DNA from: Candidatus Marinacidobacterales bacterium
GTDB lineage: Bacteria; Acidobacteriota; Vicinamibacteria; Marinacidobacterales; DATDRI01
Direction: 5' to 3'
DNA length: 64,000 nt
Assembly: GCA_965226495.1 (NCBI GenBank)
Contig: OZ245365.1
Coordinates: forward strand, 5,600,001 to 5,664,000
The translations under genes and the position numbers were made by a program. The notes under the pieces are model-generated. The model ran no database searches. It had not been told where the DNA came from and saw only the letters and a list, made by a program, of their open reading frames with translations. This document shows, in pieces, positions 1 through 64,000 of the stretch. Positions within the stretch are counted from its first letter, which is position 1; every line of letters starts with the position of its first letter.

Positions 1-2073
1 TCGGGATTGAGCGAGCGCCTCCTCCACGTAGGTAGCCATCGGCGCCAGATCGTTGACTGGCAGGTCGGGATCGAGCGACGCGACTTCGTTCCGAATGAGC
101 GGTGTTAAATGAGCAAGACGGGCGGGATCACCCTCTGCGCGTAGGACAACCGAAAAACTACGATCCAACGAACCGGGGAAGTAGATCTGCGGCCGCACAT
201 CCACTCGAAGATCAAGGAGGCGAACATGCTCGACCACCCCGACGACTTCGGCGAACGGTTCGTCGCTGCCGGTGGGCCCGATCTGAAGCCGCTCTCCGAC
301 CGCGTTGCCTCCCGGCCATACGCGTGCCGCCAGGCTCGTATCGATGACGATGACCTGGCGATCGTTCTCCGCGTCCTGCTCGGTAAAAAAACGCCCGGCG
401 ATCAGGCGCGTACCTAGGCTTGGAAAGAAATCCGGCGACACTTCTCTGTCGTCTGCCGTCACACTCTCCCAATTGCGTGCCGTCTCTTCATCGTAAGCGT
501 ACGGCTGAAGAGATCCACTCCCCGTCAATGGTAGCTGGGAGGTCGCACCCACCGAGACGACTCCCGGCAAACCCAGCAGATTGTCTTTCAGCTCGCGATA
601 AAAAACTTTGCGAGCCGCTTCCTCCTCGTATTTCGAGCCGGGGAGAGACAGATTGAACGTGATCAACCCTTCTGGCTCGAAACCGGGCCGCACCTGCTGG
701 AGCGAGGCGAAGCTACGGATCATGAGCCCTGCGCCAATCAAGAGCATCAGCGAAAGAGCGACTTCGGCGACGACCAATACGTTCCTCAACCGGTTGTGAC
801 CACCGAACTCTGTCCCCCGTCCCCCTTCCTTCAGGCTGCTCACCAGATCAACTCTGGCACCTTGAAGCGCGGGGACGAGTCCGAAAACGACCGCGGTAAG
901 AAGGCTCAGTGTCGCAGCGAAGAACAAGACCGACTCATCGATGCCAATCTCAGCTAGTCGTGGGAGATTCGCGGGGCCAAGCACCGTCAGTGCCGCGAGC
1001 CCGGCGTGGGTAATCGCCAATCCAAGCGCACCCCCACCGAGTGCCAACAAGAGGCTCTCCATCAAGAGTCTTCCGGTCATCCGAAATCGGCTCGCGCCCA
1101 GGGCGGACTGAATCGCGAACTCCTTCTCTCTCGCTGTGCCGCGCGCCAAGAGCAAGTTCGCCACGTTGGCACAAACGATGAGCAACACGAACCCCACCGC
1201 CCCGAGAAGCGCAACGAGCACCGGTTGTGCGTTCTTGACGACGTCGTAGTGAAGAGGCACCACACGGATCATGAGGTTCGACGACTCGTGTACGGCGTGC
1301 TCGGCCCTAAGATCGGCTGCGATTCCGTCCATCTCCGCTTGCGCCTGCTCGAAGGTAACTCCTGGCTTCAGCCGACCGAAGACTGAGAAAAACGTGTAGT
1401 TTCTCGGCGGCATTTGGCCGTAGTCGACCTGGAGCGGGATCCAGACGTCGGAATGTTTGAGCATGAAAGCCTCAGCGGGAAGGAGGAGCCTGAATCCATC
1501 GGGCAGAATCCCGACCACGGTATGGTCGACGTGGTCAATCTGGATGGTGCGACCCACGAGCTCGGAATCGCCTCCGAACCTTCGCTGCCAGAGGCCGTGG
1601 CTGATCATCGCAACTTTCGGGCCGTTGGAAATCTCTTCCCCCGGCTCGAAGTGCCGCCCGAGCATCGGGTCGACACCGAAGAGAGGAAAGAAGTTTGCAC
1701 TAACCGGTGAGAGGTCGATCCTTTCCGGCTCGCCTTCTCCTGTCAAAACGCCGGTGAGCCCAGTGATGCGGTCACCCGAGGCGGCGGCGAATTCCTCGAA
1801 GAGTTGGCTCTTCTCTTGGTAGTCGCGGTAATCGAGGGGGTGGACCGCCGGCAAGGACTGAGCGCCTTGGCCGAGATCATTCCAAATGACCGCCAGCCGG
1901 TCGGGTGCGGCGTAGGGGAGCGGTTGCATCAACACACCGTGAACAACACTAAAGATGGTAGTGTTGGCGCCGATCCCGAGGGCAAGCGTGATGATGACCA
2001 GGATCGAGAAGCCCGCGTTTTTTCTCAAGGCTCGGGCGGCGTACTTCAAATCGCTGAAGATCGATTCCAACAT
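1..2073 (-). CDS. ABC-type (MacB/FtsX-like) permease, ADOP acidobacterial duplicated orphan permease family; 3' end runs off the window
   Basis: Not in the ORF track because no stop falls in the window. Manual translation from ATG 2073 gives MLESIFSDLKYAARALRKNAGFSILVIITLALGIGANTTIFSVVHGVLMQPLPY. The same frame at the window edge reads IRNEVASLDPDLPVNDLAPMATYVEEALAQSR. I spot-checked the frame rather than reading every codon. Confidence 0.9.
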   Translation of the reverse strand, partial: MLESIFSDLKYAARALRKNAGFSILVIITLALGIGANTTIFSVVHGVLMQPLPYAAPDRLAVIWNDLGQGAQSLPAVHPLDYRDYQEKSQLFEEFAAASGDRITGLTGVLTGEGEPERIDLSPVSANFFPLFGVDPMLGRHFEPGEEISNGPKVAMISHGLWQRRFGGDSELVGRTIQIDHVDHTVVGILPDGFRLLLPAEAFMLKHSDVWIPLQVDYGQMPPRNYTFFSVFGRLKPGVTFEQAQAEMDGIAADLRAEHAVHESSNLMIRVVPLHYDVVKNAQPVLVALLGAVGFVLLIVCANVANLLLARGTAREKEFAIQSALGASRFRMTGRLLMESLLLALGGGALGLAITHAGLAALTVLGPANLPRLAEIGIDESVLFFAATLSLLTAVVFGLVPALQGARVDLVSSLKEGGRGTEFGGHNRLRNVLVVAEVALSLMLLIGAGLMIRSFASLQQVRPGFEPEGLITFNLSLPGSKYEEEAARKVFYRELKDNLLGLPGVVSVGATSQLPLTGSGSLQPYAYDEETARNWESVTADDREVSPDFFPSLGTRLIAGRFFTEQDAENDRQVIVIDTSLAARVWPGGNAVGERLQIGPTGSDEPFAEVVGVVEHVRLLDLRVDVRPQIYFPGSLDRSFSVVLRAEGDPARLAHLTPLIRNEVASLDPDLPVNDLAPMATYVEEALAQSR

Positions 2074-2221
2074 GGTGCTCTCCAAGAGGTTTTAGAGTGA
2101 TTCTCGCCAGATTGCTCCCTGTACGATAATACGTGAAGCCGAGCCGGAAGTTTCACGGGAACTCACAAATTTCCCAAGGCCTTGATTCAAAAGGGAGTGA
2201 ATTGCTGGCTGGAGCTCGTCA

Positions 2222-4090
2222 TCACTTCGTTGGGAGAGTCACCACAAAAGTCGTCCCTTTGCCCAACTCGCTGGCGACGCGGATCTCTCCGCCCAGCTCT
2301 TGAATGACCTGCCGGGCTGTAAAGAGACTCCAGTTTCCAGCCGAGATACGGCCATCGGCGATCTGAAAGGCGGGATCAAAGAGGCGCCCAACCTCGTCGG
2401 GTGCCAGCCCGTTCCCATTGTTTTGGATCCGAACCTCGATCCGCTCACCCGAAGCCTCGGTCGAGACGGCGACCTTACCGGCACCTTCGGTTTGCCGACA
2501 TGCCTCACTCGCGTACCGGAGCAGACTGGAAAAGCTGGCGCTCAACGATAGTCGGTGGCAATGCACCAACGGAAGCTCGCTGGTCGTCAAATGAATTTCG
2601 ACGGATGGCTCCTCCGCGAGCGCCACCACGTCGGAAAGCAACTCGTTGAGATCGACGGCCTGAACCTCCGCGCGATCCAGATTCGTGAAACGTTGGATGC
2701 GCGCAATGACTTGCTCCATGCGCTCCAAGGAAGCGTCCAGCGACTTCTTCAGATCGGCCTGTACTGCTTCCAGGCGCGCCTGCTCCTCGGGCGGCGCCGA
2801 GCCTCTTCTGACCGCTGCACGCACTAGAGTATCGACCGTGCTTTTCAAGGTTCCGAGGGGAGTGTTGAACTCGTGGCTCAAGGCGGCCGCCAACCGGCCA
2901 AGACTCTCGACGTTCTCGGCGACCAACATCCGCCGTTGCATCTCCCATCGTTCGCGCTCGATCCGAATGCCGGCCACGTTCGCCATGGCGGTCAGAAGGT
3001 TCAGATCGTCGCCGTTGAATTCCCGTCGCCGATCAACGGAATCCAGGTACATCAGTCCGATGACCCGATCTTCCGTTTGGAGAGGGACCGCGATCAACGA
3101 ATGCACTCCCTGATCGACGACGGTACGGCTCCCCTTCAGGAGCTGGTCCTCTAACACGTCGCGGACTAAAAGGGAGGTCTTTTCCTTCAGCACTTTGTCT
3201 CGCACGGTGGTACTGATTCGAAGCTCGGTACCGCGCGAGGCTTGTACCACCAACCGGTCCGCCTCGTCGAGCGTCAGCAGCACCCCACGCTCGGCGCCGA
3301 CCGCCTCCAACGATAGATCAAGCGTGATGTGGAACAGTTCTGGCAGCGGCCGCCGCACTGCTAGCTCCCGACCGGCGCGCACGAATGCCCAGAGTGCGCC
3401 GACCTGAGGGCCCCGAGCAGCGTCGGCAATGATTTGGCTGTCGGAACGTCCGGATGACAGGATTTCTTTCAGAGACGTGCTTTCCGCACTCAGCGGCGTG
3501 GCGTCCGTCGGCGGCTCGAATCTCACACTGCGGCGACTGGCGCTCGGTCCCGTGAACGTCATCGTCACGTAGCTGGCGACGATGGTATCGCCCGGCTCGA
3601 GATAGTGCCGACTCCCCACAACCGCACCGTTCACAAACGTGCCATTCTTGCTCGCCAGGTTCTTCACGAACCATTGATCTCCTTCTTTCTCGAGGGTCAG
3701 GTGCCGGCGAGAGAGACCGTCATCATCCGGGAAGGAAAGCGTGTTGGTGGCCGACCTCCCGACAGAGATCGTACTGTCCTCGAGGCGAATCGAGGTAGCT
3801 CGGCCGGACGGTGCGTCTACGAGAAGCACCGGCACGAGGTCCACTCCCTCGCGAGCCACGGTCCTGGCTTCTGTGCCCGGAGTCGAGCCTTCGAGAGACT
3901 CCCGAGAAGGACCGTGATTTCCGAGAAACGATTCCACTTCCTTGCGGAGCTCGTCGTCTCCGGCACAGGCTTCGTCTAGAAACTTCGCACGCTCGGGGCC
4001 GCCTTTTCTCAGCGCGGACAGGTAAAGATCCTCGACTCGCTTCTGTCGCTCCGTCACACCATGCTCCGAGTCGGCGGTAGCTCCTGCCAT
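2222..4090 (-). CDS. FHA-GAF-histidine kinase-like signalling protein with degenerate ATP-binding domain (start may be GTG 4057)
   Basis: FHA motifs (GRS..., SRRH, SKNGTFVNG), GAF (SLIAVPL...IGLMYLDS...FNGDDLNLL), H-box LAAALSHEFNTPL, and a HATPase-like end (VASELGKGTTFVVTLP). Confidence 0.85.
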   Translation of the reverse strand: MAGATADSEHGVTERQKRVEDLYLSALRKGGPERAKFLDEACAGDDELRKEVESFLGNHGPSRESLEGSTPGTEARTVAREGVDLVPVLLVDAPSGRATSIRLEDSTISVGRSATNTLSFPDDDGLSRRHLTLEKEGDQWFVKNLASKNGTFVNGAVVGSRHYLEPGDTIVASYVTMTFTGPSASRRSVRFEPPTDATPLSAESTSLKEILSSGRSDSQIIADAARGPQVGALWAFVRAGRELAVRRPLPELFHITLDLSLEAVGAERGVLLTLDEADRLVVQASRGTELRISTTVRDKVLKEKTSLLVRDVLEDQLLKGSRTVVDQGVHSLIAVPLQTEDRVIGLMYLDSVDRRREFNGDDLNLLTAMANVAGIRIERERWEMQRRMLVAENVESLGRLAAALSHEFNTPLGTLKSTVDTLVRAAVRRGSAPPEEQARLEAVQADLKKSLDASLERMEQVIARIQRFTNLDRAEVQAVDLNELLSDVVALAEEPSVEIHLTTSELPLVHCHRLSLSASFSSLLRYASEACRQTEGAGKVAVSTEASGERIEVRIQNNGNGLAPDEVGRLFDPAFQIADGRISAGNWSLFTARQVIQELGGEIRVASELGKGTTFVVTLPTK

Positions 4091-4211
4091 TCTGGGGGAG
4101 CCGCGGAAGAAGGGGAATTCATGAAGGCATCCTTAATAGGGAAGTCGGGCGGACCCATTATAGATTTGGGGTCAGTTTTTCGGCAATCAAACGCCGGCAA
4201 GAAAACCACCC

Positions 4212-5963
4212 TCAAACGATCAGCCGCACACCACCTAGCTCCGCCAGCCCGTACAAGAAGTGGCCTCCGGGAGAGCCGATGAACATGAAATTCGTCGGAA
4301 CGTTCCACTCCTTAGACAGTTTCTGGATGAGCTTCGGGCCGAACTTACCGTGCTGCACCACGAACTCGATATCGATTTCAGGGTAGGCCTCGTCGAGGAA
4401 CTTGAGGTCTTTCTTGAGCCGCGGAGGAACCTCGCTTTCGTCCTGAACCACGGTGACGACCTTGATCCGGTTGGTGTGCTCGTTGTTCCGGACGTAGAGC
4501 ATCGCTTCGTTGAGGTTGTGGAGCTTCTCACCACGGGTGAAGAAAACAACCTGCTGTGAATTGATCTCCTCGATCTTGATGCGGATGGCCTGAGAAAGGG
4601 TGGTGGTGGTGTCGCCGATACTTTGGCTGATGCGCCTCAATATGAAAAGACACGCCTTGAGCAGCCCAATGCGTCCGAGCATGGCGAAGACCACCAGTAC
4701 CGTAGGTATGAAATAAATTAGGAACACGCGGAAGTAGGCCGGGTTGGCCAAGAGGTTCCCGGCCAGCCCTGCCAGTACCGCGAGGATTCCCACGATGAGA
4801 GCGAGCCAAGAAGCCCTCGATGGACGGGGAAGACGAGCTCTCTTGACCTTCAAGAGGATATTGCCGATGCCGAAAAGCACCATGACGGCGAGGAACGAGA
4901 TGGTATAGACGCCGGCGAGCTTGGTCAGTTCACCTTCGGTAATGTAGATGACGGAGGCGCTGATTAGGAAAAAACTAATAATGATGAAATGGCTCGTCCC
5001 CCGGCGATTAGTTTTGAGAAAGAACTGAGGAAGCCCTCGGTCCAGAGTCATGCGCCTCAACAAACCGGTGACACCAACATAGGACGTCAAGACCGCCCCG
5101 CTCAGAACGAGTCCCGCATCGACGGAAATTAGCCAGGAGAACCAAGCACCACCCGCGATACCGCCCATATGAGATAGGAGCGCCTCCTTGTGTGGCCCGA
5201 CCTCGGGAATGGGCACCAGCGCCAGCGCCAGAAAGGCCATGGCTGGATTGAAGATGCTCACCGCGATCCACATGTTCCGAAGCGTGCGGGGGAAGACATT
5301 CTCCGCCTGTTCCTCCACGAAGTTGGCAGAGCTTTCGAAGCCCGAGATGCCGAGCATTGCCGCTGCAAACCCGAAGAACAAGGCGCGGGGGAGGCTCGCC
5401 GTCGGTGTCTGGAAATTCGAGACCAGCACATCCAGACCATTGTTGGCAAGAAAGATGCCCCCGACCACTAGGAGTAACGTCAGTGTCACCAAGTGAGTGA
5501 TGAAAATGACGACCGCAACCTTCGCCGATTCGGTGATCCCGATAATGGTGAGCACCATGAAGACGGCGAGCAAAGCGACCGTGGCGGGAATGACGGGAAT
5601 CCCGTGCCACAAAGATTGAATGTAGTGCATGGCCTCGCTCGCCGAGATCACCGCAGTGGCCATATACGACAAAACGGTCAGGCATGCGGCCAGCGACGCC
5701 ATGCGTTTGCTGGTCGTGTTGAGAAGCGCGTTATAGGCGCCACCGTTTAGTGGTAGGGCGCCTACGACCTCGGCATAAATTCCACGAAAGAGATAGAGGA
5801 CCGCGGCAACGAAGAGCAGGACGAGCCCCGCCCATTTTCCCGCGGCCATGATCGCAAGCGCGGAAACGTAGAGGCACGACGAAGTGATGTCGTTACCGCA
5901 AATAGCGGTCGCCGGGAGCTCGCCCAGGCCTCCATGTTTTCTCTCGGTGACGTGCTCGGCCAC
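4212..5963 (-). CDS. APC-superfamily amino acid/ion permease with C-terminal cytoplasmic domain
   Basis: 583 aa with about 12 TM helices; motifs AICGNDITSS, LPLNGGAY and GISGFESSAN. Confidence 0.85.
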   Translation of the reverse strand: MAEHVTERKHGGLGELPATAICGNDITSSCLYVSALAIMAAGKWAGLVLLFVAAVLYLFRGIYAEVVGALPLNGGAYNALLNTTSKRMASLAACLTVLSYMATAVISASEAMHYIQSLWHGIPVIPATVALLAVFMVLTIIGITESAKVAVVIFITHLVTLTLLLVVGGIFLANNGLDVLVSNFQTPTASLPRALFFGFAAAMLGISGFESSANFVEEQAENVFPRTLRNMWIAVSIFNPAMAFLALALVPIPEVGPHKEALLSHMGGIAGGAWFSWLISVDAGLVLSGAVLTSYVGVTGLLRRMTLDRGLPQFFLKTNRRGTSHFIIISFFLISASVIYITEGELTKLAGVYTISFLAVMVLFGIGNILLKVKRARLPRPSRASWLALIVGILAVLAGLAGNLLANPAYFRVFLIYFIPTVLVVFAMLGRIGLLKACLFILRRISQSIGDTTTTLSQAIRIKIEEINSQQVVFFTRGEKLHNLNEAMLYVRNNEHTNRIKVVTVVQDESEVPPRLKKDLKFLDEAYPEIDIEFVVQHGKFGPKLIQKLSKEWNVPTNFMFIGSPGGHFLYGLAELGGVRLIV

Positions 5964-5990
5964 GTTATTACAGAGAGCTGTGACGAAGCA

Positions 5991-6608
5991 CTATTGGGGT
6001 TGGCGAAATGCGAAGACGATGTAGACGAAACCCGGAGCCGGGCGTCCCTCGTGACTCGCAGCGCTGAAGGTCCACGCCCTGGCCGCCTGCAGTGCCGCAC
6101 CGTCGAATCCGGAAGACTCGGTTATGGTCTTAGCGGACATCACCGAGCCGGTGTCTCCGACTTCGACCTCGACCAGCACGTAGGCGCTGCCGATGGCATT
6201 CGGCGGATAGTTGGGGACTTCGAGGGAGGTTGGAAAGGGAACCTCGTCGGAAGGCTGCGCGTCGACTTCCCTTGGCGCGTCGGGTTTGGGAAACATCAGC
6301 ATGGCGGGCCGGAAGACTCCCGCTACCAATACATGAGTGTCCACCCGTTGACCTCCGCCGCGGGCGGGATTGAAGGTCCAGCGACTAGCAGATGTCCGAA
6401 GGACTTCGGTAAAGGGCTCGACATCCACGAGGTCGCGTACATTGGTCACCGACCCGCGCGCGTCGACCGTTAGCTCCACGCCGACTACCGCCGCGGCCGC
6501 CGTCCGATAAGGTATTTCTCCTACTTGTGCGCTCGCGACGCGGGCCGGCTCGAACCTCTGCACTACCGTCAACGTCATCGCAAAAAAGAAGATCGCCGTT
6601 CTCAACAT
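5991..6608 (-). CDS. TonB C-terminal domain protein (two TonB_C-like repeats, signal peptide)
   Basis: VELTVDARGSV...SASRWTFNPA and YPPNAIG..VLVEVEVGDTGSV...FDGAALQAARAWTFSAA. Confidence 0.75.
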   Translation of the reverse strand: MLRTAIFFFAMTLTVVQRFEPARVASAQVGEIPYRTAAAAVVGVELTVDARGSVTNVRDLVDVEPFTEVLRTSASRWTFNPARGGGQRVDTHVLVAGVFRPAMLMFPKPDAPREVDAQPSDEVPFPTSLEVPNYPPNAIGSAYVLVEVEVGDTGSVMSAKTITESSGFDGAALQAARAWTFSAASHEGRPAPGFVYIVFAFRQPQ

Positions 6609-6686
6609 ACATTGCCTCCGAGTGTTTAGAACAAGGTATCAGAATCTGGCAGAGGTGTAAAAGTTGAACGTATCCTGAGCCCTCTG

Positions 6687-6721
6687 CCCCTCACCCTACC
6701 CTCACCCCAAAGGGAAGAGGG
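6687..6721. repeat. REP-like intergenic palindromic element (CCCTCACCC...CCCTC.CCC...GGG.AGAGGG type)
   Basis: cccctcaccctaccctcaccccaaagggaagaggg; related to the element at 18607-18663 read on the opposite strand. Confidence 0.5.
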
Positions 6722-6843
6722 AATAATAATTGCCGCCCGGGTGCACTGATTTGAACAAGAGAAACGATGGCTTCGATCTCGGCCGGGTCTCTGTGTTACC
6801 TTTGGTCGGTGCGTCGACGCCTATAGAATATCGGAGACATCCC

Positions 6844-8226
6844 ATGAACCGAATCCGACTCAAGTCACAGTCCGTTCTCGCCTTCCTCTTAGGCATCGGT
6901 TTCGCCAACCTCGCACCGGCACAAGATGCCCATTATTGGACGGATCAGTTCGGTAACCGCGCACGGCTTCTAGGCGGTGCGGTTGTCGGCAGCGTGAGAG
7001 ATCTCAGTGCCACCTACTACAACCCGGGGAGCTTGGCCTTGGTGCCGACTGCCGAGCTTCTTCTGGCCGGCAACGTCCTCAGCTACACACGTTACGACGC
7101 GACGACGGGTCCCCAACAGCAGAAGCTGTCCTCTTCGACCTTTGGCCTGAGCCCCTCGTTGTTCGCGGGTGAGGTTCCGAAAAAAGTCGTGGGCGACAAC
7201 CGACTCGCCTACTCTTTCATGACCCGCCAGGAAACCGAATTCCGACTGCAGGGTCGAGGCAGCCTTAGTGGATCCGATTTCGATGTCCCTAACCTCAATG
7301 TTGTCGCCGACAATCTCCAGGTCGAGCAGGACATGAGCGAGCATTGGTTCGGAGTTAGTTATTCGAGAAGGGCCACTGCACACGTGGGCGTCGGGGTCAC
7401 GACCTATCTCGCGGTTCGCAATCAGGCGATGCAAACCCTGAACTTCGCAACCGCACTCGGGAACGGAAACCGCGCGGGGGTTGCCATCCAGAACCGTCAG
7501 TTCAAATACCAAAACTGGGCCTTGCTCTGGAAGATCGGTGTTGCGACCCAGTTCGAAGGTTGGGACCTAGGCGCCACCGTGACAACACCAAGAGTAGGAT
7601 TCGCGGGAAGCGGCGGCACCGGGTACGACTCGACGGCGGTCGGTCAGGACATCAACCAGAGCGGCGACGCCCTGACCGAGGTTGCAACCAACACTCAGAC
7701 GGGTATCTCCTCGGACTACGAGACCCCGTTCTCGATCGCCGTCGGGGGTGCCTACCGTATAGGCGCTACGAAACTGCACGTGACCGGTGAATGGTTCGCT
7801 CCGATCGACGAGTTCGTGGTACTCGCCAGCCAGCCGTTCGTCGGACAGACCTCGGGTGAGCTCATAGACACGCAAGTAACGCGCTCCCTGACGGACGTTT
7901 TCAACGTTGCGGTGGGTGTCGAGCATGAGCTCAGCGAGAAGACGACGGTGTATGGAAGCTTCCGCACCGACTACAGCGGCGTCGATCCGGACTCCGCGGC
8001 TTCCGTGCCGGTCGCGGACTGGGATATCTACCACATCGCCGGTGGCGCGACGCTGAACGTCGGACGCTCCGAGTTCACCGTCGGAGCTATTTTGGCGAGA
8101 GGCGACTCTACCGCGAGTCGAATATTTGATCCGATCGGGGAAACCTCGCTACCTGGTCAAAATGAGGCCACGCTCGAGTACTTTAGGCTCTCCTTCATCC
8201 TCGGCTTTAACTTCGCATTTAACTGA
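6844..8226 (+). CDS. Outer-membrane beta-barrel protein, FadL/OmpP1-like
   Basis: Signal peptide, GNRARLLGGAV...DLSATYYNPGSL hatch motif, alternating beta-strand pattern and C-terminal FNFAFN. ATG 6844 follows a GGAG RBS. Confidence 0.7.
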   Translation: MNRIRLKSQSVLAFLLGIGFANLAPAQDAHYWTDQFGNRARLLGGAVVGSVRDLSATYYNPGSLALVPTAELLLAGNVLSYTRYDATTGPQQQKLSSSTFGLSPSLFAGEVPKKVVGDNRLAYSFMTRQETEFRLQGRGSLSGSDFDVPNLNVVADNLQVEQDMSEHWFGVSYSRRATAHVGVGVTTYLAVRNQAMQTLNFATALGNGNRAGVAIQNRQFKYQNWALLWKIGVATQFEGWDLGATVTTPRVGFAGSGGTGYDSTAVGQDINQSGDALTEVATNTQTGISSDYETPFSIAVGGAYRIGATKLHVTGEWFAPIDEFVVLASQPFVGQTSGELIDTQVTRSLTDVFNVAVGVEHELSEKTTVYGSFRTDYSGVDPDSAASVPVADWDIYHIAGGATLNVGRSEFTVGAILARGDSTASRIFDPIGETSLPGQNEATLEYFRLSFILGFNFAFN

Positions 8227-8262
8227 TCCGTCGCAACGGTTCTCTGACGACCGGGAACGACC

Positions 8263-9405
8263 ATGCATTCGAGCTACCGTAAATCTCTGTTCATATTGCT
8301 CGGCCTACTTTTCTTTCTCTCCATCTATCTCATTCGAATTCGCGGAGATATGGTCGACTTCCGAGTGAACTACGAGGCGGGGAGTCGGTTCCTGCAAGGA
8401 GAAAGCCTCTACCGGACCGACGACGGTCACTTCATGTTCAAGTACCTTCCGTTCTCGGCGTTGCTGTACGCCCCCCTGTCTCTCCTGCCGCTCGAGCTCG
8501 CGAAGGCCATCTGGTACGTCGCGCTCGTTCTATGCGCGGTCGGCATTTTCTACTTGTCGTATAAGATGGCCTCCGCCAACCGGGAAGTGACGACCGCGAT
8601 GATCGTTTTTCCTCCTCTGATCCTCGCCAAGTTCTTCTTCCGGGAGATGAAGCTGGGTCAGATCAACATCATCGTGGCTTTGATCCTGCTGTTCATGGTG
8701 TGGTCATTGATTTCCAAACGGCCGGTGCGGTCGGGGTTTTTCTGGGGGCTGGCGACATCCCTAAAACCCTACGGCATGATCTTCTTTCCGTATTTTGTCG
8801 TGAAAAAGCAGTGGACTGCTTTGGCGAGCGGGGTAGGCGTCATTTTCTTCGCACTTCTGGTTCCCTCGGTCTTCTACGGTATCCGAGGAAACTTCCACTT
8901 GCTCCGTGAGTGGGCGTCGACCCTCTCTCAATCGACACCCACGCTTCTTACCACGCACGATAACATCTCCATCGTCGCGTTCTGGTCGAAGTGGACTCAC
9001 AACGCAGTCCTCTCAAGCCTTTCCTTATGGGTCGCTGGTGCGATGCTGGCTGGGCTCGCCGCTTTGGTTTTGACGATGATTTCGAAGGGCAAAAAACTGG
9101 AGGAGCCGGTCGCCCTCGAGTGCGGCCTTCTACTCATGCTCATCCCTCTTGTCTCTCCACTCGGTTGGGATTACCAACTGCTGATGTCGGTCCTCGCCGT
9201 CACCATCCTCGTGTATCATTTCTTCGACTACTCCCGACCCTGGAGAACCCTTCTTGTGGTCAATTTCTGTACCATTTCCCTTTCCATTTACGACGTGATG
9301 GGGCGAAGTCTCTACCAGTCGTTCATGGCTTGGTCGGTTCTCACCGTCAACTTTCTGATTCTGGCCGGCTATTTGGGCTACCTCCGGCTCAGAAAATATG
9401 CCTAG
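8263..9405 (+). CDS. GT87 (DUF2029) GT-C membrane glycosyltransferase
   Basis: DFRVNY...LY...FKYLPFSALL, GQINII and LATSLKPY motifs; polytopic membrane protein. Confidence 0.8.
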   Translation: MHSSYRKSLFILLGLLFFLSIYLIRIRGDMVDFRVNYEAGSRFLQGESLYRTDDGHFMFKYLPFSALLYAPLSLLPLELAKAIWYVALVLCAVGIFYLSYKMASANREVTTAMIVFPPLILAKFFFREMKLGQINIIVALILLFMVWSLISKRPVRSGFFWGLATSLKPYGMIFFPYFVVKKQWTALASGVGVIFFALLVPSVFYGIRGNFHLLREWASTLSQSTPTLLTTHDNISIVAFWSKWTHNAVLSSLSLWVAGAMLAGLAALVLTMISKGKKLEEPVALECGLLLMLIPLVSPLGWDYQLLMSVLAVTILVYHFFDYSRPWRTLLVVNFCTISLSIYDVMGRSLYQSFMAWSVLTVNFLILAGYLGYLRLRKYA

Positions 9406-9492
9406 ACATTCATCGACCGCCCTCATCGTTTGCGGAAATCCTCCCCGTCGAATAACATCTCGGCATCTTTGAAGATAGGAACTAGTGAGCTA

Positions 9493-10227
9493 ATGAGTGA
9501 AGAAACGACACAGTCAGTCGACGACCATGTGCTGGCCCTCGAGCGCGACGGTTACGCCGTCGTACCCGAGGCCCTAGATGCGGACCTTCTCGCCGACCTC
9601 GTAAGCACCGTCGAATCCGTAAAGGAGGGAGCCGGAGTCCGCTCCCGAAACGGAATCTACGCCATCCGAAATCTGCTGCATCTCGCGCCGGGCGTAAAGC
9701 GGGCCCTCGAGTCCACGGTCGTCAAGGGCATCGTTGAATCGACACTGGGAGCCAAGGCCTTCTTGGCGGGCGGGCTTTACTTCGACAAGCATCCGGACGC
9801 CAACTGGAAGGTCCCCTGGAACCAGGACTCCACCATCACTGTCCGAGAGAAGGCCGACGTGACCGGATTCGGCCCCTGGACAATGAAGGCGGGCATCCAG
9901 CATGTACAGGCTCCACCCTTCGTGCTCTACGATTTGCTCACCTTGAGACTCCACCTCGATGGTTGTGACGAAGGACAAGGCGCACTGCGCGTGATTCCGG
10001 CTTCTCACAACTTCGGAAGGCTACCAACCGATAGCATTCCCCAGTTCACGCGAGGCGCTCACGAGACTTGCTGCGTTCCGAAAGGTGGCCTGCTGGCCAT
10101 GAAGCCGCTCCTCCTTCGTTCTTCTCCCGCCTCGGTCAATGGCGGATATCGGCGAGTCATCCACTTGGGTTTCGGCGCACGTGCGCTGCCCGCTCCTTTG
10201 GAGTGGCACGAACAGTACCGCTGGTAG
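9493..10227 (+). CDS. PhyH (phytanoyl-CoA dioxygenase)-family protein with Fe ligands substituted
   Basis: LERDGYAVV, YFDKHPDANWKVPWNQD, LRLHLDGCDEGQGALRVIPASH and RRVIH. Confidence 0.8.
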   Translation: MSEETTQSVDDHVLALERDGYAVVPEALDADLLADLVSTVESVKEGAGVRSRNGIYAIRNLLHLAPGVKRALESTVVKGIVESTLGAKAFLAGGLYFDKHPDANWKVPWNQDSTITVREKADVTGFGPWTMKAGIQHVQAPPFVLYDLLTLRLHLDGCDEGQGALRVIPASHNFGRLPTDSIPQFTRGAHETCCVPKGGLLAMKPLLLRSSPASVNGGYRRVIHLGFGARALPAPLEWHEQYRW

Positions 10228-10267
10228 GTCCACGGTTCTAGTGCCCTAGCGCCGCGCACTCCGGTCC

Positions 10268-11359
10268 ATGGACCCCATCGCGCACACCCTCGTCGGAGCG
10301 GCGCTCGCTCAGACCGGGCTAGGGCGCAAGACCGCCTGTGGAACGGCCGCTCTAGTTATTGGCGCCAACCTACCCGACATCGACGGCTTATCGTTGCTCG
10401 CCGGGCTCGATCCTTCACTGCTCTTCCGCCGGGGTTGGACGCACGGCGTACTGGCGCTCGTCTTGCTCCCGTTGGTGCTCACGGGAGTCCTCGTTTTCTG
10501 GAATCGTTTGAAGACATTCCCATCCGACGGGCCGCCTCTTCGAACTGGCGTGCTCCTCAGCTTGTCCTACTTCGCGATCGCCACGCACTCAACCCTCGAC
10601 TGGCTGAACAACTACGGCATGCGTTGGCTCATGCCCTTCGAGGGTCGGTGGTACTACGGCGACACGCTTTTCATCACCGACCCTTGGATCTGGCTCATGC
10701 TGGGTGGTGCGGTCTTTCTATTCCGCTCGCGCCGCGTCGCGAGCCTAGCCGCTTGGGCGACTCTCGCTGGGCTCTGGCTGCTGCTTCTATTCGGCGTGCC
10801 GGAGCTGTGGTCGGCGAAGGTCCTTTGGTGCATCGGACTCATCGTCTTCATCGTGCTGCGCGTCTGGCGCGTCGGCAGCGGGGAACGTGCTGCGAATCGC
10901 CTCGCCGCCGGTGCTACCGCCATCGTCTTCTTGTATATCGTTGCCATGTACGGCACGGCGCGGTACGCCCGCTTGGCGACAGAGAAGGATCTCGCCGACC
11001 GCGGAGTTCAGGTGGAGAGGATCATGATGGGACCGGTGCCGGTTACGCCCTTCGTCAAAGACGTCGTCGCCCAAACGCCCGAAGGCTATCGGTACGGCAA
11101 GGCGCGGCTTTTTCCCCGATTCGAGCTCGAGTTGGCCCCCAAACCGCTCCCTCTGCTCGAGGAGTCACCAGTAGTACAAAAGGCAATCGCATCACCGAGC
11201 GTTCGTGGCTTCATGAACTGGGCTCGTTTTCCTTTCGCGGACGTCGAGGAAAGCACATCGGCCTTCACCGTCTACCTATTGGATGCCAGATACACGCGCT
11301 CGAGGACGCAGGGTTTCGGAACGGCTCGCGTCGAGCTCTCGAAAGACCAGCTCGAATGA
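10268..11359 (+). CDS. Membrane-bound metal-dependent hydrolase (YdjM/YfhP family)
   Basis: MDPIAH, NLPDID, RRGWTHG and H..LDWLNNYG..WLMPF...D.LFITDP. Confidence 0.85.
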   Translation: MDPIAHTLVGAALAQTGLGRKTACGTAALVIGANLPDIDGLSLLAGLDPSLLFRRGWTHGVLALVLLPLVLTGVLVFWNRLKTFPSDGPPLRTGVLLSLSYFAIATHSTLDWLNNYGMRWLMPFEGRWYYGDTLFITDPWIWLMLGGAVFLFRSRRVASLAAWATLAGLWLLLLFGVPELWSAKVLWCIGLIVFIVLRVWRVGSGERAANRLAAGATAIVFLYIVAMYGTARYARLATEKDLADRGVQVERIMMGPVPVTPFVKDVVAQTPEGYRYGKARLFPRFELELAPKPLPLLEESPVVQKAIASPSVRGFMNWARFPFADVEESTSAFTVYLLDARYTRSRTQGFGTARVELSKDQLE

Positions 11360-11519
11360 AGCAGTAGCTCACAGGAGAAGCGAAACCCCGCTTCGTCCAC
11401 TCGCGAAATCCCTTGCGCTCGGCATTTCGACGCAGAGACCGAACCTCCTCCGACCGCCGTACGTTTTGTGGAATTTCGCCCCAATTTGCCGAACGGGGCT
11501 AGGCATTTAGGGGGTTTTT

Positions 11520-12803
11520 ATGGTAGAAACGGTCATGCCGCCAACCAAAAAAGCAGCTACTCGTCCATCTCGTAAACCTAAATCCAAGGCCCGGACCAAG
11601 AAAAAAGGCGTTAAGCGGAGGACCGCGACGAAACGCAAGGCAAAGGCCCCGGCCCGCAAGAAGGCCGTCAAGAAGGCGGTGAAGTCCAAGAAAAAGGCAA
11701 CGTCCAAGAAGGTGACAAAGCGCAAGAAGATCACCAAGAAGAAGGCCCGGAAAAGGAAAGGCAAGAAGAAGGCGACGGCGTCGAGCGGAGTACCTCAATA
11801 CCTACTTTCCGTCGACGTCGAGAACATTCGTTGCTTTGGACCGACGCAGACGCTGCAACTTTCCGGCGATCGATCAACCCCCTATGCCTGGACCGTGATT
11901 TTTGGCGACAACGGCGTAGGCAAGACGACACTCCTCCAGGCGGTCTGCAGCATCGCGTCGACGCTCCAGGACCGAAAGGAAGTGCCGTCGTTCATCCGAT
12001 ACAACTGGCAGCCTCAAAGACGGACTACCCAGACGGCTCAGGTTACGGCGCGGGTGCTTCTCCGTCCACGGGAGGCCGCCCCGTTTACCGTGCGTTACGC
12101 ACCGCAACGACGGCGGACCAGTCCCCCGCCGCGGTGGGATTTCGACCGTGATGGTGCGATGAACTACTGCGGCTACGGTGCGTCTCGCCGGCATGGGCAA
12201 GCCGCGGATTCCGGACGTAAGCCGCTGGAGTCGTCCGGGGACGAAAGCCTGTTCATCGACGACGCGCAGCTTCTCAACGCCGAAGAGTGGTTCGTACAAA
12301 TGAGCCACTTCGGCCCCGCCCGTCGCCAGCTTCGGGAAGCTCGCGCGGCAAAGAAAGTTCGCGACCTGCTCGCGTCCATCCTCCTCGACGTCTCCGACAT
12401 TCGCATCGCGTCGCGGCAAGGCCGCGCCGGCGTCGAGTTCAAGACACACTTCGGCTGGGTGCCCTTGAAAGGGCTCAGCATGGGCTACCGCACGCTTATC
12501 GCGTGGATCGTCGACTATGCCCGCCGCCTCTACGTCTTGAATCCGCGGAGCTCGAACCCCCTCGCGGCCCCCGCCGTCGTCTGTGTCGATGAAATCGATC
12601 TCCACTTGCACCAACGGTGGCAGCGTAATCTGATGACGTTCCTAACGGAGACCTTTCCGAAGACACAGTTCATCTGTACGGCACACAATCGTACCGTGGC
12701 ACAGGCCGTCCCCCGCGATGCCAACCTCGTTCTATTGCGGCGCAAAGGAGACCACGTCGAGATTCATAACCATGCTGCGGAACTCTTGGAAGGCGTACGT
12801 TGA
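11520..12803 (+). CDS. ABC/AAA_21-type ATPase (COG3950/PtuA-like) with Lys/Arg-rich histone-H1-like N-terminal tail
   Basis: ENIRCF, Walker A GDNGVGKT, signature LSMGY, Walker B VCVDEIDLHLH and H-loop TAH. The N-terminal ~80 aa are over half K/R. Confidence 0.85.
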   Translation: MVETVMPPTKKAATRPSRKPKSKARTKKKGVKRRTATKRKAKAPARKKAVKKAVKSKKKATSKKVTKRKKITKKKARKRKGKKKATASSGVPQYLLSVDVENIRCFGPTQTLQLSGDRSTPYAWTVIFGDNGVGKTTLLQAVCSIASTLQDRKEVPSFIRYNWQPQRRTTQTAQVTARVLLRPREAAPFTVRYAPQRRRTSPPPRWDFDRDGAMNYCGYGASRRHGQAADSGRKPLESSGDESLFIDDAQLLNAEEWFVQMSHFGPARRQLREARAAKKVRDLLASILLDVSDIRIASRQGRAGVEFKTHFGWVPLKGLSMGYRTLIAWIVDYARRLYVLNPRSSNPLAAPAVVCVDEIDLHLHQRWQRNLMTFLTETFPKTQFICTAHNRTVAQAVPRDANLVLLRRKGDHVEIHNHAAELLEGVR

Positions 12804-12961
12804 TCGGGCTCGAAGTCGAAGACAAGTAGCCTGAACAATCGTTGGGCGGCCCTCCCACCTAGGCCTCGGGTCGCAAGAACGGCGCCACGTCTCTGCGTGG
12901 AACCGCAACTATCATCCCACCGGACCTCGCGAGAAGTAGGGCACGTTTACCGGATCGGATC

Positions 12962-13600
12962 TTAGGCGCTCCCTGTCGAAGTCGTCGCATTCGTTTGATC
13001 GATCGGCGACTCTGGCTCCCGAGGATCCTCAAGAGGAGGGCCTGATCGGCACAACGGACAATCGCTTGGTTTCCACAGGTCGAACCTGCGGCGATGCAGC
13101 GTCTCCACGGGTACGCCCTGATCGGCGAAGTGGATCAGGGCCGCGTCGCCAAGGACTAGGAGCGCACCGACGACAATGGTCGATGCACCTGCGGCTGCGA
13201 GGGCCACGGCAGTGGCTCGCGCGGACGACCCGGCGCTGATGACGTCGTCAACCACGGCGATCGATTGGCCGCGAACCAGCCGCTTCAACGCGCGCGGCAA
13301 CTGATACTCCGCGGTGAACAGTGAAGAGTCGCCAGGCGCGACGAGCTCTGTGTAACAGAAACGAGAGCCGAGTGACGTCGCGATGGCCTGAGCGAGAAAC
13401 GCGCCCCCGAGCAACGGTCCGCACACCGCCGCGGCCGCGTGAGGTCGCAGCCGGTCGGCCAGGGCGGCAACCAGGGGTGCGACAGTCGCCGGGTCGGCAA
13501 AGAGCCCGTCGAGCGTGAGCCAGATGTCGGAGTGGTAACCAGATTCCAGGAGAAAGTGACCCCGGCGAGCCGGCAACGCTTCCAAGATGTCTCCGGTCAT
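12962..13600 (-). CDS. Orotate phosphoribosyltransferase-like PRTase
   Basis: GHFLLESGYHS, PRPP motif IAVVDDVISAGSS and C-terminal CPLC, as in PyrE-type proteins. Confidence 0.75.
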   Translation of the reverse strand: MTGDILEALPARRGHFLLESGYHSDIWLTLDGLFADPATVAPLVAALADRLRPHAAAAVCGPLLGGAFLAQAIATSLGSRFCYTELVAPGDSSLFTAEYQLPRALKRLVRGQSIAVVDDVISAGSSARATAVALAAAGASTIVVGALLVLGDAALIHFADQGVPVETLHRRRFDLWKPSDCPLCRSGPPLEDPREPESPIDQTNATTSTGSA

Positions 13601-13629
13601 CGCTCTCTCTGGTAGCCAGATGCTCCTAG

Positions 13630-14040
13630 TCAGTCCTTCTCACTGCTTATGAAACGATAGATGGCCGCGCCCAGCACAGCACCCACAATGGGGGCCACCC
13701 AGAAAAGCCACAACTGCGAAACAGCCCAATCGCCAACAAACACTGCTACGCCCGTGCTGCGTGCAGGATTCACGGAGGTATTCGTAACTGGAATACTGAT
13801 CAAGTGAATCAGTGTGAGCCCAAACCCAATTGCAATGGGCGCAAAACCTTGCGGTGCAAGCTTGTCGGTCGCACCGAGAATTATGAGCAAGAACATCAGG
13901 TCATGACAACTTCGGTGACCAGCGCTGCCAGCAAGGAGTATCCGCCCGGCGAATGTTCGCCATAGCCATTTGAAGCAAAACCCGCCGAAACTTCAAAGCC
14001 GGCCTTTCCACTGGCGATGAGTTGCACCATAACGCTTCAT
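13630..14040 (-). pseudogene. aqpZ: Aquaporin Z remnant (large internal deletion plus frameshift)
   Basis: RBS GGAGGAG and ATG-MKRYGA join directly to [41 protein letters not shown]. After a -1 shift it continues [11 protein letters not shown]...[10 protein letters not shown]. The first NPA half is missing. Confidence 0.9.
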
Positions 14041-14293
14041 GCTCTCCTCCCCTTGTTTGTCGATGAAGACCGCCTAACAGCCGGTTAGGGGCTGCGCAAG
14101 GGGTCGATGTCATCGACGTTTTGTTAGCTAGGTTACCGGTTGCTCAATCAACCGCCCATTTTCTTTTCGTAGCTGCGTCGGTATGCGGACAGCCTGTTTC
14201 GGTACAGGAAAAGGCTGACCCCGTACCCGATCCCGTCGAACACCAATGAGACAATTTGGAACCAAGCGGTAGCGAAACTTTGAAGGAAGGAAT

Positions 14294-14370
14294 TGGCGCG
14301 CCCTGGGCGATTCGAACACCCGACCTACTGATTCGTAGTCAGTCACTCTATCCAGCTGAGCTAAGGGCGC
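14294..14370 (-). tRNA. tRNA-Arg(ACG)
   Basis: GCGCCCTTAGCTCAGCTGGATAGAGTGACTGACTACGAATCAGTAGGTCGGGTGTTCGAATCGCCCAGGGCGCGCCA; cloverleaf, anticodon ACG, CCA end. Confidence 0.97.
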
Positions 14371-14387
14371 GCCCTGGTGAGAACCGA

Positions 14388-14416
14388 ATGCTAACAAAGG
14401 TTCCGCGGGTGATCAA
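14388..14416 (-). promoter_or_regulatory. Putative sigma70 promoter for tRNA-Arg
   Basis: Minus strand TTGATC-N17-TAGCAT just upstream of the tRNA. Confidence 0.55.
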
Positions 14417-15339
14417 ATCCCCACCGACGGCTCGCTCATTCCATCGGTAAGGTGGGCATGCGCCATGTGGGGTGTGTTGAAAGCAAATCCCAGACTTCCA
14501 TCGGGTGAAGTAATAATGATGCCACCTCGTCCGTCGGTGCGCATCTCGAGGAAACCGATGGCTCGGCGGGCAGCCTCCGGAGCGGGAACGCCGGAGCCCA
14601 AAAACTCTACGGCTCGCCGCGCCATCAACACGCGGATAATCCCTTCACCCCATCCCGTCGAGGTAGCGGCACCGAGCCGATCATCCGCATAAAGGCCGGA
14701 GCCGACGAGCGGGGAGTCTCCCACCCGACCGGGAAGCTTCAGGAGCGACCCCCCGGTGGAGCTTGCCGCGGCAAGATGCCCGTGCGAGTCCCGCGCCACG
14801 GCCCCCACGGTGTCGCCCGGCCCGAAGCTAATCGGATACTCCTTTTGCCTCTTCTGTTCACTAAGTTCCTTGGCCTTTTCCCAACGCGCGCGTTCACGTT
14901 CGACGATTAGAGTGGACGGCGCGCAGGTGGCAACTCCCTGAGAACGAGCGAACGCGACGGCGCCTGCTCCGACGAGGAAGACGTGAGGCGAACGATCCAT
15001 GACGCGCCTTGCCAATTCCAAAGGATGTTCGATGCCTTGTACTGCCGCCACCGCTCCGACCCCGAGGTTGGCCCCTTCCATGATCGCGGCGTCGAGCTCT
15101 ACTTCTCCAGCCTGGTTCAAAACCGCGCCGCGACCGGCGTTGAAAGTAGCATCATCCTCCATGAGTCGGACCGCTTCCCCCACCGCGTCCACCGAGGAGC
15201 CGCCACTCTCCAGCACTTCGAACCCCGCACGCGCTGCCCGGGCAACCCCTTCGCGATGTGGTTCTACCTCGTTTGCCGGAGTCGCCCATGCGCCTCCATG
15301 GACCAAGATGGCTCTTCTCGATGACACGTTGTTTCCCAT
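14413..15339 (-). CDS. iaaA: Isoaspartyl peptidase/L-asparaginase (Ntn hydrolase)
   Basis: ILVHGGA, EDDATFNAGRG, ELDAAIMEG, DTVGAVA (Thr nucleophile), STGG and GRVGDSP. Start is uncertain (ATG 15339 or ORF start 15381). Confidence 0.92.
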   Translation of the reverse strand: MGNNVSSRRAILVHGGAWATPANEVEPHREGVARAARAGFEVLESGGSSVDAVGEAVRLMEDDATFNAGRGAVLNQAGEVELDAAIMEGANLGVGAVAAVQGIEHPLELARRVMDRSPHVFLVGAGAVAFARSQGVATCAPSTLIVERERARWEKAKELSEQKRQKEYPISFGPGDTVGAVARDSHGHLAAASSTGGSLLKLPGRVGDSPLVGSGLYADDRLGAATSTGWGEGIIRVLMARRAVEFLGSGVPAPEAARRAIGFLEMRTDGRGGIIITSPDGSLGFAFNTPHMAHAHLTDGMSEPSVGI

Positions 15340-15416
15340 TTCGAGTTCGGGATTGTTGCCCAGCAGAAGGTCCCGGCGCAAGCCGAACCGCTGCCGGCAT
15401 CAGGAAAAGGAGGATG

Positions 15417-15491
15417 TGGTAGCGCTACGGGGAATCGAACCCCGGTTTGATGGCTGAGAACCACCCGTCCTAACCCCTAGACGATAGCGCC
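15417..15491 (-). tRNA. tRNA-Glu(CTC)
   Basis: GGCGCTATCGTCTAGGGGTTAGGACGGGTGGTTCTCAGCCATCAAACCGGGGTTCGATTCCCCGTAGCGCTACCA. Confidence 0.96.
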
Positions 15492-15522
15492 ACCAAGGAA
15501 GCTCGGATGAGCCGAGCAATCG

Positions 15523-15552
15523 AGGCTAACACAGGGTGCGGACCACTGTCAA
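15523..15552 (-). promoter_or_regulatory. Putative sigma70 promoter for tRNA-Glu and iaaA
   Basis: Minus strand TTGACA-N18-TAGCCT with an extended -10 TG. Confidence 0.55.
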
Positions 15553-15679
15553 AATAACCGCATATCCGAGGTCTAAGTTGGTGAGGCCCTCTGACGTATG
15601 CTAAAATGTTCTGTAACTCCTGACAATTTAGTGGCTTTTTCCGTCCATCGAGGCGGTTTTCGAGCGAGAAAACCGGGCA

Positions 15680-18571
15680 ATGCTAGGCCGTCTTAAGAAG
15701 CGGATCGAAAACTTGATGGGTGACACCTCCGCCGCGACGGCGGAGCCTACCCCCGAAACGTCCGACCCCTCGTTCGTTAAAGCGCCCCGGCAACGGCCCC
15801 AATGGCAGCACGATCCCGAGGTGGCCAAGAAATTGGCCCGCCGGGAGGCTCAGCGACGGGAGGTGAGGCTCCTCCTGAAGGAACGGATTCACAATCGCTG
15901 CGTCGTTCTAATGAGTGAGGTTCGGAACCACCTTCTTTCCGAGATCCATAACTCCCTTGAAGAGCATAGTGGCCCGAGAACGCTCAAAGGCATTCTCGAG
16001 ATCACCTTGGATCCGAATTTTATTCGAACTCTCGACAACAAGATCGACAGTCTCGCTTTCAAGCTCATCGAAAGACTGAAGAGCGAGTTCCGAAAAGAAA
16101 AAGAAATCGATCCGCTCTTGCCAATGTCGTCGACCCTCGTCGAGGAGCTCAGGACGTACCGCGACCAAATCGTTCGGACTCACATACTCGACCAAGTAGA
16201 GGTCTTCGCTTTGCCGCAACTCGGAGAGGTCTTTCCCGAGGGTGGCGCGTCACCCGAGCAACTGAAGCAGGGCATCACGAGTTATTGGAAGACTTGCCAC
16301 GAGGCGATCGACCTCTTCTTTCACGCCGTCGAGATGTCGCTCCTGAACGGAACCAGAGAAGGCCTTCGAATTGACGCCGCCGTCATCCGAGAACGACTCC
16401 TCGCAGCGCAGTATCGCAATGGCTATCGCGCTCTCGGAATTCGCCTAACCGAGGAGTATGGACAAGTAGCTCAGCTTCAAATGTCGAAAGGTAATCGCCT
16501 CGATAAGATGCGTCCTCAAATCGACCGCCAAGTCGTGGAGGGGATCATCGTGCCCCTGGCCTTCTTCATCCGCGACCGTGTAGAACCGGAGCCCCTGGAA
16601 GCGCTGCGAAGTCGAGCCGAACTCTTTCGTGACATCGTAGACAAGATGATCACTAGCGGGGATCCCTTCAGCCGAACCGCGGAAGCCCTGAAGCCCCTCT
16701 TGAGAAGAAGCATTGAACAAGCGCGCCCCATCGTGCTGGAGGCTTTTTCCTACCTTGCCGCTCCCATCGAAAGTCTCAAACCGACGGAAGTGCATCGCGC
16801 CACCGCTCTTCTTCATATGTTCGAGACACTCCTGAAACCCGAACTCGATGAGAAGGCCCTCCAGGCCGTCGAACAGAACGTCCGACTCAACAAAAATCAG
16901 TACTACATCTATACGCACATTGACCGGACCTACCCGAGATTGCTGCCCCTATTGCATCCACTGGACCGCGTCCAACCTTTGGACGCGGACTTCTTCCTGA
17001 AGTTCCTCCAAGGGTTCGAGCCCTCCGCGGAAGCCATCGAGACCATGGCCCGCCGACTCGGCTACTTGCCACCGGACGATCCCTCTCCCAACGATTCCTT
17101 GGGCCTGATTCGAGCGATCGCCGTCCTCGCCCTACCCCGACGAGAGCTCACTTCCTGGCAGTTTCTGTACAGCCCCACTCCGCCGACCCCAAAGGAGCTC
17201 GCGGTTCTCGCCAAGACCGTAACTCAGCAGTTTCGACCGACCGGCATCGGGGCCTACGACCGTCAGCAGTCCATCGGCGCCCATCCAGTGCCCGTCGACC
17301 TGCCCACCGCCCTCGGCGCAATCGACTTCCAGCCGGACAAAAAGAATCGACTCGAAGCCTTTACAAAAGAAGTTCGTGAGCTCATCGAGGCGGGCAAGGC
17401 GTCGGATCTACGCGAGGCACTCGACCACCTCCGGCGTTTTCGCCGAGCCGTCGAAGAACAACGCATCAAACGAGGTTTGGTGGACACCGAGACATCCCCT
17501 TACGTCGGCGAAATTTGGTTGAAGGAGTCCGGAGAGATGGTCGGCATTCTTTCTTACGATGGTCCAGGGTTCGGCGAAATTCCCATCGAGCAGATGGTTC
17601 GTAAGCCGGCCGGAGGAAACCATGCCGAGGTGGAACGGGCACTCCGCCGGCAGCTCACGAATCAGGCGCTGATCTACAAGGCCTTCCACAATCTGTTCAC
17701 CGGCGAAAAAGACGTTGCGCTCTCCCACCGTCGAACCCTTCCCACCTATCTCAAGACTACTTACGAGAAGATCGAAACGAAGAGAAACGCGTTGCTCATA
17801 CACCTCCGCAACGCCCGCTTGCTCCTCAGGCGTATGGAGGAGTTCGCGGCGATGATTCTGGAGTCTCACCCCTCTACCAAGAACGATACCGCAACCGTTG
17901 CCCAAATACTTACCGGTCTGAGCCGCAAAATCGATCAGTTCCTGGCTGGAGTGGACAAGTCCTCATCGCCGAAAGATCTTGCTCGCTTTGCCCGAGAGCA
18001 CGAACGCATACTCAAGTACTTGAACACCGCCATCCTGCATTCCGTCAATCCCTGGCTCGAGCGTCAGACCCGGAACCTCGGAACGGAATTCGAGTTCCGC
18101 GAGGAAGAGGTGGTGGAAGCCATTCGTGTAGCGGTCTTGGCGAACAAGATGGATTGGAATGAGGTCACCAGGTGTAAGGTCAATCCAATCCGAGGCACAC
18201 TGGGATGTCGAGCGCTACTCGAGCTCCGGGACGGCGCTTCCAAGGTGGTGCTTTGCGAGTTCGATCGCCGTTACCAACGTTGGAAGGTCAACCACATCGC
18301 ACCACTCGTCATGGACGTGGTCCGAGCGGAATTGGTTCGCCTAGGTCACACCCTTCCTCAGAAGTACGATGAGAAATTCGAGCAAGCAACGTTCAGTCTC
18401 GACGAACCGGCTTGCCGCTTTATGCTGAGGAAGGACGGCGTAGCGCGAGTCGAAGCGACCCTGGTTCTCAAAACCCACCCGACCGGCCACGAGTGGCATG
18501 TCGTTTACCTCAAGTGGGACGACGACGTTCTTATCGATCGCGCCAATCCTCTCGCCGAACAAGCCGAGTAG
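15680..18571 (+). CDS. Large hypothetical protein (963 aa, predicted cytoplasmic, helical)
   Basis: Long ORF with host-like codon usage and upstream TGcTAAAAT; no motif I recognise. Confidence 0.85.
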   Translation: MLGRLKKRIENLMGDTSAATAEPTPETSDPSFVKAPRQRPQWQHDPEVAKKLARREAQRREVRLLLKERIHNRCVVLMSEVRNHLLSEIHNSLEEHSGPRTLKGILEITLDPNFIRTLDNKIDSLAFKLIERLKSEFRKEKEIDPLLPMSSTLVEELRTYRDQIVRTHILDQVEVFALPQLGEVFPEGGASPEQLKQGITSYWKTCHEAIDLFFHAVEMSLLNGTREGLRIDAAVIRERLLAAQYRNGYRALGIRLTEEYGQVAQLQMSKGNRLDKMRPQIDRQVVEGIIVPLAFFIRDRVEPEPLEALRSRAELFRDIVDKMITSGDPFSRTAEALKPLLRRSIEQARPIVLEAFSYLAAPIESLKPTEVHRATALLHMFETLLKPELDEKALQAVEQNVRLNKNQYYIYTHIDRTYPRLLPLLHPLDRVQPLDADFFLKFLQGFEPSAEAIETMARRLGYLPPDDPSPNDSLGLIRAIAVLALPRRELTSWQFLYSPTPPTPKELAVLAKTVTQQFRPTGIGAYDRQQSIGAHPVPVDLPTALGAIDFQPDKKNRLEAFTKEVRELIEAGKASDLREALDHLRRFRRAVEEQRIKRGLVDTETSPYVGEIWLKESGEMVGILSYDGPGFGEIPIEQMVRKPAGGNHAEVERALRRQLTNQALIYKAFHNLFTGEKDVALSHRRTLPTYLKTTYEKIETKRNALLIHLRNARLLLRRMEEFAAMILESHPSTKNDTATVAQILTGLSRKIDQFLAGVDKSSSPKDLARFAREHERILKYLNTAILHSVNPWLERQTRNLGTEFEFREEEVVEAIRVAVLANKMDWNEVTRCKVNPIRGTLGCRALLELRDGASKVVLCEFDRRYQRWKVNHIAPLVMDVVRAELVRLGHTLPQKYDEKFEQATFSLDEPACRFMLRKDGVARVEATLVLKTHPTGHEWHVVYLKWDDDVLIDRANPLAEQAE

Positions 18572-18606
18572 TAGGCTGTACCAACGAAGTTGGTACCACC
18601 TCTTTT

Positions 18607-18663
18607 ACCTCTCCCCCGACCGCGGGGGAGAGGTCGTCCGCCGAAGGCGGGCGGGTGAGGAGG
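18607..18663. repeat. REP-like double hairpin, possibly also a terminator
   Basis: acctctcccccg-ac-cgcgggggagaggt followed by cgtccgcc-gaa-ggcgggcg and ggtgagg. Confidence 0.6.
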
Positions 18664-18766
18664 TCGTGGATAGCGGCGATGAAGTCTAGTATCGATTTCA
18701 TTGTTTCAAGACCATAGCTTCCTCGTTCTTGATTGATTGCCCTTCTTTTTCACCGTATGATGCGGG

Positions 18767-21421
18767 GTGTCCCACCAATCGTCTCCGGCGTCTCCTCTTG
18801 GACATAGTGGCCGGCTTCTCCTCCTCCTTGCCTTCTTCCTAAGCGGTGTCGCGGCTTTAATCTTCGAGCTTATCTGGACTCGCCTCGTTCTCCTTTCCCT
18901 CGGGGCAACGTCGGCGGCGGTGGGTGCCGTCCTCGGTGCCTTCATGGGCGGCATGGCGATCGGAAGCGCTCTTGCCGGGCGTAGTCAATTCGCTCGCCGT
19001 GACCCCATCATCACCTTTGCGTTGTTAGAAGGATGGGTGGGACTCTATGGACTCGCTTCGCCCTATGTGCTCCGTCTGGTGGGCTTCGTGCCTGCCGGGT
19101 TCCAATTTCCGCTCGCTCTCATCTTGCTGCTGCCGGCAACGATCGCAATGGGTGCGTCGCTTCCCGTCCTCTCTCGCGCGTTCGGGCAGGGCAACGATTG
19201 GCCAGCGACGGAAGTCGGGCGTCTCTATACGGTCAATACCGCGGGTGCCGTCCTCGGACCGTTACTCGCTGTGTTTGCGTTCTTTCCATTGGTCGGACTC
19301 ACGAGGACGCTCTACCTCGCAGCGGCAGCCGATCTCTTGGTGTTCGTCGGCATTTTTCTCGGACGAAAAGCCCTGTCGAGATTGTCGAGCTTTTCGAGCC
19401 TGTCGAGCATGACCGCAACGGCACCAACCGAACTCCTACCCGAACACGACCGTCCGCCGTTCATCCTTCTCGCTGCCCTCGCGGTCTCGGGAGCCTCCGC
19501 CATGGTTTACGAAGTCGCCTGGGCCCGAACGCTCTCTTTGGTCTATGGCTCATCGATCTATGGCGTCTCGATTATGCTGTCTACGTTTCTCTTCGGGATC
19601 GCCAGCGGTGCTGGTCTGGCATCCTTGCTTCTGAGAGGAAGAACGAAGCCGGTTCCCTATAGGGTCACGACGTGGCTCTTGGTCGGCTCGGCGGGCGGCG
19701 CCTTCCTGAGCTTGTTGGTGACTCGCAACCTCCCATTTATCTTTCTCAACCTGTACCGCTCGGCGCCGGACCGAGATCTCACTCTCTTCGCGACGCAGTT
19801 CGTGGTTGCGGCCGCGCTGATGCTTCCGTCAACGCTGTGCTTAGGAGCCATGTTGCCTGCGGTGATCGGCGCCATGCCCGCGTCAAAGACTGATCTAGGC
19901 CGGCGGGTTTCGTGGCTCTACACCGCGAACCTCGTCGGCTCTGCAGCCGGCGCCATCCTGGCCGCGGGCGTGTTACTGGGAAGCTTCGGCATCGAGCTGT
20001 CGGTCCGGGTCGCGTCCGTTGCGGCACTGTTCGTTGCGGCGGTGTTGGCGGTGAGCTCTGACGGAAAGCGCTCCACAGCCCCGCTGGCGGTTTCGATGGC
20101 GGCATGTTTGATCATTCTCTCTTTCGACCCGACTGGAGAGCTCTTGATCAAGAGCTTCGGTCTCTACATCGAACCGAAAAACCCTTCGCGCGATGCTTCT
20201 TCACTCCGTGAGCTGGTCAATTCACACCGGCTTCTGTACTACCGTGATGGTCCTACCGCTACGGTCGCGGTGCAGAAGGTGGACCGCTTTCTACTTCTCA
20301 AGATCAACGGCAAGACCGACGCGTCAAACGGTCCAGGAGACATTACCACCCAACTGTTACTCGGACACCTTCCTTTCATGGTCTCCGACGCGAACCGGGT
20401 CGCCGTCATCGGTTGGGGAAGCGGCATGACCGCGGGAGCCGTCCTGACTCATCCGGTCGAGTCGGTGGATGCCTTCGAGATCGAGCCCGCGGTGATCGAG
20501 GGCTCCCGATATTTCGAACCTTCCAAGTACTTCAAGCCCGGCAACGGGCGTCCTTTGGACGACAAACGCCTCAACTTAATCATGGGAGATGCGCGCAGCA
20601 GGCTACAGCGGTCTTCAACAATCTACGATCTGATCATCTCCGAGCCCTCGAACCCTTGGATCACGGGAGTTTCCAATCTCTTCACTCAGGATTTCTTCGA
20701 GATCGCCTCCTCGAAATTGAAAGCCGATGGAATACTGTGCCAGTGGTTTCACCTCTACGGTATGTCGGAAGAATCCACACGGTCGCTGCTAGCCACGTTT
20801 CGTAGCGTGTTCCCACACACTTTGGTTTTCAAGGATCGTGATCTCATTCTTCTCGGCTCTAGGAACCCGATTCGTTTTTCCATGTCGCGTATGCGTGATC
20901 TCTTCGCGAAGAAGGCCACTAGGGACAGTCTTGCGCGCGCTGAGATCAACTACCCAACCGACGTCCTGGCGGCGCTCCGTCTGGACGAGGGCGGCGTCGA
21001 GGAGTTCTCTCGGAATGCACTCTTCAACACCGATGACAATCTGCGGCTCGAGCTTGCGGCGCCGCGGAGCCTCTACCGCGATCGAACCGAGGCGATCCGC
21101 GCGGAATTGAATCGTTACCCTCCTTCCGCAATAGACGTGCTTTCCGATTACGATTCGGAAGTCGACGTCCTGCTCGAGCTGGCCGCCTCGTATTTCACCG
21201 ACGGGAGGAAAGATCAAGCACTCGAGGTCTGCGAACGCGCGCTGGCGATCCGCGACTCCTTCGAGGGACAGAAACTACGGGGTCAGACACTGCAGAGCAT
21301 GGGACGGACCGACGAGGCCCGGCGGGCATTGCAGAAGGCCTTGCGTCACGAAGACGGGGACGCGCAGGGGAGGAAGTTCGTCCAAGCTCTCTTACGTTCC
21401 CTAGACACGACTTCCGAATAG
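18767..21421 (+). CDS. Fused MFS-like membrane/spermidine synthase protein with C-terminal TPR
   Basis: FFLSGVAALIFELIWTR, LYTVNTAGAVLG, NGKTDAS, VIGWGSGMT, EIEPAV, DLIISEPSNPW; TPR-like tail. Confidence 0.9.
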   Translation: MSHQSSPASPLGHSGRLLLLLAFFLSGVAALIFELIWTRLVLLSLGATSAAVGAVLGAFMGGMAIGSALAGRSQFARRDPIITFALLEGWVGLYGLASPYVLRLVGFVPAGFQFPLALILLLPATIAMGASLPVLSRAFGQGNDWPATEVGRLYTVNTAGAVLGPLLAVFAFFPLVGLTRTLYLAAAADLLVFVGIFLGRKALSRLSSFSSLSSMTATAPTELLPEHDRPPFILLAALAVSGASAMVYEVAWARTLSLVYGSSIYGVSIMLSTFLFGIASGAGLASLLLRGRTKPVPYRVTTWLLVGSAGGAFLSLLVTRNLPFIFLNLYRSAPDRDLTLFATQFVVAAALMLPSTLCLGAMLPAVIGAMPASKTDLGRRVSWLYTANLVGSAAGAILAAGVLLGSFGIELSVRVASVAALFVAAVLAVSSDGKRSTAPLAVSMAACLIILSFDPTGELLIKSFGLYIEPKNPSRDASSLRELVNSHRLLYYRDGPTATVAVQKVDRFLLLKINGKTDASNGPGDITTQLLLGHLPFMVSDANRVAVIGWGSGMTAGAVLTHPVESVDAFEIEPAVIEGSRYFEPSKYFKPGNGRPLDDKRLNLIMGDARSRLQRSSTIYDLIISEPSNPWITGVSNLFTQDFFEIASSKLKADGILCQWFHLYGMSEESTRSLLATFRSVFPHTLVFKDRDLILLGSRNPIRFSMSRMRDLFAKKATRDSLARAEINYPTDVLAALRLDEGGVEEFSRNALFNTDDNLRLELAAPRSLYRDRTEAIRAELNRYPPSAIDVLSDYDSEVDVLLELAASYFTDGRKDQALEVCERALAIRDSFEGQKLRGQTLQSMGRTDEARRALQKALRHEDGDAQGRKFVQALLRSLDTTSE

Positions 21422-21429
21422 GACGACTT

Positions 21430-21484
21430 CCGACAAACAACCGGACACGCCGGACGCACCGGACAACGTCGGACGCGCCAGACA
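21430..21484 (+). repeat. Short intergenic 9-bp imperfect tandem repeat (ccggacNNN)
   Basis: ccggacacg ccggacgca ccggacaac gtcggacgc gccagacaa. Confidence 0.5.
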
Positions 21485-21487
21485 AGG

Positions 21488-22636
21488 ATGATGAGAACTT
21501 TCTGCTGGCTGATCACTCTGGCGTTTTTTGTGCAGGGAGATCAAGATCTCACGATTCGCAGCCGATGGATCTTTGGAAGCAAAGGCCAGCCTCACGACTA
21601 CTCTTGTGATGCGCTCCGCTTTGGCCTCCAGCCATCTGGGCTCGCGTGGGATGGCGAGCTCCTCTGGGTGGTGAGCGACCAGAGCTCGAGCTGTCCGGGA
21701 TGCCTCTTTTCCCTCAGTCCAGGCTCAGAAGGATCCAATCAAGACCCCCTGCTCCTCGAAGAAGATGGGCTTCCTGTCGTGCACCAAGGTCGGGCGCTCG
21801 TCGTCGACGCCGAGGGGATCGCTCTGTTGGACGATTCCCCCGGGGATAAAGACGAGCTCGTTTTCGCAGTGGTCATGGAGGACGGTTTCGAACGGCACCT
21901 CGGCTGGGCAACCGACGACCGAAGCCCCGGTGCGGCGTTGGTGATCCGAGTGAACCGGGTTTCGCGAGCAGCAACCGTGTCCGCGATCTGGCGGTTCGAG
22001 CTCCCGGCGGAGAAGACGGTCCGTCCCTACAAGGGAGATAGGAACCGACGGTTCGAAGGCATTGCAGTCGACCGAAGCTCGGGGCGAGGTTACTTGGCCT
22101 ATGAGCAAGACGAGAACGGATCGCCCCGCCTCTTCACGTTCGAGCTCCCGACGAGCCAGCCTTCTCCGGGCACGGAAGAGCTTTCGGTCTTGCTCGAAGA
22201 GGTGAGTTTCGACATCGATTCCATCACTCTTGGAGCGCCGGGTCTCGCAAAAAACTTCAACGACCTCGCCTTTCAGTCGCCAAATCGACTTCTCGTTCTG
22301 TGTCGTGATCGCGAGTTGCTATTAGTCTTGGACCTCATCGATCCGAAGACCGCCAGGCTCGCGTCCCAAATGCCCTTGGACCTGCGCTCTCCTTTGAATC
22401 AAGCGATCGAGTGGACGAGCCCGGAAGGGATCGCCGTCGCCGAGGAAACGAACACCTTCTTCATCGTCAGCGATCCGGATCCGAGGTGCGGCGGAAATTG
22501 GAAAGCGGCGGCGGCGAGTGAGCTCGATACGCGGCAACGACTGGCTGAAGCGTATCTCTTTTCCCAGTTCGTGCCGCTTCTGTTCGAGCTCGAGCTATCT
22601 GCGCTGGGCGAGAATTTCCCTGTAAAGGTCCAATAG
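21488..22636 (+). CDS. Secreted beta-propeller protein (SdiA-regulated/esterase-like phytase type)
   Basis: Signal peptide; repeated PSGLAWD..LWVVSD, DAEGIAL, FEGIAVD and PEGIAV...FFIVSD. Confidence 0.6.
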   Translation: MMRTFCWLITLAFFVQGDQDLTIRSRWIFGSKGQPHDYSCDALRFGLQPSGLAWDGELLWVVSDQSSSCPGCLFSLSPGSEGSNQDPLLLEEDGLPVVHQGRALVVDAEGIALLDDSPGDKDELVFAVVMEDGFERHLGWATDDRSPGAALVIRVNRVSRAATVSAIWRFELPAEKTVRPYKGDRNRRFEGIAVDRSSGRGYLAYEQDENGSPRLFTFELPTSQPSPGTEELSVLLEEVSFDIDSITLGAPGLAKNFNDLAFQSPNRLLVLCRDRELLLVLDLIDPKTARLASQMPLDLRSPLNQAIEWTSPEGIAVAEETNTFFIVSDPDPRCGGNWKAAAASELDTRQRLAEAYLFSQFVPLLFELELSALGENFPVKVQ

Positions 22637-23803
22637 ACTCGCGATTCTTTCCGACCAACTGAAGTCGGATTCCACGCGGAGCCTTCCCGCCTTCCCGAAC
22701 GAAACCAATCCCTCCCCAAGAGACAGGGCACGAACCACTGCCTCCCCCAACGCCTCGACCTCGCCAGGCGGAACGAGAAAACCGCTCTTACCTTCTTTGA
22801 CCTTGTCCGGGATGCCACCCGCGGTGGTCGCCACCACCGGTTTTCCGTGCGCCATGGCCTCGAGAGTCACTAAGGAGCTTCCTTCAAACAGCGTCGGATG
22901 AACGAAGAGGTCCGCACGTTCGTAGAGGGCCGAGAGCTCTTCGTCGGAGACTCGTCCAGCAAAACGGGTGCGATCGGTAAGCCCCTGTTTTTCGATCCGT
23001 CCTCGCAAACCGGATTCGGTCGGGCCCGAGCCGACTAGGACCCAGATCCAATCATCCGGGAGTCTTTCTCTGACACGCGCCAAGGCATCCGCGAGCACCG
23101 AGAATCCTTTGTTGGACTCGAGCCGCCCAACCGAGAGCAAAACGGTCATGGAGGGTTTGAGACCCAAACGCCGGTAAAGTGCCTCGATCGTCTCGTGTGA
23201 GGCCGGACGATCGATTTCCTGTAGGTCGACCGGTGTCGGCAGGATGGCTGCCTGAGCAGGATCGATACCAAGGTACCCGCGAACTTCCTCCATCATCACG
23301 CGGTCCGGCACGATCACTCTCTCGGCACGGCGGGCCGCATAGCGCGCACCTGCCCGTAAAGGGAAATATCCGACTCGTTTCAGCCCGCTAGCCTTGAACT
23401 CTTCCATGCCCACCGGATGTACCACCATGGGCGGATCGTTGCTTCTTCGCGAGAACGCGTAGCCGAAACCGGCCGCTCCTTCCACCTGAACAATGTCAGG
23501 CATCCTTGCCGGATCGGCCATCAGGCGGCGCGCCACGCGAACACTCCACGCCAGATAGTTGGTGCTCCGATCCGCGATCACGAAACCGGATCGGCGAGGC
23601 CAAGGAACGATTCGGTAAGGTACGAACCGGACCTGCGCGCCCTCGAGAAGTTTTTCTCCTTTCGAAGACGTACTTGGTGACGTATAGAGCGTCACATCCG
23701 CGCCGTTGCGGACCAAATGCCGAACCATCGCGCCCACGTGCCGTTCGAATCCTCCCACCCCATGAAGAGGGTGAGCGACGCGAGAGATGATGGCGACTTT
23801 CAT
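22595..23803 (-). CDS. Glycosyltransferase family 4
   Basis: GGFERHV, SVGRLESNKG, DLFVHPTLFEGSSLVTLEAMAHGKPVV. Confidence 0.92.
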   Translation of the reverse strand: MKVAIISRVAHPLHGVGGFERHVGAMVRHLVRNGADVTLYTSPSTSSKGEKLLEGAQVRFVPYRIVPWPRRSGFVIADRSTNYLAWSVRVARRLMADPARMPDIVQVEGAAGFGYAFSRRSNDPPMVVHPVGMEEFKASGLKRVGYFPLRAGARYAARRAERVIVPDRVMMEEVRGYLGIDPAQAAILPTPVDLQEIDRPASHETIEALYRRLGLKPSMTVLLSVGRLESNKGFSVLADALARVRERLPDDWIWVLVGSGPTESGLRGRIEKQGLTDRTRFAGRVSDEELSALYERADLFVHPTLFEGSSLVTLEAMAHGKPVVATTAGGIPDKVKEGKSGFLVPPGEVEALGEAVVRALSLGEGLVSFGKAGRLRVESDFSWSERIASLLDLYREILAQRR

Positions 23804-25002
23804 CGATCGTCGATGACCCGACGGTAAAGCTCTTCGAGGCGAGGAAGAACGATTTTCTCGGAGAACCGCTCCCGCGCCCTATGGGCCGCTCCCTCGCGCA
23901 GGCGCGCAGCGAGGCCGGGGTCGTCGAGAACGCGATGGAGCGCGCCGGCCAGTTCGGAAACCGTGTGGCCCAGGAGTCCGCTCTCTTGGTCAACGACGAT
24001 TTCGCGGCTGCCTCCAGTAGGCTCCAGGATCAGAACCGCGCCGACACCGAGACCCTCGAGCAACACGCGCGAAAGGGGCTCCTCCCATCTGGACGGGAAG
24101 AGGACGGCGGTTGCCCGTTTCATGAGCAGAAGAACCATGTCCTCGCTCACCCAGCCGAGAAAACGCGCGTCGACCCCTAATCTCTTCGCTTCTTCATGCA
24201 AAGAGCGGTCGAGGCGACCGCTCCCGGCGATCAGTAGAGGCAATTTCACACCAGACTCGTGCATGATCGAGAGAGCACGATCCGGCGCCTTATTCGGCTC
24301 CAGCTTGCCAACGAAGAGCACGAATTCCTCCGGAAGCATGGGCGATGACTTCGCGAGCGATTGCTCCACCATCTCGAGGTCGATCACATTCGGAATCACG
24401 GACGCGTTTTCCAGCGGAAGCAGCGTCTGCACGTGAACGCTCACCGCAACCACGGCAGCCGCCTTTCGGAGGGTCTCCTGTCGTCGAGCGATCTCGGTGC
24501 CCACTTTGGTAGGAAGCAAGGGTGCCACCGGCCAGAGAAGTGGATAGCGTCGTCCGACACAGACGACCCGCTTGGCGTAGCTGCAACCCGGACAGCGGTC
24601 TCCACCGGAAAGCATCGTGGACCAGATGCACACCGGCCAATAGTCGCGTACGGTGACGACGACGGGTAAGCCGGTTTTGCGGCTAGCGCGGACCGTCGCA
24701 CCCGCAGAGAGCCAGTGCTGCGCATGTGCTAGATCGAATCGTTCATCCCACCCTTCCAAGAAGGAAGCCAATCGGGCCTCCCGGCGGGAAGCACTCCCGA
24801 ATGTTGCCGTTCCCACACCGACCTCGATGACCTTCGTTCCATGCCATTCTTTCTCTTCCTTCCTCAGGCGATCCCATGGTTGGCTGACCACGACCGTCAC
24901 GTCATGCCCTCGACGAGCAAGCGCCCGTGTCAGTACCGCTGTGGACTGACCGCTTCCTCCCGCTCCAGGAGGAAATGCGTCGGTTGTGATGAGGATCTTC
25001 AC
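23800..25002 (-). CDS. Glycosyltransferase family 4
   Basis: GTG start overlapping the upstream TGA; FPPGAGGSG, FVGKLEPNK, FPSRWEEPLSRVLLEG. Confidence 0.9.
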   Translation of the reverse strand: MKILITTDAFPPGAGGSGQSTAVLTRALARRGHDVTVVVSQPWDRLRKEEKEWHGTKVIEVGVGTATFGSASRREARLASFLEGWDERFDLAHAQHWLSAGATVRASRKTGLPVVVTVRDYWPVCIWSTMLSGGDRCPGCSYAKRVVCVGRRYPLLWPVAPLLPTKVGTEIARRQETLRKAAAVVAVSVHVQTLLPLENASVIPNVIDLEMVEQSLAKSSPMLPEEFVLFVGKLEPNKAPDRALSIMHESGVKLPLLIAGSGRLDRSLHEEAKRLGVDARFLGWVSEDMVLLLMKRATAVLFPSRWEEPLSRVLLEGLGVGAVLILEPTGGSREIVVDQESGLLGHTVSELAGALHRVLDDPGLAARLREGAAHRARERFSEKIVLPRLEELYRRVIDDR

Positions 25003-26180
25003 GCCCCGGCGCCCTCGGCAACTCCTGCGAGGACGCGCTCGAGCGCTTCGCAATGCACCTGCCAACTGTAGAGGGAAACGATCCGCTGCCGCGCTGACTG
25101 ACCCATGGCCCTGGCGCGCTCGGGCGAGCTCACCAGTTCGGCGATCGCCTCGGCAAGGCGCTCGGTGTGGTTTTCCGGGAACAGTAGGCCCTCCAGTCCC
25201 GGCCGTACGATCTCTCGCAACGGCTCGATGTCGAGCGTTACCACCGGAAGCCCGCTGGCCATGTACTCGAATATTTTGAGCGGCGACCAGTAAAACCCGA
25301 GCTGAAGTTGTCCGTGAAGGGACGGTTGATAGGGAGCGACGCCGACGTGGGCACGCGCCAGGTAACGAGGCATCTCTTCATACGGCACCGCGCCGGTACA
25401 GTGAATGCGAGACGACACTCCGAGCTCCTCGACATGCTGTTTTACTCTAGCAAGCATCGGCCCCGCGCCAAGTAGTAAGAAGAACGCGTTGGGGGCGCGT
25501 TCGAGGACTCTTGCCGCGGCTCTCACCAAGAGCTCCGCTCCGTGCCACGGACGAAAGCTACTCGAAAAAACGACCACGCTAGCGTCACCCGGGATAGGGA
25601 GCTCCTTGGCCGAACCGGAGACCGTCACACCGGGGTGGAAGATGTCCACGTTCGCTCCCCAATGAACCGGATGGATTTTCTCTCGAGGCACCGATCGTGG
25701 GATGATCGTAGGAAGAGGAGTCACGAGTGCCGAAGCCTTCTGACATAGATCTTCCCGCAGGGCTTTCATAGAACTGAAGAGCACGAAACGGTCGAGCCAT
25801 GACTTGAATGAGCCCGGGTGATCCATGACCGGAGAGTTCACTTCGAGCACCGACGGCACACTGCGACGATATGCCGCCCGAACACCCTCGCCGCCGAAGT
25901 TGTAATACCGCTCCAAGACAACCTCGATCCCAAATCGATCGATCAGCTGTCCGACCATTTTCTCCGTGGTCCAGCGGAAGAAACGATGAGGCAAGAACGG
26001 TCGTGCCAGATGAAGCGTGAACTCCGATTTAGCACTAGGGGACGATCGGTCGCCCGGTCGAGCCACGACATGCACCTCGTGACCCCGACTGGCCAGCCCG
26101 CGTGCTACCTCCAACACATGGACCGATCCACCGGTCGATCCAGGAATCGATTGGTCCGTGGCCACGTAGAGAAGTTTCAC
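24999..26180 (-). CDS. Glycosyltransferase family 4
   Basis: GGSVHV, FRPWHG, SPLKIFEYMASGLPVV. Confidence 0.92.
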   Translation of the reverse strand: MKLLYVATDQSIPGSTGGSVHVLEVARGLASRGHEVHVVARPGDRSSPSAKSEFTLHLARPFLPHRFFRWTTEKMVGQLIDRFGIEVVLERYYNFGGEGVRAAYRRSVPSVLEVNSPVMDHPGSFKSWLDRFVLFSSMKALREDLCQKASALVTPLPTIIPRSVPREKIHPVHWGANVDIFHPGVTVSGSAKELPIPGDASVVVFSSSFRPWHGAELLVRAAARVLERAPNAFFLLLGAGPMLARVKQHVEELGVSSRIHCTGAVPYEEMPRYLARAHVGVAPYQPSLHGQLQLGFYWSPLKIFEYMASGLPVVTLDIEPLREIVRPGLEGLLFPENHTERLAEAIAELVSSPERARAMGQSARQRIVSLYSWQVHCEALERVLAGVAEGAGA

Positions 26181-26192
26181 AATTTCACAATT

Positions 26193-27371
26193 TCAAAGGG
26201 CACGGACAAGCAGAAAGAAAGGACCGGTGCGGACCCGCCCAAAAAGAGCAACATCGAGCCTAAGCAGTGCAGTCGCCAAGGCGAGGGGCGCGTGGGTCCA
26301 ACGTCCCACGTTCGGCCTCTCTCCGCTCGTCTCGTCCGCCTCGCCCATGCTACCGGATGACGGTCCTCTCGCTTTCTGACCGCGCCGCCACAGGTTGTGC
26401 TCCACGAGCGGAAGGAAGAGATCTTCGATCACGGCCTTCATCACGACGTTGTAGTATTGGATACTCTCGATACGAAACCCGGACTCGGCAAGGAGGCTCT
26501 CGAGCTGCTCGTAGCTCTTGAGCGCGTTCACGTGATCGGACTTCCGGTCGCGCTCCGGCTTATTGTCCACCAGCCCACGTTGGTCGAGCCACGCGACGAG
26601 ACGATTCACCCCGCGCTGAAACCCAGCCAGGCGCGAGCTCATCATGACGTGAGAGTAGACGAAAAAGAGACCGCCGGGACGTAGAATGCGACGCGTCTCG
26701 GCGAGCATGGCGCGCACGCCGTCCTCCGGCAAGTGCTCCATCACGTCGAGCGAGTAAGCTTTGTCGAAGCTACCGGTGGCGAATGGCAGGCGGCGAATGT
26801 CTCCGCGCGTTAGATCGACCGTGGCCGCCGCTTCAGCGGCGAAGTGCTCTCCCGCATCGATCCCTACCACCTGCGCGCAGCTCGCTCTCTTGAAGAACAC
26901 GACACGACCGTTCCCGCAACCGACATCGACCACGCGGTCCTTCGTCGAAAGTCGGAGCATGCGGGTCATCATATCGGTCTTGATGCGGGCAGACAGAAAG
27001 AGCGGGCGCAGCGGTCCGGGACGATGATGAAACTCTTCTTCGGCATACTGCGTGAGATCCGAAAAGGTCCCCTCCGGCGGCCGCATATCGAGGAAGCCTT
27101 TTTCTTTCGAGAAGGGATACAAGGAGCCGCAACACGCGCAACGCCCGCCGCCCTCTTCGAGTGTCAGGTTCCTCTTCGACACGATACCGTCGGGACATTT
27201 CCAGACCGCAGGATAGTGCGCCAAACATAGAGCGTGGTCAGGCACTTCAAGGACTCGTAAAGCCTCTACCGCCTCGCGGCACGAGCCCCCCATATCGGAT
27301 GACGTGGTGTGTGACGACGCCTCGATGCAAACCGGGCATCGCGCCACCGAGAGTAGGTACTCTGAGATCAT
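26193..27371 (-). CDS. Class I SAM-dependent methyltransferase with Cys-rich Trm112-like N-terminus
   Basis: VVDVGCGNG, GDIRRLPFATGSFD, DVMEHL, RILRPGG; N-terminal CPVC...CACC. Confidence 0.88.
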   Translation of the reverse strand: MISEYLLSVARCPVCIEASSHTTSSDMGGSCREAVEALRVLEVPDHALCLAHYPAVWKCPDGIVSKRNLTLEEGGGRCACCGSLYPFSKEKGFLDMRPPEGTFSDLTQYAEEEFHHRPGPLRPLFLSARIKTDMMTRMLRLSTKDRVVDVGCGNGRVVFFKRASCAQVVGIDAGEHFAAEAAATVDLTRGDIRRLPFATGSFDKAYSLDVMEHLPEDGVRAMLAETRRILRPGGLFFVYSHVMMSSRLAGFQRGVNRLVAWLDQRGLVDNKPERDRKSDHVNALKSYEQLESLLAESGFRIESIQYYNVVMKAVIEDLFLPLVEHNLWRRGQKARGPSSGSMGEADETSGERPNVGRWTHAPLALATALLRLDVALFGRVRTGPFFLLVRAL

Positions 27372-28738
27372 GGCTCTTCCCGCCCACCGCCGGAGAGCTC
27401 TTCCCGCTCCGTGAAGTACCGACCGATTACCGAGACGATGCGGGCGGGCACTTCGTAGACATGGTTATGGAGTACTTCTCTCCAAACGATACGGTCACGA
27501 TTCATTAGCCCGAGTCCAAACTGAATCATCAGCGAGAGGTTCCACACGATGAACAGTCCCACCGCGGCATAGGTGCCAGCTCGCCTGAGAAAAGGACGGA
27601 GAGACTCCATCACGAGCGCACCCCAAACCGCGAAGATGACCGTCGTAGCGACGAAACGGCGGGCGCCGAAAGCTCCCGCCATAGTCCAGGAATCCACCGC
27701 TCCCGAGATGTAAACCTGCGACAGGAAGCTCACCGCAAGCACGAGGCCCGCGCCCACTTCGCGTCGAAAAAGGAGCACCGCCCCCGCGAAAAAAAGCACC
27801 AGCAACGGGCTCCAAAACAAAAGGCCGTGCTCGGTCGAGAACAGCACCTCGAAGAAATGCGGCGAGCTCCAATACATCTTGTTTGCAACGTGCGGCGATG
27901 GAGCGGGACGACCATAAAGGACCTGGTACACGAGTAGCTGCGGCAAGAAAACGAGAAACGCAGAGGCACCGAACGCCAAGACCCTCTTTGCACGGCCAGA
28001 TAAATCCGTCTCGAGGCCCGGCGACAGTGCCGCTACCAACGCTGACACCGCGAACAAACCGTCCTGCTCGCGAACCAATGCCATGAGTCCGGCCGAAACA
28101 CCCCAAAGTGCCCACCGTCCTAACGAACCCTCCGTTGCCCACGGCCATAGGACGAAGAAAAGTGCGACCGCAAAGAGCGACGCCGCATGGCTCATGCCCG
28201 GAGCGATGTACATGTAGAATGCCACGGGAGTCGCCCACCACAATCCCACCACTGCCAGGAAACAAGCTTCCGCATCCGCGTAGCGACGTGCCAACCGGAA
28301 GGAAAGGAGGAGACCTATCGAACCATAGATCGCCGACGCCAATGTCACCGCCCATCGATAAGGACGTGAAAGACCATCGGGCTCGGCCTCGACGCCGAAC
28401 GTGTGTGCCACCGAGGTCCCCACATGAGCCACCAGATAGAACGGCGCCCAAAGCAATGCCGTGCCGATGGGCCCGAAATTGTTTTTGAGCCCGGTGGGGG
28501 TTTCTCGATCGAGAAACGTCTCCTTGAAACCTTCGCGACCTTCGGGATCCTCTAGATAGAAGTATGTGTACTCGTTCGTGAAATCGAGATCCTGATCGAA
28601 GAGGATCGAATGCAGGTAGGAGAAATACTCCACCGCGTCCGATTCCGCGATGCGGGGTGTTACCAGCACCAACGATGCCAGCAGCAAGAGAGCCAGCAGG
28701 ATCTCGGCTTTTTCTTGGAAGGGTCCGAAGGACTTCAA
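27368..28738 (-). CDS. GT-C fold membrane glycosyltransferase (ArnT/PMT-like)
   Basis: SDAVEYFSYLHS..FDQDLDFTNE, GTALLWAPF, MSHA, LFSTEHGLLFWSP, FGARRF; polytopic. Confidence 0.7.
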   Translation of the reverse strand: MKSFGPFQEKAEILLALLLLASLVLVTPRIAESDAVEYFSYLHSILFDQDLDFTNEYTYFYLEDPEGREGFKETFLDRETPTGLKNNFGPIGTALLWAPFYLVAHVGTSVAHTFGVEAEPDGLSRPYRWAVTLASAIYGSIGLLLSFRLARRYADAEACFLAVVGLWWATPVAFYMYIAPGMSHAASLFAVALFFVLWPWATEGSLGRWALWGVSAGLMALVREQDGLFAVSALVAALSPGLETDLSGRAKRVLAFGASAFLVFLPQLLVYQVLYGRPAPSPHVANKMYWSSPHFFEVLFSTEHGLLFWSPLLVLFFAGAVLLFRREVGAGLVLAVSFLSQVYISGAVDSWTMAGAFGARRFVATTVIFAVWGALVMESLRPFLRRAGTYAAVGLFIVWNLSLMIQFGLGLMNRDRIVWREVLHNHVYEVPARIVSVIGRYFTEREELSGGGREEP

Positions 28739-28754
28739 GACTCGTGTTTGAACC

Positions 28755-29906
28755 TCAGCCGCCAGCTGCCTGTTTGTAGAGACTCAAATATGTTTCCAAC
28801 GCGGCCTCGGGACGGAATCGCTCCTCGATATGGTGCAAGGTTTCCGCGGTGCAGCGGCGTGGTGCGGAAACAGCGGCCAGGACCTCGCGTGCCAAAGCGC
28901 CCGGGTCGCGCAGCGGAACGAGTTGCACGTCGTCAGGGAACAGCTCCTTCAACTCCGTGCCACCGGGATGCTCCGCGGAAACCACCGGCGTACCGGAGGC
29001 GAGAGATTCCGCTGCCACAGTGGGGAAAGCTTCGAGAACGGACGGCAACACAAAGAGATCCGCCGCCGTGTAATACGCAGGCAACCTTCGATTGTCCACC
29101 TGTCCCAGAAGCTTGACCGCCCGAGCCAACCCTTTCTCCGCGATGAGAGCTTCCAGGTCGGCGCGCGACTCACCCTCGCCGGCAATCCACAGCTGCGCGG
29201 AAGGAAACTTTTTCAGTATCTCCGGCATCCCCTCGATTATGTAACGCTGACCGGCCAGGGGATGGAGTCTCTTGACATTCAAGATCAGAGGACCGGAGTC
29301 GACACCCAGCTCGCGCCGCGTTTTCTCGCGCTCTTCCGTCTCGACAACGCGAAACGCTCGATCCACCGGCGGATAGACTACCGACCGCCTTTCGGGCTCC
29401 ACTCCCAATTCGATTGACCGCTCCAATAGGCGCCGGCTGTAGTAAGTCACATGTGCCGCGTGTCGATTCATCCAAAGGAACGGATCAACCGGCCGCTTCC
29501 GGCGGAAATGCCAGATTTCGGTCCCATAGTGCGTGAGGATAAACGGCCGTCCGCGCCGCGAAGCCAAGGCTGCCGAGACCTGGTTCATGAACGTGTTGCT
29601 ATGCACGTGAACCACGTCTGCCCGCGAGATGGGTTTCCGCGCCTTGAAAAACACTTCCACCGCGGTCGATAGCTGCGAAAGCTTGAGGTTCTTGCTCCAA
29701 CCGTGAGCGGCGGGCCGGTCGATATAGACGACGTCCGAGTTCACCGGCTCTCCGTGTCGAGGTCTAAAAGCCACAAAGCTCACTTGGTGCCCGCGTGCAA
29801 CCAAGCCGTCCCCGAGCAACTGGGGGAGAAGCGCGTTGGCGGCAAGATCAGGTGGCAAGTGGGGCGTCACCATACAGACTCTCAAGCCCGCCCTCCGGCT
29901 ACCCAC
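28755..29906 (-). CDS. Glycosyltransferase family 4
   Basis: NVKRLHPLAG, ADLFVLPSVLEAFPTVAAESLASGTPVV. Confidence 0.9.
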   Translation of the reverse strand: MGSRRAGLRVCMVTPHLPPDLAANALLPQLLGDGLVARGHQVSFVAFRPRHGEPVNSDVVYIDRPAAHGWSKNLKLSQLSTAVEVFFKARKPISRADVVHVHSNTFMNQVSAALASRRGRPFILTHYGTEIWHFRRKRPVDPFLWMNRHAAHVTYYSRRLLERSIELGVEPERRSVVYPPVDRAFRVVETEEREKTRRELGVDSGPLILNVKRLHPLAGQRYIIEGMPEILKKFPSAQLWIAGEGESRADLEALIAEKGLARAVKLLGQVDNRRLPAYYTAADLFVLPSVLEAFPTVAAESLASGTPVVSAEHPGGTELKELFPDDVQLVPLRDPGALAREVLAAVSAPRRCTAETLHHIEERFRPEAALETYLSLYKQAAGG

Positions 29907-30835
29907 TCCTGTTGAAACTCCCGGAAGGTCCTTCCCTCGGCGCCCTTCTCGGCTAGAAAACGGAGAAGTGTCGATAGATTCTCATAGAACGTCTCGACGT
30001 CATCTTTCGTGCTGTTGTACGGGCTTCCCCCCGGGATCAATTCACTGGAGTGGAAAATGATATTCGCCACCGGCATCCTGGCTTTCAGAAGGTGATCGGC
30101 GAGCCACAACATGTCCTCGGTCTTCGAATAGGACGGTCGCAGCCATATCGGCCGGACGATACGCAGAAGTCGTAACACTCGACGGAAGGTATAGGCGGGA
30201 GTAAAGTCCGCGTAGGCCGCTTCCAGCCGACGCGGCAGCCTTCGATTGAGAGCACTGGTGATCGGTATCTCTAGGAGCCGACTCGCGCCCGCACGACGCG
30301 GATCCTCACCGCTGACAAAGTAAGGCTCGAGCTGAGCGCCGGCGAACGAGGGACCTCCTTTCGTCCGCTCGTTGAAGAACGGATCGACGCTCGAGTCCAC
30401 CGAATACCCTTCCGCCTCCAGGGCCTCGACGTGGGATCCTGCAAAGCCGTTGCGGCCCGAGCGGTAGGACACCGGAGGCTCGCCCGCCACTTCCCCAACC
30501 GCTTCGGTCAAGGCGCGAAGCTGAGAACGAAATTGCTTGAGATTCAGATTGAGCGGAAAGAGATGGCCGTCGCTTGGCGGGGGTGTCGTCCATGGGTGGT
30601 GGTGAGAGCCGATCTCGCATCGCCCTTCATTGGCAAGGCCCCGCAGAATGGAACAGCTTTCCGGATCCCTGGCCACTTCATAGGTGACGAGATAGGTTGG
30701 TCGAACCCCATACTGATCGCACAATTTCTGTAGCCGCGGAAGCTCGACAATGTTGCGAAGTGTGATGTTGTCACGTCCTGCCGCGCTCCATTGGTCATCG
30801 GCCTCGGTGTCGACGCCGAGCAGAACCCGCGTCAT
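29882..30835 (-). CDS. Polysaccharide deacetylase (WalW-like, CE4 superfamily)
   Basis: VDTEAD, PTYLVTY, EIGSHHHPWTTPP, YRSGR, DSS, FHSSELIPGGSPY. Confidence 0.85.
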   Translation of the reverse strand: MTRVLLGVDTEADDQWSAAGRDNITLRNIVELPRLQKLCDQYGVRPTYLVTYEVARDPESCSILRGLANEGRCEIGSHHHPWTTPPPSDGHLFPLNLNLKQFRSQLRALTEAVGEVAGEPPVSYRSGRNGFAGSHVEALEAEGYSVDSSVDPFFNERTKGGPSFAGAQLEPYFVSGEDPRRAGASRLLEIPITSALNRRLPRRLEAAYADFTPAYTFRRVLRLLRIVRPIWLRPSYSKTEDMLWLADHLLKARMPVANIIFHSSELIPGGSPYNSTKDDVETFYENLSTLLRFLAEKGAEGRTFREFQQEWVAGGRA

Positions 30836-31944
30836 TGGTGTCGATCCTGATCAGAATCCCCGAACACCACATGCCAACGAGAGGTGTCGCGGAAAAAGGA
30901 CTCGCCCGCGTACTGCTTGCGAATCCGCAAACAGAATTGCATGGGGCTCCCGATCTCGAAAAACCCTTTGTAACGAAGTCGCCGCGAAAGCCGTTGATCG
31001 AAAGTGAACGCCTGAAGCCGCGCCACCCGATTCTTTCGTCCCCACTCCGCGGCACGATCGAGTAGTGTGTCCAGCACCGCCCGGTCTTCAGGGTGCGCGA
31101 ACAAGTCTACGACCAGCCCCAGTCGAACACCGCCCGTCTCGGCGGCGCGAAGAACGATGAAGCCCGCTACCTCCCCGTCCCGCAGTGCTTGAAAGATCTC
31201 GTAAGACACATGGGGAGCACGATGGTACTTCCATTCCAGGTAAGTCGCCTTCCGCTCGGCGACGAAATCGAAGCCAGGGGAAGCTTTTTCCCACAGGCGG
31301 TCGAATCCGTCGCCAAACGCCCCTTCGAGCGGCTGCACATCGACCGGCGCTATGGTGGATCGGGAACCGCGAGCCGGAAACGTGGCTCCCAAAAGGGTCT
31401 TGGCAAACGGTGAAACGAGGCGGGCCGGTATGGATCCGATCCGTCGCGCGAGGAGCCTGGCGGGATCGAGAATACGTGTGTAGCAAGGTACAGGACCCAC
31501 GTCATGCCATTGGAGCTTTTGGAAAAGAGTGTAAGACGCGAGCGATAACCCGAGTCCCAAGGACGCTTCGACGTTTTGGTCCCAGTACAAAAACAACCGG
31601 GAGCCCACTCCCTTTCTTTGCAGCGAAGACCGCACCATCACGTCCATGCCCCAGGATGCACGCACGATTTGGTCTTTGACCTTGAGACGGACCGGCATGG
31701 ATGCGTACTGCCCCAGAACCTCTCCACCCTCCTTGCCCTCCTTGGCCACCCAGATCTCGGGCCCCTCGGCTGGGCAATGCGGGTTCTCGTGGTATTGCCA
31801 CTGCCAGCGGCTGCGGTTGAGTCGAGCGGCCTCGGCGCCAAAGACCTCTGCATACATGCGCTCCAGCGCTTCCTCGTCTTCGGGTTGTCGCCGGCCGATG
31901 ACGATCTCGTCGCGAGCGCGGGTAGATCCGTTGCCTGAGCTCAT
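30832..31944 (-). CDS. GNAT-family acyltransferase (two-domain, polysaccharide-associated)
   Basis: WQWQYHENP, DVMVRSSLQRKGVG, YLEWKY, C-terminal GDSDQD. Confidence 0.8.
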   Translation of the reverse strand: MSSGNGSTRARDEIVIGRRQPEDEEALERMYAEVFGAEAARLNRSRWQWQYHENPHCPAEGPEIWVAKEGKEGGEVLGQYASMPVRLKVKDQIVRASWGMDVMVRSSLQRKGVGSRLFLYWDQNVEASLGLGLSLASYTLFQKLQWHDVGPVPCYTRILDPARLLARRIGSIPARLVSPFAKTLLGATFPARGSRSTIAPVDVQPLEGAFGDGFDRLWEKASPGFDFVAERKATYLEWKYHRAPHVSYEIFQALRDGEVAGFIVLRAAETGGVRLGLVVDLFAHPEDRAVLDTLLDRAAEWGRKNRVARLQAFTFDQRLSRRLRYKGFFEIGSPMQFCLRIRKQYAGESFFRDTSRWHVVFGDSDQDRHQ

Positions 31945-32075
31945 GGTTGAAACAGTGGATGTTAGCACAGCGACCAGAGAGGCCGCATGTAAGCCATGCT
32001 AAAGAAGAGTGATACGCATGACGACCCGGCGCAGTTGGCAAGGCGGGACGATCCCCTGTTAAAGTGGCGTCGGAT

Positions 32076-32357
32076 ATGCACTGCTTGATTGGATGTCTGT
32101 CCCTTCTCACTCCTCGTCTTGCCATTCTCCTGGTGTTCTTCTTCAGCAACTACATCGGCCGCGCCTATGAGGCGGCGCTCTGGCCGCTCCTGGGTTTCGT
32201 TTTCATGCCCTTGACAACCTTGGCCTACGCTTGGGCGGTCAATACGAATACCACCGTGACGGGGATTTACCTGGTCGTGGTGGTGATTGCCGTGCTTCTC
32301 GATCTGGGTCTAGTGGGAACGAGCGCGTCCGCTCGGAGGAAAAGGGGGCGCTGGTAG
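32076..32357 (+). CDS. Small membrane protein
   Basis: PRLAILLVFFF...WPLLGFVFMPLTTLAY; 3 TM helices and a basic C-terminus. Confidence 0.7.
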   Translation: MHCLIGCLSLLTPRLAILLVFFFSNYIGRAYEAALWPLLGFVFMPLTTLAYAWAVNTNTTVTGIYLVVVVIAVLLDLGLVGTSASARRKRGRW

Positions 32358-32383
32358 AAAAAGGGACCGGCCAGCGGAAAAGA

Positions 32384-32737
32384 CTAACCTGTCCCCGACA
32401 TTTCGGCAGTCTTGTCGTCGATCATCGACCGGCGAACGTACTCGATGCTGTTGTGCACGCCTTCCACTCCCTTGACCTTCTTCGCAACCTCTTCGGCATC
32501 CGTCCTGAGTTGCGTACTGATGGCCATGCCCTTCAGATCCACGACGTGGGCCGAGGAAACGTCGAACGTAACCCAGTCGAACGCGGTGAATTGGGGCAGC
32601 TCGGCGATCTTGGTGGCGACTTCCTTCGCGATCGCTTCGCGCTCTTTCTTATCATCCTGAGTGGCGGTCTCCCCCGCGGATGCGACGAGTGCCACCATGA
32701 CGACAGCGAAAACTGCATTGCGAATAGAACGCATCAT
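32384..32737 (-). CDS. BON-domain periplasmic protein
   Basis: Signal peptide; VVDLKG...DAEEVAKKVKGVEGVHNSIE. Confidence 0.75.
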   Translation of the reverse strand: MMRSIRNAVFAVVMVALVASAGETATQDDKKEREAIAKEVATKIAELPQFTAFDWVTFDVSSAHVVDLKGMAISTQLRTDAEEVAKKVKGVEGVHNSIEYVRRSMIDDKTAEMSGTG

Positions 32738-32845
32738 TCCTCCTGCTGCTAAATTGTGACCGGCGTGACTCGCAAGAAAAGACTTGGCGCGCCTTTTGGG
32801 GCGGGGAGTGTATACGAACCTACCACCTATGTAAAATCTGGCCCG

Positions 32846-33724
32846 TTACTGATTTTCGAGGACCGGCACCCCCAGGACGACGGACACCACGATAGAAAGG
32901 GCGGTGAGCGCAATGCAGGCGAGCGCCAGCAGCAGATGGTCTCCCCTCTCCGGCAACAAGGGATCCAAGAAGCGAGCGGTGTAATATCCACCGGCGAAGC
33001 CGCCCGCGTGGGCGTAGTTGTCGACACCGGGGAAGACCAAGCCGAAGATAAAGAGGATCACCGCGTAGCTTACTGCCTGTCGGCCCAGGAGACTGCTCCC
33101 TCCGCGCTTTCCAGAGTAAACGAGCGCCCCGAGCAAACCGAAAATAGGAGCCGAAGCCCCTACCGTGAAAATAGCGCCTCGGAGAAGGGGGAAAGGGAAA
33201 GCTCCGAGGTAGTATCCGGCGAGGCTGCTGAGTAGGAAGCCGGTGATCGAGGACACGGTGTAGATAATGACCAGGCGGGCCGGGCCGTAGGCCTCCGCAG
33301 TCGCGGGAGCCAGTTGGCGCACCCACATCATATTGAAGCCGATGTGAATCAAACCGCCGTGGAGCCAAGCCGCGCTCAGGACGGTCCACCACCTTCCATA
33401 CTCGAAGACCGGGGCCGCCCCGCTTGCTCCGAAGAGAAAGAGCGCGCGGACGCCCGGCGACAAAAACGAGAGTGCGCCTCCCGTCCTAATGCTCGAGGGA
33501 TCGATCAGAAGTGTCGCAACGTAGAGCCCCACGCATCCCCACAGCACCATTTGCGTGAAACCGAGATCCATGCCGAGTTTCCGCAGCATCGGGGCATAGC
33601 CCCAGAGGCCCGGGTTCCATCGGCCGCAGTTCATGCAGCGTTCGTCGTTCACACCCACCAAATTGCCGCAGCCGGCGCAGAGGACCGATCCGGTCTTTTG
33701 TGGATTCCACATAGTTGCTATCAT
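32846..33724 (-). CDS. Rhomboid intramembrane serine protease with N-terminal Zn-ribbon
   Basis: CAGC...CMNC; WWTVLSAAWLHGGLIHIGFNM; catalytic GASA and DNYAHAGG. Confidence 0.92.
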   Translation of the reverse strand: MIATMWNPQKTGSVLCAGCGNLVGVNDERCMNCGRWNPGLWGYAPMLRKLGMDLGFTQMVLWGCVGLYVATLLIDPSSIRTGGALSFLSPGVRALFLFGASGAAPVFEYGRWWTVLSAAWLHGGLIHIGFNMMWVRQLAPATAEAYGPARLVIIYTVSSITGFLLSSLAGYYLGAFPFPLLRGAIFTVGASAPIFGLLGALVYSGKRGGSSLLGRQAVSYAVILFIFGLVFPGVDNYAHAGGFAGGYYTARFLDPLLPERGDHLLLALACIALTALSIVVSVVLGVPVLENQ

Positions 33725-33783
33725 TATGTTCTAAGACAGCTGATATGTCCGACCGTGTTGCGGTAGTCGTTGCAGCCGGTGTG
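33688..33783 (+). repeat. Left copy of ~96-bp direct repeat (rhomboid 5' end, divergent promoter, mutT 5' stub)
   Basis: Manual alignment with 41665-41761 shows 8 mismatches and 1 gap. The mutT stub reads ATG TCC GAC CGT GTT GCG GTA GTC GTT GCA GCC GGT GTG ATC TGA. Confidence 0.92.
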
Positions 33784-33835
33784 ATCTGAGGAATCTGGCA
33801 GGCCTTCATCCCGTCAGCCTACCGGTTGGACGTTC

Positions 33836-34723
33836 TTATTGGGCGTCTTGGGCTACCCACTGCGGATCCGCACTGTCCGCCCCCGGATTTTCTCCGCGGA
33901 AACCGTTGTTGCCGGCCGCCGAGAGATCGGAGACAACCTGTCCCGAGCCTTCGTCGAAGCTCCAATAGCCCACCAGAGCGGGGGAGTCTCGATCCACGCC
34001 GGAGTCGAAAACCTCGTTGATCTCACCGTCAGTTAGAACGACGTTCCACATGGCGGGCTCGTCTATGAGCCCGGGGAAAAACCAAACCGGAGGTTCCCGC
34101 CCGCCGGGGGGCGGTCCGATCGTGCCGAAGGTGCACCCGACCGACAACACCTGGAAGTTGTTCGAGGAAGGGACGCCGGTGCTCTGGCAGCTCGCCTCCC
34201 TGTTTCCATCGACGTAGACGCTCAAGTCGCCGAAACCACTGCGTGTGACGGCGACGTGGTGCCAAACATCGTCGGCCACGAAGAGGTTGCCGCTGCTGCA
34301 CGAGCCTGACGGCGTGCAGCTGTTCGAGGGATAGCAGTAGTTGTTTTCCCTCGAGTCCTCGAGCATGACCTCGAGGGTTCCGTCCGGCAGCACGTAGAGC
34401 TGCCAACTCAGATTGAAGGAGTTGTCATCCTCACCCCGGGCGATGACCGAGGCCCGACGCTGCGGCGGTGTGAGCTTGATCCAGGCACCGATGGTGAAGA
34501 TTTCCGTGGGGAACGACGGGTCGTATGGCACCGTGACGCGATCGTCGGATCCGTCGAACCTGAGCGCACTCGCGCCTCCCGGCACCTCCGGAGCGTTCTC
34601 GACAGCGTCCGGCTCCTCGACGACGTCGGGACCAGTCGGCCCGGCGTCATCCGCGCCGTCGCCACATGAGAGGAGCGCAATCGCGGCAAGTCCAATGAAA
34701 ACTACGAGACAACGTCTGTGCAA
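33836..34723 (-). CDS. LamG/concanavalin-like domain lipoprotein
   Basis: Lipobox LLSC; ALRFDGSDDRV, FTIGAWIK, WHHVAVT, FPGLIDE, LVGYWSFDEGSG. Confidence 0.85.
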   Translation of the reverse strand: MHRRCLVVFIGLAAIALLSCGDGADDAGPTGPDVVEEPDAVENAPEVPGGASALRFDGSDDRVTVPYDPSFPTEIFTIGAWIKLTPPQRRASVIARGEDDNSFNLSWQLYVLPDGTLEVMLEDSRENNYCYPSNSCTPSGSCSSGNLFVADDVWHHVAVTRSGFGDLSVYVDGNREASCQSTGVPSSNNFQVLSVGCTFGTIGPPPGGREPPVWFFPGLIDEPAMWNVVLTDGEINEVFDSGVDRDSPALVGYWSFDEGSGQVVSDLSAAGNNGFRGENPGADSADPQWVAQDAQ

Positions 34724-35093
34724 CGTTCACCTCCACGGCTTCTCCCCCTCGGGCCGCTGACTCCTAAATCTCTCGATGCGCTCCCTCCGGGAATGCAGGC
34801 CCTCCGGGTTGAGCCAATCGTTTTACGAAGCATGTTCCACACTCCTCTCCGCGTTCTCGCTGGTACATTGTAGCCAGCTAGAACCCTCTGGCTCATCAAA
34901 TTTTCGTAAAGGTTCTGTTAAGAATGTAAAGGAGGGCGAACTTTTCGATGTGCGGGCAACTGCGCCTTCTCGCAGAGCTCTTCGTCACCGACGAGCGCCC
35001 CGAGGATTTCCTTGATTCCTCTCTAGGCCAACCGTACCTTCGCGGTGAAGTTCACCAAGCTTTTCCACTCGTGTGGGACGTCCGCTCGGCTTC

Positions 35094-36722
35094 CTATTGA
35101 ATCGTGACCGTCACGGGAGAGGAGCATGACTGGTTACCGGCCGCGTCAGTGGCGCAGATCCGGTACGGCAGCGTCTCAGGCATTGGCGTTTCGATCCCTG
35201 CTCGCCAGAGGAATTCTCCGTACCAAATCATCGGCACCTCACGGGTCTGTCGGTCTGCCGTCCAGCGCATGACAACGGATTGCCAATCGTGAGGCTTGGT
35301 AGGGCTCGTGTTGTCGTGGACTCGGGCGCGAATAGTCAGCGTCGTACCAACCTCGGAAGTCTTTACCTCTTCTACGAGTGATATGACCGGCGGGGCCGTG
35401 TCGACCGGGATATTCGTGCCCAAATACACTTTGTCTTCGAAGGCACCTTGGTCGATCTTCGAGATCGTCTCGCCCTGCGCCTGAACGACGTCGAGTCTGT
35501 GGTCCCCATTCAGATCGGCAACGGCGTGGTGAAGCGTTCCATCGGTGGGCCTACCGCCGTAAAAGACATCCGGCGCCTGCCGCAAATGGCCTAAGCCGTC
35601 GTTGACGAGAAGCCGGTCGGGACCGGCCAGGGATGCTATGAGCACATCGGCGTCCCCGTCGGAATCATAGTCGAGATAGACCGCCACGTTGTCGTCGTAG
35701 CCTGGGTTCTCCTCATCCGGCCAGTGCGTCGGAGAGGCGTCGACGAATCCCCCGCTCCCGTCGTTGAGAAAGATGTGCTGGCGGCGAGTGTACGAATCGA
35801 TCCCTTCGAGGGCTTCTCCGTCGTTGATGGTTATCAGGTCAAGAAACTCGTCCCCGTTGAGATCGATCGCCTCGAAGTCGTAATTGTTCTTGTACTGCGG
35901 GAGCTTTTCTCTCGAAACGTCGATGAATCTCCCGTTCCCGTCATTTTCGAAAAGGAGGCTACTCGCGTTGAAACGGGCGGTCACGAGCACATCGAGGTCG
36001 TAGTCGTTATCGACGTCCACCAGCTCACACTCCCAGGCGAGCTTTGCCAAGACGGAGGGCATTCGGTCTTCGGTCGCATCCTTGAAATGGCCGCTTCCGT
36101 CGTTGAGCCAGAGCATCGACCGACCGCCATCGTTCTTTGCGGGGTCTCCCAGCCCCCAATCGGACAACAACAAGTCCAGGTCACCGTCGCCGTCCACATC
36201 TCCGAGCTCGAGGTCCGAAACACTCGCTTTCAACTGGGGGAGGTGAGTGGCAGTGACATCGACAAAGTCGCCCCTGCCGTCTCCGAGATAGAGCCTGCTC
36301 TGATCCTGGAACACCGTTCCAACGATGATGTCAGGATGGCCGTCCGAGTTGATGTCTCGTGCCTTGATGACGCGCGAAAGCTATCGCTGGTCGCCATAGA
36401 TCGATTCGCTTGCATCGGTGAACGGGTTGCCCGGCCCTCGGTTTAGATAGACACGGCTCATCGTCGGGTCCAGGGGTTCATTGTTTGTGCCGCCCATAGC
36501 GAAAAGCAGATCGGGTAAACGGTCCCCGTTGAGGTCGGCGATATCGACCCGGTTCGTCCAGTACTCGGTGGCACCGATGGTTTCCGCGGTGGCATCTTTC
36601 CAGAGGTTGGCAGGGATCTCCTCGATGCTTTGCCGCGGCGGTTCGGCAGCACACCCGACCATTACGCTCAGCATCAAGAAAACACCACGTGGAAGCACGT
36701 ATGTTTGAGTTCTTTTTCTCAT
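35094..36722 (-). pseudogene. FG-GAP/VCBS repeat lipoprotein interrupted by an in-frame TAG at 36381-36383
   Basis: Lipobox VMVGC; repeated DLNGD/DVDGDGD/DVDNDYD motifs. The two ORF-track pieces are in the same frame: GDQR*LSRVIKARDINSDGHPD. Confidence 0.8.
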
Positions 36723-36862
36723 TGTAGAGGCCGGGAGCGAAGATCTGGTACCGCTATTTCACCCGAAGTAGCTGACCGCCCCATCCTTTCGAGTTGTTTA
36801 CTTTTGGTTACTTGTCTGAACAGGACTGCTGGCCGTCATTCAGCGTGGTTGCCCATCCGAAC

Positions 36863-36996
36863 CTAGTCAGACGGAGCCTCCACAAACTGTTGGGCGTCAA
36901 AACGTGTGGCTGCCAGCATCAAGCTAGCCAGACGCGCACGCCAGAAACCTGTTGGGCGTCAAAATATGTGGGTGCCAAACTCAAGTTGGCCAGACG
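36863..36996 (+). repeat. ~62-bp imperfect tandem repeat, about 2.2 copies
   Basis: ctgttgggcgtcaaaa occurs at 36887 and 36949. Flanking ctag(t/c)cagacg and gtg..tgcca...tcaag are also repeated. Confidence 0.8.
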
Positions 36997-37031
36997 CCGG
37001 TCCGGACCGAGTAGATCTCAGAGGCCTATCT

Positions 37032-37108
37032 GTTCACGCCCACCAAGTTGCCGCAGCCGGCGCAGAGGACCGAGCCGGTTTCTTGTGATTCTCAGATACT
37101 TCACCATT
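37032..37108 (-). repeat. Third, internal partial copy of the rhomboid 5' end
   Basis: Encodes ..TGSVLCAGCGNLVGVN then R-stop; matches 33646-33724 with third-position changes. Confidence 0.9.
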
Positions 37109-37237
37109 CGCCGGGCGTTCCGCCGACGGTGTATTTCGCCGCCGATTGCGTCAGCAGAAGCAGCCCCCACGGGAACGTGGGGCCAACCCTCGACCCTACC
37201 AGGCAGTCATCATCTTGCGGACGGTTTCGTAGACCGA

Positions 37238-37519
37238 TTAGCCCTTCGCCATCGCGTTCTTGATGAATCCGATGATGGCGAGGAGGACTGCCCCACCGAC
37301 ACCGGACCCGGCGACGTTACCAATGATGTTGCCGATATCCATTGCGGAACCGCCACCACCCAGAATACCGAGGGCGCCGAGTATCTGTCCTCCCAGACCG
37401 CCGCCCACGATCCCGACAACGGAGTTCAACAACGTGCCTAAGCTAAGATTCTTCATCAGGGCACCGGCGACGTTACCACCGACTGCACCGCCGATAAGGT
37501 TCATTATCAAGCTTTCCAT
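37238..37519 (-). CDS. Small Gly-rich membrane protein (GlsB/YeaQ-like)
   Basis: RBS GGAGG; LIGGAVGGNVAG...GIVGGGLGG...GSGVGGAVLLAIIG. Confidence 0.8.
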   Translation of the reverse strand: MESLIMNLIGGAVGGNVAGALMKNLSLGTLLNSVVGIVGGGLGGQILGALGILGGGGSAMDIGNIIGNVAGSGVGGAVLLAIIGFIKNAMAKG

Positions 37520-37719
37520 TTACATTCCTCCCATATGAATGTGCTAATACGTCATGTTGCTGTCACAAGGTCAACGGTCCCCCCAGCGTGGAGCTCACGG
37601 GCGCTAACGAGGGCGTTGAGCTCCCGTCTCCATTACAACCTGGCTGGGGTCGAGCGCTGCAGCGTGACCGGTCCGGACCGGACCGGCTCTCGCCTGGTTG
37701 ACATGCGACTTCGAGTACA

Positions 37720-39273
37720 ATGGCGGCGGCGTTGGCACTGATGTTGAAATCCGGTGGAGGGCGGGGAGTCGCTGCGGAGCGGGGCCCCTTGGCACCGAGG
37801 AACACAATCCTACTCGGGCTCGTGGCGATGAGCTCGGCCTGCGGGTCGTTTCACACCGAGGACCCGGCCCCCGAGTTGACGCCCGGAGTCCAGCGCGAGG
37901 AGCAGCTCTCCTCGCTGCGCTACCTCTACTATCGGAACACTCCGGCACCACCGCCGCCAACCGAGACCGAGCTAGCCGGGATCGAGGGCGTTCTCGAGTC
38001 CGCTCCGGAGGTCGAGAGAGGCTACCTCGAGGAGTACTACAAAAACGCCCGCGATCTGCTGGTCTTTGCAACGCGCGACAGCGACGGCGATGGAGTACAC
38101 GACTACCGGGTGAGCGACTACTACGGCAAGTTCCTCGAGGGCGATATCGATGTCGACGGTGACGGGGTGCGCAACGTCTACGACTCGGGCCCCTACGATC
38201 CCGTCGTAGGTGGGGCCGATACGGACGCCGACGGCGTGCCCGACGAGCCTGGCAGCTTCCAGGATGCGAACGACAACGGCATTCCCGACCACCTCGACTG
38301 GCGGCTCCATGGCAAGGGGGCTGAAGCTGCCTCGCAGCAGGAAGCGCTGTTTCGCGATCACGAGATCATCCTGGTCGAGCGCTCGGCCGAGTTCACCGAG
38401 GATCTGGCGCGCTCGGTCTACGACGCCGTCACTCGGATCTTTCGGGGTCCGTTCACGACCCGGGCCGTGCTGCCAACGCTGCGGACCATCGCCACGGAGG
38501 AAACGTGTCTCCTGACGCCCGAGGTCGACGACAGGACCAACGCCATGGCGATCGTGCAGACGCAGTCGCTGGTGATCTATCGCATTGGCATCGACTACCC
38601 GTCGTTCGTCCAACTGGGCCTGGTGGCCCACGAGCTGGGCCACAACTACCAGCTGTCGCTCGACTTCGACCAGCACGATCTCGCCGCCGAGAACGAGCGC
38701 GTCTACTTTCCGGCGCCGAGGTTTCATGCCCTGGTCGAGCCGTTCGGCTGGGAGGCCCAGTCGATCGTGTTCGACCCCGCGACCGACGGCTACCAGTCGT
38801 TCACTCCGGCGTACTACGAGGTGACGCCCTTCTACACTTGGCTCAGCGACACCACCGAGGAATGGGCGGTCTGGCTAGAGCGCAAGTACCGCCGGGAAGG
38901 AGACGACTACCTCGAGGATCCGGAGGTGCTCGAGCACCATATCGTCGGTGACTACTCCTTGAGCAACCCGTGGGAGTGGTACAGCGACAACATGATCGCG
39001 TACACCTTTCTCGAGATCGAGCGGCGGCTTCGCGAGATGCTGGACGGCGACGAGCTGGATGCTGCCCTCCAGGCGATGGACGCCGCCAGCCGCGAGGCGT
39101 GGCCGGGCTTCCGCTACCAGAATCTCGATCGCGACGCGGTCGAGCAGCACTTCCGCAAGACCTTTCCGCTTCGCGAGCAGGACCTGGGTCACTTCGTGGA
39201 GGAGTACGTGAAGCCTCTCGCCATAGCCAACGAGTCCGGGTCCGCCCAGACGGTAGTCTCGCAACGAGAATGA
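37720..39273 (+). CDS. Lipoprotein with DxDxDG Ca-binding repeats and HExxH zinc-metallopeptidase domain (true start probably downstream, near 37789)
   Basis: LLGLVAMSSAC; DSDGDG, DVDGDG, DTDADG, DANDNG; AHELGH and downstream NPWEWYSD. Confidence 0.7.
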   Translation: MAAALALMLKSGGGRGVAAERGPLAPRNTILLGLVAMSSACGSFHTEDPAPELTPGVQREEQLSSLRYLYYRNTPAPPPPTETELAGIEGVLESAPEVERGYLEEYYKNARDLLVFATRDSDGDGVHDYRVSDYYGKFLEGDIDVDGDGVRNVYDSGPYDPVVGGADTDADGVPDEPGSFQDANDNGIPDHLDWRLHGKGAEAASQQEALFRDHEIILVERSAEFTEDLARSVYDAVTRIFRGPFTTRAVLPTLRTIATEETCLLTPEVDDRTNAMAIVQTQSLVIYRIGIDYPSFVQLGLVAHELGHNYQLSLDFDQHDLAAENERVYFPAPRFHALVEPFGWEAQSIVFDPATDGYQSFTPAYYEVTPFYTWLSDTTEEWAVWLERKYRREGDDYLEDPEVLEHHIVGDYSLSNPWEWYSDNMIAYTFLEIERRLREMLDGDELDAALQAMDAASREAWPGFRYQNLDRDAVEQHFRKTFPLREQDLGHFVEEYVKPLAIANESGSAQTVVSQRE

Positions 39274-39281
39274 TCAAATAT

Positions 39282-39298
39282 CGTCTCCCGCGGAGACG
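39282..39298. terminator. Hairpin between convergent genes
   Basis: cgtctcc-cgc-ggagacg. Confidence 0.4.
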
Positions 39299-39339
39299 GC
39301 TCATAGGTGCCACCCGACCGCAAGGCCACCGGTGAGGAG

Positions 39340-40527
39340 TCAGCCAGCTAATCGACGATAGACCTCAGAAAACTTCGGTAGTGCCCGTTCGATCATCTCA
39401 TCGCTTGCTGTCACCGAGGCACGCAAGTGCCCGGGCATTTGCACCACGTGGCCGGGCAAACAAAAGACACCTTCCTTTGCGAGTTCTTCCGCGAATTTCG
39501 CATCATCGTCGATGGGCGTCTTCGGCGTGACGTAGAACGCGCCTTCCGGCAGGTGAACTTGATAGCCACTGTTGCGCAATCCCGCGACGAAACGGTCGCG
39601 TCGCGCCTGCAGCTCGTCAATATCCAATGACAATTCTTCAAGGCGACCCAACGCATGCTGCATCAACGCGCTGCTCATGGCCCAACCGCATAGGATCTGA
39701 CTCGACGCCATCAAGTTTCGCAAAGCCTGCCGCTCTTCAATCTCGAGCGACAAGGCCAAGTAACCAAGACGTTGCCCAGGAGTAAGAAGTGTTTTGCCAT
39801 AGGTGTAGATCATGATCGAGTCGCGGTAGAACGTTGTCGGACTAACATACTGCCTGCCGTCGTACACGATAGTCCGATATGCCTCATCAGAAAGGAGGTA
39901 AATGGTCCGGCCAATGCGACGACTCTCGACTTCGAGTATCGCTGCAAGTTTCTCGAGCGTCTCCCGTGTATACACCTTACCGGTAGGGTTGTTCGGCGAA
40001 TTCACTATGATGAAGCGAGTCCGTTCGGTGATCGCGGCGGCGATTGCGTCCAGATCTAGATCGAAGGTATCAGCCTGCACGCGCACCCGGACGGGCTTGC
40101 CACCCCCGTTCAAGATCATGCCTTCGTAGAAAAACCATGGCGGACTGTTGTAAATCACTTCATCACCGGCGCCGATCAGTGCGTTCATCGTGACCATCAA
40201 CGCCCCAGTAGCGCCGTTGGTTAGAAATATGTCTTCCGGCGCGTACGACTGGCCGGTCAATCGCAACAGCGAATCGCGGACTAGCTCGCGCGAAGACGGC
40301 TCACTCATCTTGTAGGCATACCAAGCCGGGTTCTGTGGTGCAGTCGCCTCGCGCAGCGCCGTCACGAACCGTGGTAGCGGCATGGTTTGTGGGTTACCCA
40401 GCGCAAAGTCGCAGTCTGTCGGTTTCGGGTTGGACATCCAGGACTCGTACTTTGCCAAAAAATCAAAAATGGGCACCATGCAGTGGTGTGCGCGACGCAC
40501 ACGCTCTGGTGCAGACGTTGGAAGCAT
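39340..40527 (-). CDS. Aminotransferase class I/II (PLP)
   Basis: NSPNNPTG, LSDEAYR, TYGKTLLTPGQRLGY. Confidence 0.92.
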   Translation of the reverse strand: MLPTSAPERVRRAHHCMVPIFDFLAKYESWMSNPKPTDCDFALGNPQTMPLPRFVTALREATAPQNPAWYAYKMSEPSSRELVRDSLLRLTGQSYAPEDIFLTNGATGALMVTMNALIGAGDEVIYNSPPWFFYEGMILNGGGKPVRVRVQADTFDLDLDAIAAAITERTRFIIVNSPNNPTGKVYTRETLEKLAAILEVESRRIGRTIYLLSDEAYRTIVYDGRQYVSPTTFYRDSIMIYTYGKTLLTPGQRLGYLALSLEIEERQALRNLMASSQILCGWAMSSALMQHALGRLEELSLDIDELQARRDRFVAGLRNSGYQVHLPEGAFYVTPKTPIDDDAKFAEELAKEGVFCLPGHVVQMPGHLRASVTASDEMIERALPKFSEVYRRLAG

Positions 40528-40708
40528 GTCTCCTCCCCTCGTTAATGCAGATACGCACGGCGAAACGCTTGCCGTAGCCCCCGCGCTCGAGTCGAGCCCG
40601 TTCGTCTATGTTACCGGTTGATCCGCGACGTGTAATTGACCTTTATTGCCATTTTCTTATTAGATCGTCCCAATATTCGTCGTTTTCGAATAAACCGATG
40701 AGGCTCCA

Positions 40709-41658
40709 ATGGACTTCTTGAGTGATGTGTTGACTCGGCTTCGCTTGAGTAGTGACGTCTACTTCACGACAGATTTCGGCGGGGCCTGGGGCGTCCATCT
40801 CCCTCCCGACCAGCAAGCCATTCGATTTCACTTGGTGCTCCACGGCCAGTGTTGGGTCACGGTCGACGGCGGCCACGTACCGACGAGTGTACGGGAGGGC
40901 GAATTCGTCTTGATCCCGCACGGCGCGGGGCAGCAATTGTTGAGTGCCCCTCACGCGCCGTCGCTATCACTTGAGAAGATTCTTGGCCGCGATAACCCAA
41001 CGTCGGATGGCGTCCTGCGTCACCGAGCGATGGGCAGTGGTGCCGACTGCCGATTGGTCTGTGGCTTTTGCCACTTCGACCATCACGTCAGCCATCCGCT
41101 GTTCCATGGATTGCCATCCATGATCGTTCTGATTAACCAAACGATTGGCCAACTACCTTGGTTGGCGGACGCTATCCGTTTGGCGACGATCGAGGCGAAC
41201 CGAAATGGCCAAGGTGTGCGCGCCATCATTAGTCGATTGATCGAAATCCTGTTCATGCAGGCCATTCGAACGCAAACCCATTTGCCTGCCAGTCACGGCA
41301 ATCCGTTCATGCGTGCCATTGTCGACCCCAGCTGGCGCCGGCGCTCAAGGCGATCCACGAGGAGTTGGATCGCGATTGGACATTGACTTCGCTCGCCAAG
41401 ACGGCCCGTATGTCGCGCACCCAATTTGCGCGACGGTTCAAAGACACGCTGGACCAAACGCCCATTCAGTATCTTATTGACTGGCGATTCGCGACAGCTC
41501 GGCAATTGCTGCGGGACACCGATCTTCCCATAGCGGACATAGCGTTTCGTGCGGGGTATCGATCCGTACCGTCGTTCACGCACCGCTTCAAAAAACGTTT
41601 CGACGTCACCCCGGCCGCGTATCGTCGGGCTGGCCAGGTCGGGTCCCCCGCCGGTTGA
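40709..41658 (+). CDS. AraC-family regulator (Cupin_6 + HTH), split by a -1 frameshift in a C-run at 41326-41329
   Basis: MDFLSDVL, FHLVLHGQCW, LVCG. Adding one C restores DPQLAPALKAIHEELDRDWTLTSLA...MSRTQFARRFK...GYRSVPSFTHRFKK. Confidence 0.85.
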
Positions 41659-41664
41659 GCACCT

Positions 41665-41761
41665 ATCCGGTCCTTTTTTCGATTCCACATAGTTGCTATC
41701 ATTACGTTCTAAGATAGCTGCTATGTCCGAACGTGTTGCGGTCGTCGTTGCGGCCGGTGTG
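41665..41761 (+). repeat. Right copy of the direct repeat (rhomboid 5' stub, promoter, intact mutT start)
   Basis: The minus strand reads MIATMWNRKK, matching rhomboid MIATMWNPQK. Confidence 0.92.
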
Positions 41762-42124
41762 GTGTCGGTCGACGGAAAGATTCTGGTCGCTCGACGCAAA
41801 GCCGGTACCCACTTGGAACGCCGGTGGGAGTTCCCGGGCGGTAAGCTCGAGCCCGGAGAAGCTCCCCAGGAGTGTTTGATCCGCGAATTTCGCGAAGAGC
41901 TCGACGTCGGGATCGAAGTCGGACAAGTCCTAGAAGTGATCTTTCATCGCTATCCAGAACGCAATGTGCTTTTGCTGATGTACAGCTGCAAGCTCGTCGA
42001 GGGAGAGCCCCGTGCTATCGGCTGCGAAAAACTGCAGTGGCTAGAGAAGAAAGAGCTCGAGCGCCTGGACTGGGTTCCCGCCGATCGCGCCTTCGTGCGC
42101 CGTCTCGCCTCGGAGAGCGGATAG
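41723..42124 (+). CDS. mutT: Nudix hydrolase, MutT/NudG-like
   Basis: ILVARR...WEFPGGKLEPGEAPQECLIREFREELDV (Nudix box), PAD near the C-terminus. Confidence 0.8.
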   Translation: MSERVAVVVAAGVVSVDGKILVARRKAGTHLERRWEFPGGKLEPGEAPQECLIREFREELDVGIEVGQVLEVIFHRYPERNVLLLMYSCKLVEGEPRAIGCEKLQWLEKKELERLDWVPADRAFVRRLASESG

Positions 42125-42129
42125 CCTTC

Positions 42130-45100
42130 TCAGGTCGTCGGGACCATCACCGGCGGGACCGCTTCCTCTTCGACGAGGGCGTTGAAATCTGCGAGCTCCG
42201 TCGTGATGACTTTCTCGAGAGCGCTCAAATGCTTCGCCAGCTCCGCCTTCAGCTCCTCGTAGCGAGCATAAGAACCATCGGTCGGCTTGGCCTCGGAGCC
42301 GATCACAATGCCGTACAAGTAAAGTATTTGATTGTCTAACATCGGCGGGAAGTTGAGTGGATCCTGATTGCTTTCCAACTTAGTTTGATACAGTTTTTCC
42401 TCGATGGTGGTAAGCGCTTCGCTCACGCTTTGTGCCGTTTCTTGGAATTTGTCCCCGCGACCGGCCTTGCTCAATCGCTCCGCCAAGTCTTCGACTTGCT
42501 GGCGAATCTCCCGTATCCGCGTGACCGCCTCATGGGTTTCGACCACCAAGGCTCGGGTCTTCATCGCCAAGTCGAATTGCGCTTGGAAATCCTCTTGTGT
42601 CGCGGCGAGCCGGGGGGTCTTTCTTCACCTCGAAGGCTTTAGTGTCCGTCCACTCGCCGACCTTCATCCTTACTTTATAGTGTCCGGGTACGGCTCGCGG
42701 TCCCTGCTTCGTACCCCAAATGATGGCCCCTTCGGTCACTTCCGCGTCCGGATAGCGTAGGTCCCAGACAAACCGGTTCATTCCCGCATCGGTTGAAACC
42801 TTTTCGTCTCGGCCCTGATTGAAGAAAGTCTCCTGCTCCGCCTCTTTTTCCTCGGAGCTTCCGAATGAGTGTACGACCTCGTCGTTGGCGTCGAGGATCT
42901 CAAGTGTGACCTCGTCCTCCGATGAATTTGCGAGATAGTAGTAGATGACCGCCCCGTTGGGAGGGTTCTCACCGATCCCGGAGCGATCCCGGGTGCGCCC
43001 GGCGCGCCCCATTCGGTACGCATCCCGAAGAGAAAACAAAACTGTTTCGGCGTCCGCCATTTCATTCGTCAACTGCTGCAGCGTCGTGAGATCGTCGAGG
43101 ATCCAAAACGAGCGACCTTGGGTCGCAACGACCAAGTCCCCGTCCTTCACTTGCATGTCGGTGATAGGAGTGACGGGCAAGTCCCCGTCCTTCACTTGCA
43201 TGTCGGTGATAGGAGTGACGGGCAAGTTGAGCTGCAGGGACTGCCAAGTTTGGCCGTCATTGAAGGAAACGTACATGCCGAACTCGGTGCCGGCGTAAAG
43301 CAGACCTGGACGGCCCGGGTCCTCCCTCACGACGCGAACGAAGTGGTTCGACGGGATCCCGTTTCGCCCATTAGTGAGAAGCTCCCAGGTGGCGCCGAAA
43401 TCGTTGGTCCTGAAGATGTACGGACGAAAGTCGTCCATCTTGTATCGCGTTACTGCCACGAAGGCGCGCCCCGGGGAAAACGCGGAGAGCTCTAGCATGT
43501 TGACCTGACTCCACTCTGGCATCGCCTCGGGTGTGATGTCCGTCCAGTTCGTCCCACCATCTCGCGAAAGCTGCACCAGACCGTCGTCGGTACCAACCCA
43601 AAGGAGGCCCGCTTGATGGGAGGATTCCTCTAGAGCAAAAACGGTCCCGTAGACCTCGACGCCGGTGTTGTCCCACGTTAGGGGGCCTCCGGAGTAGTCT
43701 TGCTTCTCCTTGTCGTTGCGCGTCAAATCCGGACTGATAACCTCCCAACTCTGTCCCTCGTTGGTCGACTTATGAACCACGTTCGAAGCGTGAAAGAGCA
43801 CCTTGGGATCGTGCGATGAGATTCGGATCGGAGCATTCCACTGAAAGCGATACTTCATATCGCGCGGAGCCTGCCCCAACTGGAGCTGTGGATAGTCAAG
43901 GATGTTGCGTCGATAGCCGGTCCGGTGGTCGTAACGCGTGATCGTCCCACCATAGCTTCCCGCGTAGACGATGTTGGTATCCCCCGGGTCCACCGCGATG
44001 TGGCCGCTCTCACCTCCGCCAACCGGGTACCAGTTTTGGATGGTGATACCTCCGGAAGCGGTGCGGCTAGCAATCGAGACGGTCGAGTTGTCCTGCTGGG
44101 CACCGTAAACGCGGTAGGGAAACTGATCGTCGACAATGACTCGATAAAACTCGGCGGTGGGCTGATTGGTTTGTGTGGACCACGTCTTTCCGCCGTTGAA
44201 CGAAACGTTGGCTCCTCCATCGTTGCTGTTGATGAGAATCTTCGGATTCTTAGGATTGAGCCACAGATCGTGGTTGTCCCCATGGGGCACCGGTATCGAT
44301 TCGTACGTTTTGCCGCTGTCCACGGATTTGTAGAAAGCGGTGTTGAGTGCGTAGACGGTATTTTCGTCTACCGGATCCGCATAGACGTGCGTGTAGTACC
44401 AGGCTCGTTGTCGATGCTTGCGTTCCTTGTTAACGAGTCGAAACGTCTCCCCGCCATCGTCGGAGCGAAACATACCGCCATCCTCCGCTTCGATGAGAGT
44501 CCAAACGCGTTCCGGATTGGCCGGCGATACCGCCACTGCAATACGGCCAGTCATCTCTTGGGGCAGTCCCTTCGTCAGCTCAGTCCAGTTATCTCCACCG
44601 TCGGTGCTCTTGTAGAGACCGCCGTCCTCTCCTCCGCTGATGAGTGCCCATGGCTTTCGGACCACGCGCCAGATCGCAGCATAAAGAATCCTGGGATTCC
44701 GCGCATCCATCGCCAGATCGACGGCTCCTGCCTGCTCGCTCACGAAGAGAACCCTTTCCCAACTCATTCCGCCGTCCCGCGACCGAAAGACGCCGCGTTC
44801 TTCGTTGGGTCCAAAGATGTGGCCGAGCGCCGCGACGTAAACAAGGTCCGGGTCCTTGGGATGCACTCGAATACGACCGATCTGTCCCGCCTCGCGAAGA
44901 CCGATGTGGGTCCAGGTCTTGCCTGCATCGGTGGAGCGATAGACGCCATCACCCGGCGAGATGTTCCCTCGCGGGCATGCGGAGCCCGTGCCGACGTAAA
45001 CGACGTTGGGATCCGAGTCGGCAACTGCGATCGCCCCGATGGAAGCGCTCCCGAAGAAGGTGTCGGAGACATTGGTCCACGTCTCGCCGGCGTCGGTGGT

Positions 45101-45331
45101 CTTCCAGACACCCCCACCGGTCGAGCCCATATAGTACGTCTGGGGATCGGACGGGACACCGGCCACCGCCGTCACGCGCCCGCCCCGAAAGGGTCCGATG
45201 TTTCGATACTCGAGCGCACTGAAGAGCGCCGGGTCATAGGTCGGCGGCACGTCGGCTTCTAGTCCAGCCGCCCAGACGATCGTTGAGGAAAAAAGGGCTA
45301 ACGACACCCCAATCGAGATCCATCTCTTCAT
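42130..45331 (-). CDS. Secreted BNR/VPS10 (sortilin-like) glycosyl hydrolase, with +1 frameshift at G6 42612-42617 and a 45-bp tandem duplication
   Basis: YRNIGPFRGGR, repeated SxDGGxxW Asp boxes, HGDNHDLW, YRFQWNAP. Removing one base restores KKDPRLAATQEDFQAQFDLAMK. Confidence 0.88.
43136..43225. repeat. Exact 45-bp tandem duplication (LPVTPITDMQVKDGD x2)
   Basis: 43136-43180 is identical to 43181-43225. Confidence 0.95.
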
Positions 45332-45397
45332 GGCACGGCTCCCTCATAGAAAGAGGACAACAACTGGCCAGGTCGGGTGTATCAAAAAAACGGCCGC

Positions 45398-46531
45398 TTA
45401 GACAACGACGCGGGGTAGGAAAGGATGAATTCGAGCCAGGACCTCATAGGCGATCGTCCCCGATTTCTCAGCAAGTTCCTCGACCGGGATTTCCGCCTCG
45501 CCTTGTCTTCCGATCAGAACGACCTCGTCGCCGACCGAAGCCCCGGCAGCGGTGGCGTCCAAAACCACCATATTCATGGCGACTCTTCCCACCATGGGAG
45601 CCGCTTGCCCGCGGACCAGCGCGCGACCGGAGTTGGACAACTTTCGATCGAGCCCGTCGTAGTAGCCGACGGGGATCACTGCCACCCGCATCGGCCGTGG
45701 AGCTTCGTAGGTGAGGCCGTAGCCGATGTAGTCTCCCGCCGCCACGTCCTTTACCTGCGCGATGCGCGTCTTCCAGCTCAGAACCGGCAGGAGCGAAACT
45801 TTCTTATTTCTCTCGCGCGCCGCCAACTGTGTCTCTCGTGAAGGCCAAACACCATAAGCGCCTATGCCGACACGCACCATGCTGAAATGGGTCTCCGGAT
45901 AGAGGAGAACTCCCGCTGTCGCCGCGGCGTGAACGAGACGCGGCTCGACGCGGGCTCTTCTCGTTATCTCGAGGGCCTCACGGAACCGCTGGAGTTGAAG
46001 TTCTGCAAAGGAAGGATCGAGCGTGTCTTCGATGTTCGCAAAGTGCGTGTACATTCCTTCGACCCGGAGTCCCGGCAGCGTGCCTATCTCTCCCAAGAAA
46101 GCTTCCAGCTCCGAGACCGGAACTCCCAACCGGTGAGTACCGGTTTCCACCTTGATGTGGACCAGCGCGGTGCGATTCGCTTCGCGGGCCGCTTGAGAGA
46201 AGCTCTCGACTGAGTCGCGTCGAAAAACGACCTGGTGGAAACCGTGGCGGACCACTTCCCCAGCACGGCCCTCCGGCGTGTAACCGAGAATAGCGATCGG
46301 CTTTTCGATTCCCAGGCGAGCAAGTTCCAACGCTTCGTCCAGAGAGTTCACACCGAGCCAATCGGCCTCTCCGACGGCGAGCGGTGCGACCTCGGAAAGA
46401 CCATGACCGTAGGCATTCGCCTTGACTACGATCATAAGGGCGCAGTCGGGAGCCACCAGGCTTCTGAAGGTGCCGACGTTCGAGCTCAAACGTCGGCGAT
46501 CGATCTCGATCCAAGAAGTGCCTTGAGTCAA
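45398..46531 (-). CDS. alr: Alanine racemase
   Basis: VVKANAYGHG, HIKVETGTHRLG, YTHFA, IGYG, PVGYYDG, GRVAMN. Confidence 0.95.
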   Translation of the reverse strand: MTQGTSWIEIDRRRLSSNVGTFRSLVAPDCALMIVVKANAYGHGLSEVAPLAVGEADWLGVNSLDEALELARLGIEKPIAILGYTPEGRAGEVVRHGFHQVVFRRDSVESFSQAAREANRTALVHIKVETGTHRLGVPVSELEAFLGEIGTLPGLRVEGMYTHFANIEDTLDPSFAELQLQRFREALEITRRARVEPRLVHAAATAGVLLYPETHFSMVRVGIGAYGVWPSRETQLAARERNKKVSLLPVLSWKTRIAQVKDVAAGDYIGYGLTYEAPRPMRVAVIPVGYYDGLDRKLSNSGRALVRGQAAPMVGRVAMNMVVLDATAAGASVGDEVVLIGRQGEAEIPVEELAEKSGTIAYEVLARIHPFLPRVVV

Positions 46532-46538
46532 TCCGCCC

Positions 46539-47741
46539 TCACTCGGGAGCCTTTTCCATTACCATCTGCACCAGTGGTTTCATGGTGAGTGTTTGGATGA
46601 CCAGCGAGAAGAAAACCAGGAAGGCCGCGAGAACCAAGAACTCCCCGCGAAACGGAACGTCCGAGGGCATCCCCAAGACTAGGGCGATAGGAATCGACCC
46701 CTTGAGTCCACCCCACCACATCACGTGCGACCAAGGGAAAGGATATTTCTGTGGCGTCTTGCTGACCATGAACCAGACCGGGTAGACGGTGAGCGCCCGG
46801 GACGCGAGTGCGATAGCTATCACCAAGAGTCCGGGCACCAGGAATCTCGGAAGGTCCGGAATGTAGGCCTTCATTTCGAAGCCGATGAGCAGAAACAAGA
46901 GCGCATTGATCAAGAAATCGATCACCTCCCAGAAGTTTTCCACCGTGTCTCGAGTTTGTTTCGACATGGAGAAGGAGCGACCATAGTTGCCGATAATCAG
47001 TCCTGCGACGACCACAGCGATCACGCCAGACAGATGAAAAGTCTCCGCCACCAAAAAGCTTCCGAACACGAGTACCACGGTCAGCGTGACTTCAAGCAGA
47101 TGGTCATCGAGACGTTTCATTGTCTTGTACGCGACGTAGCCCGAGGCCAAACCCACCGCCGCTCCCCCGGCGACCACCTCGATGAATTCCAGCGCCGCTC
47201 CCATTGCGGTCACTTCCTCCCCACCGTAGAGCGCCCCGTAGATCACACCGAATAAAACGACGCTCGTTCCATCGTTGAAGAGGCTTTCGCCCTCGACGAG
47301 CGCTTTCAGTCGTTCAGGGGTTTTCACCTCGCGGAAGACGGCCAAGACGGAGATGGGATCGGTCGCCGCCACCATGGCTCCGAAAAGCATCCCTTTGAGC
47401 CAAGGCATCCCCATCGCATAGTGGAGCATAGCGCCCATCAGAAGCGTCGCCACGACGAGACCTGGGACGGCGAGCGTAACGACCGGCAACAGGTTACGTC
47501 GCAACTGATCCAGGTCCATATGCAGGGCCCCTTGGAACAGCAATGGCGGCAGGATGATCAGAAGGACGAGCTCCTTGCTCAGTTTTACTTCGAGGTGGAA
47601 GGGTAAGAAGCTGACCGCGATGCCCACCAGGACCAAAGCGGTCGTATAGGGTATGTGGATCCGCTTGACCGCGATCGCCACGACGCAAGCCAACAGGAGG
47701 ATCTCAACCAGATTCTCTAGGACGACCTCGGTCTCACCCAA
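46539..47741 (-). CDS. CPA1 Na+/H+ antiporter (NhaP-like)
   Basis: LPPLLF, ATDPISV, EGESLFNDG, GGLKGSIPIAL. Confidence 0.92.
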   Translation of the reverse strand: MGETEVVLENLVEILLLACVVAIAVKRIHIPYTTALVLVGIAVSFLPFHLEVKLSKELVLLIILPPLLFQGALHMDLDQLRRNLLPVVTLAVPGLVVATLLMGAMLHYAMGMPWLKGMLFGAMVAATDPISVLAVFREVKTPERLKALVEGESLFNDGTSVVLFGVIYGALYGGEEVTAMGAALEFIEVVAGGAAVGLASGYVAYKTMKRLDDHLLEVTLTVVLVFGSFLVAETFHLSGVIAVVVAGLIIGNYGRSFSMSKQTRDTVENFWEVIDFLINALLFLLIGFEMKAYIPDLPRFLVPGLLVIAIALASRALTVYPVWFMVSKTPQKYPFPWSHVMWWGGLKGSIPIALVLGMPSDVPFRGEFLVLAAFLVFFSLVIQTLTMKPLVQMVMEKAPE

Positions 47742-47768
47742 TGCGGGAACCTCCTCGTTTCACTGTCA

Positions 47769-49658
47769 TCAATGGTAACGCTCAAGGAGGCAATAGAGAT
47801 AGTTTCCTAGCCCCGCCACCGTCAAGTAGCCGAACGCGACGACACCAACAAGACGACCGCTCCACTTTTTTTGAAACGCACGCGAGATGAAGCTTCCCGC
47901 AAACAGCGCCAACAAAGGAAGGATTTGGAGGACGTAACGCACCTCGACCGCTGTCGTCAGGTCCAAAAAAAAGAACACCGTGGTAACACCTAGCCATGCT
48001 GCCACAGCCGCATGGAATGGAGACTGCCGCCACTTCGCGAGAATGGGAATTGCGCCGGCAAGAGCCAGCAGCGCGAACACAATTCCCACTTGCTCTCGAA
48101 AGAAGGCCCAGTTGAAGGCGAGCTTCGCCAACGGCCCTTCCGCAACCTGATCCCCGGTGGCGTAATCACTCGACAAAGCACGTCCCCATTGATCAAGGAA
48201 CATCTCCGCATAACCCAAGTAATAGATACATGCCAAGGCGAAACTCGTAGCCACCACCGCGAGGATGTGCTTCCTTCGTCGGGGCTCTAGCTCCGAGGGT
48301 GCGATCCAGCAGACGGCGACCAACCACGCTGGCCACAGCAAGATGCCATAGAGAAACGACCCGAAGTGGGCGGTCAAAGCGATCAAGGAAGCTGCAAAAG
48401 CGCCTAACAAGGGCAGCGAGTGCCGGCTTCGTGTCGCGAGCAAGAAGAAGGCTAGGAAGATCACCGTCAACGCTGCGCCGAAGAGGTTGGTGTAGTTTCC
48501 CGAGGAAAACGCCAAGAAGTTCAAAGGAACCAGCTGATAGACCGCGGCGGCCAGTATGCCGGCGCGGACGTCGCGCAAGAATCGCGCGCCGAGAAAAGCT
48601 AGCACTAAACCTACCGAGAGGTCTGCCAACGTCGTCAACAATTTCAGAACCGTGACCGGATCGACTCCCAAGCTCGTCAAAGGCACCGCCAGGACATACA
48701 AGGAGACAGGATAGGGAATCCGGAACGGAGGGTCATGCTGGGTGACCGAAGTGGTGAAAAAGTTCCCTTCTATGACCTCTTCCAGACGATTGGCCTGGAA
48801 CTGAGCATCCGAGCTGAAAAAGAGTGGATAGAAGAGGCCGGCCAGTTTCAAAAGCAGACTTCCGACCAAGACTCCGATCAGGATCGATCGCTCCATCGAC
48901 CCAAGCCAATGGGCTCGCCGGAGAACGACTCGAAGGACGGCACTGGCCCCGAGCGCCGTCCCCGCCAGCGTCACGACGCTTTGGGGGTAAGAGGAAAAAA
49001 GGACGCTGTCTTGACCAAGTAGATAGGCGAAACCCCCGATTAGAACCGATGCTGCCAACGACGAGACGGACAATGAAAGGCCGGCCAGGAGCCCGGCGGC
49101 AAGCAGAGCTGCGGCCGCGAGCGCCATGCGAACTGCCGGAGCCTTCCATCTCGGAGCGCCACCTTGAGGCTCGACTCTTACCGAGAAAATTTGCACGCCC
49201 AGCACGCGGGCGTCCGCGCGATCGTAATCGGTGGGAACGAAAATGTCAGGATGGATCCCGAGGTCCAGCGACTCCCCGCGCAGGGTTAGACCGAAGCGAT
49301 ACGTCACGAGCCCCGGATCCGATACGGTCTCGAATACGGTGGCTCCGTTGGCCGTGAAACGAACCCGGGGCAACGGTACCCCCTTTGGACGAAGTGCCTT
49401 GAGCCTTACCTCGACCCGCAGTCGTGTTTGGGGAGGGAGGTTCTCCAAATGAACGAAGCTGTCTCCTGTGCTCCAGCGAAAGCCCCGCCCACCCATACGC
49501 TCGTGAGCGTGGAAACCCGATGCGAACCCATTTTCGTAGCGGCGCTCGAAGTCTACGTAGGCGGCGCGAGGTTCGCCGTAGACCCAGTAGGTCGCAAGGC
49601 TGGCCACCAACATGGGTAGTAGGACCAGCGCCGCAGCTAGGGTTTTTCGAGCGACCAT
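47769..49658 (-). CDS. Membrane protein with periplasmic beta-domain and GT-C-like TM region
   Basis: GFHAHE...FRWS soluble domain; SDAQF...IPYPVSLY, many TM helices, VRY near the C-terminus. Start uncertain (ORF track 49706). Confidence 0.55.
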   Translation of the reverse strand: MVARKTLAAALVLLPMLVASLATYWVYGEPRAAYVDFERRYENGFASGFHAHERMGGRGFRWSTGDSFVHLENLPPQTRLRVEVRLKALRPKGVPLPRVRFTANGATVFETVSDPGLVTYRFGLTLRGESLDLGIHPDIFVPTDYDRADARVLGVQIFSVRVEPQGGAPRWKAPAVRMALAAAALLAAGLLAGLSLSVSSLAASVLIGGFAYLLGQDSVLFSSYPQSVVTLAGTALGASAVLRVVLRRAHWLGSMERSILIGVLVGSLLLKLAGLFYPLFFSSDAQFQANRLEEVIEGNFFTTSVTQHDPPFRIPYPVSLYVLAVPLTSLGVDPVTVLKLLTTLADLSVGLVLAFLGARFLRDVRAGILAAAVYQLVPLNFLAFSSGNYTNLFGAALTVIFLAFFLLATRSRHSLPLLGAFAASLIALTAHFGSFLYGILLWPAWLVAVCWIAPSELEPRRRKHILAVVATSFALACIYYLGYAEMFLDQWGRALSSDYATGDQVAEGPLAKLAFNWAFFREQVGIVFALLALAGAIPILAKWRQSPFHAAVAAWLGVTTVFFFLDLTTAVEVRYVLQILPLLALFAGSFISRAFQKKWSGRLVGVVAFGYLTVAGLGNYLYCLLERYH

Positions 49659-51307
49659 ATTTCGACGAGCGGTCCTTTGTGCGATAGCCCGGCGCGTGCC
49701 GGCCAATCCTCGTTGTCCATATAAGGATGCAGAGGATTCTCCCGCTCCTCGCCAAAGGGCGTGATACGGGCGAGTCGCGTTCCGTTACGCGCAACACTTT
49801 CGAAAAAGTCTTTCAACGGGGGCGGCATCGGGCCGGGCGGGTAACGGAGCACGATCGCCCCCACGCCGCGTGCGACAAGAGGCTCCAAGTCTCGAGCTAC
49901 GACTTCCTGATAGTCGAAGTACGTTCGGTTTTTTTCGTCGCCACGTCCAAGAAACAAAAGTCCGTACGTAGGGCGGTTAGTCTCTGCGATCGAGAGCAAG
50001 TGGGAGTATTTCCCTTTGCGTTCCAATTCGTCGAGCGCATCGTTGTCGGCCAGGCTCTCTCTTACGCTCTCCGCCGATTGAGGAATCGGCACTGAATACG
50101 ATTGCAACGCAAGCGGGGTTCCATCCGGCAACTCATCCACGATCCATTCTTTCGCGAGCGTGCGCGTGTCTTTGCTCGCGAAGAGCCGATCCACCTGGAT
50201 ATCGTTGTAAAGAGGCTGCAAACAGGCCAGCAGTGCTGCCGCCCAAGCAACACGCGGTCCCAACTGCTCGCTCAACGAGGCGACGGTGAGCCCAGCCGCC
50301 ACGGCCAAGCTGGGAAGAATGGGGTTGAGGTAGCGTCCCGCAAAGAAGGTGTAGCCGATGAACAAGAAGAACAGGAGAGGGAACGCTCCCCACAGTGTTA
50401 ATAAACGTCTATCCCGACGAGCCATCAGAACCCAGCCCACGACGATCAGCGCGAACAGGAGGTAGCCGAAACCCTGTTCAACCATGAAATGGAGGTAGGC
50501 GGGCAGACTCGGCAGAAAAAGCGTTCCATCCGAAACGCTTCGGTCCACAACCACTTGCCGGTTCGCGATCATGTGATCGATGGCGATCGGGAGGTCGATC
50601 ACCACGAACGGCGAGAGAGCAAAGAACGTTACGCCTGCTATCGCCCCGGTGAGCAGGACTTTCGCGAAGCCTCGAAAACCCGAGACCACGAGGTGGTAGG
50701 CCGCGAACGCCGGAGCCAAGAAGATCGTGTAGTAGTGCGTCGCAAATGCCAGTCCCATTGCCAGTCCAGACACAAGATAGGAACGGATCCGTGGATCTTC
50801 TCGGATCCGATCGAAGGCGGTGAGGGCTAGCACCAGCAACAGCCCGGTGGGTACATCGTGCTTCAGATAGTGAGAATCTCGCACGTGGAAGTAAGCGACG
50901 GCCATGAATAGAGCGGCGGCACGGGCCGCAGTGCGCCCAAAATGTTTCGCCGCCAAGCGATAGGTAAGAACGATCGTCGCCAGCGCGCACAGGACACCGA
51001 ACAACCTTCCCGCCAGGTAAAAATCCGTGGGGTCCTCGAAGAACCGCGCCTCGAAGGCGGCGACATTGGCGTAGCGGCCCACCAGGCGGCCCAACACGAA
51101 GAGGCCACCCATGACTCCGAACAAGATGAAGAAGAAAAAGTTGGGATATAGGAAATAGTGAGGATTGGAATCGCGCGCGATGGAAAGCGCCCGGGCCATT
51201 ATGTTGACTTCGTCGGGGTTATAGACGTTGGGGAGCCCGTGTCCCAAGCCGTAGATTCGGAGCCCGGCGGCCAGAACCAGGATGGCCGCTAGCCATGGGT
51301 CGCGCAC
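49637..51307 (-). CDS. ArnT/PMT_2 (GT83/GT39-like) GT-C glycosyltransferase
   Basis: GLRIYGL...NPDE, NPHYFLYP, HVRDSHYLKHD, RYLNPILP. Confidence 0.8.
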   Translation of the reverse strand: MRDPWLAAILVLAAGLRIYGLGHGLPNVYNPDEVNIMARALSIARDSNPHYFLYPNFFFFILFGVMGGLFVLGRLVGRYANVAAFEARFFEDPTDFYLAGRLFGVLCALATIVLTYRLAAKHFGRTAARAAALFMAVAYFHVRDSHYLKHDVPTGLLLVLALTAFDRIREDPRIRSYLVSGLAMGLAFATHYYTIFLAPAFAAYHLVVSGFRGFAKVLLTGAIAGVTFFALSPFVVIDLPIAIDHMIANRQVVVDRSVSDGTLFLPSLPAYLHFMVEQGFGYLLFALIVVGWVLMARRDRRLLTLWGAFPLLFFLFIGYTFFAGRYLNPILPSLAVAAGLTVASLSEQLGPRVAWAAALLACLQPLYNDIQVDRLFASKDTRTLAKEWIVDELPDGTPLALQSYSVPIPQSAESVRESLADNDALDELERKGKYSHLLSIAETNRPTYGLLFLGRGDEKNRTYFDYQEVVARDLEPLVARGVGAIVLRYPPGPMPPPLKDFFESVARNGTRLARITPFGEERENPLHPYMDNEDWPARAGLSHKGPLVEIWSLEKP

Positions 51308-51310
51308 TGG

Positions 51311-52273
51311 TCAGGCCTGGGAAAAGAAGTCGATGACCCTTTGTAGTGTCTGATCGAGCGTGAGGGAAGGTTTGTACCCAATAAGCTCCCGGATCTTGCT
51401 GATATCGGGAACACGCCGCGGCATGTCCTCGAAACCCTCCTCGTACGCCTTCTCGTAAGGAACGAGGACGATCTCCGCCTTGCTCCCCGTCATTTCCTTG
51501 ACCTTCTTCGCGAGATCCAAAATGGTGATCTCATTGCCGGTGCCGATGTTAAAAACCTCTCCGACCGCACCGGGGTGAACCGCCAGATCGGCAAGTCCTT
51601 TGACCACATCGGACACGTCGGTGAAGCATCTGGACTGCGTACCGTCACCAAACACCGTGATCGGCCGCGCCGATAGCGCCTGTTTCACGAAGGTCGGAAT
51701 CACCATACCGTACTGGCCGGTTTGCCGCGGCCCGACCGTATTGAAGAGTCGCACGATCACGACCGGAAGCTTCTTTTCTTTGAAGTAGGCGAGCGCGAGG
51801 AACTCGTCGATGGCCTTCGAACAGGCATAGCTCCATCGACCCTTGTTGGTCGGCCCCATGACCAGATCTGAATCTTCTCGGAAAGGAACGTTGATGTTCT
51901 TACCGTAGACCTCGGAGGTCGATGCGATGATGACTTTCTTTTTCTTCTTGTTGGCGATGGTGAGAATGGTCTCGGTGCCGTGCACGTTGGTCTCGATAGT
52001 ATGCACCGGACTTTCCACGATGAGTCGCACCCCAACCGCCGCCGCCAAATGGAAGACTGTGTCCACTCGGTCTACCAGCTCGGCCGTTACCGGTTCGTTG
52101 GATATCGTGTCGATGATGTAGTGGAAGCGGGGATGGTCTTTGAGGTGCTCGATGTTCTCGATGCTTCCGGTCGAAAGATTGTCGATTACGTAGACTTCGT
52201 CGCCGCGCTCGAGAAGGGTGCCCGCCAGGTGCGAACCGACGAAGCCGGAACCTCCCGTAATCAAATATTTCAT
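51311..52273 (-). CDS. NAD-dependent nucleotide-sugar epimerase/dehydratase
   Basis: ATG overlapping the upstream stop; ITGGSGFVGSH, HLAAAVGV, STSEVYG, YACSK, RLFNTVGPRQ. Confidence 0.92.
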   Translation of the reverse strand: MKYLITGGSGFVGSHLAGTLLERGDEVYVIDNLSTGSIENIEHLKDHPRFHYIIDTISNEPVTAELVDRVDTVFHLAAAVGVRLIVESPVHTIETNVHGTETILTIANKKKKKVIIASTSEVYGKNINVPFREDSDLVMGPTNKGRWSYACSKAIDEFLALAYFKEKKLPVVIVRLFNTVGPRQTGQYGMVIPTFVKQALSARPITVFGDGTQSRCFTDVSDVVKGLADLAVHPGAVGEVFNIGTGNEITILDLAKKVKEMTGSKAEIVLVPYEKAYEEGFEDMPRRVPDISKIRELIGYKPSLTLDQTLQRVIDFFSQA

Positions 52274-53973
52274 CGTCTCAGACCTCCCGCCGCAGGTCCC
52301 CGCTGTACGGCATTTTTGACCACTTCCGCAACCCTCTGTGTTCCGCGTGCGTCGACCAGCTGTCTGCCCGACTCGCTCATCGCCCGACGGCGGGTTTGGT
52401 TCGCGAGGAGTGCCTCGGCGGCCTGGGTGATTCGTTTCTCTTCCACCTCGGTGCCCAAACCCAAGTGCTCGACCGACCCAGCGCGCGAGAAGTGCTCCAT
52501 CCGCCGCACCTCGCGGGCGTTTTGACACATGACGATGCCCGGAACACCCAGAGCCGCGATCTCATAGACCGTCATGCCACCCGCACAAAAAACAAGATCG
52601 GATTGCGACAGAATCTCCGCCATGTGCTCCACGTTCTCGAGCAGAATCGGCTGATAGTGGAGCTTCGGTATGAGCTCGCGGAGCTCCTGCCCGTAACTGA
52701 ACGCTGGACCGAGAACGGCCTTGACGCCGAGCTCGCTCTGAGATTCGTCCAGAGCCCGAAGCACCTTCAAGGTCAGTCCTTGCGGATCGCTCCCACCGAA
52801 ACTGACCACCACTTGACGGGCATCGGCCCGCACCGGTTTGGCGGCTCCGGCAAAAGACTCCCGCAAGATCGCGTACTCCGGACCACTGTAGTAATCCTCG
52901 AGCTCCAACTGATCGACGCGCATCGTAGCAATGATCATGGACGTAATCTCGGCAGGCTTCTCGATGTCCTCGAGGGTATCCACCAAGTTCACCGTTGAAG
53001 CGCCGAGCCTCGCCAGCGCCTCCAGATAATCTCTCTCCAAGAAGGGCCTATCATTGACCACGATGTTCGGGGAGTACTCCTGGATCGCCTCCACGATGGC
53101 ATCGACGCGGCCGTCGGACAAAACGCGCACCGTGTAGCCTGCACCGGAAACTCGTTTCACCCCTTCGGGGTGATCGGCGCTCATCAGGAATAGCACGTCC
53201 GCGGAGGAGATCGAACAAAGTTCGTCGGCAATGGCCAGGCTCCGATAAACGTGCCCCATGCCGATCTTAGTGCCACCGTCGGCGCGAAAGACGATGCGTG
53301 GAAGACGCACGAGTTTTTCCGCAACCCAGAAATCGTAGATGTCATGGATCGTAAAGGAAGACTCCTTGCCCATGAGCACATAGCCGACCCGATCGCCCAG
53401 TCGCTCCGACGAGCCCAAGACTTCTCGACGCATCGCCCAGATGGCTCCGTCTTCGCGAAAGAGTGGCTCCATATCTTCGCGCCGGCCAGCCTTTCCGAAC
53501 GCTTGTTTCAGCTTTCCGTCCACCAGCTGCCACATCAGAGCCTTTTCCTCGCGCAAGGAAACAACCGAGTCCAAATCCTCGCTCACCAGCTTGTCCAAGG
53601 CCTCATCGATCTGCTCGGCGGTCCGGAACGGCGAAGTGGCCTGGAGCATCACCACCAGGTCGTATTTCGCCTTTTGCTCGGTCTCGACGAACTGCACCGC
53701 GTGCGCGATGACGGGCTTGATCAACGGAGCCGTGGCGAGCTCCATGGGGCGGAGAAACGGGGCATCGGCTTCGTACTCACGCGCCACCGATGCCACCTTT
53801 TCATCATCGGTCGAGACGACGACGCGATCGATGTAGCGACTCTTCGCCGCTTCTTGGAGCGTGTGAGCGATCAATGGAATGGGGCCCAGTTTCTTGATGT
53901 TCATGTAGGGGACTTCGTCGTATCCTCCGCGGGCGGGCACGATAGCCACGACGCGCTGCTTTCCCATAGTCAT
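52270..53973 (-). CDS. Fused NeuA/PseF-like cytidylyltransferase and PseG/SpsG-like (GT28-fold) domain
   Basis: IVPARGG...NIK, VVSTDD, PFLRP, LQATSPFR; then FRADGGTKIGMGHVYRSL, FGGSD, AGGMTVYEIAALGVP. Confidence 0.88.
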   Translation of the reverse strand: MTMGKQRVVAIVPARGGYDEVPYMNIKKLGPIPLIAHTLQEAAKSRYIDRVVVSTDDEKVASVAREYEADAPFLRPMELATAPLIKPVIAHAVQFVETEQKAKYDLVVMLQATSPFRTAEQIDEALDKLVSEDLDSVVSLREEKALMWQLVDGKLKQAFGKAGRREDMEPLFREDGAIWAMRREVLGSSERLGDRVGYVLMGKESSFTIHDIYDFWVAEKLVRLPRIVFRADGGTKIGMGHVYRSLAIADELCSISSADVLFLMSADHPEGVKRVSGAGYTVRVLSDGRVDAIVEAIQEYSPNIVVNDRPFLERDYLEALARLGASTVNLVDTLEDIEKPAEITSMIIATMRVDQLELEDYYSGPEYAILRESFAGAAKPVRADARQVVVSFGGSDPQGLTLKVLRALDESQSELGVKAVLGPAFSYGQELRELIPKLHYQPILLENVEHMAEILSQSDLVFCAGGMTVYEIAALGVPGIVMCQNAREVRRMEHFSRAGSVEHLGLGTEVEEKRITQAAEALLANQTRRRAMSESGRQLVDARGTQRVAEVVKNAVQRGPAAGGLRR

Positions 53974-55023
53974 TTAGAACATCTCCCACTGGAGAACAGT
54001 ATCTTCGGGAATGTCTTCGCGGGCGGTCCGACCCACCACCATCTCCACGAACTTAGGGTAAATGCCGGTTCCCGGCCTCTTGAAAGTCAGCATGTCCCGG
54101 GTAATGCGTTCTCCCTGGGCGATCGTCTTGGCGGAAATGATGCTCCGACGAGCATATTGATAGGCCGCCGATTCCGCCTCTACCGGGCCCTTCTCATAAC
54201 GTCCCAGAGCTTTTTCGATGGCGCGGATGGCATCCATCATCTGGCGTAAATCCTTCGGATCGACCGACAGATGATGGTCCGGACTTCCGGGAAGTGTTTT
54301 GTCCACCGTGTAGTGTTTCTCGACCGCAACCGCCCCCAAGGCAACCGCCGCCTGAGGCACCGCGATGCCGAGGCTGTGATCGGAAAGACCGACCGGGATG
54401 TCCGGAAAGGCGGCCTTCAGATGAAGCATCATGCGAAGGTTGACGTTCTCGTAGTCGCAGGGGTACTGAAGCGTGCATTGGAGCAAGACCAGCTGGTCGT
54501 TTCCGGTCCCGCGCACGACCTCAACCGCTTCTCCTACCTCGGCGATGGTGGCGAGCCCGGTCGACAGCAGGACCGGCTTTGCCTTGCGTGCCACTCGCTC
54601 GATCAGGGGGTGGTCCGTCAGATCCGCCGAAGCGATTTTGTACCCAAGAACGCCGAGGTCGTCCAGCATGTCGACCGATTCGTCGTCGAACGGAGTCGAC
54701 AAGCATAGGATCCCCACCTCCTTTGCATAGCGAAAAAGCTCCCGGTGTTCTTCTTCACCGAAGCTGTCCAACTTGGCGAAAGTGTCGTACTGGGATCCAT
54801 CGGGATCATCCGGCTCTACCCAATACCGGGGCGCCGTCCGCGTCGAGATCTTCCCCGCCTTGTAGCTTTGAAACTTGACGGCGTCGGCGCCCGCCTCTTT
54901 GGCCTCTCGGATGAGCGCCCGACCGAGCTCCAGGTCACCGTTGTGGTTCACTCCTGCTTCGGCGATGACGAAGCAAGGGTGTCCCTCGCCGATCGGTCGA
55001 TCTCCAAAGCGCACTGTCTTCAT
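53974..55023 (-). CDS. NeuB/SpsE-family nonulosonate synthase with SAF domain
   Basis: IAEAGVNHNG, AVKFQ, STPFD, KIASAD, LSDHS, VEKH, RRS...KRPGTGI. Confidence 0.93.
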   Translation of the reverse strand: MKTVRFGDRPIGEGHPCFVIAEAGVNHNGDLELGRALIREAKEAGADAVKFQSYKAGKISTRTAPRYWVEPDDPDGSQYDTFAKLDSFGEEEHRELFRYAKEVGILCLSTPFDDESVDMLDDLGVLGYKIASADLTDHPLIERVARKAKPVLLSTGLATIAEVGEAVEVVRGTGNDQLVLLQCTLQYPCDYENVNLRMMLHLKAAFPDIPVGLSDHSLGIAVPQAAVALGAVAVEKHYTVDKTLPGSPDHHLSVDPKDLRQMMDAIRAIEKALGRYEKGPVEAESAAYQYARRSIISAKTIAQGERITRDMLTFKRPGTGIYPKFVEMVVGRTAREDIPEDTVLQWEMF

Positions 55024-55784
55024 TGTGTCTTGTCTAGCTCCACCGAACGTAGGTTCGAAGCGCCGTGACGCAGGTGGGCGTTGATCGCGGCCAGCCGCGG
55101 CTCCTTATCGAGCAAGCGGATGGCTTCTGCCGTGTCCAGCACCTCACCGGGGCGATACAGTCTATCGAAGATCGCCTCCATTAGCTTGAGGTCCTCTGCC
55201 TCGTCGACGGTGAGCCGGTAGGCGGGTCGGTAGAGCGGCTCCGGAAGCTCGGCCTTGACGACGCGAAACCGCTCCGGGTTCTCCTTAATATAGAGGTTCA
55301 CCAGCTCCGAGCGGTGTCGATCCTCCCCGTCGCGATGGCTCACCGTGAGCGCGCTCCGAGAGATGACCTCGGGGAGAATCCCCATGAGCAATGCGTCGCC
55401 GGGAACGAACGTGTAGTCCGCGTCCTGCTCCTGGTGAAGAGACGCCAAACTCCGCACCAACGATAGATCGGTGAGGGGGTTGTCTCCGGTCACCCGCACC
55501 ACGGCGTCGGCCTGCCAGCGATCGGCCACCTCGACATACCGACCCAAGACGTCCTCTTCGTCACCCGCGAAGACACCGACCCCCACCCTCTCACCCAATT
55601 CCACGAGTACCTGGTTCTCCGGCGATGCAGAAGTTGCCAACACCACCCCGTCCAGCTCTTCGACGGAGAGAAGGCGTTTCAACAAGTGCTCCAGGAGTGG
55701 CCTTCCAGCGAGAGGCGCAATGGCCTTTCCGGGACATCGACTGGAGCGCATGCGAGCGGAAACCACGCAGACGACTTTACTCAA
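55020..55784 (-). CDS. SpsF-like cytidylyltransferase
   Basis: ARMRSSRCPGK, GDEEDVLGRY, VRVTGDNPL, RLTVDEAEDL. Confidence 0.88.
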   Translation of the reverse strand: MSKVVCVVSARMRSSRCPGKAIAPLAGRPLLEHLLKRLLSVEELDGVVLATSASPENQVLVELGERVGVGVFAGDEEDVLGRYVEVADRWQADAVVRVTGDNPLTDLSLVRSLASLHQEQDADYTFVPGDALLMGILPEVISRSALTVSHRDGEDRHRSELVNLYIKENPERFRVVKAELPEPLYRPAYRLTVDEAEDLKLMEAIFDRLYRPGEVLDTAEAIRLLDKEPRLAAINAHLRHGASNLRSVELDKTQ

Positions 55785-56799
55785 ACAGCTCCTCCGTCAA
55801 CGGTTCCCAGGCGGGGATGTCTCGGCGCGGCTTTCTTCCAAGAAGGCAGGGCATGTCCGAAGGTGCGACCCCTTTCTCGTTGCGCACCAAAGCCAATTGC
55901 TCGGCCCGCAGAGGCTCCCCTTTTTGGAGAGCTTCCCGCGAGACGACCGCACGGCGCATCAACTGATGGTAGCGGTGAGCGCTTTCACCGAGGGTCATCT
56001 CTTCGTCGCCGTGGGCCGCCTCCGATTGCCGGATCAGATCGACCATCTCGCTGAACGGCTCAGGTTCTAGAGAAGACTCGTAGTCGAACCCCTTCGCTTG
56101 TCTGTCTCTCGTGATGTGTTTCTCCACGAGATCGGCACCGAACGCAACGGCTAGCGCGGGAAGAAGCCTTGCCATGAGCGAGCCTCCATCCACGTGGTCG
56201 AGAAACCCCACCGGGAGACCGAATCTCGTCTTGAGTGTTCGAATGGTGCGCAGGTGTGAGTCTTCGACTCGGGTCGGGAAGTTCTGGACGCCATGGAGAA
56301 GAACGATCTCGCGGTTACCTTCGCGGGTCGTCGCCTCGATCGCAGCTTCGACCGTTTCCAGTCCGCTTCCGCCCGTGGACAACAGCACCGGCTTCCCGGT
56401 GGCCGCAACCGCTCGGATGAACTCGGGATTCTCCATATCTGTCGAATGGATCTTGTAGGCGGATACGCCGCCCCTCTCTCCAATGCTCAGGCTCGGGCGG
56501 TCGAAGATATCCGCGAATACCGGAAGCCCCATCGCGCGAGCTTCGTCGAGAATCCGTCCCCATTCCTGGGGCGCGATTTCGATTTGGCGAAACGTCGGAA
56601 ATCGAGAATCGGTGGGTGCGATGAGCTCCTCCGCGGCGAACAGTTGAAATTTGATGCCGTCGGCTCCTGCCCGCTGCGCGGAACGAGCTAGTTCGAGGGC
56701 CTCCACCGGCTCACCTTGGTGGGCGGAAGCCACTTCGGCGAGGACGAAGCAGTTCGCACCGTCGCCGATCTGGCCTTTAGAAACCTTGATAGAAGACAT
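55777..56799 (-). CDS. Second, divergent NeuB-family synthase
   Basis: AEVASAHQG, IKFQ, KIHS, LSTGG, LDH, VEKH, SAF tail. Confidence 0.88.
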   Translation of the reverse strand: MSSIKVSKGQIGDGANCFVLAEVASAHQGEPVEALELARSAQRAGADGIKFQLFAAEELIAPTDSRFPTFRQIEIAPQEWGRILDEARAMGLPVFADIFDRPSLSIGERGGVSAYKIHSTDMENPEFIRAVAATGKPVLLSTGGSGLETVEAAIEATTREGNREIVLLHGVQNFPTRVEDSHLRTIRTLKTRFGLPVGFLDHVDGGSLMARLLPALAVAFGADLVEKHITRDRQAKGFDYESSLEPEPFSEMVDLIRQSEAAHGDEEMTLGESAHRYHQLMRRAVVSREALQKGEPLRAEQLALVRNEKGVAPSDMPCLLGRKPRRDIPAWEPLTEELFE

Positions 56800-56914
56800 C
56801 TAACCTCAACAAACGCAATCCATTATAAGATAGCCCATCCCTCACCATTTAGCTGGACGTAGTGAGATTAAATGACTTCGCACGGCTATTCCAGTGACAG
56901 CATAAGATAAGCCG

Positions 56915-58369
56915 ATGGTTCTGGCTCACCTCAAGACGCTGCTTCGCCACTCCGCCATTTACGGTGCTGCCGACGTCTTCGGTACCCTGGTCAACTTCGT
57001 CCTTCTGCCGATCCTCACCCGCCACCTCACCGCCACCGATTACGGAACGCTCGGCATACTTCTGCTCTTCGGGGTCTCGACCAAGATTCTCTTCCGCATG
57101 GGGCTGGACTCGGGGTTCTTCCGCATCTATTACGAGCAACACAGCGACCGTGACCGACGTGTCTTCACCACCACTATCTTGACAACCGTCAGCCTGATCA
57201 GCCTCAGCCTGTTTGCATTGAGCGTACTTCTGGCAGAGCCCATCAGCCGGCTCTTGTTGGGAAGCGACCAAGGCAAGCTGATCGCACTCGTGGCGACGGA
57301 TACACTCCTCATGGGTTTCGCCTTCGTCCCGATGAATCTGTTTCGCATCGAGGAACGGGCCGGTTATTTCGCCGCGGCGACCCTTTTCCGAAACTCGCTC
57401 AATGCCGGCCTTAAGGTTTTCCTCGTTCTCCGCGGTTGGGGAGTGGAAGGCGTCTTGTGGTCCGACGTCATCTCGTCGTTCCTCTTCGTGCTGGCGCTCG
57501 TTCCAACCTTGCGACGCAATCTCACTCTCGGATACTCGACCGCAATGCTGCGAGAGGCCTTTGGCTTCGGGCTACCAAAAGTGCCTCACGGGCTTGCTTA
57601 CCAGGCTCTCAACCTAGCCGATCGTAAGATTCTCGACTTCTTCACTACCCGTGCCGATGTCGGGCTCTACCACGTCGGCTACATGTTTGGCACCGGAATC
57701 AAGTTCCTGCTTTCCGCTTTCGAGCTGGCCTGGGGTCCCTTCGTTTATTCCCAATTGACTCAGAAGGACGCCCCCCAAACTCTCGCTCGTCTCGCCACCT
57801 ACGTTGCCGTCGTGGTGGGCGGGTTCGGGTTGCTTCTCGCGGTGCTCAGCCGAGAGATCCTTTATTTCATGACGGCTCCCGCCTTCCACGCCGCCTACCC
57901 GGTGATCCCTATCATCGTCCTCGCCTATTCGATCCAGGGGCTCTTCACTCTCACTTCGATCGGTATCGGCATCAGCAAGAAGGCCTACTACTACCCGATC
58001 CTAACTCTCTCCGCGGCGTTCGTGAACATCAGCATGAATTTCTTGCTCGTTCCTCTGTTCGGGATGATGGGAGCGGCGTGGGCCACTGTCGGTGGTTACG
58101 CCATCATGGCTGGACTCGGCTATATCTTCGCTAATCGCCACTACCCGATTCCCTTCGAGTGGAAGCGCATGGGCGTAGTCGGCTTGGCGGCAATTGTTTC
58201 GTTTGCGGCTTCCCGCTTGGCGGGTGAGCCTTCGCTGACTTCCTTCCTACTCAAGGTGGGGGCTTTGGCGATTTATCCCGCGGCACTCTTCGCCTTCGGA
58301 TTCTTCCGGGAAGACGAGATCCAGAAACTCAAGCGATTGATCGGTCGGGCGACTGATCCAGCTGAGTAA
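56915..58369 (+). CDS. Wzx/MOP-family polysaccharide flippase
   Basis: HSAIYG...LLPILTRHL..DYG, FGFGLP, DR.IL...VGLY, LVPLFGMMGAAWAT. Confidence 0.88.
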   Translation: MVLAHLKTLLRHSAIYGAADVFGTLVNFVLLPILTRHLTATDYGTLGILLLFGVSTKILFRMGLDSGFFRIYYEQHSDRDRRVFTTTILTTVSLISLSLFALSVLLAEPISRLLLGSDQGKLIALVATDTLLMGFAFVPMNLFRIEERAGYFAAATLFRNSLNAGLKVFLVLRGWGVEGVLWSDVISSFLFVLALVPTLRRNLTLGYSTAMLREAFGFGLPKVPHGLAYQALNLADRKILDFFTTRADVGLYHVGYMFGTGIKFLLSAFELAWGPFVYSQLTQKDAPQTLARLATYVAVVVGGFGLLLAVLSREILYFMTAPAFHAAYPVIPIIVLAYSIQGLFTLTSIGIGISKKAYYYPILTLSAAFVNISMNFLLVPLFGMMGAAWATVGGYAIMAGLGYIFANRHYPIPFEWKRMGVVGLAAIVSFAASRLAGEPSLTSFLLKVGALAIYPAALFAFGFFREDEIQKLKRLIGRATDPAE

Positions 58370-59582
58370 GAACCGCCTCCATCACCCGATCCACGCTAAT
58401 CCCCGCAATACACTCGGGCGCCTCCGGACGAGAGCACTCGTTCGGGGGTTTTCGAATCATGTTACAGGGCGAACAATAGAGTTCTTTGCGAACCACGGTG
58501 CGGTAATCACTGTGCTCGGGTCGATAGCGGTGGGGATCGGACGGTCCGAATAGTGCGACTCCGCGACTTCCTACTGCATCCGCCAAATGCATCGGCCCGG
58601 TGTCCCCGGTTATGAACAAATCCAGTTTCTCGATGAGCGCAGCAAAGCCCCGCAGACCCACCTCGCCGATCAAACGATGGGGTGCGGTCCGGCACTTAGC
58701 CGCCACTTGTTCTACGAGATCTCGGTCTGCGGGAGCACCGGTCAGAATGACGTTTCCCGAGGTCGACTCAATCAACCCATCGACAAGGGCGGAAAACTTG
58801 TGCATCTCCCATTGCTTGATGGCGCGACCCGCACTCGGGTGAACTCCGATGAGGGGACGACGGACCGCGTCCAGGCCATGTCGGTGTAGCAGCTCGTCGG
58901 CCTGACGCCGGTCATCCGGCAACAAGAAGTTGTAAGGCTCGATCGGTTTGGCGGTGTTCGCTTTAGGAAACAAGACCTCCAGAAGCTCTACGTTCTGCCG
59001 GTACCAGCTCTTCGCTTCGTCCCAAAGACCAAGATGCGTCAGGAGATGGCCACCTCCAGTATCTCCATAGCCGGCGCGAATCGAAGCACCGGTGAGCGCC
59101 ATCAACAAATTGACACGGACATCACCTTGAAAATCAACGACGAGATCGGGTGTCGCGTCATCCCGGACCGGCCGCATCGCGCGCGCCGCCTGTCGCCAAC
59201 TAGCCCTCTTCCCCCAAGCTGCCCAAGGGGCGTCCACAATCCGGACGCGATCCACGAAAGGTAGTCCGCGCGCTATCTCTTCGTTCCAGCTCCCGACGGC
59301 GAGCTCGATCTCAGCATCCGGCGCCAATTGTCGGAGCTCCTTGAGAGCCGGCAAGGTCATCAGCAAGTCGCCGAGCCGATCCAGCCTCAGAGCAAGTATG
59401 TGGCGGAGTGAACCCAGGTCGGGAGACGTCGAACGAGGAGGGGCCAAGCCAGTGAGCGGTGCAGCAAGGCGGAGTACGAGATCGAACCCGGCGAGCGCCC
59501 AGCGCTCGCCCCGATCGTAGACGCGCGGGCCGCCGTACTTAAGTCGACGTGCTGCCAGATCGCGTGACGGACCGAAAGACAT
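58329..59582 (-). CDS. Glycosyltransferase family 9 (heptosyltransferase fold)
   Basis: RLDRLGDLLMTLPA, HPSA...KQW, TGDTGPMHLADAVG...LFGP. Confidence 0.9.
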   Translation of the reverse strand: MSFGPSRDLAARRLKYGGPRVYDRGERWALAGFDLVLRLAAPLTGLAPPRSTSPDLGSLRHILALRLDRLGDLLMTLPALKELRQLAPDAEIELAVGSWNEEIARGLPFVDRVRIVDAPWAAWGKRASWRQAARAMRPVRDDATPDLVVDFQGDVRVNLLMALTGASIRAGYGDTGGGHLLTHLGLWDEAKSWYRQNVELLEVLFPKANTAKPIEPYNFLLPDDRRQADELLHRHGLDAVRRPLIGVHPSAGRAIKQWEMHKFSALVDGLIESTSGNVILTGAPADRDLVEQVAAKCRTAPHRLIGEVGLRGFAALIEKLDLFITGDTGPMHLADAVGSRGVALFGPSDPHRYRPEHSDYRTVVRKELYCSPCNMIRKPPNECSRPEAPECIAGISVDRVMEAVLTQLDQSPDRSIA

Positions 59583-60774
59583 ATTCGAACTGTTCTCCCA
59601 CCCGGCCCCAATCGAATACGGACCGTGCTTTTTCCCTAGCTCTTGTTCCGAGCGCGTTTCGTTGCTCCGGCGAGCGCAGAAGATCGAGAATACAATCGGC
59701 CAAAGCCTTCGGATCTCGCTCAGGAACGAGAAGCGCTTCTTTGCCTTCGCTCACCGCCTGGGGAATTCCGGCGACCGCACTGGCTACGATCGGCGAGCCT
59801 GAAGCCATTGCTTCGAGCATCACGTTGGGAAGACCATCCACGTTGCCGGCATCGTCGTGCATCGAAGGGACCGCGGTCACGGTCGCCGCACCGTAGTAGG
59901 CGGGAAGCTCGTTTCGGAGAACGTTTCCCACCAACATCAAGTTCTCACCAACACCCGCCTGAGCCGCTCGTTCCGACAAGCTTTTTTCAAGATCACCACT
60001 TCCGGCGATGACGACCCTCATATCAGAATGTGCCGCAACGAGATACGGTAAGGCGTCGACTAGCACTTCGAAACCCTTCTTGTGAACCAGTCTTCCCACT
60101 GCTAGCACCATGGGCTGGTCGGCGCCAAGACCGAGCCTTTTGCGCAGCTTGACCGAATCTTCGGAAGACCCTAAGAAGTGCTCGGTATCCACGCCGTACG
60201 GAATGGTTTGCGGACGGGACGGCGCGCCCAAACGCTGACTCCTCTCCGCGAGGTCGTCGCTACAGGCCGTCGCTGCCGCGGCGCGGCGAAAAGCGAGTCT
60301 AGCAGCCTGACGAAACAGAAACTTCTTCTCCGAGAGAAAGACATCGGATCCATGGAGGCTTACCACAAGCGGCAGGCCGCCGAGCCACGCCGCAGGCAAC
60401 GCCATCGCACCGTTGGGAACGACCCAATGAGCGTGTACCAGATCATAGCCACCGCGTCGAACTTCGAACATCATTTTTGTCGCGCCTGATGCCAGGGCTA
60501 GAGGTGAAACGAGGTACGTGGAACGCCGCACCGCCACGTCCGCTCGCAGCGCTTCCGCGTAGCCAAATACCTCGAGGCTCTCGGTCGGCGCGTATTGGTA
60601 GGCCTCGAAGGACACTCCTGGCGCTGGCGCGGGATTCAGATCCGCTCGGTAGGGCAACACCACCGTCAGCTCATGCCCCCTCGCGGCCAAGGCGTGGGTA
60701 ATCGACTCGATGAATGGTGCGGTCGTGTCTCCCGGGTACTTGGGATACGAAGAGGTCAGGACGAGAATCTTCAC
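59539..60774 (-). CDS. Glycosyltransferase family 4
   Basis: TSSYP, HAHWVVP, HGSDV, VGRLVHKKG, DGLPNVMLEAMASG. Confidence 0.93.
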   Translation of the reverse strand: MKILVLTSSYPKYPGDTTAPFIESITHALAARGHELTVVLPYRADLNPAPAPGVSFEAYQYAPTESLEVFGYAEALRADVAVRRSTYLVSPLALASGATKMMFEVRRGGYDLVHAHWVVPNGAMALPAAWLGGLPLVVSLHGSDVFLSEKKFLFRQAARLAFRRAAAATACSDDLAERSQRLGAPSRPQTIPYGVDTEHFLGSSEDSVKLRKRLGLGADQPMVLAVGRLVHKKGFEVLVDALPYLVAAHSDMRVVIAGSGDLEKSLSERAAQAGVGENLMLVGNVLRNELPAYYGAATVTAVPSMHDDAGNVDGLPNVMLEAMASGSPIVASAVAGIPQAVSEGKEALLVPERDPKALADCILDLLRSPEQRNALGTRAREKARSVFDWGRVGEQFEYVFRSVTRSGSTST

Positions 60775-60908
60775 CGCAAGGCTTCGTGAACGGCCGTAAT
60801 TATATCATTTGTCATCCTTTGTCAGCGATTCGTGGTCCCTCGGTTGGTTGCTCCTGAATCGCATGCTATGATCTGGGTCGGAGTTTTCACAGGAGAACGC
60901 GCTAAAAG

Positions 60909-63431
60909 ATGGAAGCCATGAACAACGTCTTGTTCCGGCACTGTACGGAACGGGTGATCGAGGCGATCAACATCGGCTCGATGGAGCTGGTCAATATCAA
61001 GCAGGCCGAGCTCTCTCCCGAGTTCGTTCTCATAGGACTCCTGGAACAGGACGACTCGGAAGTGCTGCTTCTGTTCAAAGATCTCGGACGCGATGCCGCC
61101 GAGACCAAGAAATCTATCCTCGATCTCGCGTACGCCGCGCAGCGGCACAAGGCCAAGCTTCACCGCGATGGACCGGTGCAGATCCTGGTGTCCTCCCAGA
61201 CCGCGGAGCTCCTGCGCATGGCCAAAGAAGAGGCCGACAACCTCGGCGATCGATTCATCGGTGCCGGCGCGATGTTTCTAGCTCTTCATCGTGAGCCCGC
61301 CGGCCTCTCGGCTCGGATCCTCCGCGAAATGGGGTTTCGCGCCGACCGCACCAAGGAAGCGGTGCAGCGCATGCGGGGAGGCCGCACCGTCGACGACCGC
61401 CGCGCCGCCGACAGCAAGTTGGAGACCCTGGAGAAATACACTTCCGATCTCACGGAGCTGGCCCGCAAGGGCGAGCTCGATCCGGTCGTGGGCCGCGAAC
61501 AAGAGATCCGGCGGGTGATTCAGATTCTCTCCCGCCGAAAGAAGAACAATCCCGCGCTCATCGGAGAGCCAGGGGTTGGAAAGACGGTCATTGTGGAAGG
61601 ACTGGCGCAGCGGATCGTAGACGCCGAGGTGCCGGAGACACTTCTCAACAAGCGCGTCCTCATGTTGGAGATGAGTGAAGTCGTCGCCGGTTCCAAGTTC
61701 CGCGGCGAGTTCGAGGAGCGCCTCAAGACCATCAAGGACGAAGTGCTGGGCGCCGGCGGACAGATCATCCTGTTCATCGATGAGCTCCATACCGTCGTGG
61801 GCGCGGGGAACGTCGAGGGAGGCCTGGACGCTTCGAACATGCTGAAGAGCGCCTTGGCGCGAGGCCAACTCCGCTGCATCGGCGCGACCACTCTCGAGGA
61901 TTACAAGAAACATATCGAGAAAGACAAGGCCCTCGAGCGACGATTCCAGAGCGTTCTCATCACCGAACCCAACGTCGAGGAAACACATCTGATCTTGAAG
62001 GGATTGCAGAGGCGCTACGAGCTGCACCACGATGTGAAGTTCACCGATGAGTCCTTGATGTCCGCCGCCAAGCTCTCCGAGCGGTACATCACCGACCGGT
62101 TCCTGCCGGACAAAGCGCTCGACCTCATGGACGAGGCCGGTTCACGAAAGCATTTGGAGCTCGTCTATGCGCCGCCGGAGATCCGCGCCCTCAAGCGTGA
62201 TCGCGAAAAACTCGCCGCCGATCAGCGCGATGCATACAACCAGCGAGACTACGAGCGTGCAGCCTTGGCGCGACATAGCATCATCCGTGTCGACAAAGAG
62301 CTGCAAGACAAAGTTTCCGCGTGGCGCGATGCACGAAGCCCCCAGGATTCCACCGTCACGAGTGAGGACATCGCGGGGGTGGTTGCCGGCTGGACCGGGA
62401 TTCCGCTCACGCGCATGTTGGAGTCGGAGGCGGAGAAACTCACCCGGATGGAAGACAACATCCACCGGCGCATCATTGGGCAAGAAAACGCCGTGGAGGC
62501 GGTCTCGAACGCCATTCGAAGAAATCGTGCCGGTCTCAAGGGCACGTCCCGTCCCATCGGATCGTTTATCTTCCTGGGGCCCACCGGCGTCGGCAAGACG
62601 GAGCTCGGAAAGGCACTCGCCCAGTTCTTGCTCGACGACGAAGAACGGCTCATTCGCATGGACATGAGCGAGTACATGGAGCGGCATTCGGTCTCCAAGC
62701 TCATCGGTTCACCCCCCGGGTACGTCGGTTATGGTGAGGGAGGGCAGCTGACCGAGAGAGTACGCCGCAACCCATACACCGTCTTGTTACTCGACGAGAT
62801 CGAGAAGGCCCACCCGGACGTTTTCAACCTTCTCCTCCAGATACTGGACGACGGGCGACTGACAGACGCGCAGGGTCGGACCGTTAGCTTCGTCAACACC
62901 ATCATCATCGGAACCTCTAATATAGGCAGCGAGGACATCACGCGCGAGTACACGAGCATCGGTTTCTCGAGCCCGGTACCCACCGTTAAGTACGAGGAAA
63001 TCAAGAGACGGGTGATGCGCGAAGTCAAAAAGATCTTCAAACCGGAGCTGCTGAACCGCATCGATGACCTCATCGTTTTTCACCAGCTCGATGAGCAGCA
63101 CATCCGCCAAATCGTGGAACTGGTCATGGTCGACTTGGAGAACCGTCTCGCCGATCAAGGCCTCCTCATACAAGTTGCCCCAGCCGTGAAGGAGAAGCTG
63201 GCCGCCGACGGTTTCGACCCTCTCTTCGGCGCGCGTCCTTTGAAACGCGAGGTGGAGACACAGGTGGAAAACATCCTGGCACAGAAGCTCATAGCCGGCG
63301 AGTTCTTCAAGGGCGATACGATTCGGGTCAACCTGGTAGACGGAAAGATCGTTTTTCAGCGAGGCGCGACCGAGCTGGCCCCCCAATCGGTGAACGCCGT
63401 CCCGGGCCCCGGCCAGGCGCAGCCCGACTAA
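60909..63431 (+). CDS. clpC: ATP-dependent Clp protease ATP-binding subunit (ClpC-type)
   Basis: Clp N-repeats, [11 protein letters not shown]-like middle coil, [11 protein letters not shown] ClpP-binding loop, FGARPLKR. Confidence 0.88.
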
Positions 63432-63465
63432 CCCGAGGGTCCAGGCGCCCTCCCTGATCTTCTAG

Positions 63466-64000
63466 ATGTCCTTTTCGATGTCCCGCTCGATGTGGTCCGG
63501 ATCAAAAGCCCTTCTCCCCATCACGTTTCTCCCACTGGTAGCGCTCATCGCTGGCTCCTGCCATTCCCCTCCCGCAGCCGTGGCGCCCCGTCGTCCAAAT
63601 CTATTACTCATCAGCATCGAGACATTCCGCGCCGACCGACTGCGTGCCAACGGATATCGCCGGAGAACGACTCCCAATTTGGATCGCCTTGCGGGAGAGG
63701 GCGCAAATTTTCGGCAGGCCATCGCCCAAGCCCCCTTCACGCTTCCGTCGCTCGCCACGGTGATGACCGGGCTTACTCCTCCGCTGCACGGGGTTCGCAA
63801 CCACCCGGCCACCTTGCCCCCCGAGCTTACGACCCTCGCAGAGCGATTGGAGGAATCCGGTTACAAAACCGCGGCGATGACCCGACACAGTTGGCTGCGA
63901 AGAAAATCGGGTTTCGACCAAGGCTTTGCGGAGTATCACAACAACAAATTCTCGGCGGGCCTCGACGCGAGGAGCTTGTCACTCGCGGCGGAGGACTGGC
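63466..64000 (+). CDS. Sulfatase-like hydrolase/transferase lipoprotein; runs off the window (start 63466, 63478 or 63490)
   Basis: Manual translation: LVALIAGSC...RPNLLLISIETFRADRL..NGY...TPNLDRLAGEG..F..A....PFTLPSLATVMTG..P..HGV. Confidence 0.85.
   Translation, partial: MSFSMSRSMWSGSKALLPITFLPLVALIAGSCHSPPAAVAPRRPNLLLISIETFRADRLRANGYRRRTTPNLDRLAGEGANFRQAIAQAPFTLPSLATVMTGLTPPLHGVRNHPATLPPELTTLAERLEESGYKTAAMTRHSWLRRKSGFDQGFAEYHNNKFSAGLDARSLSLAAEDW

What the first reader, a model, noticed from the sequence alone, without database searches (positions are those of the whole stretch)
33646..41761. Integrase-free nested cassette hotspot at the divergent rhomboid/mutT junction, with target copies that differ mostly at synonymous sites
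Seen: the layout is [intact rhomboid] <-P-> [13-codon mutT stub + stop] | cargo 1 | [rhomboid 5' fragment 37032-37108] | cargo 2 | [rhomboid stub] <-P-> [intact mutT]. The outer repeats (33688-33783 and 41665-41761) differ by 8 mismatches and 1 gap. In the mutT part all three changes are at third positions (GAC/GAA, GTA/GTC, GCA/GCG). In the TGSVLCAGCGNLVGVN block of the internal copy all changes are synonymous (GGA/GGC, AAT/AAC, GGT/GGC). Inference: these are not decayed target-site duplications but orthologous gene ends from related lineages that arrived with the cargo. That implies repeated capture of DNA at one site, with both flanking genes and their promoter restored each time, and no recombinase encoded here. 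It could be a trans-mobilised att-site system or homology-anchored cassette stacking.
Basis: partly seen in the sequence, partly recalled or inferred. Interest (0 to 1): 0.78.

Follow-up and report, generated by a model that had tools for sequence, protein, structure and literature searches.

The report
Integrase-free insertion hotspot with gene-end scars
Between two back-to-back housekeeping genes of an uncultured marine Acidobacteriota bacterium, foreign genes have been inserted more than once, each time leaving a spare copy of the neighbouring gene starts; it is a real, well-supported example of a known but mechanistically unsolved recombination scar, not a new kind of mobile element.

Summary
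The rhomboid/mutT junction occurs three times in the 6.3-Mb genome, all at this locus. Contigs from two different studies bridge the inner and right junctions.

The site is a true hotspot. Three other genera and one near relative have rhomboid directly next to mutT. A seawater contig about 98% identical to the window joins 33774 to 41753, which is an empty site. The two same-genus genomes carry other cargo: a CusCBA-like efflux operon, or cargo 1 plus one extra gene.

No recombinase was found in four cargo alleles, and the repeat boundaries differ between alleles. The same architecture occurs at three other junctions with no shared motif. In G001 the two copies belong to different allele classes (8:0:0 informative sites), so one copy arrived from another lineage.

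My best reading (0.55) is "insertion with long target duplication". This is a homology-anchored, recombinase-free insertion, spread afterwards by homologous recombination. An att-site system is unlikely (0.12).

The synonymous-site argument is thin, and the stubs in relatives are decaying.

This is a new member of a known kind. This scan has noted similar scars on other DNA, including one in this same genome.

The parts
32846..33724 (-). Intact rhomboid-family protease gene with an N-terminal CxxC zinc-ribbon; left flank of the hotspot.
   Evidence: ORF. Pfam PF01694 1.4e-22. Orthologues lie next to mutT in other genera.
33647..33783 (.). Left junction copy: rhomboid codons 1-26, the 20-nt spacer (33725-33744) and mutT stub codons 1-13. 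The stub ORF ends at the TGA at 33787-33789.
   Evidence: The right-hand boundary at 33783 is shared with G002.
33723..33751 (-). Promoter-like site for rhomboid. The -35 hexamer lies inside mutT codons 1-3 and the -10 overlaps the first ATG of rhomboid.
   Evidence: Consensus scan: 1 site found against 0.2 expected. This is a prediction only.
33784..37031 (.). Cargo 1. LamG/concanavalin-like secreted protein (33836-34723, -). FG-GAP repeat protein split in two (35094-36314 and 36381-36722, -; intact at 544 aa in G002). Three tandem units of about 61 nt (36823-36997).
   Evidence: Pfam. Repeat family D1. Present in G002 at 92-95% identity, and the LamG part in L053 and L080 at about 93-94%. 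The LamG tract is 97-100% identical to G002.
37032..37109 (.). Internal copy of the rhomboid 5' end, codons 26 to about 1. The zinc-ribbon block is 45/48 identical to the functional gene; the first 10 codons are strongly diverged.
37110..41656 (.). Cargo 2. 93-aa glycine-rich small protein (37238-37519, -). 517-aa protein with an HExxH motif and no family match (37720-39273, +). Class I/II aminotransferase (39340-40527, -). AraC-type regulator split by a frameshift (40709-41386 and 41365-41658, +).
   Evidence: Pfam, PHROGs and NCBIfam. No match in G001. In G002 only the small gene is present, and it lies downstream of mutT.
41657..41761 (.). Right junction copy: rhomboid stub (about 41663-41702, frame broken by one extra base), spacer (41703-41722), and the start of the intact mutT.
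41723..42124 (+). Intact Nudix (MutT-like) hydrolase gene; right flank of the hotspot.
   Evidence: Pfam NUDIX 6.3e-20. TIGR00586 96.4 bits, just under its cut-off. Orthologues found in 40 of 41 relatives searched.

Best explanation
This is a recombinase-free insertion hotspot of the type published as 'insertion with long target duplication'.

The two core genes start 20 nt apart and face away from each other, so each gene's promoter must lie inside the other gene's first codons.

Inferred mechanism: DNA from related lineages entered by a homology-anchored event. One possibility is a single crossover of a circular or ends-in fragment. The other is repair of a break by copying from a diverged donor fragment, with the far end then joined illegitimately (homology-facilitated illegitimate recombination). 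Either event adds cargo and at the same time supplies a fresh copy of the interrupted gene start. The old copy is left behind as a stub.

Shown:
- the nested layout in the window;
- empty and differently filled alleles in relatives;
- the absence of recombinase genes from the cargo;
- different repeat boundaries in different alleles;
- the foreign (non-sister) origin of one copy in G001;
- a recent exchange of cargo between species.

Inferred: the exact primary mechanism; that later spread uses ordinary homologous recombination in the flanks or stubs; and that a second event into the stub module produced the nesting.
For: 1. Hotspot.
- Empty sites in G003, G004 and G005, which are other genera.
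- Empty site in L050, a near relative (mutT 91% aa).
- A seawater contig in run X2 joins 33774 to 41753, skipping 7978 nt (depth 13.6, 6 mismatches in 284 nt).
- G001 carries a CusC/CusB/CusA-like operon at the site.
- G002 carries cargo 1 plus a 364-aa gene.
- L053 carries LamG plus a PilT-family ATPase.
- A contig in run X1 joins 36798 to 41706, i.e. cargo 1 only.

2. No recombinase in the cargo of G000, G001, G002 or L053. None of the genome's 7 tyrosine-recombinase matches lies in the window. The nearest is about 116 kb away and has its own 57-58-bp repeats at 98-100% identity.

3. Repeat boundaries differ. In left-copy coordinates:
- the G000 right copy starts near 33680;
- the G002 right copy starts near 33713;
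- the copy beside G001's rhomboid ends near 33753;
- mutT stubs have 3, 13, about 44 or about 56 codons.

4. The same architecture is found elsewhere.
- G002 has a 153-bp duplication of the mutT 3' end and the sortilin-like gene's 3' end around 2.26 kb of cargo.
- G000 locus L092: 267-bp copies, 82.5% identical, around a 1.18-kb insert; empty in G001 and G002.
- G000 locus L095: lpxB and rsgA, divergently transcribed; a 128-bp rsgA 5' stub and an MBL-fold gene; empty in G001, G002 and G003.
- The four duplicated segments share no motif: 6 shared 10-mers against 6.1 in shuffles.

5. Copies within one genome are not sisters: G001 8:0:0 and 6:0:1; L092 10:3:0.

6. The LamG tract is 97-100% identical between G000 and G002 against a background of 85-90%. 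The tract begins at the cargo boundary.

7. The promoter-like -35 lies inside the mutT stub, and the shortest stub (G001) still keeps it.

8. Permissive only: Ku and ComEC are encoded.

9. The class is published, with repeats of 46-423 bp, no other mobile elements and no settled mechanism (PMC2853133, passages read).
Against: 1. At least two or three events at one 20-nt spacer within one genus is a strong concentration. That is what a site-specific system would give.

2. The rhomboid stub begins at the same position (equivalent to 33647) in the G000 internal copy and in the copy beside G001's mutT. This could mean a fixed boundary or common descent.

3. All duplicated segments at this site overlap in about 8-12 nt around the rhomboid start codon, so a common crossover core is not excluded.

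4. The two copies of the G002 mutT/sortilin duplication are sisters (7:1:0). That fits an in-place duplication or a very close donor.

5. The window's own copies are too short to show foreign origin.

6. Only 2 of the 8 other repeat loci I compared with relatives were clean cases.

7. No transfer route has been demonstrated, and I could not read the sequence of the X2 empty-site contig.
Confidence: 0.55

Rival explanations
1. Decayed or trans-mobilised site-specific elements (CIME-like). Elements with an attP resembling the junction were integrated by a tyrosine or serine recombinase encoded elsewhere or since lost. Successive integrations into attR then stacked the cargo.
For: - Nested direct repeats with an internal copy match the tandem-accretion picture described for CIMEs (PMC5704250, passages read).
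- Events recur at one spot.
- The stub boundary at 33647 is shared by G000 and G001.
- All duplicated segments overlap near the rhomboid start codon.
- An empty allele about 98% identical to the window could be an excision product.
Against: - No recombinase in 4 of 4 cargo alleles.
- Junction copies occur only at this locus in G000, G001 and G002.
- Zero hits for two junction patterns in viral contigs.
- Boundaries vary between alleles.
- The same scar occurs at three unrelated junctions with no shared motif.
- The repeats are 82-92% identical, whereas the integrase-linked repeats in the same genome are 98-100% identical.
- No tRNA or known RNA lies at the site.
Confidence: 0.12
2. In-place duplication. 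A short tandem duplication of the junction, or fill-in of a staggered break, created two identical copies and a harmless joint. Cargo later landed there. The copies then diverged through stub decay and through allelic replacement of the functional genes.
For: - The G002 mutT/sortilin copies are each other's closest relatives (7:1:0, 92% identical).
- Stubs show decay: frameshifts, a lost ATG, second-position changes.
- Published cases mostly have near-identical repeats (PMC2853133 tables).
- For L095, a rough estimate I made from the site counts puts the divergence between copies near the upper limit that neutral decay could produce since the species split.
Against: - The G001 copies belong to different allele classes (8:0:0).
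- The L092 copies group with different species (10:3:0).
- G001's functional rhomboid has the L050-type start, while its stub has the type shared with the outgroup genus.
- The internal copy's divergence follows the constraint profile of a working gene (3/48 in the zinc ribbon, about 10/28 in codons 1-10). Uniform decay would not do this.
Confidence: 0.18
3. Assembly artefact: alleles of co-occurring strains, each with different cargo, were concatenated by the assembler.
For: - The runs hold several alleles of this locus at once (joints in X1 and X2).
- The genome is a metagenome-assembled single contig.
Against: - Contigs from two studies bridge the internal and right junctions with 0-1 mismatches.
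- G002, L053 and L080 independently show the left joint.
Confidence: 0.02

Closest known systems
Insertion with long target duplication (Furuta et al. 2010, PMC2853133, passages read; that paper credits its reference 37, which I recall as Nobusato et al. 2000 and did not see)
   Same: - The insert is under 20 kb.
- It is flanked by direct repeats far longer than transposon duplications (46-423 bp in the paper).
- The repeats align to a single copy in a related genome.
- No other mobile element is present.
- Repeat lengths vary and repeats overlap gene ends.
- The mechanism is unresolved.
   Different: - The cargo here is not restriction-modification genes.
- The duplicated segment spans a bidirectional promoter and both gene starts.
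- The copies are 82-92% identical, against mostly 93-100% in the paper's tables.
- In G001 the copies are demonstrably from different allele classes.
- Events are nested at one site.
Homology-facilitated illegitimate recombination in natural transformation (Acinetobacter, S. pneumoniae, P. stutzeri), as described in PMC5361080 and PMC2884548 (passages read). The original papers were not seen; PMC122325 is not held.
   Same: - One homologous anchor carries adjacent foreign DNA into the chromosome without a dedicated recombinase.
- It explains donor-type sequence on one side of the cargo.
   Different: - I recall the laboratory products as mostly deleting recipient DNA rather than duplicating it.
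- A duplication needs an ends-in, break-repair or circular variant.
- Nothing here shows that transformation takes place.
Displacement arrays of orphan gene ends (Rhs, CDI, and Vibrio cholerae T6SS immunity arrays; PMC5361080, passages read)
   Same: - Successive insertions give the gene a new end and push the old ends back.
- The result is a stack of stubs, with no integrase involved.
   Different: - Those arrays involve toxin 3' ends and immunity genes under diversifying selection.
- Here, housekeeping gene 5' ends and unrelated cargo are involved.
CIMEs and tandem accretion of integrative elements (PMC5704250, passages read)
   Same: - Integrase-less islands are bounded by attL and attR.
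- An internal att copy remains after a second integration.
   Different: - CIMEs derive from ICE/IME families with a known integrase and a fixed att core.
- None was found here, and the boundaries vary.
Hotspots free of mobile genetic elements, and flexible genomic islands between core genes (PMC2617782 and PMC4033161; search listing and abstract start only)
   Same: - Different gene sets sit at one position between conserved core genes.
- They are exchanged by homologous recombination in the flanks.
   Different: - As far as I saw, those descriptions do not involve partial duplicates of the flanking gene ends.

Membership tests
Insertion with long target duplication (criteria of PMC2853133) | The insert is absent from a related genome whose flanks align on both sides. 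| tested here: met
   Empty site in G003, G004, G005 and L050, and an X2 contig that skips 7978 nt.
Insertion with long target duplication (criteria of PMC2853133) | Direct repeats longer than 30 bp flank the insert and align to one copy in the empty genome. | tested here: met
   Copies of about 105 nt (outer pair) and about 70-78 nt (internal). All align to the single junction of L050 and G003.
Insertion with long target duplication (criteria of PMC2853133) | The insert is under 20 kb and contains no mobility genes. | tested here: met
   The insert is 7.9 kb. Pfam, PHROGs and NCBIfam find no integrase or transposase in it.
Insertion with long target duplication (criteria of PMC2853133) | The insert contains restriction and modification genes. 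This was a search criterion of that study, not a mechanistic feature. | tested here: not met
   The cargo is LamG, FG-GAP, an aminotransferase, an AraC-type regulator and unknowns.
Site-specific integrative element or CIME | A cognate integrase is present in the element or in related elements at the same target. | tested here: not met
   0 of 4 cargo alleles have one. No junction copy lies beside any recombinase in G000, G001 or G002.
Site-specific integrative element or CIME | A constant att core and constant repeat boundaries across independent insertions. | tested here: inconclusive
   Boundaries differ (33680, 33713, 33753, 33783). However, all segments overlap in about 8-12 nt near the rhomboid start, and two alleles share the 33647 boundary.
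Site-specific integrative element or CIME | An excised circular form with attP. | not testable with these tools
   Only contigs of 4 runs could be laid, in a single call. No outward-facing joint was listed.
Homology-facilitated illegitimate recombination | Donor-type sequence on the anchored side and resident sequence in the displaced copy. | tested here: met
   In G001 the functional rhomboid start is L050-type and the stub is G000/G003-type, at 8:0:0. L092 gives 10:3:0. The window's own copies are inconclusive.
Homology-facilitated illegitimate recombination | An illegitimate joint at a short microhomology on the far side. | tested here: inconclusive
   The joints were read, but without donor and recipient sequences the microhomology cannot be assigned.
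Homology-facilitated illegitimate recombination | DNA uptake by a naturally competent host. | not testable with these tools
   ComEC and Ku homologues are present. The organism is uncultured.
XerCD/dif-integrating elements (IMEX) | The target is the chromosome's dif site at the replication terminus. | tested here: not met
   Cumulative GC skew runs monotonically through the locus. By eye the spacer lacks the 11-6-11 dif layout, which I recalled from memory.

The most novel reading that the evidence does not exclude
Stub-flanked islands may be self-propagating 'homology cassettes'. Once formed, recombination between the two stubs would release a circle, or an ends-in fragment, that carries a copy of the junction. 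That copy could re-insert into the empty junction of any related lineage. Each move would restore both genes and their promoters and add a nested layer. If so, long target duplication would be a general, integrase-independent mobility mode for ordinary genes in these Acidobacteriota, not just a scar.
Probability: 0.25. Interest if true: 0.7.

Novelty: new member of a known kind. Interest (0 to 1): 0.42.

Why it matters
How 'insertion with long target duplication' happens is still open. The 2010 survey could only guess at double-strand breaks made by restriction enzymes.

This locus helps in four ways:
- The scar forms with cargo that has nothing to do with restriction enzymes.
- It recurs at a pair of core genes whose promoters overlap.
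- In at least one genome the two repeat copies come from different lineages. That points to a homology-anchored entry of foreign DNA rather than a staggered cut.
- Occupied, nested and empty alleles coexist in public marine data sets from several studies, so the steps could be reconstructed from natural populations.

It also shows how accessory genes, such as a metal-efflux operon and secreted adhesin-like proteins, enter genomes that show few classical mobile elements at these sites.

Tried and rejected
- **Junction on a phage or plasmid.** Two junction patterns gave 0 hits in viral contigs. I did not search the plasmid or phage BLAST collections.
- **Known RNA or tRNA at the site.** None found.
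- **dif/Xer target.** Rejected on GC skew and on the layout of the spacer.
- **Cargo as a repeated element.** No cargo segment has a second copy in the genome.
- **Common motif across the four duplicated segments.** None above shuffles.
- **Genome-wide generality.** A self-comparison gave 323 direct pairs, filtered to 136 and then to 37 unique pairs. The main locus was dropped by this filter because it has three copies. I picked 8 of the 37 by eye, choosing pairs where one copy sits at a gene end, and compared them with G001-G003.
  - L092 and L095 were clean.
  - L091 is rich in insertion sequences.
  - L093 and L098 are complex.
  - L094 and L097 have both copies in G002 too.
  - L096 hits a multi-copy family.
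- **A conserved motif of about 18 nt left of the rhomboid stub in several alleles.** I saw this by eye and in table 5c. It was not tested statistically, so I do not use it.
- **Split-stub reading of the internal and right copies.** The idea was one stub cut in two by cargo 2. I rejected it because the internal copy extends to the start codon.
- **mutT promoter.** The scan found none in the right copy.
- **Literature on the organism.** A search for 'Marinacidobacterales' found 0 papers.
- **Run coverage.** Only 4 of the 23 listed runs were laid, so parts without cover are not used as evidence.


Full report
**What is there**

The window lies at 5,600,001-5,664,000 of a single-contig 6.34-Mb genome. 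Titles of its same-genus relatives name them marine Acidobacteriota ('Candidatus Marinacidobacterales' MAGs).

- A rhomboid-family gene (32846-33724, minus strand) and a Nudix/MutT-like gene (41723-42124, plus strand) are the two core genes.
- The rhomboid start, a 20-nt spacer and the first 13 mutT codons (33647-33783) recur as a right copy (41657-41761, 90% identical).
- The rhomboid part recurs again as an internal copy (37032 to about 37109, 87%).
- These three are the only copies in the genome.
- Cargo 1 (33784-37031) encodes a LamG-like protein and a split FG-GAP protein.
- Cargo 2 (37110-41656) encodes a small glycine-rich protein, a 517-aa HExxH protein with no family match, an aminotransferase and a frameshifted AraC-type regulator.
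The exceptions: GAC/GAA is Asp/Glu, and the first ten codons of the internal copy are heavily changed.

**Is the assembly real?**

Of the 23 public runs listed, 20 hold part of the stretch. I laid 4 of them.

- X15 has zero-mismatch contigs over all three junctions. It may be the source sample.
- X17, from another study, bridges the internal and right junctions with one mismatch each.
- The left joint is confirmed independently in G002 and in metagenome contigs L053 and L080.

A chimeric assembly is therefore very unlikely.

**Comparative picture**

In other genera of the family, rhomboid and mutT are direct divergent neighbours. This holds for G003, G004 and G005, with gaps of about 20-85 nt, and for contigs L051 and L052.

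Within the genus, every genome differs:

- G001 has a CusC/CusB/CusA-like efflux operon of 6.4 kb between its two junction copies.
- G002 has cargo 1 plus a 364-aa gene and no cargo 2.
- L053 has a mutT stub of about 56 codons (reading frame broken after codon 44), followed by LamG and a PilT-family ATPase.
- L080 has a 44-codon stub plus an extra rhomboid fragment (aa 28-59) before LamG.
- L050, a near relative (mutT 91% aa), is empty.

Among the laid runs:

- A seawater contig in X2 (depth 13.6) joins 33774 to 41753. It is an empty site about 98% identical to the window.
- A contig in X1 joins 36798 to 41706, which is a G002-like allele.
- Low-depth X2 contigs suggest still other arrangements.

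**Site-specific or not?**

- None of the four cargo alleles encodes a recombinase.
- The genome's 7 tyrosine-recombinase matches all lie outside the window.
- Junction copies occur only at this locus in G000, G001 and G002. In the family search, 4 of 8 genomes gave a match.
- Two junction patterns found nothing in viral contigs.
- No tRNA or Rfam family lies at the site.
- Repeat boundaries differ between alleles.
- The window's 13-codon stub appears to be a deletion derivative of the longer stub in L053 and L080, because all three share the same cargo-proximal sequence.

The same scar type also occurs at unrelated junctions:

- In G002, a 153-bp duplication of the mutT 3' end and the sortilin-like gene's 3' end surrounds 2.26 kb.
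- At G000 5,466,321-5,468,030, 267-bp copies (82.5% identical) surround a 1.18-kb insert that is absent from G001 and G002.
- At G000 4,205,288-4,206,854, a divergent lpxB/rsgA pair holds an rsgA 5' stub and an MBL-fold gene. The insert is absent from G001, G002 and G003.

The four duplicated segments share no motif beyond chance.

These two extra G000 loci are 2 clean cases out of the 8 I compared. I chose the 8 by eye from 37 candidate pairs.

**Where do the copies come from?**

In G001 the two copies are not sisters.

- The copy attached to the functional rhomboid shares 8 informative sites with the empty L050 allele.
- The stub beside mutT carries the type found in G000 and in the outgroup genus.
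- No site supports the two G001 copies as sisters (8:0:0; 6:0:1 with G003 as reference).

Other loci give mixed results:

- L092 gives 10:3:0 against sisterhood.
- L095 gives a weak 3:1:0 against sisterhood.
- The G002 mutT/sortilin copies are sisters at 7:1:0.
- The window's own copies are too short to decide.

Further points:

- The internal copy is 45/48 identical in the zinc-ribbon block but only 18/28 in codons 1-10. Working orthologues show the same unevenness.
- Stubs decay. L053 is frameshifted, L080 has lost its ATG and has 7-8 second-position changes, and the G002 stub is frameshifted.
- LamG is 97-100% identical between G000 and G002 against a background of 85-90%. The tract starts at the cargo boundary, so cargo has moved between species recently.

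**Mechanism**

With only 20 nt between the two start codons, each promoter must lie in the other gene. A promoter-like site for rhomboid has its -35 in mutT codons 1-3, and even the shortest stub (G001) keeps it. This is a consensus match only.

A plain insertion would cut both genes off from their promoters. Only events that duplicate the junction would survive.

I therefore favour a homology-anchored, recombinase-free insertion. Two routes fit:

- a single crossover of a circular or ends-in fragment that carries a diverged junction copy; or
- repair of a break by copying from a diverged donor, followed by end joining.

Homologous recombination would then spread the island, and a second event into the stub module would give the nesting. 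Ku and ComEC are present, but that is only permissive.

The data do not separate these two routes. They also do not exclude an in-place duplication for some events.

**Known relatives**

- The pattern fits the published class 'insertion with long target duplication'. That class has repeats of 46-423 bp, no other mobile element and an unresolved mechanism (PMC2853133, passages). A note of this scan led me to that paper.
- It also resembles homology-facilitated illegitimate recombination and the orphan-end arrays of Rhs, CDI and T6SS loci (PMC5361080 and PMC2884548, passages).
- It resembles CIME accretion only in outline (PMC5704250).
- A search for the order name found no paper. A search for partial flanking-gene duplications returned nothing specific to this locus (listing only).
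- Supplementary files were not consulted.

**Verdict**

The hotspot is real, the recombinase-free reading is favoured, and the case is a new member of a known kind.

What it adds is cargo unrelated to restriction-modification, a bidirectional-promoter target, non-sister copies in G001, and coexisting empty, single and nested alleles in public data.

It enters only the tallies.

Noticed in passing
G000 2477095-2477185 (L091 11096-11186) and G000 4209619-4209754 (L095 7620-7755); outside the window: A 91-nt and a 136-nt segment lie about 500-550 nt apart. G000 has 13 copies of the 91-nt segment and 14 of the 136-nt one. Both are 99-100% identical in dozens of places in G001, G002 and G003, which includes another genus. 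This looks like a small MITE/IS-like element of about 640 nt that spread very recently, or a shared artefact.
   Followed up: partly
window 35094-36722, 40709-41658, 42130-45331: Three genes are split by frameshifts: FG-GAP (intact at 544 aa in G002), the AraC-type regulator, and the sortilin/BNR-like gene (intact C-terminus in G002). Contigs of other runs carry 1-nt indels at 41325 and 42612 that may restore the frames, so these look like strain-specific lesions.
   Followed up: partly
window 43128-43217: A 45-nt tandem duplication (96% identical) lies inside the sortilin/BNR-like gene. Contigs in X15 and X17 skip exactly 45 nt here, so the copy number varies in natural populations.
   Followed up: no
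window 36823-36997: Three tandem units of about 61 nt (63-83% identical) lie between cargo 1 and the internal rhomboid copy. They are absent from G002 and from the rest of the genome, and have no Rfam match.
   Followed up: partly
window 37182-37588 and L024 17418-17834: The small glycine-rich gene is a roaming cassette. In G000 it lies next to the internal rhomboid stub. In G002 it lies downstream of mutT, next to a mutT 3' stub. An X1 contig joins 43297 to 37202.
   Followed up: partly
G000 5749632-5758450; outside the window: A tyrosine-recombinase gene (5757751-5758281) lies among three 57-58-bp repeats that are 96-100% identical. This is a conventional integrase island, about 116 kb from the hotspot, and a useful contrast to it.
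   Followed up: no
window 33710-33724: Rhomboid has two in-frame ATGs (MIATMW). The predicted -10 overlaps the first, so translation may start at the second on a nearly leaderless mRNA. mutT may also be leaderless: a TAAGAT box lies 7 nt before its ATG. I saw that box by eye, not in a scan.
   Followed up: no
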